Origin: an uncultured Burkholderiales bacterium
GTDB taxonomy: Bacteria; Vulcanimicrobiota; Xenobia; Xenobiales; Xenobiaceae
Reading direction: 5' to 3'
Length of the DNA stretch: 13,842 nt
NCBI GenBank assembly: GCA_964595195.1
Contig: CAZQPM010000075.1
Span: 1 to 13,842 of the forward strand
Shown one piece after another: positions 1 to 13,842 of this stretch. A program made the position numbers and the translations under genes. The notes beneath the pieces are model-generated. The model made no database searches. It was given only the letters and a program-made list of their open reading frames with translations, and was not told the origin of the DNA. Positions within the stretch are counted from its first letter, which is position 1, and each line of letters opens with the position of its first letter.

Positions 1-126
1 CGATGCACGCCTTCCTTGCATCCAGACCCGCCTCGACGCCCTCGGTTCTCACGCCTGGTGGCGGATCGGGGGTCGTTTGAGGACCTTGATTTGTGCCCCT
101 GCGCCCGTTATCCTGACGGAGATATA

Positions 127-176
127 ACGGCGTCCATCAAACCCGGCCGATCCTGCCCTCCTCCGATGGACGGCGT
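127..176. repeat. 12-bp inverted repeat (11 of 12 pairing) separated by 26 nt, forming a potential hairpin in a locally AT-richer patch.
   Basis: ACGGCGTCCATC (127-138) and GATGGACGGCGT (165-176) are reverse complements except for one G-G mismatch. The repeat sits next to gagatataacgg, which is unusually AT-rich for this genome. No downstream U-tract is present. Confidence 0.6.
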
Positions 177-464
177 CCCTGGTCGTCGACCCTTGTGAGG
201 AGGTTCGCCGTACGCTTCGCGGGCAGATCAGCCTGACCGACGACGAGGGCGAGCGGATCGCAAGAGCCGAACCCATGTCGCTGTCGGACCGCTGCATCAA
301 GCGGCAACTCCGCATTCAGGCCCGGGCCGAGGTCGGGGTTCGAACGTTGACCCGGATTCGGGAGGAATCGTGATCCCGGGAGCCTGCCGGAAAACGGAGG
401 CCGTGAAGGCAAGGCAGGGCAATCCAGGACCCGCCTCCACCAGAATCTTCAGGAGGACTGAACG

Positions 465-761
465 TTGTCTATTCAACCGGTCGATTACCACCCGATGTGG
501 GCCAGGCTCGGCCTCGACCTGCCCACGCATGATGCTCTCCTTGAGGCGGTCGGCCAGATTTTCAGCGACGTCTATCTCACCCAGACCAACCGGCCCAAGG
601 GGATGGACTACCTGAACTTCGTGATGAGCCAGGTCCACGGACTGCGAATCCAGGAACTCGATGATTTCCGTTCCCGGGGCGGCAAGGTCTTCGGAACCTT
701 CTGCCTGTACGTTCCCGAGGAGATCCGTGCGCTGCCGGGACCGGCAAGTTCCTCGAGGTGA
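465..761 (+). pseudogene. N-terminal fragment (about 87 aa homologous) of a 2-hydroxyacyl-CoA dehydratase / double-cubane-cluster subunit (HgdB/BcrB/YjiM-like). Truncated remnant.
   Basis: There is a TTG start at 465 with an AGGAGG ribosome-binding site at 451-456 (8-nt spacer). The translation MSIQPVDYHPMWARLGLDLPTHDALLEAVGQIFSDVYLTQTNRPKGMDYLNFVMSQVHGLRIQELDDFRSRGGKVFGTFCLYVPEEI matches the conserved N-terminal region of HgdB-family dehydratase subunits (W.ELG.D...H..L, NRP.GM.Y, HGLRI.EL, GGKV.G.FC.YVPEE). After EEI (to 725) the frame runs into non-homologous residues and a TGA at 759-761. A full subunit would be about 380 aa. Confidence 0.7.
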
Positions 762-1162
762 TGGCGAAGGCCCTCGGCTTCAGCCTGGAGGAGATGGCGG
801 CCCGGGCGCTGGCGGCCCGAACCGGGATCGCGATCTCCAGCATGTGTACTGTCTTCGCTGAAAGCGAGGTGACCGGCCTCATACACCGCGGGGAAGACCG
901 GGGCCGAATCGCGCGCGGCCTGCACGAGTCGATCGCCCGGCGCACACTCAGTTCGCTTCAGCGCGTGAGGGCGCAGGGCCCGTTGGTGTTTGCTGGCGGC
1001 GTGGCCCGAAATCCGGCCATGGTGGCCCTCATTCTCGAGGGCTTCGCGGGCGAGGTGCGGGTTCCGCCAGATCCCCAGATTGTGGGCGCCTATGGAGCTG
1101 CCCTGAGTGCATGTCCGACCCTCCAGGCTCAGGAGGTGGCCTCCACCACCGACTCAGGCTGA
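722..1162 (+). pseudogene. C-terminal half (about 146 aa) of a CoA-substrate-specific enzyme activase (HgdC/BcrA/BcrD-type ATPase). The N-terminal ATP-binding half is missing.
   Basis: Frame +2 from 722 reads DPCAAGTGKFLEVMAKALGFSLEEMAARA...SSMCTVFAESEVTGLIHRGEDRGRIARGLHESIARRTLSSLQRVRAQGPLVFAGGVARNPAMVALILEGFAGEVRVPPDPQIVGAYGAALSA. This matches the HgdC motifs CAAGTGRFLDVMA, TCTVFAESEV, IIAGIHRS and TGGVAQN-(Q)YNGALGAAL. The frame is open upstream only to a TGA at 662-664. The first 100-120 aa of an activase (the GIDGGST ATP-binding segment) are absent. The stop is TGA at 1160-1162. Confidence 0.75.
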
Positions 1163-1392
1163 CCCCGTCGTTCCAGGCTTCCGCTCTCCAATGGAGAGGA
1201 AGAAACCAACGGAAACCCAGGAACTCCCCGAGGCCCAGCAATCCTGGATGCACGCGGGCTCGACGCGACGTTGCCGCCCCCGGTGCCGGATGGGCCGGCG
1301 GACCAGGAAGGACGGCAGTCGGGCCTGTTCAGGTGGCCGTGGCTATCGAGCAGGAGCGGCCGGATTCCGGCCAGGGAGAGCGGGCGGTAATC

Positions 1393-3495
1393 TCAGCGGG
1401 ACTCGGCCACCGCCTTGGCCTGGCCCAGGGGCAGTTCGCCCAGACCCAGGCTGCCAGCCGCTTCCAGAAGCTTCTGCAGGCCCGCCTTCTCGGGCCCCTG
1501 ACTGCGGGCCACCAGGAGGCCCAGGGCCGCCGACAGGGTCAGGCTCTGCAGGTCCCCGGCCGAGAGAGCGGGATGGGAGAGCACCTCCTTGAGGTCCTGC
1601 GGGAGGCTGCGCCCCCCTTCCAGATACTCCGCCGCCAGGTTCCGGGCCACCTGGCTGCGCCCCACGAAGCCGTCCATGGCCTTGCCCAGCGAGACGGCGC
1701 TGAACATCTTGTCCATGAAGGCGCCGTCCCCGCCCACGATATCGATCCTGGCGTTCTTGAAGGCCTCGCCCATCACGTGGGCCTGGTGCTCGGCCACGCC
1801 CAGACGGGTCCTCAGTTCCTCCAAAGCGATCAGGCGCTCGTTCTCCAGGCGCAGGCGATACTCTTCATGACCGCGGCTGGCCTCGTTGAGGGCTGCCATG
1901 GCCTGGGCCTTCTCGGCCAGACCCTTGGCCTCGCCGGTCAGCCTCAGCTCGATGGCGTCGGCCTCGGCTCGAGCCCGTTCCCGCAGCACGGTGACATCGG
2001 CCAGGCCCAGTTTCTCCTGAGCCGGGGCCTTGGCTTCCTGCACCCGGACCTCGGCCATGCCCTGCTTCTCGAAGGCGGCCGCCTGGGCTTCCTGCACCCG
2101 GGCCTCGGCCAGGCCGGGGGCGGCGGTCTCGGCCTGCACGCCCTCGGCCAGGCGGATCTTGGCGGCAGCCGCGCGGTCGGCGGACTGCTGCTCGGCCTCG
2201 GCCAGGGTCAGCATCTCCTTGGAGCGCAGCCGCGAGACCGCCTCGGCGGCCTCGGCCCGACGGATCTCCTTGGCCGCCGCCTCCTCGGCCTCGGCCTGGG
2301 CGGCGATCACGGCGGCCTCCTTCAGGCGGCGGGCCTCCTCGACGACGCGCACGCCCTTGATGCGCTCCTCCTCCTCGGCCACGGTCTTCTCGACGGCCAC
2401 GCGCTCGCGGATGACCTCCTGGATGTTCTTGCGCTGCTCCTCGAGGTCGCGCTCCTTGGCGATGCGCTGCAACTCGACCTCGCGCTCGCGGGCCACGGCC
2501 TCCAGGTCCCTCTCGCGGGTCACCCGCTCCTGCTCGACGGCGATCACCCGCTCGCGGTTCTTCTCGGCCACCTGAACCTCGCGCATCTTGTTCTGTTCCT
2601 GCACGGACAGTTCTTCGTCGGTCTTGATCCGGGCGGTCTCGGAGCGCAGCCTCTCCTCGGCCTGCACCTTCTCGGTCTCGGCCTGCTCGCGGGCCCGCAC
2701 CGTGGCGATCTCGCGATCCTTGCGGGCCTCGGCGTCGGCCTTCTGCCGTTCCAGGTCGAAGATCAGGGCGGCGGCCTCCACGTCCTGTTTGGTGATCTGC
2801 TTCTTGCGGGTGTTCTCCCACTCGTTGGTGCGGATGTGCTCCTGGGCGGTCAACTCGGTGATCTTCTTGATGCCCTGGGCGTCCAGGATGTTCTCGGGGT
2901 CCAGGTTGGAGAGCGGCGTCTGCTCGAGGTGGTCGATGGCCGCGTCCTCCAGGTAGTAGCCGTTCAGGTGGCGACCGATGACCTCGATGATCGCGTCGCG
3001 GAACTTCTCGCGCTGGGTGTAGAGGTCCTCGAAGTCCATCTGCTTGCCCACCGTCTTGAGGGCCTCGGAGAACTTGGCGGCGAAGAGCCGGTCCAGGGTC
3101 TCGGGGTCGCTGGCCCGACGGCAGCCGATATTCTGGGCCACCTGGATCACGTCTTCCTTGGTCTTGTTGACGCGCACGAAGAAGGTGACCCGGATGTCCG
3201 CCCGGATGTTGTCCTTGCAGATCAGCCCCTCCTTGCCGCGGCGGTCGATATCCACCGTGCGCACCGACAGGTCCATGAACTCGGCCTTGTGCCAGATGGG
3301 GAAGACCCAGCCCCCGGTGAAGGTCACCTCGGGGTCCTTGCCGCGCTTGTTGACGATCAGGGCCTGACCCTGCTCGACCAGGATCAGCACGTTGCTGACC
3401 CAGCGGCGGAAGAGGGTCCAGACCAGGGGAATCCCCACCGCCAAGGCGACCAGGATGACCCCCCAGGTAGCGTAGGACTTCAGGGATTCAAGCAC
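1393..3495 (-). CDS. floT: Flotillin-family SPFH/band-7 membrane protein (FloT/YqiK-like), 700 aa, with an unusually long E/A/R-rich coiled-coil (flotillin EA-repeat) region.
   Basis: There is a GTG start at 3495 with a GGAGG 9 nt upstream on the - strand. The N-terminal transmembrane helix is YATWGVILVALAVGIPLVW. The SPFH core reads ALIVNKRGKDPEVTFTGGWVFPIWHKAEFMDLSVRTVDIDRRGKEGLICKDNIRADIRVTFFVRV. A long AEAR/VQEA-type coiled coil follows, then a C-terminal flotillin-like tail. The stop is at 1393-1395. Confidence 0.9.
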   Translation of the reverse strand: MLESLKSYATWGVILVALAVGIPLVWTLFRRWVSNVLILVEQGQALIVNKRGKDPEVTFTGGWVFPIWHKAEFMDLSVRTVDIDRRGKEGLICKDNIRADIRVTFFVRVNKTKEDVIQVAQNIGCRRASDPETLDRLFAAKFSEALKTVGKQMDFEDLYTQREKFRDAIIEVIGRHLNGYYLEDAAIDHLEQTPLSNLDPENILDAQGIKKITELTAQEHIRTNEWENTRKKQITKQDVEAAALIFDLERQKADAEARKDREIATVRAREQAETEKVQAEERLRSETARIKTDEELSVQEQNKMREVQVAEKNRERVIAVEQERVTRERDLEAVAREREVELQRIAKERDLEEQRKNIQEVIRERVAVEKTVAEEEERIKGVRVVEEARRLKEAAVIAAQAEAEEAAAKEIRRAEAAEAVSRLRSKEMLTLAEAEQQSADRAAAAKIRLAEGVQAETAAPGLAEARVQEAQAAAFEKQGMAEVRVQEAKAPAQEKLGLADVTVLRERARAEADAIELRLTGEAKGLAEKAQAMAALNEASRGHEEYRLRLENERLIALEELRTRLGVAEHQAHVMGEAFKNARIDIVGGDGAFMDKMFSAVSLGKAMDGFVGRSQVARNLAAEYLEGGRSLPQDLKEVLSHPALSAGDLQSLTLSAALGLLVARSQGPEKAGLQKLLEAAGSLGLGELPLGQAKAVAESR
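2030..2114. repeat. Imperfect 31-nt direct repeat with a 54-nt (18-codon) period inside the flotillin coiled-coil coding region.
   Basis: ttggcttcctgcacccggacctcggccatgc (2030-2060) and tgggcttcctgcacccgggcctcggccaggc (2084-2114) differ at 3 positions. On the - strand they encode GMAEVRVQEAK / GLAEARVQEAQ. The gcctcggcc motif recurs many times across 1900-2400. Confidence 0.8.
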
Positions 3496-3678
3496 GATTC
3501 GGGACCTCCAACCTCGGATTCCGGGACGGGACCTTCCGGACGAACCTGGTCGGGTCCTGGTCGGGGCCCCGATCCGTTGGAGATCGGGCCCTACGAGGGA
3601 ACGGGCCCCTCCAGCCGCGAACCAGGTCGGTCACCGCGACCCGGCCAGGGTACGATCGACCGATGGGGAGGCCCGGAC
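3496..3678. promoter_or_regulatory. Divergent intergenic region between the flotillin (-) and the purine permease (+). It contains a 7-bp-stem inverted repeat, CCCGATC-n7-GATCGGG, at 3568-3588.
   Basis: This is a 183-nt non-coding gap between the divergent starts at 3495 and 3679. The ribosome-binding sites are a GGAGG for the flotillin and GGGAGG at 3665-3670 for the permease. The palindrome is at 3568-3574 / 3582-3588. No convincing sigma70 -35/-10 pair could be assigned. Confidence 0.4.
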
Positions 3679-5016
3679 TTGCAGCAACTGATCGACCGCT
3701 ACTTTGGAGTCACCCAGGCAGGAAGCACGCTCAAGACCGAGCTCCTGGCCGGCCTGACCACCTTCCTGACCATGGCCTACATCCTCTTCCTGAACCCCCA
3801 GATCCTGGGGGACGCGGGCATGGATACCCGGGCCGTCATGCTGGCCACCGCGCTGGCCTCCGGCTTCGGTTGCCTGGCCATGGGCCTGGTGGCCCGGCTT
3901 CCCTTCGCGCTGGCGCCCGGGATGGGCGTCAACGCCTTCTTTGCCTACACCGTGGTGGCCCAGAAGCACATCCCCTGGCAGGTGGGCCTGGGCGCCGTCT
4001 TCCTGGACGGGCTGCTCTTCCTGATCCTCAGCATCCTGCCGATCCGGGAACGCATCATCCGGGAGATCCCCTACAGCCTGAAACTGGCCACCTCGGGGGC
4101 CATCGGTCTGTTCATCACCTTCATCGGCCTGCGCAGCGCGGGCATCGTGGCCGCGTCCGACGCCACCCTGGTGACCATGGGCCACCTGACCTCTCCCCCG
4201 GTGGCCCTGGCCGTGGGGGGCCTGCTGCTGATGGGCTGGCTTCTGGCCCGCGGGGTGAGGGGGGCCCTGCTGCTGGGGATCCTGGCCGTGACCGTGGTCG
4301 GCCTCTTCGTGCCGGGGGCCGACGGGCCCGTCACCCACCTTCCCCGGGGCGGGGCCCTGGTGGCCCTCCCCGACCTGGGGGTCCTGGGCCTGGTCATGGG
4401 CCAGATGGACGTGGTCGGGGCCCTCGAGATGGGCCTGGTGGTGATCGTCTTCACCTTCACCTTCGTCGACCTCTTCGACACCGCGGGCACCTTCGTCGGC
4501 CTGGGCACGCGCATGGGCTGGATCGACCGCGAACGCCAGAGCTTCCCGGGCCTGGGCCGGGGCCTCGTGGTGGACGCCGTGGCCACCATGTTCGGTGCCT
4601 TCGCCGGGACCAGCACCACCACCACCTACGTCGAGAGCGCCGCCGGCATCTCGGAAGGCGGGCGAACGGGCCTGACCTCGGTCACGGTAGGCCTCCTCTT
4701 CCTGGCCGCCATGGTCTTCGCCCCCCTGGCCGGGGTGGTGCCCGCCCAGGCCACGGCGCCGGCCCTGATCCTGGTGGGCTTCCTGATGCTCGAGCCGGTG
4801 ACCCGGTTGGACCTGATCGACGTCACCGAGGCCCTCCCCGCCTTCCTGACCCTGGTGATCATGCCGCTGACCTACAACATCGCCAACGGGCTGATCTGGG
4901 GCATCACCAGCTATGCCATCCTGAAGGCCCTGACCGGCCGCGGGCGCGAGGTCGGCGTCACCATGTGGGTGCTGGCGATCCTGTTCATCCTGGCCGTGAC
5001 GATGGACCTGCGCTAG
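3679..5016 (+). CDS. NCS2-family nucleobase permease of the AzgA/COG2252 subfamily (adenine/guanine/hypoxanthine permease; PbuG/PurP/GhxP-like), 445 aa.
   Basis: There is a TTG start at 3679 with a GGGAGG 8 nt upstream. The N-terminus MQQLIDRYFGVTQAGSTLKTELLAGLTTFLTMAYILFLNPQIL is the signature start of AzgA-like permeases (compare E. coli AdeP ...[39 protein letters not shown]). The protein has about 12 hydrophobic segments throughout. The stop is TAG at 5014-5016. The upstream part of the 1301-aa ORF 1111..5016 is antisense flotillin and is not part of this gene. Confidence 0.9.
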   Translation: MQQLIDRYFGVTQAGSTLKTELLAGLTTFLTMAYILFLNPQILGDAGMDTRAVMLATALASGFGCLAMGLVARLPFALAPGMGVNAFFAYTVVAQKHIPWQVGLGAVFLDGLLFLILSILPIRERIIREIPYSLKLATSGAIGLFITFIGLRSAGIVAASDATLVTMGHLTSPPVALAVGGLLLMGWLLARGVRGALLLGILAVTVVGLFVPGADGPVTHLPRGGALVALPDLGVLGLVMGQMDVVGALEMGLVVIVFTFTFVDLFDTAGTFVGLGTRMGWIDRERQSFPGLGRGLVVDAVATMFGAFAGTSTTTTYVESAAGISEGGRTGLTSVTVGLLFLAAMVFAPLAGVVPAQATAPALILVGFLMLEPVTRLDLIDVTEALPAFLTLVIMPLTYNIANGLIWGITSYAILKALTGRGREVGVTMWVLAILFILAVTMDLR

Positions 5017-5024
5017 CCGGGCCG

Positions 5025-6242
5025 ATGCAGGACCTCTACGTCGACCTGCACGTGCACATCGGCCGCAACGGCCAGGGCCGGCCCGTCAAGATCACCGCCA
5101 GCCGGCGCCTGACCTTCGCGGCCGTGATCCGCGAGTGCCGCGAGCGCAAGGGCCTGGACATGGTCGGCGTCATCGACTGCGCCTGCACCGGGGTCCTGCA
5201 GGATCTGCGGAAACTGATCGACCAGGGCGAGCTGCTGGAGTTGCCCGAGGGCGGCCTGCGCCACCGAGGGCGGGTCACCGTCGTGGCAGGTGCCGAGGTG
5301 GAGGCCGTCGAGGAGTCCGGGGGCGTCTCACACCACCTGTGCTACTTCCCGTACCTCCGCAACCTGGCCGAGTTCTCCCGGGTCATGTCCGGCTACATCA
5401 CGAACATGGAGCTCTCCTCCCAGCGCTGCGGCCTGCCGGCCCGCGAACTGGCGGCCGTGGTCCATTCCACCGGAGGTATCCTGGTCCCGGCCCACGCCTT
5501 CACTCCCCACAAGAGCGTCTACGGGAACGCGTGCGACCGCCTGGCGGACCTGCTGGGGTCAGGCTGGGAGCAGGTGTCGGCGCTGGAGTTGGGCCTGTCC
5601 GCCGACTCGGCGCTGGCCGACCATCTGCCCGAGCTGGCCGGGGTGACCCTCCTGTCCAACTCCGACGCCCACTCTCCGGAGAGGATCGGCCGGGAGTACA
5701 ACGTGATCCGCATGGAGGCCCCCAACTATCGCGAGCTGGTGCTGGCCCTGCACCGGACCGCGGGCCGCCGGGTGGTGGCCAACTACGGTCTGGACCCGCG
5801 CCTGGGCCGCTACCACCGCTCGTTCTGCACGGTCTGCGAGGCGCCCGTCACGGCCCCTCCCCCGGTGCTGGCCTGCCCCCGATGCGGCGCCGCCGACAAG
5901 CGCTTCGTGCGCGGCGTCCTGGACCGGGTCCGCTCGCTGGCCGGGCGCCAGGGCCCCGAATCGCCCGAGCACCGCCCCCCCTACCGCTACCAGGTGCCGC
6001 TGAGCTTCGTGCCCGGGCTGAGCCGGGCTGGCCTGAACCGCCTGATCGCGCGCTTCGGCAGCGAGATGGCGGTGCTGCATCAGGCCCGGCCAGAGGAGAT
6101 GGCCAGCCTGGTGGGCTGGGAGGTGGCGCGCTCGATCGGGGAAGCCCGCGAGGGCCGCCTCAACCTGGAGGCCGGGGGTGGCGGCCACTACGGCAGGGTC
6201 GCGGCCGGGCCTCACCGCGGGGAGCAGTTGGGCCTGTTCTGA
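5025..6242 (+). CDS. Endonuclease Q (EndoQ) family protein (TIGR00375 / PHP-like fold), 405 aa. It is a predicted endonuclease that nicks DNA 5' of deoxyuridine, hypoxanthine or abasic sites.
   Basis: The ATG at 5025 lies 8 nt after the permease stop. The protein aligns motif by motif with Pyrococcus furiosus EndoQ: DLHVHIG (Pfu DLHIHS), HHLCYFP (HHLLIFP), PAHAFTP (identical), LELGLSADSALAD (LELGLSADSDMAD), LSNSDAHSP (identical), GLDPRLGRYH (GLDPRLGKYH), a zinc finger CTVCE-x13-CPRCG (C..C...CPKCGG), DRPPY (identical) and GGGGHYG (GGGGKYG). The real start is internal to the 859-aa ORF 3663..6242. Confidence 0.85.
   Translation: MQDLYVDLHVHIGRNGQGRPVKITASRRLTFAAVIRECRERKGLDMVGVIDCACTGVLQDLRKLIDQGELLELPEGGLRHRGRVTVVAGAEVEAVEESGGVSHHLCYFPYLRNLAEFSRVMSGYITNMELSSQRCGLPARELAAVVHSTGGILVPAHAFTPHKSVYGNACDRLADLLGSGWEQVSALELGLSADSALADHLPELAGVTLLSNSDAHSPERIGREYNVIRMEAPNYRELVLALHRTAGRRVVANYGLDPRLGRYHRSFCTVCEAPVTAPPPVLACPRCGAADKRFVRGVLDRVRSLAGRQGPESPEHRPPYRYQVPLSFVPGLSRAGLNRLIARFGSEMAVLHQARPEEMASLVGWEVARSIGEAREGRLNLEAGGGGHYGRVAAGPHRGEQLGLF
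6225..6239 (+). other. C-terminal pentapeptide QLGLF of EndoQ, a candidate beta sliding-clamp (DnaN) binding motif.
   Basis: The last five codons before the TGA are cag ttg ggc ctg ttc. This fits the bacterial clamp-binding consensus QL[SD]LF / QLxLF, located at the extreme C-terminus as in Pol IV and Pol II. Archaeal EndoQ carries a C-terminal PIP box for PCNA at the equivalent position. Confidence 0.4.
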
Positions 6243-6267
6243 GGGTCGCCTTCAGCACCACACGCCT

Positions 6268-6684
6268 TCAGGACTCCAGGTAGCGCATCACGTCCGCGGG
6301 ATACTCGACGTGGTAGACCAGGGAAAGGGTGTGACCCGTCAGGGTGCTGGCCCGGGGCACCAGGTTCTGCTCTTCCAGAATCATCGAGAAGTAGCGGCGC
6401 AGCCGGCGCCCCAGGGCCGTGTTGGCGGTCTGCACGTGGTAGCGCACGGGCTTCAGGCCGTGGATGTGCAGGGTCACCTCCTGCTGGAGCCGCCCGATCG
6501 TGGCGTACATCTGGATCCGGGAGTTCGAGCGCTGGCGAGCGCACACCACGAAGCGGGGAGGCTGGGCCTCGCGGGCATTCAGGAATTCGACCAGGCGGTG
6601 CAGGATCTTCAGGAAGTGCTCCTCGGCACGAGTGAACCGGAAGAAGGTCTGCTCGAACCGGTGCATCTGCTCGGCCTCGAACAT
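6268..6684 (-). CDS. Hypothetical cytoplasmic protein, 138 aa, His-rich. It lies immediately downstream of the DtxR-family regulator (7-nt gap).
   Basis: The start was chosen at the internal ATG 6684 (MFEAEQMHRFEQTFFRF...) with a GGAGG 13 nt upstream. Before that Met, the ORF's in-frame N-terminal extension would overlap the DtxR tail. The stop is TGA at 6268-6270. The protein has no transmembrane segment. It has many His residues (MHRF, EEHF, ILHRL, TLHIHGL, RYHV, GHTL, YHVEY) and no recognisable family from sequence alone. Confidence 0.5.
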   Translation of the reverse strand: MFEAEQMHRFEQTFFRFTRAEEHFLKILHRLVEFLNAREAQPPRFVVCARQRSNSRIQMYATIGRLQQEVTLHIHGLKPVRYHVQTANTALGRRLRRYFSMILEEQNLVPRASTLTGHTLSLVYHVEYPADVMRYLES

Positions 6685-6691
6685 CGGGACG

Positions 6692-7447
6692 CTACGACCT
6701 CCGCACACGGGCAGCCCGGACGGCCCGGGCCCTCCGGTTCTGTGAGCCCTCGAGGCGCTCATCTGCCAGCCAGGGTCGCCCCAGGTTCGCCAGAGCCGGC
6801 CGGACGGCCACCTTACCGGCAACCTCGCGGCTCAGGGGAAAGGACTTGTCGTCCACCGACACCAGCAGGGGGCCATCGAAGGGCGCCACCTGCTCGACGG
6901 TGACCCGCTGACCGGGCCACAGGCCGACCTCGACCAGATAGTCGACCAACTCCACCGAGCCCTCCTTGACCCGCTCGATCACCACCTGCTGCCCCGCCAG
7001 GACCGAGGCCAGGGGCCAGGCGTCCTGCAGGTCGATGTGGCCCGCGCGGTCGGGGATGGGCTGCCCGTGCGGACAGGTCTTGGGGTGCCCCAGGAAGTCG
7101 TCCAGAGCGTCGGCCACCTCATCGGAGAGGATGTGCTCCAGCTTGCAGGCCTGGTCATAGGCGTGGGCCCAGGGAATCCCCAGTCGGTCCACCAGCAACC
7201 TCTCGGCCAGGCGATGCTTGCGGATCACGTTCAGGACGATCCGCTCGCCTTCGCGAGTCAACTGCAGAGCCCGGGAATTCTTGACGATCAGTCCCTTCTC
7301 GTGCAGTTTGCGGACCATCTCGGTGACCGAAACGGCGCTGACCCCCAGGCGTTCAGCCAGGCGGACGTTGGCCGGCACGACCTCACCCTCCTCGGAGAGA
7401 CGATAGATCGTGAGAAGATACATCTGGACGGATTCGGAAACGGACAC
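6692..7447 (-). CDS. DtxR/IdeR/MntR-family metal-dependent transcriptional repressor with a C-terminal SH3-like (FeoA-like) domain.
   Basis: The N-terminal HTH and metal-binding core is (VSVSESVQ)[47 protein letters not shown]...[57 protein letters not shown], which parallels M. tuberculosis IdeR (TEMYLRTIY..., [18 protein letters not shown]...EACRWEHVMSEDVE). The start is either GTG 7447 (GAGGG 5-6 nt upstream) or ATG 7423. The upstream 130 aa of ORF 6692..7819 are an artefact. The stop is TAG at 6692-6694, and there is an Arg-rich C-terminal tail. Confidence 0.85.
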
Positions 7448-7663
7448 TTCAACCCTCAGGGCCGGGATTTCGCGTTGGTTCCCAAGTCTTCCTGGCCCTC
7501 CCGCGGGCGGAGATTTCCCGGTTGCCGCCGACCCCTCCGGGTGGAGGACTCTTCTTCCCCATGACAGAAACAAGGTGCCCAAGACGCCGGGCCAGCGGGT
7601 CTGCCCCCCAGGGAATCGGTGGGGTCCACCTCGCCCGGCGACGCAACGCGATCGGGAGACCCC
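7448..7663. promoter_or_regulatory. Divergent intergenic region between the DtxR-family regulator (-) and the metallophosphoesterase (+). It contains a repeated GGGATTTCGCG / GGAGATTTCCCGG element.
   Basis: This is a 216-nt non-coding gap. The GATTTC-containing elements sit at about 7464-7474 and 7505-7517. A short palindrome TTGG-ttc-CCAA lies at about 7476-7486. The phosphoesterase ribosome-binding site GGGAG is at 7654-7658. Confidence 0.35.
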
Positions 7664-8752
7664 ATGGACCCCCAGAGCCCCTCCAACAGCCCGTTCGGAC
7701 CGACGGAGAATCCAGCCAGCCCGGAGCCCGGCGAACAGGCCCCACTTCGGCGCAAGCTGCTGGCCATCGGCGATCTCCACGGCGACTACCACCGTCTGCT
7801 GCGCCATCTGCGCGAGCACCAGTTGCTGTTCGAGGATACCCTGGCCTGGAACCCCGAGCAGGACAACGTCGACCTGGTGCTGATCGGCGACTACGTCGAC
7901 TGGCGCGGCGAACCCCTGGAGGAGCCCACCGACCAGTCACCGGAACTGCCCGAAGCCGGGCCCCGGCGAATCCTGGAACTGCTGATGCACCTGGACGAAG
8001 AACTGGAGAAGCTGCGAGGCGCCATCCCGGGCTTCGCCAGCCAGCTCTACGCGCTCCTGGGCAACCACGACGAGATGATGCTGGATGCCGTCGGGGTCTT
8101 CGACTTCCTGCACGTCGAACAGCTCGAGGAGGTCCTGGGCCGGGCCCGCAACTTCGCCGCGGTGAAGCGTCACATGGCCGAAAGGGGCCTGAACGCCGAC
8201 CAACTCGAACGCGTCATGCGCTTCATGAACTGGTACGTCCAGGGAGGCGAGCAGACGGCCAAGGGATTCGGCGGTCTGGTGGCCTGGAAGGAGGCCATGG
8301 ATCGCGACCTGGGCCGCTTCCTGCGGACCCGCCTGCGGCTGGGAGTGGTGGTCGACCACCGCCTCTTCGCCCACACGATCCCGGACCAGCGCAAGTTCTG
8401 GAGACCGCTGGAGGAGATCGTCGCACTCCCCGACAACGAGTTCCGCTCGGCTCGCGAGTCCTTCCTGTGGAGCCGGAAGATCTGGGGCTTCGACTACTAT
8501 ACAGGGATGCGCACGAATCCCTTCTCGGACAAGGAGCTCGACGAGATGCTGGGACGCCTGGGCGTTCGCGGCCTGGTGGTCGGGCACACGCCTCTCACCC
8601 GTGGCCAGGAGTACGTGGTGGCCTACGGAGGCAAGGTGATCAACCTGGACGTGCACGGCACGCCGGGGGCCGCGGCCCTGGTCGAGGAGTACGTGCCCTC
8701 CGAGAACAGCTCCCGGGCCCCCCTGCGGATCCAGGTCCAGGGTTCGAAGTGA
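7664..8752 (+). CDS. Calcineurin-like metallophosphoesterase (PPP/ApaH-like Ser/Thr phosphatase or bis-nucleoside tetraphosphatase-like), 362 aa, with a Ser/Pro-rich N-terminal tail.
   Basis: The ATG at 7664 has a GGGAG 5 nt upstream. The alternative GTG at 7619 lacks a ribosome-binding site. The motifs are GDLHGDY (GDxHG), GDYVDWRG (GDxVDRG-like), GNHDE (GNH[DE]), VVGHTP (GH) and DVHGT. The stop TGA at 8750-8752 overlaps the next start. Confidence 0.85.
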
Positions 8753-9681
8753 AGGAGATCCAGGAACTCAGCCAGCGGGTGCTGGCCAACGTCGAGAAGG
8801 TCATCCTGGGCAAGCACGAGGAGATCCGCTTGGTCCTGGTCGCCCTGCTGTGCGAGGGCCACGTGCTGCTGGAGGATGTCCCGGGAGTCGGCAAGACCAT
8901 GCTGAGCCGCGCCGTGGCCCGTTCGCTGGGCTGCTCCTTCGCCCGGCTCCAGTGCACCCCGGATCTCCTGCCGTCAGACCTCCTGGGTGTGACCATCTAC
9001 AACCAGAAGTCGATGGACTTCGAGTTCCGCCCCGGGCCGGTCTTCCACCAGGTGCTGCTGGCCGACGAGATCAACCGGGCCACGCCCAAGACCCAGTCGG
9101 CCCTCCTGGAAAGCATGGACGAGCGTCAGGTGACCACCGAAGGGGTGGCCCGCCCCCTGCCCCGCCCCTTCCTGGTGATGGCCACCCAGAATCCCATCGA
9201 GTACGAGGGCACCTTCCCCCTGCCCGAGGCCCAGTTGGACCGCTTCCTGCTGAGGATCCGCCTGGGCTATCCCTCGTTCGAGGCCGAGACCGAGATGCTG
9301 GTCTCCCAGCAGCACCACCATCCGATCGAGGACCTGGACCAGGTCGTCGCCGGCCCCGAACTGCAGCGCATGCAGGCCATGGTCCACGAGGTGGAGGTGG
9401 AGGAATCCCTGCGCCACTACATCGTGCGCCTGGTCCAGGCGACCCGGGAGGCCGACCGGCTCTTCCTGGGCGCCAGCCCCCGGGGCAGCCAGGCCCTGTT
9501 CCGGGCGGCCCAGGCCCTGGCCGCCATGGAGGGTCGCCGCTACGTGCTGCCCGACGACATCAAGGCCCTGGCGATCCCGGCGCTTTCCCACCGGATGATC
9601 TCCCGGACGGATGGGGTCGGCGGCCGGGCCGCCGTCGAGGTCCTGCAGGGCCTGCTGGACCGACTGCCGGTCCCGGTCTAG
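8749..9681 (+). CDS. moxR: MoxR-family AAA+ ATPase (AAA_3 / COG0714), 310 aa.
   Basis: The GTG start at 8749 overlaps the upstream stop (GTGA). The N-terminus [61 protein letters not shown] is the typical MoxR start. Walker A is PGVGKT, Walker B is [10 protein letters not shown] and sensor 1 is ATQNP. The length is typical for MoxR. The upstream part of ORF 7522..9681 is in another frame over the phosphoesterase and is an artefact. Confidence 0.9.
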
Positions 9682-9748
9682 GGATCTTCCCAGGCCCGAT
9701 GTCCATGAATTGAGGCGCAAAGGCTGTAGGATCGACGATGGTCGGCAC

Positions 9749-10492
9749 CTAGGTCGCGACCAGGGCCCGCAACCCCTCCAGGACGTGGCCTGCCTGCAGC
9801 ACTGGGATGCCCTTTTCGCGAGCCAGGGCGCGCGCGGCCGGGGTGTTGTAGCCCCAGCCGGCCAGGGCCACCCGGACCCCGGTCTCGAAGACCGGCTCCA
9901 GGTTCGCCAGCAGGTCATCGACGAAGACGATCCGCTCCGGGTCGACCCCTCGCGTGGCCGCCAGGAAGCCCATCTGGTCCCGCTTGTCCAGGCTGAACTC
10001 CTTGGCCAGGATCGAAGCCTTCAGGTCCGCCGTTTCCAGCAACTCACGGATCGAGCCCTCATCCTTGGTGGTGCAGATGACCACCTCGCGGAAGGCCCGG
10101 CGCAACAAGGGCCACTCCTGGAGCATCGCGGGATAGGGAGCCTGGGCGGCCAGCCAGGCCTCCCTCTCCTCCCTCCGGGCCCGCTGGCGCTGGGCGTAGA
10201 ACTCCTCTTCGAAGCTCTTCAGGAACGAGCCCCCTCCCGAGCTGGAGGCCAGCAACTGTTCGCGACTGAGGGCCTCCAGGTCCCGGTCCGGGTCCTCCTG
10301 GAGCAGGCGCAGCACCAGGCCGAACTCGCCGCCGGTGCGGACCAGCCAACGGCCGCGCCGGAAGGCAGCCTCGCTGACCGCAGGCCAGGGCAGCCCCAGG
10401 GCCTCCCAAGCCCGGCGGGCCGTGATGAAACATTCGCCGACGCTATCCCACAGGACCCCATCGAAGTCCAGGGCCAGCAGGTGCTCCTTCAT
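9749..10492 (-). CDS. HAD-superfamily hydrolase (haloacid dehalogenase-like phosphatase), 247 aa.
   Basis: The ATG at 10492 overlaps the gltX stop (ATGA). Motif I is LALDFDGVLWDS (DxDG), motif II is ICTTKD, and the motif III region is VFVDD. The stop is TAG at 9749-9751. Confidence 0.8.
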   Translation of the reverse strand: MKEHLLALDFDGVLWDSVGECFITARRAWEALGLPWPAVSEAAFRRGRWLVRTGGEFGLVLRLLQEDPDRDLEALSREQLLASSSGGGSFLKSFEEEFYAQRQRARREEREAWLAAQAPYPAMLQEWPLLRRAFREVVICTTKDEGSIRELLETADLKASILAKEFSLDKRDQMGFLAATRGVDPERIVFVDDLLANLEPVFETGVRVALAGWGYNTPAARALAREKGIPVLQAGHVLEGLRALVAT

Positions 10493-11931
10493 GGACGGGG
10501 CAGCCGGTCCAGGGCTGCGCGCAGCCGGCGCAGGCAGACCTCGCGCCCCAGGACCTCCATCATCTCGAAGAGGCCCGGACCGTTGCCCACGCCCGACAGG
10601 GCCAACCGGGTCGGGTGGATCAACTGTCCGGCCCCCAACCCCCGGCTCTCGGTCAGCCCGCGCAGGGCCTGGTCCAAGGAATCATGGTTGAACTCCGGCA
10701 GGTCCTGCAGCACGGCGATCCAGGCCTCCACCAGGTCCGGGGAGTTGGCCTTCCAGCGCTTCTTGACCGTGCCCTCCTCGTAGTCGGTGGGGTCCTCGTA
10801 GAAGTAGGAAACGGGCTCGACGTAGTCCGTCAGGAGGTTCGCGCGCTCACCCAGGACCTCGACGACGCGGGCCAGGTACTCCGGTTGGGGCCGGGGTCTG
10901 CCAGCCCGATCGAAGAAGGGCAGCACCAACTCGACCAGGCGTTCGGTGGTCTGGGCGCGCATGTGCAGCCCGTTGATGTGCAGCAACTTGTCGAAGTCGA
11001 AGACCGCACCCGACTTGCGGACCCGATCCAGGCCGAAGACGCCGGTCAGTTCCTGGGGCGTGAAGAACTCGCGCTCGTCGCCGGGACTCCAGCCCAGGAG
11101 GGCCAGGAAGTTCAGCAGCCCCTCGGGCAGGTAGCCCTTCTCGCGATAGGCCTCGACCGAGACGTCCCCGTCGCGCTTCGACAGCTTCTTGCCGCTGGCA
11201 TTCAGGATCAGGGGCACGTGGGCGAAGACCGGCGGCTCCCAGCCGAAGTACTCGTAGAGGAGGAGGTGCTTGGGGGTGGAGGACAACCACTCCTCACCCC
11301 GGATCACGTGGGTGATCTCCATCAGGTGGTCGTCCACCACGGCGGCCAGGTGGTAGGTGGGGAAGCCGTCCGACTTCATCAGGACCTGGTCGTCCACCAG
11401 CGAGGACTCGAAACTGACGGGCCCGCGGATCTGGTCCTCCACGGTCAGCGTGCGGCCTTCGGGGATCCGCATGCGGATCACGTGGGCCTCGCCGACGGCC
11501 AGGCGGCGGTCCCGCTCGGCGGGGTCCAGGGACCGACAGTGACCGTCATACATGGCCGAGTCGCCACGAGCCATCTGCTCCTCGCGCATCGCGGTGAGGC
11601 GCTCGGGGGTGCAGAAACAGGGATAGGCATGGCCGGCCTCGACCAGCTTCGCGGCCATCTCGCGGTAGATCTCCAGGCGTTCGCTCTGCACGTAGGGTCC
11701 CAGCGGACCGCCGACCATCGCGCCCTCGTCGGGGGTCACCCCCGCCCACTCCAGGGATTCCAGCAGGGCTTCGACGGCCCCCTCGACCAGACGCGTACGG
11801 TCCGTATCCTCGATGCGCAGCAGGAAGCTCCCGCCTTCCCTGCGGGCCAGCAGCCAGTTGTAGAAGGCGGTTCTCAACCCCCCGACGTGCAGATAACCGG
11901 TAGGGCTGGGAGCGAAGCGGACGCGGACCAT
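10489..11931 (-). CDS. gltX: Glutamyl-tRNA synthetase (class I aaRS), 480 aa.
   Basis: The ATG at 11931 has a GGAGA 7 nt upstream. The N-terminus is MVRVRFAPSPTGYLHVGGLRTAFYNWLLAR, with the HIGH motif as HVGG. The KMSKS motif is KLSKR. A CxC-x24-C zinc-binding-like motif (CFCTPERL...GHC) matches the E. coli GluRS pattern. The N-terminal 218 aa of ORF 10489..12585 are an antisense artefact over dus. Confidence 0.92.
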   Translation of the reverse strand: MVRVRFAPSPTGYLHVGGLRTAFYNWLLARREGGSFLLRIEDTDRTRLVEGAVEALLESLEWAGVTPDEGAMVGGPLGPYVQSERLEIYREMAAKLVEAGHAYPCFCTPERLTAMREEQMARGDSAMYDGHCRSLDPAERDRRLAVGEAHVIRMRIPEGRTLTVEDQIRGPVSFESSLVDDQVLMKSDGFPTYHLAAVVDDHLMEITHVIRGEEWLSSTPKHLLLYEYFGWEPPVFAHVPLILNASGKKLSKRDGDVSVEAYREKGYLPEGLLNFLALLGWSPGDEREFFTPQELTGVFGLDRVRKSGAVFDFDKLLHINGLHMRAQTTERLVELVLPFFDRAGRPRPQPEYLARVVEVLGERANLLTDYVEPVSYFYEDPTDYEEGTVKKRWKANSPDLVEAWIAVLQDLPEFNHDSLDQALRGLTESRGLGAGQLIHPTRLALSGVGNGPGLFEMMEVLGREVCLRRLRAALDRLPRP

Positions 11932-12079
11932 GGTATGTCTCCAGTCGGCGGGGTGTGCATTTCGAAGCCCGGGCATCACCGTGCACGGCGTCCTCGGGTC
12001 GGGGTGCTTCCCGTTCACCGTCGAGCCCGGGAACCCTGCGGGCAGGGACCCGGGTGAAGAACGAGAAGCCCGGCCGCCT
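11932..12079. promoter_or_regulatory. Divergent intergenic or promoter region between gltX (-) and dus (+).
   Basis: This is a 148-nt gap between the divergent starts. It contains GTGCA...GTGCAC elements (about 11955-11988). No T-box-like or obvious attenuator structure was recognised. Confidence 0.3.
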
Positions 12080-13201
12080 ATGTCGTCCCCCTGGCCCGAC
12101 CCGCTGATGCTGGCCCCCCTGACCAAGGGGGGGAACCTTCCCTTCCGCCGCCTTTGCGTCGACTTCGGCGCCGTGATCACCATGTCCGAGATGGCCTTCG
12201 CCGGCCCCCTGACCCGCGGGATCCGCAAGGAACTGGCCCTGCTGCGCAGGGGCCCGGAAGAGCCCTGCTTCGGCGTGCAACTGGCGGCTTCCAAGCCCGA
12301 GATGGCCGTGGAGGCCGCCCTGCTGGCCGTGGACCGGGGAGCCGCCTTCGTCGACCTGAACGCGGGCTGCCCGATCGCCGAGGCGGTCCACAAGGGGATG
12401 GGGGCCAGCCTTCTGGACCGGCCCCGCAACCTCGAGCGCCTGCTGGCGGCCCTGGTCCGGGCCGTCCCCGTGCCCGTCACCGTGAAACTGCGCACCGGCT
12501 TCAAGGAGTCACGGATCAACGTGCTGGAGACCTCGCGCCTGGCCGAGGAGGCCGGCGTGGCGGCCATCACGGTCCACGGTCGCACCCGCGAGCAGCGCTA
12601 CACGCGGGCGGCGGATTGGGACCTGATCGGCCAGGTGGTGCAGGCTCGCCGCGTCCCCGTGGCCGGGAACGGCGACGTGCTGACCTGGTATGAGGCCGCC
12701 CGTCGCCTGGAAATCAGCGGGGCTGCCGGCGTGATGCTGGGCCGGGGGGCCCTGATCAAGCCCTGGCTCTTCCAGGAGATCCGCGAGCGTCGGGAACTGT
12801 GCCTGACGCCCGCCCAACGGGTCTCGGTCTACCGCCGGCTGGCCGGCTACTTCCGAGAGCATTTCGGGGATGACGAACACGGCCGCCAGCGCTCGCTGGA
12901 CTTCCTGACCTGGCACTTCGCCTTCTTCCACCGCTATCGGCCGTTGCCACCTGAGCCGTGGGAATCGCGCTCGCGCGAGCACCCCCTGCTGCAGACGCGG
13001 ATGGACCCGATCCTGTCCGAGGACCCCCTGGAGAACGTCCTGGCCCACCCTGAGGAGGCGACCCATCGCCAGATCGCCGCCATCCTCCTGGACAGTGGCG
13101 ACGACGAGGAAGCCCGGGTATGCCTGGCCGCCCTGGCGCCGGGCCTGGAGGTCCCGCGGGCCCCGGAGCGGCCCGGCCCGGAGGCTGCGGTCCAAGGCTG
13201 A
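12080..13201 (+). CDS. dus: tRNA-dihydrouridine synthase (Dus family flavin oxidoreductase), 373 aa, with a C-terminal extension.
   Basis: The ATG is at 12080. The N-terminus MSSPWPDPLMLAPLTKGGNLPFRRLC matches Dus N-termini (LAPMAGVTDxPFRxLC). The catalytic-Cys loop is DLNAGCP. Further motifs are TVKLRTG and TVHGRTREQRY. The C-terminal 40-50 aa have no counterpart in typical Dus proteins. The stop is TGA at 13199-13201. Confidence 0.88.
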   Translation: MSSPWPDPLMLAPLTKGGNLPFRRLCVDFGAVITMSEMAFAGPLTRGIRKELALLRRGPEEPCFGVQLAASKPEMAVEAALLAVDRGAAFVDLNAGCPIAEAVHKGMGASLLDRPRNLERLLAALVRAVPVPVTVKLRTGFKESRINVLETSRLAEEAGVAAITVHGRTREQRYTRAADWDLIGQVVQARRVPVAGNGDVLTWYEAARRLEISGAAGVMLGRGALIKPWLFQEIRERRELCLTPAQRVSVYRRLAGYFREHFGDDEHGRQRSLDFLTWHFAFFHRYRPLPPEPWESRSREHPLLQTRMDPILSEDPLENVLAHPEEATHRQIAAILLDSGDDEEARVCLAALAPGLEVPRAPERPGPEAAVQG

Positions 13202-13287
13202 GCACCACCGGTATCCGGCGGCAGGGCGACGTCCCCAGAGCCCGGGGCTGGACGGCTTCGCGAGGCGCCGGGCCTGCGGGCATCCGT

Positions 13288-13842
13288 TCAGGTCGCGGCG
13301 TCCGCAGACTCCTGCACGAACACGAGAGCGCAGAGCGTCATCGCGATGGGAAGGTAGAGGGCGCCCCAGTAGTCGTTGGCCGCAGAACCCAGGACCAGGA
13401 AGGCCGCCAGGCACAGACCGGTCCCCACCAGGGAGACCTGGACCCAGGGGGGTCTGCGCCCCGCGGTGCAGGCGACGATCAGGCACCCGACCAGGACGGC
13501 CGCCATGCCGAGCCCGTGCCCCGCCAGGGCGGTCCCGCCGAACTCCAGGGTCCGCCAGATGAACACCGGGCCGCCCTGGCTTCGCGCCACCAGTCCGCCA
13601 CCCGCCTGCATGCCGTGAGAAGCCAGGGTCATGCCGACCCGGTGGGCGTGCAGGGCATACAGCCCCCCCCACAGTCCCAACCCCATCAGACCCACCGCCG
13701 CGGGCCATCGGCGCCGCTCGCGCAGGGCCAGCGCGAGGAAACCGACCATGAAGACCCCCGCCGGCTCGCGGACCAGCATGGCCACGAGCAGGAGGAGCGG
13801 GGCCAGGCACCAGGGCCCCCGGTCCAGGGGCCCCAGCGCGCC
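13288..13842 (-). CDS. Integral membrane protein of unknown family. It is partial: the ORF is open to the window end, so the N-terminus is not in the window.
   Basis: The - strand ORF is very hydrophobic (…LLLVAMLVREPAGVFMVGFLALAL…GLMGLGLWGGLYAL…AAVLVGCLIVACTAG…LCLAAFLVLGSAANDYWGALYLPIAMTLCALVFV) and has about 5 predicted transmembrane segments. The stop is TGA at 13288-13290. There is no stop between 13785 and 13842 in frame. It competes with an overlapping 433-aa Arg/Gly-rich ORF that looks like an artefact. Confidence 0.4.
   Translation of the reverse strand, partial: GALGPLDRGPWCLAPLLLLVAMLVREPAGVFMVGFLALALRERRRWPAAVGLMGLGLWGGLYALHAHRVGMTLASHGMQAGGGLVARSQGGPVFIWRTLEFGGTALAGHGLGMAAVLVGCLIVACTAGRRPPWVQVSLVGTGLCLAAFLVLGSAANDYWGALYLPIAMTLCALVFVQESADAAT

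Follow-up and report, generated by a model that had tools for sequence, protein, structure and literature searches.

The window, i.e., the whole stretch of 13,842 nucleotides that was analyzed, has a G+C content of 69% and carries near its left end two open gene pieces on the forward strand (Table 1). Positions 465-725 correspond to codons 1-87 of a gene predicted to encode a double-cubane cluster protein (DCCP), and positions 728-1162, one frame over, correspond to the last ~134 codons of an activase gene, the predicted reductase of DCCP (DCCP-R). A Shine-Dalgarno-like AGGAGG lies in front of the first piece, and relatives carry GGAG or AGGAG at the same spacing. The 98-aa residual ORF that follows is composed of 87 DCCP residues (MSIQPVDYHPMW...GKVFGTFCLYVPEEI) and an out-of-frame, unconserved tail of 11 residues (RALPGPASSSR). 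The initial annotation of this DNA had described about 87 aa in frame +1 with a ribosome-binding site and a TTG start, and both the AGGAGG and the ORF were indeed found there.

Translated from 722 or 728, the activase frame reads (DP)CAAGTGKFLEVMAKALG..., i.e., (DP)CAAGTGKFLEVMAKALGFSLEE...IVGAYGAALS..., and ends at the stop codon at 1160-1162. The first codon of the remnant, codon 118, encodes the Cys of NDKCAAGTG, and the remnant as a whole comprises ~127 conserved residues and a 17-aa tail. The earliest start codon in this frame is the GTG at 758 or the ATG at 761, with none before 758. The initial annotation had rightly placed an activase C-terminus in the other frame, but its length of 146 aa from position 722 has to be corrected, since homology starts at codon 118, i.e., at nucleotide 727/728.

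Table 1. Features of the window, with the evidence on which each row is based.
Feature	Position	Strand	Basis
Shine-Dalgarno-like AGGAGG	452..457	+	Read from the sequence; 7 nt 5' of the DCCP-remnant start
Predicted DCCP 5' remnant, codons 1-87 of 426	465..725	+	tblastn, blastn, PDB matches
5' residual ORF, 98 aa, TTG start, stop 759-761	465..761	+	ORF calls; P0001 in public collections
Putative deletion junction (GATCCGTGCGCTG)	722..734	+	Window aligned to both parental sites, 12 close relatives plus L080/L082
Predicted DCCP-R (activase) 3' remnant, codon 118 to stop	728..1162	+	PF01869, TIGR00241, 7YYL_E, tblastn
3' residual ORF, 133 aa from ATG 761 (134 aa from GTG 758)	761..1162	+	ORF calls; P0007
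Flotillin-like protein	1393-3495	-	Weak NCBIfam FloT match, 27.6 bits
Xanthine/uracil-family permease	~3700-5016	+	
DtxR/FeoA-type repressor	6692-7819	-	
HAD-type hydrolase	9749-10492	-	
Glutamyl-tRNA synthetase	10489 to ~11940	-	
DusB-like dihydrouridine synthase	~12077-13201	+	

The genes to the right of the remnant are an ordinary chromosomal context. The nearest of them, the flotillin-like ORF, encodes 700 aa; a membrane anchor at the N-terminus is accompanied by a flotillin-like region and by a long coiled-coil-like stretch rich in Glu, Ala, and Arg. This ORF had no Pfam match at E<=0.001, and a spurious 1301-aa ORF lies opposite to it. Neither the 464 nt in front of the remnant nor the 230 nt behind it gave family matches or homologues, and both showed a weak coding signal. 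Likewise, no family matches were obtained for the antisense and overlapping ORFs in 1-1600, no Rfam family was found over the whole window, and promoter and terminator scans of 1-1500 remained at chance level.

Identity of the two gene pieces

The first 87 residues of the upstream piece were 83-86% identical to the N-termini of intact relatives of 426 aa. In tblastn, residues 1-93 of the DCCP of the intact relative L004 aligned at window 465-740 with 83% identity, and at the nucleotide level positions 10014-10261 of L002 matched the DCCP piece of the window at 81% (blastn). The sole matches of the first 87 residues in the Protein Data Bank were 7YYL_C/6ENO_A (residues 3-89, E 3e-19); HadB/C, BzdN/O, and MbdN gave no PDB match to the surviving N-terminal segment. 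No Pfam match, HGD-D included, was found for the 98-aa fragment; the HGD-D model covers the full protein only from residue 80 onward, which explains the lack of a match. Against the profile NF040772 (“double-cubane-cluster-containing anaerobic reductase”) the 98-aa ORF scored 19.4 bits (E 4e-4, profile positions 7-34 of 372), below the equivalog cut-off of 350 bits. The upstream protein of L004 reached 493.7 bits against the same profile, and its scores against other families were 120 bits for HadC NF052456 (cut-off 700), 78 bits for BzdN (cut-off 454), and 66 bits for BcrC (cut-off 421). The intact relative also aligned end to end with the DCCP structures 6ENO/7YYL (E ~6e-145).

DCCP-type proteins are defined by a seven-cysteine motif, six cysteines of which ligate an [8Fe-9S] cluster, and their genes are paired with a reductase gene (PMC7317905). 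The published spacing of this motif gave no literal match; with a slightly relaxed spacing the pattern C-X18/19-C-X18/19-C-X29-C-X160-170-C-X32-34-C-X32-C was found in all of the 61 intact relatives. The DCCP remnant keeps one of the seven motif cysteines, Cys80, which is the first. On the evidence of sequence, the upstream gene is thus assigned as an orthologue of DCCP (NF040772; 426 aa, HGD-D superfamily). A 2-hydroxyacyl-CoA dehydratase or BcrB-like subunit was considered for this gene and rejected, as a single catalytic gene precedes the activase and the scores lie far under the cut-offs of those families. The initial annotation, which spoke of a dehydratase-type subunit with its activase and of a radical dehydratase system, therefore holds at the level of the superfamily and fails where it implies a HgdAB/Bcr-type enzyme, the system being predicted as DCCP/DCCP-R. 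At the position homologous to the TTG at 465-467, ATG was found in 49 of 50 relatives and GTG in the remaining one; the TTG could be an alternative start that is tolerated, or else a second lesion.

The downstream piece was recognized by profiles of the activase family. PF01869 (BcrAD_BadFG) matched the activase frame over profile positions 134-271 of 271 with E 4e-27, and TIGR00241 matched over positions 119-247 of 248 with E 1.6e-35 and 122.9 bits, just below the cut-off of 125.4; the downstream gene of intact relatives scored 214 bits against TIGR00241. The frame also matched solved activators, including DCCP-R (7YYL_E, residues 115-241 of 243), and residues 116-244 of the L004 activase aligned at window 722-1108 with 83% identity in tblastn. 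The activase partner is assigned as DCCP-R, the reductase of DCCP (~250 aa, BcrAD/HgdC “archerase” family). The N-terminal ASKHA nucleotide-binding half of DCCP-R is wholly absent, as both profile matches start in mid-model, which confirms that the ATP-binding N-terminus is gone, as first claimed. The profile check proposed at that time (HGD-D PF06050 and BcrAD_BadFG PF01869) was thereby carried out, and PF01869 alone was returned.

In Carboxydothermus hydrogenoformans the [4Fe-4S] cluster of DCCP-R is held by C115 and C152 (PMC9351452). Codons for both ligand cysteines are still present in the DNA of the window, the first in the stretch for CAAGTG at 728-745 and the second further on, in SSMCTVFAE. 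The first of these codons lies upstream of the first possible start (758) in the activase frame. Six of the seven motif cysteines of the DCCP cluster and the whole ATP-binding half of DCCP-R have been lost, and to judge from the known structures and mechanism, neither piece would be capable of ATP-driven electron transfer or of reducing a substrate.

The ancestral gene pair and the junction

An N-terminal peptide scan of one genome per GTDB species, a set of representatives outside which the genome of the window falls, yielded 76 related loci. Most of them belong to MAGs of uncultured Coriobacteriia/Actinomycetota and the remoter ones to Myxococcota, Dehalococcoidia, and other groups; the closest loci encode a 426-aa protein. 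The loci were surveyed by tblastn, the two proteins of L004 serving as references. Wherever enough DNA was available (~60 loci), DCCP residues 1-426 were followed within 3-100 nt by a complete activase gene for ~245-255 aa. In the window, and in its twin on a public Logan contig, DCCP residues 1 to ~87 are followed directly by activase residues 116-244, so that the 3' half of the DCCP-R gene alone stands behind the DCCP piece. None of the 76 related loci showed this short two-piece arrangement in place of the full pair.

Comparison with L002 by blastn placed window 478-725 at 10014-10261 and window 727-1107 at 11643-12023, and no foreign sequence was found between the two pieces in the alignments to L002 and other relatives. 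Measured from the start codon to the Cys codon of CAAGTG, the net shortfall of the window relative to the 12 closest intact relatives was 1372-1373 nt, a length not divisible by three. With 87 of 426 DCCP codons and ~134 of ~250 DCCP-R codons left, and with the frame broken, the locus has the features of a pseudogene. About 339 aa are missing from the upstream protein, more than the ~300 aa given in the initial annotation.

No intact allele from this species, with matching flanks, came to light: when the window ORFs were looked up as exact proteins, a single Logan contig of 1 kb was returned, and an exact 23-nt scan of JGI metagenome contigs returned four loci, all from remoter relatives (<=79%). 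Moreover, no meaningful similarity to any of the 76 related loci was obtained with the window flanks in tblastx, and since flank synteny is absent, the breakpoints were mapped on non-syntenic relatives only. We infer the ancestral intact pair in the lineage of the window from relatives at ~80% nucleotide identity. The comparison with intact relatives that had been called for was in this way carried out, and the universal gene order, the collinear ends, and the gap of 1372-1373 nt support the original proposal of a single internal deletion across a dehydratase-type-then-activase gene pair.

At the junction, homology to the left parental site stops at 725 (...CCCGAGGAGATC) and homology to the right parental site starts at 727/728 (GTGCGCTGCCGGGACCGGCAAG...). 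In relatives the left site reads ...GAGGAGATCATCCG(C/T)GC(G)... and the right site ...GACAAGTGCGC(C/G/T)GC(C/G)GG...; in one metagenomic relative (L080) the left site is ATCATCCGTGCGCTGGG. Because of these sequences, GTGCG, extending up to GTGCGCTG, may have been a direct repeat at both parental sites, corresponding to a possible junction microhomology of 5-8 nt, GTGCG(CTG). A short direct repeat at both ends is expected for slippage or microhomology-mediated deletion. A pair of Ile codons, ATCATC, which is present in all relatives, is reduced by one ATC in the window. The missing ATC could be a second small lesion (3-nt slippage), or the join could be slightly untidy with one or two unmatched bases at 725-726; in either case the junction is not a clean join of two pieces and calls for a further small event or a more complicated structure. 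A repeat search revealed no repeats, inverted repeats, or traces of mobile elements at the junction. The junction had been placed near 722-727 before; its location is correct, and the alignments place it no more finely than about 722-734.

Taken together, it is very probable that 465-1162 is the pseudogene remnant of a DCCP/DCCP-R two-gene operon after one deletion of ~1.37 kb. What was lost would be DCCP codons ~88-426, the short spacer behind them, and DCCP-R codons 1-117. The deletion probably arose at the short direct repeat GTGCG (or its longer form), and the two outer ends would have been joined out of frame. We infer that there was a single event, that microhomology was used, and that the product is inactive. 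A real rearrangement of another kind, i.e., recombination between DCCP/DCCP-R paralogues or at least two successive deletions, would accommodate the additional 3-nt loss or the unmatched bases at the junction, and paralogous pairs do occur in related MAGs (L006/L013, L011/L077, L034/L035). However, the order, orientation, and affinity of the pieces, both of which are nearest to L004/L005/L008/L011 and have nothing foreign between them, are those of a single collinear deletion, and such a rearrangement is unlikely.

Function, age, and reproducibility of the remnant

A functional short arrangement, in which the 98-aa DCCP N-terminal peptide, the 133-aa Fe/S-domain half, or a frameshift-fused product is used by the cell, was also weighed. 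Both pieces are open and without surplus replacements, with a coding-like GC3 of ~0.8, the ribosome-binding site is kept, a separate 141-aa half-activase ORF in L048 starts at almost the same codon, and short proteins of 133-186 aa beginning with MNDKCAAGTG occur among the library representatives. Nevertheless, the arrangement does not recur among the related loci, the 133-aa ORF begins past the first cluster cysteine with no ribosome-binding site of its own seen, the ATP-binding half, functionally the defining part of an activase, is missing, the DCCP fragment has a single motif cysteine, and TTG stands where ATG is nearly universal. The short library proteins, for their part, have a conserved internal Met as their first residue, and a frameshift terminates at least one of them, a pattern that gene calls on fragments would produce. 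A use of the short arrangement by the cell is therefore considered highly improbable.

The library proteins P0013, P0017, P0094, and P0153 (133-186 aa) start exactly at the conserved internal Met of the activase motif EMNDKCAAGTG, and the sequence of P0013 is frameshifted at its end; truncated or frameshifted genes are the probable source of these gene calls. It is very unlikely that the NDK/CAAGTG codons are a recurrent breakpoint or that the C-terminal Fe/S half of the activase survives as a stand-alone protein, readings suggested by the neighbouring starts of the remnant and of an independent partial duplicate in L048 and by the short library proteins.

The age of the putative deletion was assessed from the state of the two pieces. 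Neither of them contains internal stops or further frameshifts beyond the junction. The unique change at invariant residues was E56Q in the DCCP piece (together with K63Q within the close clade), and there was none in the DCCP-R piece; one or two unique changes are no more than are found in intact relatives. Dating by dN/dS failed, with synonymous sites saturated (pS 0.56-0.78), and a pN/pS comparison was used instead, which gave 0.18-0.20 between window and relatives and 0.22-0.27 when intact pairs were compared within the same range of pS. The GC3 of the pieces was slightly lower than that of the neighbouring genes (0.87-0.95). Stops, invariant residues, and pN/pS thus gave no sign of relaxed selection in the remnant. 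Because there is no other stop or frameshift and no surplus of amino-acid changes, these observations indicate that the deletion happened recently when set against the divergence from the closest relatives sampled; the absence of accelerated decay would be compatible with some constraint on the remnants as well.

Exact-protein look-up placed the 98-aa ORF also on the Logan contig SRR9674392_229361. This contig corresponds to window 26-1040 (1015 bp) with six substitutions, no indels, and the same junction, which thus recurs in an assembly that comes from another pipeline and a slightly different strain. The lesion was thus seen in both of the assemblies compared, and since the junction in the independent contig is the same, an assembly indel or chimera is unlikely. 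An artefact, in which the intact operon is real and the contig was collapsed or mis-joined or an indel error shifts the frame, might be suspected in a 13.8-kb MAG contig, the more so as error-like frameshifts occur in these genes in several long-read MAG loci of relatives (L002, L009, L032, L039, L074, L076), but it is extremely improbable given the Logan junction, a difference from relatives that is a gap of 1372 nt rather than an indel of 1-2 nt, and parental sites that share at most ~8 nt, far under assembler k-mer sizes and too short for a de Bruijn mis-join.

The same observations dispose of the alternative offered in the initial annotation, a natural fusion protein with a sequencing frameshift: the independent junction is free of indels, no relative has the short arrangement, and even after correction by one base the protein would be without six of the seven cluster cysteines and without the ATPase half. 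DCCP and/or DCCP-R are split over several frames in L002, L009, L032, L039, L057, L074, and L076, several of these loci belonging to MFD MAGs or ENA assemblies with the look of long-read data (the platform being judged by appearance). Sequencing error seems a better account of these frame breaks than pseudogene formation, and in such long-read-like records they should not be counted as decay.

Ongoing gene decay in the region, as had been proposed, was not borne out, the neighbours being ordinary chromosomal genes and the upstream ORF having no homologues. This ORF (26-373) was examined as a second pseudogene and rejected; it had no homologues, no Pfam match, and a weak coding composition, and it is probably not a gene. 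The TAA at window 125-127 within it is CAA in the Logan contig (L001 100-102), where a 115-aa ORF results that runs off the contig end.

Related losses and comparison with known systems

A second deletion was observed in L077 (positions 6001-6883; JALHJB010000005.1, MAG 7-NCT_026). Here DCCP has an internal out-of-frame deletion of 388 bp that joins residues 1-35 to residues 166-426 at TTTGGTGATGGAGCTG with ~4-7 nt of microhomology. The DCCP-R gene of L077 is intact, and the same MAG contains an intact pair (L011) with a homologous upstream region. L077 is a second, independent deletion pseudogene in the clade. Like the window it has an out-of-frame deletion at a short direct repeat; it differs in that the deletion is confined to DCCP, whereas that of the window spans both genes.

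A partial copy of another kind was found in L048 (OY968780.1, a Coriobacteriia MAG chromosome), which has an intact DCCP gene at 6001-7260 and an intact DCCP-R gene at 7290-8051. At 9676-10110 it carries in addition the partial 3' half of a second DCCP-R gene, a 141-aa ORF, of which 9695-10110 is 96% identical to 7633-8051. Homology of this partial copy begins at ACGACAAGTGCGCC, ~7 nt upstream of the point where the remnant in the window starts. Between the copies lies an ORF of 354 aa (8609-9673, minus strand), by appearance a candidate ATP-dependent DNA ligase.

Two DCCP loci each were present in three related MAGs, L006/L013 in JAVERH01, L011/L077 in JALHJB01, and L034/L035 in CALLZE01. Because paralogous copies are common in the group, the loss of one DCCP copy is plausible. 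As the window shows, uncultured Coriobacteriia-like Actinomycetota, among which the pair occurs widely and at times in duplicate, are able to lose genes of the DCCP system. The remnant is an ordinary pseudogene, a deletion remnant of a known kind, which adds nothing new on how DCCP works. Its significance is mainly a matter of annotation: the deposited proteins of 98 and 133 aa should be read as one DCCP/DCCP-R pseudogene and not as a “dehydratase” and an “activase.”

The closest characterized system is DCCP/DCCP-R of C. hydrogenoformans (CHY_0487/CHY_0488; 6ENO, 7YYL, 7YZM, 7YZQ), with whose DCCP the relatives' protein is collinear over its full length. It is an ATP-driven low-potential reductase system, and the physiological role and substrate of DCCP are unknown (PMC9351452). 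On this pair the pieces in the window correspond to about residues 3-89 of DCCP and to residues 115-241 of DCCP-R. The relatives resemble the described DCCP family in their seven-cysteine pattern and in the activase-type reductase gene that comes next (PMC7317905). Unlike the working pair of C. hydrogenoformans, the window has just the two outer ends, out of frame with each other.

HgdAB/HgdC, HadBC/HadI, and the class I enzymes BcrABCD/BzdNOPQ belong to the same superfamilies (HGD-D PF06050; BcrAD_BadFG PF01869), and the activase remnant scored about equally against HadI (4EHT), HgdC (1HUX), and DCCP-R. The dehydratases and benzoyl-CoA reductases have two homologous catalytic subunits, each with a three-cysteine [4Fe-4S] site (PMC7317905); the relatives studied here, unlike HgdAB and Bcr, have one catalytic gene with seven motif cysteines. 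Finally, class III DCCP-like proteins of Firmicutes are fusions of the catalytic part and the reductase of ~550 aa (PMC7317905), and show that DCCP and reductase sequence can share one frame in nature, as in the fusion alternative of the initial annotation. These fusions keep the six ligand cysteines and a complete reductase, whereas the window holds at most ~220 aa, out of frame, and retains neither.

Follow-up and report, generated by a model that had tools for sequence, protein, structure and literature searches.

Endonuclease Q and its functional counterparts

Endonuclease Q (EndoQ) is a DNA-repair family whose members nick DNA beside deaminated or missing bases, the bond cut being the one directly 5' of dU, dI, dX or an AP site. 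A member from Bacillus pumilus was reportedly characterised by Shiraishi et al. in 2017, and endonuclease V, another enzyme acting at deaminated bases, cleaves the second bond 3' of the lesion. In the EndoQ of the hyperthermophilic archaeon Pyrococcus furiosus (PfuEndoQ, PF1551; PDB 5ZB8, 7K30-7K33) the metal ligands H8, H10, E76, H84, H139 and D193 lie in a PHP domain; the D193N substitution and mutation of His195 each abolish activity, R114 is essential by mutagenesis, and G169A and L170A impair the cleavage of dI (PMC5961232). Archaeal EndoQ also has a C-terminal PIP box that binds PCNA, and cleavage is thereby stimulated (PMC4858679). In bacteria EndoQ has been described as rare, and the enzymes of B. 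pumilus and B. subtilis are reported to be active (PMC5961232, PMC8438529). Endonuclease V and the uridine-endonuclease ExoIII (Mth212) likewise nick at deaminated bases without a glycosylase step (PMC4357722), but have other folds and zero sequence similarity to EndoQ. The functional analog EndoMS/NucS is a repair endonuclease of both archaea and bacteria, with a PCNA motif in the former and a C-terminal beta-clamp-binding motif needed in vivo in the latter, and so provides a precedent for bacterial EndoQ (PMC6159521); it differs, however, in having an unrelated RecB-like nuclease fold and in making double-strand cuts at mismatches.

An EndoQ-family gene in an uncultivated bacterium

The window, i.e., the whole 13,842-nucleotide stretch of DNA analysed here, comes from an uncultivated, high-GC bacterium that, judging from its nearest relatives, stands near the UBP9 MAGs and Eremiobacterota/Vulcanimicrobiota, and a preliminary description had placed an EndoQ homolog at 5025-6242. 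This was borne out, as sequence, fold, catalytic residues, base pocket and zinc finger all agree in supporting the product as an EndoQ-family protein. From the ATG at 5025, 8 nt downstream of the TAG of a permease gene, the frame runs without interruption to the stop codon and translates to 405 residues, and the homologs share this start point (MKDFYVDLHVH...). The open frame in which the gene lies (3663-6242) is longer than the gene because DNA of 69% GC typically gives long open frames. The features of the gene and its product are:

5025-6242, + strand: endoQ coding sequence, 405 codons, stop codon at 6240-6242
5025-5795, + strand: N-terminal PHP-type catalytic domain (residues 1-257), with metal and catalytic residues H9, H11, E91, H103, H157, D214 and H216
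5043-5057, + strand: DLHVH (residues 7-11; D7, H9, H11), first two metal ligands, placed by MAFFT alignment
Residues 103-109: HHLCYFP
Residues 155-161: PAHAFTP
Residues 187-195: LELGLSADS
5592-5600, + strand: G190-L191-S192, predicted deaminated-base pocket, aligned with Pfu G169-L170-S171 and invariant in 24 homologs
Residues 210-218: LSNSDAHSP
5664-5672, + strand: D214-A-H216, catalytic Asp and His, aligned with Pfu D193 and H195
Residues 255-264: GLDPRLGRYH
5796-5996, + strand: zinc-binding domain (residues 258-324), with a C4 finger (C268, C271, C284, C287) at 5826-5885
Residues 268-288: CTVC...CPRCG
Residues 316-320: HRPPY (DRPPY in the Pyrococcus version)
5997-6209, + strand: C-terminal helical domain (residues 325-395), from full-length superposition on PfuEndoQ
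6006-6059, + strand: helix-hairpin-helix-like FVPGLSRAGLNRLIARFG, inside the C-terminal helical domain
6174-6194, + strand: GGGGHYG loop (residues 384-390), GGGGxYG being invariant in 24 homologs
6210-6239, + strand: tail PHRGEQLGLF, disordered (pLDDT <50 for residues 396-405)
6225-6239, + strand: QLGLF, candidate beta-clamp-binding motif, from the sequence motif

Among solved structures PfuEndoQ was the only significant relative by sequence, with an E-value of 3.5e-48 in a phmmer search of the PDB sequences (5zb8) and 2.3e-65 for a profile of 24 homologs. The AlphaFold model of the 405-residue protein (pLDDT 87.9, pTM 0.88) superposed on the Pfu enzyme as had been anticipated, Foldseek matching it to 5zb8 and 7k30 over its full length (TM 0.81-0.83, ~410 columns, 33% identity), and the two proteins share a PHP barrel, a C4 zinc finger and a helical domain. 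The catalytic and zinc-finger blocks that had been expected to align with PF1551 did so by MAFFT (D214 and H216 by phmmer as well): H9, H11, E91, H103, H157, D214 and H216, all seven invariant in the 24 homologs, align with Pfu H8, H10, E76, H84, H139, D193 and H195, and C268, C271, C284 and C287, also invariant in the homologs, with Pfu C249, C252, C268 and C271. Metal ligands, catalytic Asp and His, the G-L-S residues, zinc cysteines and the GGGGxYG loop are thus identical between the two enzymes. The residues R262 and Y263 align with the DNA-contacting K243 and Y244 of Pfu, and the equivalents of DNA contacts that are kept comprise R220, R262, Y263 and Y389.

The bacterial branch differs from PfuEndoQ in having an 8-residue insertion directly after DLHVH (GRNGQGRPVKITAS; the PVKITAS insertion), a second insertion around EGGL (G76, G77), and a deletion that makes the first helices of the C-terminal domain a compact hairpin resembling a helix-hairpin-helix (HhH). 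Due to the first insertion, local HMMER alignments (single sequence, profile, or the N-terminal 54 residues) miss DLHxH, which was instead placed by MAFFT together with PIP-tailed (archaeal-type) homologs and a Pfu sequence rebuilt from the phmmer alignment, with its first 16 residues supplied separately. D-L-H/Q-x-H/Q stands at the N-terminus in eight of the nine PIP-tailed homologs, the ninth (P0217) being without its N-terminus. Local Foldseek matches to the hairpin were to the (HhH)2 of UvrC and XPF (~50 residues, rmsd 1.5) with weak E-values; a Pfam search for HhH with the isolated C-terminal domain gave no match.

Differences from PfuEndoQ and the substrate range

The preliminary description held that essentially every block of PfuEndoQ is conserved. 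The motifs it listed are all present, with the single correction of HRPPY for DRPPY; however, R114 and W144 of Pfu are missing branch-wide. No Arg aligns with R114, the site instead having an invariant L-S-S-Q133 followed by a non-conserved R134, and L-S-S/T-Q is invariant here across the bacterial branch. The proposed wedge residue W144 is replaced by His162, which is at least 90% conserved in the clade, with Tyr or Phe in other bacterial members, and the DNA-contacting R251 and K276 are both Val. As these four Pfu residues are replaced, the specificity or kinetics of the protein could differ from those of the Pfu enzyme. We compared it with Bacillus-type EndoQ by means of the proteins of B. 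fonticola (WP_170007544.1) and Salsuginibacillus halophilus (WP_106589425.1), which are 35-36% identical to it (E-values 8e-81 and 7e-72); they belong to the same bacterial branch, are of similar length, and share the PVKITAS insertion, L-S-T-Q at the R114 site and a residue other than Trp at the W144 position. The bacterial-branch peculiarities were found in the Bacillus-type 'endonuclease Q family protein' P0277 (35% identity, 8e-81).

The non-conservation of the essential R114, the wedge W144 and the contacts R251 and K276 could mean that the protein, though of the EndoQ family, has a different range of substrates, e.g., that it acts mainly as an AP endonuclease, on one deaminated base or on some other lesion. 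The EndoQ homolog of B. subtilis is presumably YqxK. A pull-down with DNA containing abasic sites enriched this protein (PMC10220248), and Pfu pocket mutants that lose dI cleavage retain AP cleavage (PMC5961232), base specificity therefore being separable from catalysis. We nonetheless consider a shifted range improbable, based on the fact that the G-L-S pocket residues are invariant, that the Bacillus-type proteins have the same replacements, and that the characterised member of that type, from B. pumilus, reportedly cleaves DNA at AP sites as well as at uracil and hypoxanthine (PMC8438529).

A match to TIGR00375 (NCBIfam, hypothetical equivalog) had been expected and was found with an E-value of 2e-74, but its score of 251.3 bits does not reach the curated cut-off of 326.6 bits. 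Scores were 180.8 bits for the Bacillus 'endonuclease Q family protein', also below the cut-off, 237.7 for a Bacillota MAG protein and 222 for an Eremiobacterota protein. Since even a PIP-tailed (archaeal-type) homolog scores only 319, the cut-off appears to be set too high for that sequence as well, with the bacterial members falling well under it. PF27218 is listed for some homologs. Pfam yielded for our protein a weak PHP_C match alone (19.3 bits, below the 21.3 cut-off) and NCBIfam a weak match to the CehA/McbA metallohydrolases, and PHP esterases made up the second tier of structural matches; these affinities would also suit a generic phosphoesterase of the PHP family, e.g., a phosphatase acting on nucleotides or oligonucleotides and not a DNA-lesion endonuclease. 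The esterase matches, however, are confined to the N-terminal barrel with a TM of ~0.35, while the protein continues beyond a generic PHP barrel into the zinc-finger and helical domains and the GGGGxYG loop specific to EndoQ and has a full-length TM of 0.82 to EndoQ. This three-domain match leaves a generic phosphoesterase highly improbable, and effectively refutes it.

The gene at 5025-6242 very probably encodes a functional bacterial endonuclease Q, for which we infer the substrates, cleavage position, downstream steps and clamp binding; the present analysis itself shows that the protein has the fold of this family and belongs to it, that its catalytic, pocket and zinc residues are conserved, that the gene is under purifying selection, and that the tail motif is present and conserved at clade level. 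The enzyme would be a metal-dependent phosphodiesterase of the PHP type, holding duplex DNA by its C4 zinc-finger and helical (HhH-like) C-terminal domains and flipping a deaminated base (uracil or hypoxanthine, probably also xanthine) or an abasic sugar into the G190-L191-S192 pocket. Incision of the phosphodiester bond directly 5' of the lesion would leave a 3'-OH and a 5'-phosphate, and a Pol I-type activity, working by strand displacement or with 5'-3' exonuclease synthesis, would then finish the repair together with ligase.

Distribution and gene neighborhood

The rarity of EndoQ in bacteria, on which the preliminary description relied, agrees with the literature but not with public data: relatives are present in at least 536 species-representative genomes, and matches were found to over 2,400 protein clusters. 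At 50% identity there are about 150 clusters. MAGs of Eremiobacterota, Armatimonadota, Atribacterota and many Bacillota carry EndoQ; the published picture of its distribution is thus outdated, the spread being wider and regardless of GC. The GC content of the loci bearing EndoQ varies between 25 and 74% (median 37%), and the proposed rationale linking the enzyme to the cytosine deamination of a high-GC genome was rejected on this ground. The claim of novelty was likewise overstated, as NCBI already applies the name 'endonuclease Q family protein' to close relatives from Eremiobacterota/Vulcanimicrobiota, UBP9 and Armatimonadota. The 'endonuclease Q family' and 'TIGR00375 family' proteins of these MAGs are orthologs of the same length (51-90% identity), mostly with a QLxLF-type tail, and show no essential difference from the protein described here. 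The latter is an uncharacterised ortholog in a lineage where annotation pipelines already recognise the family, the putative clamp-binding tail being its only extra feature; as one more such ortholog, the single protein is of small significance.

Housekeeping genes, not a repair operon, surround endoQ; no repair genes were found near it, and no conserved neighborhood was found outside its closest UBP9 relatives. The seven genes downstream are syntenic in UBP9 MAGs, whereas the upstream neighbor is an NCS2 purine-type permease here and an ArsR/ACR3-like pair in the closest relatives. A link to hypoxanthine via this permease was rejected because the permease is not conserved even in these relatives. 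A different arrangement, with a NUDIX hydrolase gene on one side of the gene and xerD or spoIIM on the other, occurs at many loci of Bacillota, Clostridia and Atribacterota but not here. Rfam and tRNA scans gave no matches.

Purifying selection acts on endoQ, the dN/dS against three UBP9 orthologs being 0.20-0.23. The lack of a recognisable Shine-Dalgarno sequence, promoter or terminator near the gene and the varying upstream neighbor might point to a copy that is decaying or not expressed, or to one acquired horizontally of late that has no role here. This reading is still less credible than a generic phosphoesterase, given the intact frame with all catalytic residues retained, the dN/dS of ~0.2, a GC content the same as that of the surroundings, the synteny of the seven downstream genes with UBP9 relatives, and an identity that declines by lineage as vertical descent predicts (UBP9, 80-81%; Eremiobacterota/Vulcanimicrobiota, 52-72%; Armatimonadota, 51-55%).

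The C-terminal tail and the sliding clamp

Like PfuEndoQ, the protein ends in a disordered tail with a short clamp-interaction motif, which is the PIP box QRTLLQYI in the archaeal enzyme and the candidate beta-clamp motif QLGLF here. Conservation is at least 90% at Q401 and L402, the linker being variable. The strict clamp motif was found in 77 of 217 full-length homolog tails, almost all of them in proteins more closely related to the query, as compared with 0.4% of 22-residue windows in the protein bodies. By lineage, the motif is present in Eremiobacterota and UBP9 and in most Armatimonadota, and absent from the Clostridia and Bacillus types, which end directly after GGGGxYGK without a QLxLF tail. 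The tail thus divides bacterial EndoQ into a tailed and a tailless group. Beta-clamp motifs in bacterial EndoQ homologs have been remarked on before (PMC4858679); our literature search found no test of one.

Judging from the 5-residue motif, the EQLGLF tail probably hooks the enzyme onto the replication sliding clamp, most likely by docking in the hydrophobic cleft of the beta clamp (DnaN). Where DNA has just been replicated and carries loaded clamps, such docking would bring in the nuclease or stimulate it, and the contact would be the bacterial counterpart of that between the archaeal PIP box and PCNA. We lean, by a little, towards a broader proposal drawn from the distribution of the motif, namely that the EndoQ of Eremiobacterota, UBP9 and Armatimonadota may be coupled to the replisome via QLxLF, with incision that is clamp-stimulated and replication-associated, a partnership that bacteria would have invented anew and independently of the archaeal one between EndoQ and PCNA, while the Bacillus/Clostridia branch would be clamp-free. 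The split between tailed and tailless proteins makes a testable hypothesis of the coupling of glycosylase-independent deaminated-base repair to replication in bacteria.

The Bacillus/Clostridia-type proteins apparently manage without a clamp motif. The tails themselves also vary within the tailed lineages: several of those in Armatimonadota deviate (e.g., QLDLPGL and QITLPGIS), and the UBP9 copies have 9 extra residues beyond the motif.

Family Assignment of the Window Protein

The protein discussed here is the product of the following gene:

5025–6242, + strand: endoQ, uninterrupted between its start codon (ATG, 5025) and its stop codon (6240–6242), 405 residues in translation

A single-sequence search of this protein against the sequences of the whole PDB gave significant matches only to entries of Pyrococcus furiosus endonuclease Q (PfuEndoQ; 3.5e-48 for 5zb8, and 1.7e-47 for 7k30 and 7k31), and the match improved to 2.3e-65 with a profile of 24 homologs. 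All nine EndoQ sequence blocks named in the preliminary description were located at the expected places, although the one given there as DRPPY, which is the Pyrococcus version, reads HRPPY here. The suggested check against the NCBIfam profile TIGR00375 gave an end-to-end match (2e-74), but the score of 251.3 bits lay below the curated cut-off of 326.6. Bacterial homologs likewise scored below this cut-off: 180.8 for a protein of Bacillus fonticola annotated by NCBI as "endonuclease Q family protein", 237.7 for one from a Bacillota MAG and 222 for one from Eremiobacterota, while a homolog with a PIP-box-type tail, presumably archaeal, scored 319; the cut-off thus shuts out the bacterial branch generally, and the low score is nothing specific against the window protein. 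Pfam, in the copy searched, has no dedicated model and gave the window protein only a below-threshold PHP_C match. As the PfuEndoQ sequence match, full-length fold, active site, pocket and zinc finger agree, the assignment to the EndoQ family is sound.

Conservation of Functional Residues

Residues were mapped in a MAFFT alignment of nine archaeal-type homologs ending in a PCNA-binding PIP box, five bacterial homologs and PfuEndoQ, whose residues 1–16 (so H8 and H10) were added to the sequence rebuilt from the PDB match.

PfuEndoQ residues, with roles reported by Miyazono et al. (PMC5961232) where named, and their window protein equivalents
Two-metal site: H8, H10, E76, H84, H139, D193; H9, H11, E91, H103, H157, D214; conserved
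Further essential: H195; H216; conserved
Further essential: R114; invariant L-S-S-Q133, then variable R134; not conserved
Base pocket: G169, L170; G190, L191; conserved, as is S171 (S192)
Putative wedge: W144; H162; not conserved
DNA contact: R201, K243, Y244; R220, R262, Y263; conserved, with K243 replaced by R
DNA contact: R251, K276; Val, Val; not conserved
Grouped with the DNA contacts: Y377; Y389; conserved
C4 zinc site: C249, C252, C268, C271; C268, C271, C284, C287; conserved

Across 24 bacterial homologs the equivalents of the catalytic and metal residues, the G-L-S pocket and the zinc cysteines were invariant, and Y263 was the only DNA-contact equivalent that was so. The non-conserved positions mark the whole bacterial branch, Bacillus-type proteins included (LSTQH, AHAFTPF), and since the B. 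pumilus and B. subtilis enzymes reportedly act at uracil, hypoxanthine and AP sites (PMC5961232, PMC8438529), the substitutions appear compatible with activity, a comparison made via Bacillus-type proteins rather than the B. pumilus sequence itself. That we are dealing with an EndoQ family member of altered substrate range is the alternative that survives best, and we regard it as unlikely.

Predicted Structure, Gene Model and Selection

An AlphaFold2 model built from a 24-sequence alignment had a mean pLDDT of 87.9 and a pTM of 0.88, with only residues 396–405 below a pLDDT of 50. In a Foldseek search against the PDB, PfuEndoQ ranked first (chains A–C of 5zb8, and 7k30, its complex with dU-DNA), and the superposition suggested in the preliminary description gave a TM-score of 0.81–0.83 (rmsd ~3 Å, ~410 aligned columns, 33% identity). 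A second class of matches, to PHP phosphoesterases and the Pol III alpha PHP domain, covered the N-terminal barrel only (TM ~0.35), so that the model points to a complete EndoQ architecture and not a PHP domain alone. A generic PHP esterase, which would share just this barrel, is accordingly most improbable given the full-length EndoQ match.

Within the C-terminal domain, FVPGLSRAGLNRLIARFG (EndoQ residues 328–345; window 6006–6059, + strand) looks like a helix-hairpin-helix; archaeal EndoQ enzymes differ in having an insertion at this position. Local Foldseek matches of the domain were to the (HhH)2 of UvrC, XPF and FAAP24 (~50 residues, rmsd 1.5, weak E-values), and a single-sequence Pfam scan gave no match at the candidate hairpin.

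The endoQ ATG lies 8 nt 3' of the TAG of the upstream gene, and orthologs begin at the same residue; we rejected a mechanical ORF of 3663..6242 as the true extent, such over-extension being usual in GC-rich DNA (the 13,842 bases of the window are 69% GC). Nei-Gojobori comparison with three UBP9-type MAG orthologs (80–81% amino acid identity, equal length, no gaps) gave a dN of 0.13 and a dS of 0.57–0.70. The ratio of 0.20–0.23 indicates purifying selection, and the GC content is continuous with that of the flanking DNA, both of which argue against a dead or foreign gene, the least probable alternative of all.

C-Terminal Tail and a Possible Link to the Sliding Clamp

The window protein runs 13 residues past the invariant GGGGxYG(K/R)V and finishes in EQLGLF. 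This end fits the bacterial beta-clamp-binding pentapeptide consensus reportedly described by Dalrymple et al. in 2001, QL[S/D]LF. Q401 and L402 were ≥90% conserved in 24 homologs, the preceding linker varied in sequence and length, and the tail was predicted to be disordered by AlphaFold2 pLDDT, a combination that fits a short linear motif. The strict motif occurred in 77 of 217 full-length homolog tails, essentially all from closer relatives of the query, against a background of 14 in 3,680 windows (0.4%) in protein bodies.

C-terminal tails among EndoQ homologs
UBP9, Eremiobacterota/Vulcanimicrobiota, most Armatimonadota, several unclassified MAGs: tail with motif
Atribacterota: divergent tails (…LQLNF, …SGSLF)
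Clostridia/Clostridium and Bacillus-type: protein ends directly after the GGGG loop
PIP-tailed (archaeal-type): PIP boxes (…QKSLFDF, …QRSLFEFI)

The archaeal PIP box binds PCNA with a KD of 55 nM, and PCNA stimulates cleavage (Shiraishi et al. 2016, PMC4858679); the same authors remarked on beta-clamp motifs in bacterial homologs without testing them, and we found no later test in the literature. Bacterial EndoMS/NucS offers a precedent as a clamp-dependent repair nuclease that archaea also have (PMC6159521). Based on the tail conservation, the archaeal PIP box and this precedent, we lean toward the view that the tail most likely serves to tether EndoQ to the clamp, as read from a short motif. 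The division of bacterial EndoQs into those with and without the motif is of modest interest and lends itself to testing.

With fold, active site, pocket, zinc finger, tail motif and purifying selection shown for the window protein itself, homology suggests how it may act. [quoted passage not shown] A Pol I-type 5' nuclease would then remove the lesion-bearing 5' end, followed by resynthesis and ligation, and the beta clamp may recruit or stimulate EndoQ.

Distribution and Genomic Context

EndoQ had been put forward as rare among bacteria, and the literature agrees, placing it in "a limited number of bacteria", e.g., Bacillus and Desulfovibrio (PMC5961232, PMC8438529, PMC4357722); public sequence data, however, show a wider spread. 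At least 536 loci were confirmed across 185,579 scanned species genomes, an exhaustive HMMER search of 1.84 billion representatives at 50% identity returned 149 at E ≤1e-30 and 931 at ≤1e-10, and, of 8,000 candidates from a word-indexed search, 2,468 clusters reached E ≤1e-3. The best 80 loci ranged from 25% to 74% GC (median 37%), leaving the proposal that EndoQ answers a high-GC deamination burden without comparative support. With both arguments gone, the earlier grounds for special interest do not stand. An identical protein is already in NCBI, and NCBI/JGI already name Eremiobacterota and Armatimonadota relatives "endonuclease Q family protein" or "TIGR00375 family protein"; the window protein is an ordinary ortholog, from an uncultivated lineage, within a family both known and already annotated. 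Its nearest relatives by identity are in UBP9 MAGs (80–81%), Vulcanimicrobiota/Eremiobacterota (52–72%), and Armatimonadota and others (~50–58%).

Genes flanking endoQ include:

3664–5016, + strand: NCS2/xanthine-uracil family permease gene, directly 5' of endoQ (8-nt gap)
6268–6684, − strand: 138-residue ORF, convergent with endoQ
7619–8752, + strand: calcineurin-like metallophosphoesterase gene
8743–9681, + strand: MoxR-type AAA ATPase gene, with a small overlap with the metallophosphoesterase gene

Seven genes 3' of endoQ (the 138-residue ORF, a DtxR-type regulator, the metallophosphoesterase, the MoxR ATPase, a HAD hydrolase, GltX and Dus) are syntenic with UBP9 loci L001 and L003 at 67–89% identity, and the metallophosphoesterase-MoxR pair is kept in UBP9 relatives. 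While the 138-residue ORF had no Pfam or NCBIfam match, it is conserved at the corresponding place in all three UBP9 loci L001–L003 (67–70% identity) and is thus a real gene. Upstream, an ArsR-like regulator and an ACR3-like transporter replace the permease in L003 (6280–7708), placing a synteny breakpoint at the 5' end of endoQ; a functional link between permease and EndoQ is unsupported, the permease being absent there. No repair gene occurs anywhere in the window, and scans around endoQ for promoters, terminators, Rfam families and tRNAs gave no hits. In 27 of the 80 loci a NUDIX hydrolase gene lies immediately 5' of endoQ on the same strand, and XerD-like (21), SpoIIM (16) and DnaG (15) genes recur on its 3' side; these neighbors, within 4 kb of endoQ in loci L013–L080 (Bacillota, Clostridia, Atribacterota and others), are all absent from the window.

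Elsewhere in the window, a 700-residue protein (1393–3495, − strand) has a very high content of Glu, Lys and Ala and is probably coiled-coil; it had no Pfam match, and NCBIfam gave only a weak one, to flotillin FloT (27.6 bits, where the cut-off is 700). This protein accounts for the strongly negative AT skew at 1500–3000.

Follow-up and report, generated by a model that had tools for sequence, protein, structure and literature searches.

A predicted sliding-clamp-binding pentapeptide at the C-terminus of endonuclease Q in one clade of bacteria

Nicking of DNA immediately 5′ of dU, dI, dX or AP sites by endonuclease Q (EndoQ) has been shown for the enzymes of P. furiosus, T. kodakarensis, M. 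acetivorans and B. pumilus. The archaeal enzyme binds the sliding clamp PCNA with a KD of 55 nM, and its nicking activity is stimulated by this interaction in a manner that depends on the PIP box and on the ring; the clamp peptide (QRSITEFL in T. kodakarensis, QRTLLQYI in P. furiosus) forms the extreme C-terminal end of the protein, beyond a disordered linker, and the segment of the P. furiosus (Pfu) protein which bears it is termed the “disordered region”. For Bacteria, Shiraishi et al. 2016 (Sci Rep 6:25532, PMC4858679) described β-clamp consensus sequences at the C-termini of EndoQ homologs; their Suppl. Fig. S1 contains 44 bacterial homologs with putative motifs, among them Caldilinea aerophila and Haliangium ochraceum, both with QLGLF. 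The authors inferred an interaction of bacterial EndoQ with the clamp which parallels that of PIP box and PCNA, and asked for a binding test; no clamp-binding test of any bacterial EndoQ was found in the accessible literature searched. A further system with this type of organization is NucS/EndoMS, a repair endonuclease of Archaea and Bacteria with a C-terminal clamp motif suited to each (PIP in the archaeal enzyme, a DnaN-binding motif in the actinobacterial one). Bacterial NucS/EndoMS has a KD of about 185 nM, its cleavage is stimulated by DnaN, and deletion of the motif raises the mutation rate. As a RecB-like mismatch endonuclease of different fold and substrate it is a mechanistic precedent, not a relative of EndoQ.

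The window analyzed here, that is, the whole stretch of 13,842 nucleotides, contains an endoQ gene (endonuclease Q/TIGR00375-family protein) at positions 5025–6242 of the plus strand, on which all features described below are located. Its ATG lies 9 nt downstream of the stop codon of a permease gene, and the open reading frame encodes 405 amino acids plus stop. In a phmmer comparison residues 25–393 of the protein align with Pfu EndoQ (5zb8) at E = 3.5e-48 (about 1e-48 for 5zb8/7k30), and Foldseek matches its AlphaFold2 model (pLDDT 94.4) to 5zb8 and 7k30 with TM scores of 0.82–0.83 and an rmsd of about 3 Å, the runners-up after the EndoQ structures being generic PHP phosphoesterases with a TM of about 0.35. 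The profile TIGR00375 is matched over its full length (positions 17–374 of 374, E = 2e-74) with 251.3 bits, which stays below the curated NCBIfam cut-off of 326.6 for this hypothetical equivalog, and close homologs carry the NCBI name “endonuclease Q family protein”; the protein was therefore filed as a member of the EndoQ family and not as an equivalog of the TIGR00375 seed sequences.

All three domains of an endonuclease Q are present and intact: the PHP nuclease comes first, then the C4 zinc finger, and last the helical domain that binds DNA. The PHP nuclease domain (about aa 1–257; 5025–5795) contains the residues of the metal site and the lesion pocket (D7, H9, H11, E91, H103, H157, T160, E188–L191, N212, D214, and H216), which are invariant or nearly so in two alignments (A1 and A2); H157, T160, E188, L189, G190, L191, N212, and D214 correspond in the phmmer alignment to Pfu His139, Thr142, Glu167, Leu168, Gly169, Leu170, Asn191, and Asp193. 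The Zn-binding domain follows (about aa 258–324; 5796–5996) with the C4 zinc finger C268, C271, C284, and C287, aligned to Pfu Cys249, Cys252, Cys268, and Cys271 (the Pfu metal-site, lesion-pocket and zinc-finger cysteine residues are listed in PMC5961232); the first three of these cysteines are invariant in A1 and A2 and C287 is conserved to at least 90%. The C-terminal helical domain (about aa 325–390; 5997–6194) aligns to Pfu residues 304–381, consists in the model of helices within residues 334–375 plus short strands, and ends in the conserved hairpin G384-G-G-G-H-Y-G390, of which G384, G387, and G390 are invariant. By homology to the characterized enzymes, this EndoQ would nick DNA immediately 5′ of AP sites and of bases that have been deaminated (dU, dI), and its substrate range would resemble theirs.

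Between the fold and the end of the protein lies a variable linker (aa 391–400, RVAAGPHRGE; 6195–6224), which is poorly conserved and of low pLDDT, and then the C-terminal pentapeptide Q401-L-G-L-F405, encoded by CAG TTG GGC CTG TTC (6225–6239) and followed immediately by the TGA stop codon (6240–6242). EndoQ thus ends exactly in QLGLF, as a sequence-only reading of this DNA had stated, and the position of the stop is no artefact because two homologs of 88–90% identity (P0002 and P0003) share the same end. The pLDDT is 68 for residues 391–400 and 55 for residues 401–405, no secondary structure is seen past residue 392, and the tail is predicted by the model to be flexible or disordered, and accessible.

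The pentapeptide is a predicted β-clamp (DnaN) binding motif. The canonical form of such a clamp-binding motif (CBM) is Q-φ-x-[LM]-[FL] or Q-φ-x-[L/M]-x-[F/L], with QLxLF as the best form, that of highest affinity (PMC11139829); QLGLF (aa 401–405) fits this consensus, and the earlier assignment of the peptide to the bacterial DnaN pentapeptides, made also on account of its place at the extreme C-terminus, holds as a match of sequence and position. The identical QLGLF, likewise after a small or flexible residue, forms the extreme C-terminus of E. coli DNA polymerase II (...TLMTGQLGLF), the CBM of which (...GQLGLF) binds the clamp with a KD of 1.7 μM (PDB 3D1E, as cited in PMC11139829). Polymerase II is an unrelated B-family polymerase, and what can be concluded from the shared sequence is that such a peptide is able to bind a clamp of the E. 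coli type, not that the window protein binds its own clamp. The PIP octapeptide Q-x-x-[L/I/M]-x-x-[F/Y/W]-[F/Y/W/L/I] is not present in the window EndoQ, and its spacing would be impossible there because the protein stops five residues after the Gln. A second string, “QVPLSF” (aa 323–328), formally fits the hexameric CBM; it was rejected since it lies in a folded region of high confidence and is conserved in forms of EndoQ that have no tail.

Conservation of the tail was assessed in 119 homologs with 51–100% identity to the window EndoQ. The strict pattern Q[LMIV]x[LMIF][FLIMV] is found in the tails of 77 of them, whereas 1,000 shuffles of the same 119 tails gave 2 on average and never more than 8. 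Five-residue motifs are short and Leu is abundant in proteomes of high GC content, and an ordinary C-terminus might read QLGLF by accident; however, with the composition of the window's genes the probability that a C-terminus is QLxLF is about 3e-6, so that 4,000 protein C-termini should yield about 0.01 exact matches, and the motif is independently present in the 44 other bacterial homologs of Shiraishi et al. 2016. These conservation statistics refute an origin by chance, to which we assign practically no probability. The per-position information content is partly circular for the motif positions since regex matches had served to align the sequences, and the case for conservation therefore rests on the raw C-termini and on the shuffle test.

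By class, the 119 tails comprise QLxLF proper (57), relaxed pentamers (20), hexamer-type motifs (QLxLxF/L or QLxFxF; 19), QLxLPG[LIVM] or a close variant thereof (16, one with Q at the G position), and [DE]ELxLxF/L (3); two have only divergent Q-L strings (QLILTI, QLTIGF), and in two the motif is absent. The motif or a close variant is thus present in all but about five. Among the 96 proteins whose motif is of the penta- or hexamer type, 63 close with it and 26 more have 1–2 residues after it; the Gln of the motif follows the GGGGxYG anchor at a distance of 8–13 residues, and the sequence of the linker between them varies freely. Down to 51% identity the predicted motif is kept while its flanks vary; across the bacterial family as a whole it is not. 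Departures from the canonical form seen in some members of the clade are Q to E, V or I as the last residue, QLxLPGh, and ...SLF without Q, with ...SLF occurring for example in Atribacterota; the natural variants fall within the known classes of clamp motifs or close to them.

Conservation demonstrates selection, not the identity of the partner, and the tail might be a short linear motif for a partner or process other than DnaN, such as a hydrophobic C-terminal degron, a protease tag, or a site at which a repair partner peculiar to the lineage would dock; the occurrence of forms outside the canonical CBM in some members (QLxLPG[LIVM], [DE]ELSLxF, ...ESLF) would agree with such a role. We nevertheless regard it as unlikely, since the positions that are conserved are those which define a CBM (Q at 1, an aliphatic residue at 2, a free position 3, L/M at 4, F/L at 5 or 6), since the same pentapeptide has been proven by crystallography to be a ligand of the clamp, and since the clamp of the archaeal ortholog docks at the same position of the tail. 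C-terminal degrons are not known to need a Gln four residues upstream, which also counts against this alternative.

Farther from the window protein the picture changes: the motif is not general to bacterial EndoQ and, judged by these sequences, the enzyme family in itself can do without it. Most representatives of the 50%-identity clusters stop 3–12 residues past GGGGxYG and have no motif; among the full-length ones, 78 of 103 have a motif-less tail of 12 residues or fewer and only one has a CBM. Bacterial representatives at 35–50% identity are mostly tail-less, and so are all the Bacillota sequences inspected, which come from species other than B. pumilus. Most of the matches listed in a genome scan for EndoQ are from Clostridia, which makes the coverage of taxa uneven. 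PIP-like tails (QKSLFEF, QRSLFEFI) occur only in a separate group of archaeal-like homologs. Among the sequences sampled here the predicted motif is confined to one clade, that of Eremiobacterota, Armatimonadota, WS1 and relatives, which is a new detail; in a neighbor-joining tree all 58 motif-bearing sequences fall into a single clade of 60 leaves.

In this tree the CBM clade is nested among tail-less bacterial forms, and these, not PIP-bearing ones, are its nearest relatives. The topology bears on the possibility that the tail is a relic of the archaeal PIP box, acquired by horizontal transfer and with little or no function left in Bacteria. The position of the tail is homologous to that of the archaeal PIP tail, the Gln anchor is common to both, and a few bacterial members have PIP-like 8-mer strings such as QLELSLRF; yet the spacing is bacterial (Q-L-x-L-F) and not that of a PIP box (Q-x-x-h-x-x-a-a), and Q, L, L, and F are kept across 51–100% identity beside a randomized linker, which is unexpected of a functionless peptide. 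Together with the tail-less nearest relatives, this makes a PIP relic very improbable.

The sequence-only reading had further suggested that EndoQ was convergently re-wired onto the bacterial clamp. The nesting of the CBM clade leans toward an independent gain of the tail, but the tree has no bootstrap values, is midpoint-rooted, has a short stem (0.015) leading to the CBM clade, and lacks lineages covered by Shiraishi et al. (Thermodesulfovibrio, Dictyoglomus, Geobacter, CPR, and the proteins of 940–1240 aa); it was for these reasons used as a lean and not as proof, and convergence is not established. Alternatively, the CBM tail may be an inherited clamp-binding tail that has been retuned. 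A tentative scenario, which we hold to be possible rather than probable, is that the tail was gained anew in one bacterial clade (Eremiobacterota, Armatimonadota, WS1, Atribacterota) from tail-less ancestors and that the family thus became clamp-tethered at least twice independently, by PIP in Archaea and by CBM in Bacteria, with later diversification into non-canonical forms, among them Q-L-x-L-P-G-[LIVM], a motif of seven residues in Armatimonadota and WS1.

The reading we favor, and consider quite probable, is that of an intact EndoQ with a QLGLF tail that binds DnaN as a short linear motif, tethering the enzyme and stimulating incision; we infer both the binding and its effect on nicking. 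In such a mechanism, QLGLF on its flexible linker of about 10 residues would insert into the hydrophobic cleft of the DnaN sliding clamp, docking would keep EndoQ attached to clamps that have been loaded where DNA was newly replicated or repaired, and incision would be stimulated in the way that PCNA stimulates archaeal EndoQ via the C-terminal PIP box. The two orthologous systems would differ in their dimensions: the archaeal protein has an 8-residue PIP box on a tail of 25–40 residues and a trimeric PCNA, whereas the window EndoQ has a 5-residue CBM on a linker of about 10 residues and presumably binds the dimeric DnaN. The clamp-binding interpretation of the earlier reading is upheld as regards the CBM match, the unstructured C-terminal position and the clade-wide conservation beside a drifting linker; it is not upheld in its generality to bacterial EndoQ, nor in its novelty. 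The claim that the arrangement had not been described does not hold, as the same prediction is made in Suppl. Fig. S1 of Shiraishi et al. 2016 (PMC4858679); the idea of a clamp motif in bacterial EndoQ has been in print since 2016 and would come as no surprise to specialists. The proteins described there are like the window protein in family, in the C-terminal position of the motif, in its consensus (QL[D/S]LF) and, for QLGLF, in the pentapeptide itself, and the prediction was made at the level of sequence, as here. Their list is without Eremiobacterota/Xenobia or Armatimonadota and consists mostly of proteins of 940–1240 aa, as opposed to the form of about 400 aa found here, and neither tail-less forms nor QLxLPG[LIVM] variants were reported. 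The tail motif is real, was predicted before, and is probably functional.

The neighbors of endoQ in the window encode an NCS2 permease, a DtxR-like repressor, a MoxR ATPase, a Glu/Gln-tRNA synthetase, Dus, and a flotillin-like protein; as there is no repair or replication gene and no dnaN among them, the genomic context is uninformative with respect to clamp binding. The window EndoQ is one more clear example of the predicted clamp motif and, as the motif is restricted to a clade and absent from the Bacillota inspected, an ortholog which bears it suits experiments on clamp coupling; the natural variants QLxLxF, QLxLPGh, and ...SLF are ready material for tests of clamp motifs, and non-canonical forms such as Q-L-x-L-P-G-[LIVM] would, if the scenario of later diversification is true, widen the known repertoire of such motifs. 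Should the tail bind DnaN, bacterial EndoQ would, like NucS/EndoMS, be a repair nuclease whose clamp-docking peptide changed between Archaea and Bacteria, and the nicking of DNA at deaminated bases would be linked to replication or repair synthesis in little-studied phyla such as Eremiobacterota and Armatimonadota.

On the forward strand, the endoQ reading frame opens with ATG at 5025, closes with TGA at 6240-6242 and encodes 405 amino acids; its final fifteen coding bases (CAG TTG GGC CTG TTC, 6225-6239) specify Q-L-G-L-F, exactly as the sequence-only reading had placed and translated them. The window has a G+C content of 69%. The ATG sits 9 nt 3′ of the stop codon of an NCS2-family permease gene (Xan_ur_permease, E = 1e-37), and 25 nt downstream of endoQ ends a convergent frame without Pfam match (6268-6822, reverse strand), past which lie an iron repressor of the DtxR/IdeR type that carries a FeoA domain (6692-7819, reverse strand) and a MoxR (AAA_3) ATPase (7522-9681, forward strand); no repair-related gene adjoins endoQ among its neighbours in the window. 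At 1393-3495 (reverse strand), a 700-aa frame resembles SPFH/flotillin-type membrane proteins in its N-terminal transmembrane segment, its band-7-like core and its very long coiled coil rich in E, A, R and K; no Pfam family matches it, even at E = 0.01.

The encoded protein is an endonuclease Q. The entries of archaeal P. furiosus EndoQ (PfuEndoQ; 5zb8, 7k30-7k33) were its sole matches in a phmmer search of PDB sequences (E ~1e-48, residues 25-393 aligned), and TIGR00375 of NCBIfam matches it end to end (E = 2e-74); at 251 bits, the score does not reach the curated cut-off for equivalogs (326.6). The AlphaFold2 model, made from an alignment of 78 sequences, has a mean pLDDT of 94.4 and compares to 5zb8 and 7k30 with TM 0.82-0.83, the next structural matches being generic PHP phosphoesterases (TM ~0.35); there are also weak local matches to the (HhH)2 domains of UvrC, XPF and FAAP24. 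In the phmmer alignment, the residues of the PfuEndoQ lesion pocket and metal site (His139, Thr142, Glu167, Leu168, Gly169, Leu170, Asn191, Asp193; PMC5961232) correspond to H157, T160, E188, L189, G190, L191, N212 and D214, and the cysteines of its C4 zinc finger (249, 252, 268, 271; PMC5961232) to C268, C271, C284 and C287; in EndoQ alignments, each of the mapped residues either never varies or is conserved to at least 90%. Because both the fold and these residues are retained, the enzyme looks catalytically intact. Its nearest named relatives are Candidatus Xenobium and Xenobia, within Eremiobacterota.

The hairpin G384-GGGHYG-390 is the final structural element that is conserved. The alignment to PfuEndoQ stops at residue 393, and what remains, AGPHRGE-QLGLF, has no predicted secondary structure in the AlphaFold2 model, where pLDDT drops from 85 (residues 381-390) to 68 (391-400) and 55 (401-405). 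PfuEndoQ beyond residue 400 has been described as disordered and was cut off for crystallisation (PMC5961232); since it is this region that carries the PCNA-binding PIP box (PMC4858679), the archaeal PIP tail and the QLGLF tail occupy equivalent positions. A second string, QVPLSF, within YQVPLSFVPGLS (EndoQ residues 322-333, window ~5988-6023), matches the hexameric clamp-motif consensus in form. It lies in a folded, high-pLDDT region of the model, followed by a helix-hairpin-helix-like PGxG, and is kept as Q[VI]PLxF[VI]PG[LIV]G in tail-less and motif-bearing bacterial EndoQs alike, PIP-bearing archaeal-like EndoQs having I[IA]PLAEII in its place; its role is probably structural or in DNA binding, and it was set aside as a clamp motif.

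Among 120 homologs of 51-100% identity, drawn from 5.8 billion proteins, the tail could be anchored on the conserved GGGGxYG in 119. It reads QLxLF in 57 of these, a relaxed pentamer (Q[LMIV]x[LMIF][FLIMV]) in 20, a hexamer-type pattern (QLSLDF, QLTFSF and similar) in 19, and QLxLPG[LIVM] or a close variant, once with Q at the G position, in 16; three have [DE]ELxLxF/L with E instead of Q, two a divergent Q-L string (QLILTI, QLTIGF), and two lack a motif, one of them with a tail truncated to 5 residues. The possibility that QLGLF arose by chance is excluded, both by the amino-acid composition of the window genes, from which ~0.01 C-terminal QLxLF would be expected per 4000 proteins, and by shuffling each of the 119 tails 1000 times, which gave a mean of 2 and a maximum of 8 pentamer matches vs the 77 observed. 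The linker from anchor to Gln is poorly conserved (8-13 residues), and a fixed Q-L-x-L-F beside a drifting linker is what selection on a short linear motif would be expected to leave. On the proposed check whether QLxLF is conserved and always terminal, nearly all of the 119 keep QLxLF or a variant of it, and the motif is the C-terminal end in 63 of the 96 penta- and hexamer-type proteins, lying 1-2 residues from the end in 26 more. In a Candidatus Xenobium cluster (P0005, 81% identical to the window protein), QLPLF is near-terminal, being followed by nine residues (PAEPAQERS). A homolog labelled as the archaeon 'Candidatus Nitrosotenuis sp.' (P0009, 75% identity) ends in the bacterial-type QLALFA, which points to misbinning of its contig or to transfer in the very recent past.

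Canonical clamp-binding motifs (CBMs) are Q-phi-x-[L/M]-[F/L] and Q-phi-x-[L/M]-x-[F/L]; QLxLF and QLxLxF bind most tightly, position 3 is free and Gln supplies much of the affinity (2024 beta-clamp review, PMC11139829, in which EndoQ and NucS do not appear). In the EndoQ tails, the pattern of conserved and free positions agrees with this description, as the proposed fit of terminal QLGLF to the bacterial consensus would have it, and the majority of natural variants fall within the known pentameric and hexameric classes. E. coli Pol II ends in ...TLMTGQLGLF (KD 1.7 μM, PDB 3D1E; PMC11139829) and so shares both the pentapeptide and its terminal position with the window protein. Armatimonadota/WS1-type EndoQs (L005, L006 and L008 from named genomes; homologs P0073, P0086, P0089, P0095, P0097, P0100, P0103, P0106, P0108, P0111, P0112, P0116, P0117, P0119 and P0120) replace QLxLF by Q-[LM]-x-[LI]-P-G-[LIVM] plus 1-2 further residues, L008 having a longer extension and P0116 Q at the G position; these tails are outside the canonical definitions and resemble Hda QLSLPL and Pol IV QLVLGL plus one residue. 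Another partner for the tail, or a role as a degron, is less favoured: constraint falls on the very positions that define a CBM, and the same peptide is a proven ligand of the clamp. Both its strong conservation and its bacterial spacing contradict the idea that the motif is a PIP relic in decay. The QLGLF tail is, with good though not full confidence, read as a DnaN-binding motif.

The tail is far from universal. A search of 1.84 billion cluster representatives gave 103 classified matches of at least 340 aa, roughly 30-50% identical: 78 end at most 12 residues past GGGGxYG without motif, 10 have a longer tail without motif, nine a long PIP-like tail (QKSLFEF, QRSLFEFI, QKTLKEF and similar) and one a bacterial CBM (P0122, QMSLF), the anchor not being found in five. 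Most bacterial representatives stop 3-12 residues past the anchor, as do all Bacillota EndoQs among the matches listed (Clostridia, Paenibacillus, Halanaerobium, Thermincola and Tepidanaerobacteraceae); the EndoQ of B. pumilus, also of the Bacillota and the only biochemically characterised bacterial one, is outside this set. Motif carriers among the named-genome matches listed are Vulcanimicrobiota (Eremiobacterota), Armatimonadia, WS1 and two further MAGs. Two Atribacterota MAG proteins (...PQGLSGSLF, ...NKVYESLF) keep the terminal SLF, with Gln not at the canonical position. Apart from P0122, the motif-bearing proteins in a tree of catalytic domains, 58 in number, all fall into one 60-leaf clade, the other two leaves being those of Atribacterota, so that by sequence the motif appears confined to one EndoQ clade; conservation of the tail among orthologs holds there and not for most wider representatives or the listed Bacillota. 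In this tree (neighbour-joining, 165 catalytic domains, midpoint root, short stem, without support values or lineages of the 2016 list discussed below), the sister of the motif clade is a tail-less Clostridia/Thermincola group and PIP-bearing sequences cluster elsewhere, for which reason we lean to the tail having been gained within Bacteria, a history that would make it truly convergent with the archaeal PIP box; retuning of an inherited tail is a possible alternative.

Binding of PCNA through a C-terminal PIP box, with stimulation of activity, is established for EndoQ of T. kodakarensis and P. furiosus (Shiraishi et al. 2016, Sci Rep 6:25532, PMC4858679). As the same paper lists putative clamp motifs at the C-termini of 44 bacterial EndoQ homologs, two of them QLGLF (Caldilinea aerophila, Haliangium ochraceum), the statement that such a motif was undescribed does not hold where prediction from sequence is concerned; the full-text literature searched (including since 2021, coverage incomplete) yielded no experimental test of EndoQ with DnaN in Bacteria. 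Many homologs in its Suppl. Fig. S1 are 940-1240 aa long, presumably fusions to another large module, and still end in QLxLF; in the cluster-representative search, P0247 and P0248 (819-903 aa) have a PIP-like string at the end.

By analogy, the tail would insert into the interdomain cleft of DnaN (domains II and III), concentrating EndoQ on clamps remaining on newly synthesised DNA, and docking may stimulate nicking 5′ of dU, dI or AP sites; speculatively, the nick could then be processed by Pol I, ligase or other proteins that use the clamp. Precedents are Thermococcales EndoQ, where PIP-PCNA binding has a KD of 55 nM and stimulation requires both PIP and ring (PMC4858679), and bacterial NucS/EndoMS, where a C-terminal DnaN motif acts in the same way, with a KD of ~185 nM, and its deletion raises the mutation rate.

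The window adds one more instance of the motif, in a short 405-aa EndoQ from an Eremiobacterota-like MAG. What goes beyond the 2016 note is the apparent grouping of motif-bearing proteins in a single clade; this clade map and the natural motif variants are the most useful outputs, as a guide to the choice of orthologs.

Follow-up and report, generated by a model that had tools for sequence, protein, structure and literature searches.

Gene organization at the locus

The stretch of DNA analysed in this study, hereafter called the window, is 13,842 nucleotides (13.8 kb) long with a GC content of 68%, and it carries on its forward strand the two adjacent genes that are the focus of this work. The first gene (positions 7664..8752), which starts with ATG at 7664 and ends with TGA at 8750-8752, encodes a PPP-family metallophosphatase of 362 amino acids. 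The second gene (8749..9681), which runs from GTG at 8749-8751 to TAG at 9679-9681, encodes a MoxR AAA+ ATPase of the AAA_3/MRP type with 310 amino acids. An earlier note on this DNA had described the MoxR start as overlapping the phosphatase stop in the form GTGA, and this is exactly what the forward strand reads at 8749..8752. The starts of both genes are independently supported, since a codon-usage gene caller picks the same starts, and since the public gene calls for this contig give a 362-aa phosphatase and a 310-aa MoxR that are both identical to our translations (the identical public MoxR protein is P0121 in our homolog table). The phosphatase start is further supported by a GCGATCGGGAGACCCC-ATG block, including a ribosome-binding site, that is kept upstream of 7664 in relatives.

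Upstream of the pair, an intergenic leader or promoter region (7448..7663, forward strand) separates the phosphatase gene from a divergent gene for a DtxR-family repressor (6692-7447, reverse strand). Alignment with the four closest relatives identifies two conserved blocks in this leader, TGGAGGACTCTTC at 7542-7554 and GACGCAACGCGATCGGGAGACCCC at 7640-7663, the latter of which holds the ribosome-binding site GGGAGA. A simple scan of the leader finds no sigma-70 consensus promoter, the region 7448..7663 has no match to an Rfam family, and no DtxR/MntR-type palindrome is obvious in it by eye. A possible link to metal regulation was dropped, because the divergent DtxR gene is found in the closest relatives only. 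The phosphatase and MoxR genes are probably co-transcribed, and a simple scan reveals no terminator-like site within 7664-9681. Downstream of the pair lie a HAD-like gene (9749-10492) and gltX (10489-11931), which form one operon on the reverse strand (9749..11931) and are treated here as context, as their membership in a module with the pair is not shown. The convergent orientation of the HAD hydrolase gene described in the earlier note is correct, while its assignment is weak, with a match to PF00702 (E 1.5e-4) that falls below the cut-off.

The phosphatase is a member of the PPP family

The first protein matches Metallophos PF00149 in Pfam above the curated cut-off (E 9e-10). Its motifs include GDLHGD (nt 7769-7786), GDYVDWRGE (7886-7912) and GNHD (8060-8071), followed by H237, GHT (H308) and N327-x-D329-x-H331. 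Alignments of the phosphatases contain 37 invariant columns, and GDLHGD, GNHD, H237, GHT (H308) and D329/H331 are invariant across 83 sequences. In GDYVDWRG, the variant form of the second motif, there is one residue more than in GDxxDRG. The phosphatase thus keeps all catalytic motifs and is predicted to be catalytically intact. Other features of the protein are a disordered N-terminus (residues 1-29), a helical insert at approximately residues 96-223 and an APLR motif (nt 8717-8728) in the C-terminal tail.

An AF2 model of the phosphatase (pLDDT 91.8, pTM 0.90) shows the PPP fold. The best structural matches in a Foldseek search of the PDB are protein phosphatases, namely the Shewanella cold-active phosphatase (2ZBM/2Z72, E 2e-9) and lambda phosphatase (1G5B, E 1e-6), followed by RLPH2 (5VJV), PP1, PP5, PP2A and calcineurin, all with a probability of 1.00. 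The TM-scores are 0.35-0.49 when normalised to the query and reach 0.70 when normalised to lambda phosphatase. A profile search against PDB sequences also gives the Shelph and lambda-type protein phosphatases as the closest solved relatives, and a search of NCBIfam families, including the ApaH models, returns no match at E<=0.01. An identity as ApaH, the bis(5'-nucleosyl)-tetraphosphatase, was rejected on these grounds. The earlier assignment as a PPP/ApaH-like phosphoesterase is therefore right in its first part, as Pfam, motifs and fold agree on PPP, but not in its second, because by sequence and model the protein is nearer to the Shewanella-like/lambda-phosphatase branch of PPP than to ApaH. 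Judged from its fold and motifs, the enzyme may be a phosphoprotein phosphatase in both its activity and its substrate.

The protein shares its fold with the bacterial-like PPPs, such as Shelph/CAPTPase (1V73, 2Z72), lambda/PrpA/PrpB and RLPH2, as well as their catalytic signature of GDxHG, a GDxxDRG-like motif, GNH[DE] and later His residues. It also contains the NGG motif of lambda-type PPPs in the form NWYVQGG. However, it is just 14-17% identical to these enzymes and differs from them by the one-residue insertion in the second motif, by the large helical insert and by its membership in a tiny and discrete family, to which 18 of 1.84 billion cluster representatives match at E<=1e-30. To our knowledge, no bacterial-like PPP relative (Shelph, lambda/PrpA/PrpB or RLPH2) is paired with an AAA+ ATPase.

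The ATPase is an MRP-type MoxR protein

The MoxR assignment made earlier holds well, with matches to AAA_3 PF07726 at 211.5 bits (Pfam cut-off 27) and AAA_lid_2 PF17863 at 77.4 bits (cut-off 22.7), both above the curated cut-offs. Residues 10-297 closely resemble a MoxR of solved structure, PDB 2R44 (E 6.3e-70). The protein has a Walker A motif, GVGKT (residues 46-50, nt 8884-8898), a Walker B motif within LLADE (residues 103-107, with DE at nt 9064-9069), sensor-1 ATQN, the arginine-finger region PEAQLDRF and sensor-2 GASPRG, and these catalytic motifs are conserved in the consensus of its clade. It is an ordinary MRP-type AAA+ ATPase with intact motifs, for which hexameric ATP-dependent chaperone activity is predicted.

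The closest MoxR sequences outside the lineage, at 63-66% identity, are found in Chloroflexota/Actinomycetota operons of the MRP-type MoxR-DUF58(-DUF4129/transglutaminase) arrangement, and DUF58 lies downstream in all four of the four relatives checked. At no position of the alignment does a residue separate phosphatase-linked from DUF58-linked MoxRs, and the ATPase thus bears no sign of a change of partner. In a neighbour-joining (NJ) tree of 178 MoxR sequences, the phosphatase-linked proteins form one large group and three long-branch groups, and a DUF58-linked clade adjoins the large group. The internal branches of this tree are very short (0.02-0.04), and it supports neither monophyly nor paraphyly.

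The gene pair is conserved across the lineage

The earlier note had proposed a gene-neighbourhood analysis, which reveals that the pairing is conserved well outside its own genome. In 58 of the 63 loci with a phosphatase ortholog, all from Vulcanimicrobiota/Eremiobacterota (Xenobia/UBP9-type) MAGs, the next gene downstream on the same strand is MoxR, and the pairing holds down to approximately 41% phosphatase identity. When examined from the MoxR side, the phosphatase gene is directly upstream in three of three clade members. The two genes overlap in 29 of the 58 pairs, frequently by 1-16 nt, and are 0-30 nt apart in another 22. The link persists while the genes around the pair vary, since position -1 is occupied by 27 different gene families and position +2 by 14. 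In the L027 sub-clade, the third gene of the operon encodes an acidic protein of 130 aa. This adjacency is far beyond chance. A Rosetta-stone search of 120 homologs and of the top representative clusters finds no phosphatase-MoxR fusion, and the extra sequence in long phosphatase homologs consists of low-complexity tails or assembly artefacts. The distance matrices of the two proteins correlate (r 0.75), as expected from shared vertical descent alone. The earlier note had also placed the pairing outside the canonical MoxR contexts, and in agreement with this we found no published description of it in the literature searched. Such near-universal coupling of the two genes points to a putative, previously undescribed working partnership.

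After MoxR, the gltX/HAD-like operon is the second most conserved neighbour. The gltX gene lies within seven genes of the pair in 40 of the 58 pair loci (41 of the 63 ortholog loci) and is directly downstream and co-directional in 14 pair loci, the HAD-like gene neighbours the pair in 34 loci, and every other link occurs in 16 or fewer loci. Across the class-level lineage the pair remains syntenic with gltX, the HAD-like gene, dus, recJ and por genes, and many loci place it within long strings of housekeeping genes that all run in the same direction. The setting of the pair is a vertically inherited housekeeping region, often by gltX, rather than a defence island.

Such a setting allows for the possibility that the adjacency is mere synteny, in which MoxR works with an unlinked DUF58/VWA protein on another client and the phosphatase is only a stable neighbour in an old phosphatase-MoxR-gltX-HAD housekeeping operon. 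The frequency of gltX and the HAD-like gene as neighbours, the housekeeping nature of the remaining ones, the presence of VWA/DUF58 genes in the lineage and the resemblance of this MoxR to DUF58-linked MoxRs, with no discriminating position, are all consistent with this explanation. So is the finding that a few phosphatases persist intact without an adjoining MoxR (loci L023 and L055 and the distant L061 and L062). These proteins keep all 37 invariant residues, which indicates that dependence on an adjacent MoxR is not absolute. However, the phosphatase-MoxR link, at 58 of 63, is clearly tighter than that to gltX and far above all others, and it survives many rearrangements on both sides of the pair. 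The frequent short overlaps argue for selected co-expression, and the Bat-type operon of the lineage, described below, already has a MoxR of its own. We regard an explanation by synteny alone as unlikely.

The same setting bears on the stress or defence module suggested in the earlier note. Calcineurin-superfamily phosphoesterase domains are listed among the effectors of MoxR-vWA conflict systems (PMC7159879), and an anti-phage or conflict module resembling these ternary systems would fit with the weak matches of our MoxR, which scores 30 bits against the bpMoxR profile and has E-values of approximately 2.5e-5 to 5e-5 against IetA/IteA profiles. However, these matches are of a generic AAA kind (IetA/TRIP13) and weak against the 211 bits for AAA_3, while the phosphatase has no PADLOC match and resembles protein phosphatases rather than nucleotide phosphodiesterases. 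Neither a vWA gene nor a third component is present at the pair. The two genes are inherited vertically as single copies and keep their synteny with gltX, dus, recJ and por, which sets them apart from defence islands with their patchy distribution. The defence part of the suggestion was rejected on the PADLOC result and the conserved synteny, and we consider it very improbable.

VWA and DUF58 genes are absent from the pair locus

No ORF in the 13.8-kb window matches DUF58 or VWA, either by Pfam or by tblastn with the DUF58/VWA proteins of relatives. Pfam scans of the flanks, which covered 212 neighbouring proteins, also find no DUF58 or VWA gene within two genes on either side of the pair in 57 related loci. 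When Xenobia DUF58, BatA and BatB were used in tblastn searches of the +-10-kb flanks, matches were obtained only in separate Bat-type operons, at L001 and L048. As the MoxR genes of relatives likewise have no adjacent VWA/DUF58 gene by Pfam and tblastn of the flanks, a local gene loss is not indicated.

The lack of a VWA partner claimed earlier is therefore true locally, but it does not extend to the lineage, since some of its genomes, those of L001 and L048, carry a separate MoxR-DUF58-VWA operon of the Bat type. This Bat/aerotolerance operon (MoxR-DUF58-BatA-BatB) resembles the pair in having an AAA_3 MoxR. It differs in that its MoxR is a paralog, only about 41% identical to the MoxR of the pair, and in that this operon, found at another locus or on the other strand, contains DUF58 and VWA genes of its own. 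The order MoxR-DUF58-(x)-BatA(VWA)-BatB(VWA-TPR) is absent at the phosphatase-MoxR locus. Given this separate operon in relatives and the likeness of our MoxR to its DUF58-linked sisters, a VWA/DUF58 partner may be supplied in trans. Neither is a MoxR without a VWA neighbour as unusual as the earlier note had assumed, although it is the case here locally. SyMRP of Synechococcus, an MRP-type MoxR with no VWA gene nearby, has been proposed to be a VWA-independent ATP-dependent chaperone (PMC11432383). The MoxR of the pair belongs to the same subfamily and also has no nearby VWA gene, but SyMRP is without a conserved partner gene, whereas our MoxR is almost always attached to a specific phosphatase gene.

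Comparison with known systems and a proposed mechanism

MoxR ATPases are widespread, and most have no known client. The pair has the same enzyme-then-MoxR gene order as the nor, cbb, cox and mxa clusters, in which the MoxR gene follows that of its client enzyme. In NorQ-NorD (nitric oxide reductase), CbbQ-CbbO (Rubisco), CoxD-CoxE and MxaR, as in our pair, a MoxR-class ATPase is encoded immediately after the gene of a metal-dependent enzyme. We know of no report of a PPP phosphatase as a MoxR client. MoxR/VWA systems insert metals into, or remodel, the enzymes encoded beside them, and the MoxR in NorQ/CbbQ-type couples is presumed to be a dedicated remodeller or metal-insertion factor (NorQD: PMC9976466, PMC13036017; CbbQO: PMC4660213). 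The pair also differs from these couples in other respects. Its ATPase is of the AAA_3/MRP type rather than the CbbQ/NorQ type, and while the known couples need a VWA 'finger' that plugs the MoxR pore, no VWA/DUF58 gene is linked to the pair in the 58 loci.

A different comparison is provided by the Bifidobacterium PFNA cluster, which ties an MRP-type MoxR to Ser/Thr phospho-signalling through the kinase Pkb2 and, optionally, a phosphatase of the PP2C family (PMC8430577). By analogy, the phosphatase could regulate MoxR, or the clients of MoxR, by removing Ser/Thr/Tyr phosphates, which would turn the chaperone on or off, with a phospho-signalling output and a kinase encoded elsewhere. Among solved structures, the enzyme is indeed closest to protein phosphatases (the Tyr phosphatase of Shewanella, lambda phosphatase, RLPH2 and PP5), the MoxR of the PFNA cluster sits with a Ser/Thr kinase and is a reported substrate of it, PP2C phosphatase and FHA genes are also part of the cluster in some species (PMC8430577), and the sister MoxRs share a PFNA-like MoxR-DUF58-DUF4129/transglutaminase operon type. 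However, DUF58 and DUF4129 as well as kinase, FN3 and FHA genes are absent from the pair locus, and across the 58 loci neither a kinase nor an FHA gene is a recurrent neighbour of the pair. The phosphatase here is of the PPP family, unrelated to PP2C, and is encoded upstream of MoxR with translational coupling. Moreover, the phosphatase-linked MoxRs have no conserved clade-specific Ser/Thr/Tyr, and the start/stop coupling implies that both proteins are made in nearly stoichiometric amounts, an unusual arrangement for a regulator that acts catalytically. Regulation of MoxR by the phosphatase seems rather improbable to us.

Our best guess is instead the chaperone-and-enzyme module that the earlier note had offered as one possibility. 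We propose, tentatively and with somewhat less than even confidence, that the two genes form a vertically inherited two-gene operon and that their products are a dedicated pair of enzyme and remodeller, with MoxR maturing or activating the phosphatase. The two proteins would probably interact physically, and the direction of action would presumably be from MoxR to the phosphatase. According to this proposal, the MoxR hexamer would use ATP to remodel the phosphatase made just before from the same mRNA, either by assisting the loading or exchange of the two metals in its active site or by freeing it from an inactive or inhibited state, and the VWA adaptor would be dispensable or supplied in trans.

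Such a function would have a parallel in eukaryotes, where PPP enzymes require AAA+/chaperone-assisted maturation and metal loading, and where the active, correctly metallated form of PP1/PP2A depends on an ATP-driven remodeller (PMC10350818, PMC10776994, PMC11626998). The likeness to PP1 maturation by p97 and SDS22/Inhibitor-3, and to PP2A activation by PTPA, is conceptual and an analogy only, as the p97 clade is unrelated to MoxR and no SDS22 or I3 homologs are identified here. We speculate, although we think it unlikely, that a VWA-free MoxR hexamer is devoted to the ATP-driven maturation or activation of a bacterial PPP, by metal loading or by release from an inactive state, which would make it a prokaryotic counterpart of p97/SDS22-assisted PP1 biogenesis. 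If MoxR does mature the phosphatase, chaperone-assisted assembly of the PPP di-metal centre, so far described for eukaryotic PP1 and PP2A, would also take place in bacteria.

The current mechanistic model of MoxR requires a VWA 'finger' as the plug of the ring. For an MRP-type MoxR, the pair offers a concrete candidate client and, with its two proteins, a simple system for asking whether the VWA adaptor is truly obligatory. If the proposed partnership is true, a PPP phosphatase would be a new kind of direct MoxR partner, and the two proteins would make a minimal system for the study of MoxR mechanism. The phosphatase family, whose distribution largely coincides with that of the phosphatase-MoxR pair, is a small, sharply bounded PPP subfamily. 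It has the signature GDYVDWRG and is typical of the uncultured Xenobia/UBP9 branch of Vulcanimicrobiota.

Conservation and coupling of the phosphatase-MoxR gene pair

The analysis shows that the 362-aa PPP-family phosphatase gene (7664-8752, plus strand) and the 310-aa MoxR gene (8749-9681, plus strand) encode two intact enzymes, are tightly coupled and remain adjacent with very strong conservation. Positions 8740-8759 read gggttcgaaG TGAaggagat, so the TGA that ends the phosphatase frame (8750-8752) and the GTG that opens the MoxR frame (8749-8751) overlap in the GTGA at 8749-8752, the coupling that the earlier note had described. Both starts (7664 and 8749) are supported, because they are the choice of the codon-usage gene caller, because the public calls for the contig (362-aa phosphatase, 310-aa MoxR) are identical to the window translations, and because a conserved block containing a ribosome-binding site precedes ATG 7664. 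Together with the window, 58 orthologous loci (L005-L062, one genome per GTDB species) and four metagenome loci give a sample of 63. By tblastn and gene calling, 58 of these 63 loci, including the window, have a same-strand MoxR gene directly downstream of the phosphatase gene, so the pair is kept outside this genome. The exceptions are L023, where MoxR is cleanly absent and the flanking genes are kept, L055, which is without MoxR, L059, where the contig ends, and L061 and L062, which hold distant homologs (35% and 30% identity). Overlapping genes make up 29 of the 58 pairs; the spacing is 0-30 nt in 22, 31-100 nt in four and more than 100 nt in three. A check from the MoxR side finds the phosphatase directly upstream in all three clade members. 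The flanks vary widely, 27 families being seen at position -1 and 14 at +2; after MoxR, the neighbours kept most often are gltX (41 loci) and a HAD-like gene (34), and every other is found in 16 loci or fewer. Most loci are titled Vulcanimicrobiota, Eremiobacterota, Candidatus Xenobia or UBP9. Burkholderiales, Bacillota, Selenomonadaceae, Chloroflexota or Armatimonadota labels occur on the MAGs at L008, L016-L018, L034, L036, L042, L055 and L056; these share the phosphatase, MoxR and neighbouring genes with Xenobia-type MAGs and are probably mislabelled or mis-binned.

Features of the two enzymes

The Pfam family Metallophos covers only the N-terminal half of the phosphatase. Judged by its motifs, the protein carries the PPP signature, the second motif having one extra residue (W): H237, GHT, N-x-D-x-H and further PPP motifs are invariant in alignments of 25 and 83 homologs, which also share a motif, NWYVQGG, resembling that of lambda phosphatase. 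Among PDB sequences a profile search gives a sole match, the Shewanella cold-active protein-tyrosine phosphatase (E 1e-9). The AF2 model (pLDDT 91.8; residues 1-29 disordered) best matches the Shewanella enzyme, RDGC, lambda phosphatase, RLPH2, PP1, PP5, PP2A and calcineurin, with modest TM-scores owing to a helical insert at about residues 96-223. None of the NCBIfam families, ApaH included, matches the phosphatase, and we reject an ApaH identity, since the nearest solved structures are protein phosphatases. Members of this family are very few: HMMER, run exhaustively over 1.84 billion cluster representatives, returns 18 proteins at E<=1e-30, beyond which scores drop steeply to generic PPP matches. 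About half of the family carries [A/T/D]PLR[D/S] (residues 352-355, window 8717-8728) in an otherwise variable, low-confidence C-terminal tail, where it could serve as a docking peptide; elsewhere in the family, sub-clades carry DVDPSTVRG or lack the tail.

The MoxR protein matches AAA_3 (211 bits) and AAA_lid_2 in Pfam, has a complete set of ATPase motifs and is nearest in solved structure to Cytophaga MoxR 2R44 (E 6e-70). Its closest relatives outside the lineage (63-66% identity) bear Chloroflexota-type labels; in the four that were checked, DUF58 lies immediately downstream in two and is set off by a single radical-SAM gene in the other two, with DUF4129 also present in two of the four. 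A neighbour-joining tree neither supports nor refutes monophyly of the phosphatase-linked MoxRs, and no alignment column separates them from the DUF58-linked clade. The ATPase is thus a standard MRP-type MoxR, from which the usual downstream DUF58 is missing and to which a phosphatase gene is attached upstream.

VWA/DUF58 genes and the proposed function of the pair

DUF58 and VWA are not among the recurrent Pfam families within two genes downstream (108 proteins) or upstream (104 proteins) of the pair, and tblastn of the 10-kb flanks with the lineage's DUF58, BatA and BatB matches only L048 and L001. The claim that the pair has no VWA/DUF58 partner nearby therefore holds, the tblastn matches being separate Bat-type operons. 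In these two relatives a complete operon of MoxR2 (41% identical to the pair's MoxR), DUF58, an unknown gene, a VWA gene and a VWA-TPR gene lies 3-7 kb upstream on the opposite strand (L048 1-5478 and L001 1-1140, both minus). The lineage thus does have VWA proteins, which come with their own MoxR. That the phosphatase and MoxR are only syntenic, with a VWA partner acting in trans, is in our view unlikely. A TPR-GGDEF gene lies between the Bat-type operon and the pair.

We infer that the two proteins act together, and tentatively favour a mechanism in which MoxR would act on the phosphatase. This preference draws on three points. In known MoxR systems a client metalloenzyme is encoded just upstream, the position of the phosphatase here, and the ATPase drives metal insertion or remodelling (PMC9976466, PMC13036017, PMC4660213); the PPP di-metal centre needs ATP-dependent chaperones in eukaryotes (PMC10350818, PMC10776994, PMC11626998); and MRP-type MoxRs without a linked VWA gene exist (PMC11432383). 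Counting against it, the ATPase bears no partner-specific signature, phosphatases lacking an adjacent MoxR are intact, and no phosphatase-MoxR fusion was found among the homologs searched. The reverse relation, in which the phosphatase regulates MoxR through dephosphorylation, has a precedent in the Bifidobacterium PFNA cluster, which can hold a PP2C phosphatase and whose MRP-type MoxR is a reported kinase substrate (PMC8430577); we consider it rather improbable. The earlier suggestion of a defence module is not borne out: calcineurin-like effectors are known from MoxR-vWA conflict systems (PMC7159879), but PADLOC results and the vertically inherited housekeeping context (gltX, HAD, RecJ, pseudouridine synthase, methyltransferases, POR, TatA, DUF503) make it a very remote prospect. 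Both proteins belong to established families, and what is proposed follows the logic of known MoxR systems. Our literature search found no publication linking MoxR to a PPP or metallophosphoesterase partner, and this clean, conserved and previously undescribed association in uncultured organisms gives an MRP-type MoxR a candidate client.

Genomic surroundings of the pair

An operon of gltX and the HAD-like gene accompanies the pair (window 9749-11931, minus strand; L009 11970-14146; L057 11881-13323). Of the 58 pair loci, 40 have gltX no more than seven genes away. In 14 loci it follows MoxR immediately and on the same strand, 11 of these having a gap of -1 to 17 nt, and the arrangement resembles a single operon of phosphatase, MoxR, gltX and HAD. 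HipA-type kinases are known to target GluRS, which makes a functional link between it and the phosphatase conceivable. The gltX-HAD unit is inverted and runs towards the pair in both the window's clade and the gut clade. In L023, a gut-associated species, the phosphatase is followed by the convergent HAD-like and gltX genes with no MoxR in between (10990-11110), a GC-rich hairpin follows the phosphatase stop, and the phosphatase keeps all 37 invariant residues. One sub-clade encodes a very acidic, conserved protein of about 130 aa directly after MoxR (L027 11923-12321, L033 3404-3805, L035 2326-2712, L036 5658-6041, L037 9950-10354, L039 6663-7037 and L040 11988-12362), and in most of the seven loci its start shares 4 nt with the MoxR stop. 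It matches no Pfam family, is absent from the window and all other loci, and could form a third component, perhaps an inhibitor or a client. In several lineages (L091 1251-4989, L055 7593-9213 and L034 8547-9928) the phosphatase gene comes immediately after pyruvate:ferredoxin oxidoreductase genes, and in L091 it overlaps the final por stop codon. The pair is then part of a long run of co-directional genes in the order por, phosphatase, MoxR, gltX, cation efflux, recJ.

The window itself has a GC content of about 68%, and its genes were mapped with a codon-usage caller trained per locus. Downstream of the pair are a weakly HAD-like gene (9749-10492, minus), gltX (10489-11931, minus), dus (12080-13201, plus) and a membrane protein gene (13288-end, minus); upstream are a TIGR00375/PHP-like gene (5025-6242, plus), an unknown gene (6268-6684, minus) and a DtxR/MntR-family repressor gene with a FeoA domain (6692-7447, minus). 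The latter is divergent from the phosphatase gene (region 6692-7663), an arrangement restricted to the closest relatives, L002-L008. The 216-nt spacer holds conserved blocks, such as TGGAGGACTCTTC at 7542-7554, and no clear operator palindrome was seen by eye. Further upstream, a 1301-aa plus-strand ORF (1111-5016) is largely a shadow ORF; codon statistics favour a 700-aa gene matching no Pfam family (1393-3495, minus) and a 445-aa xanthine/uracil permease (3679-5016, plus). Precomputed annotation lists DUF8575 for the syntenic counterpart of the 700-aa gene in relatives.
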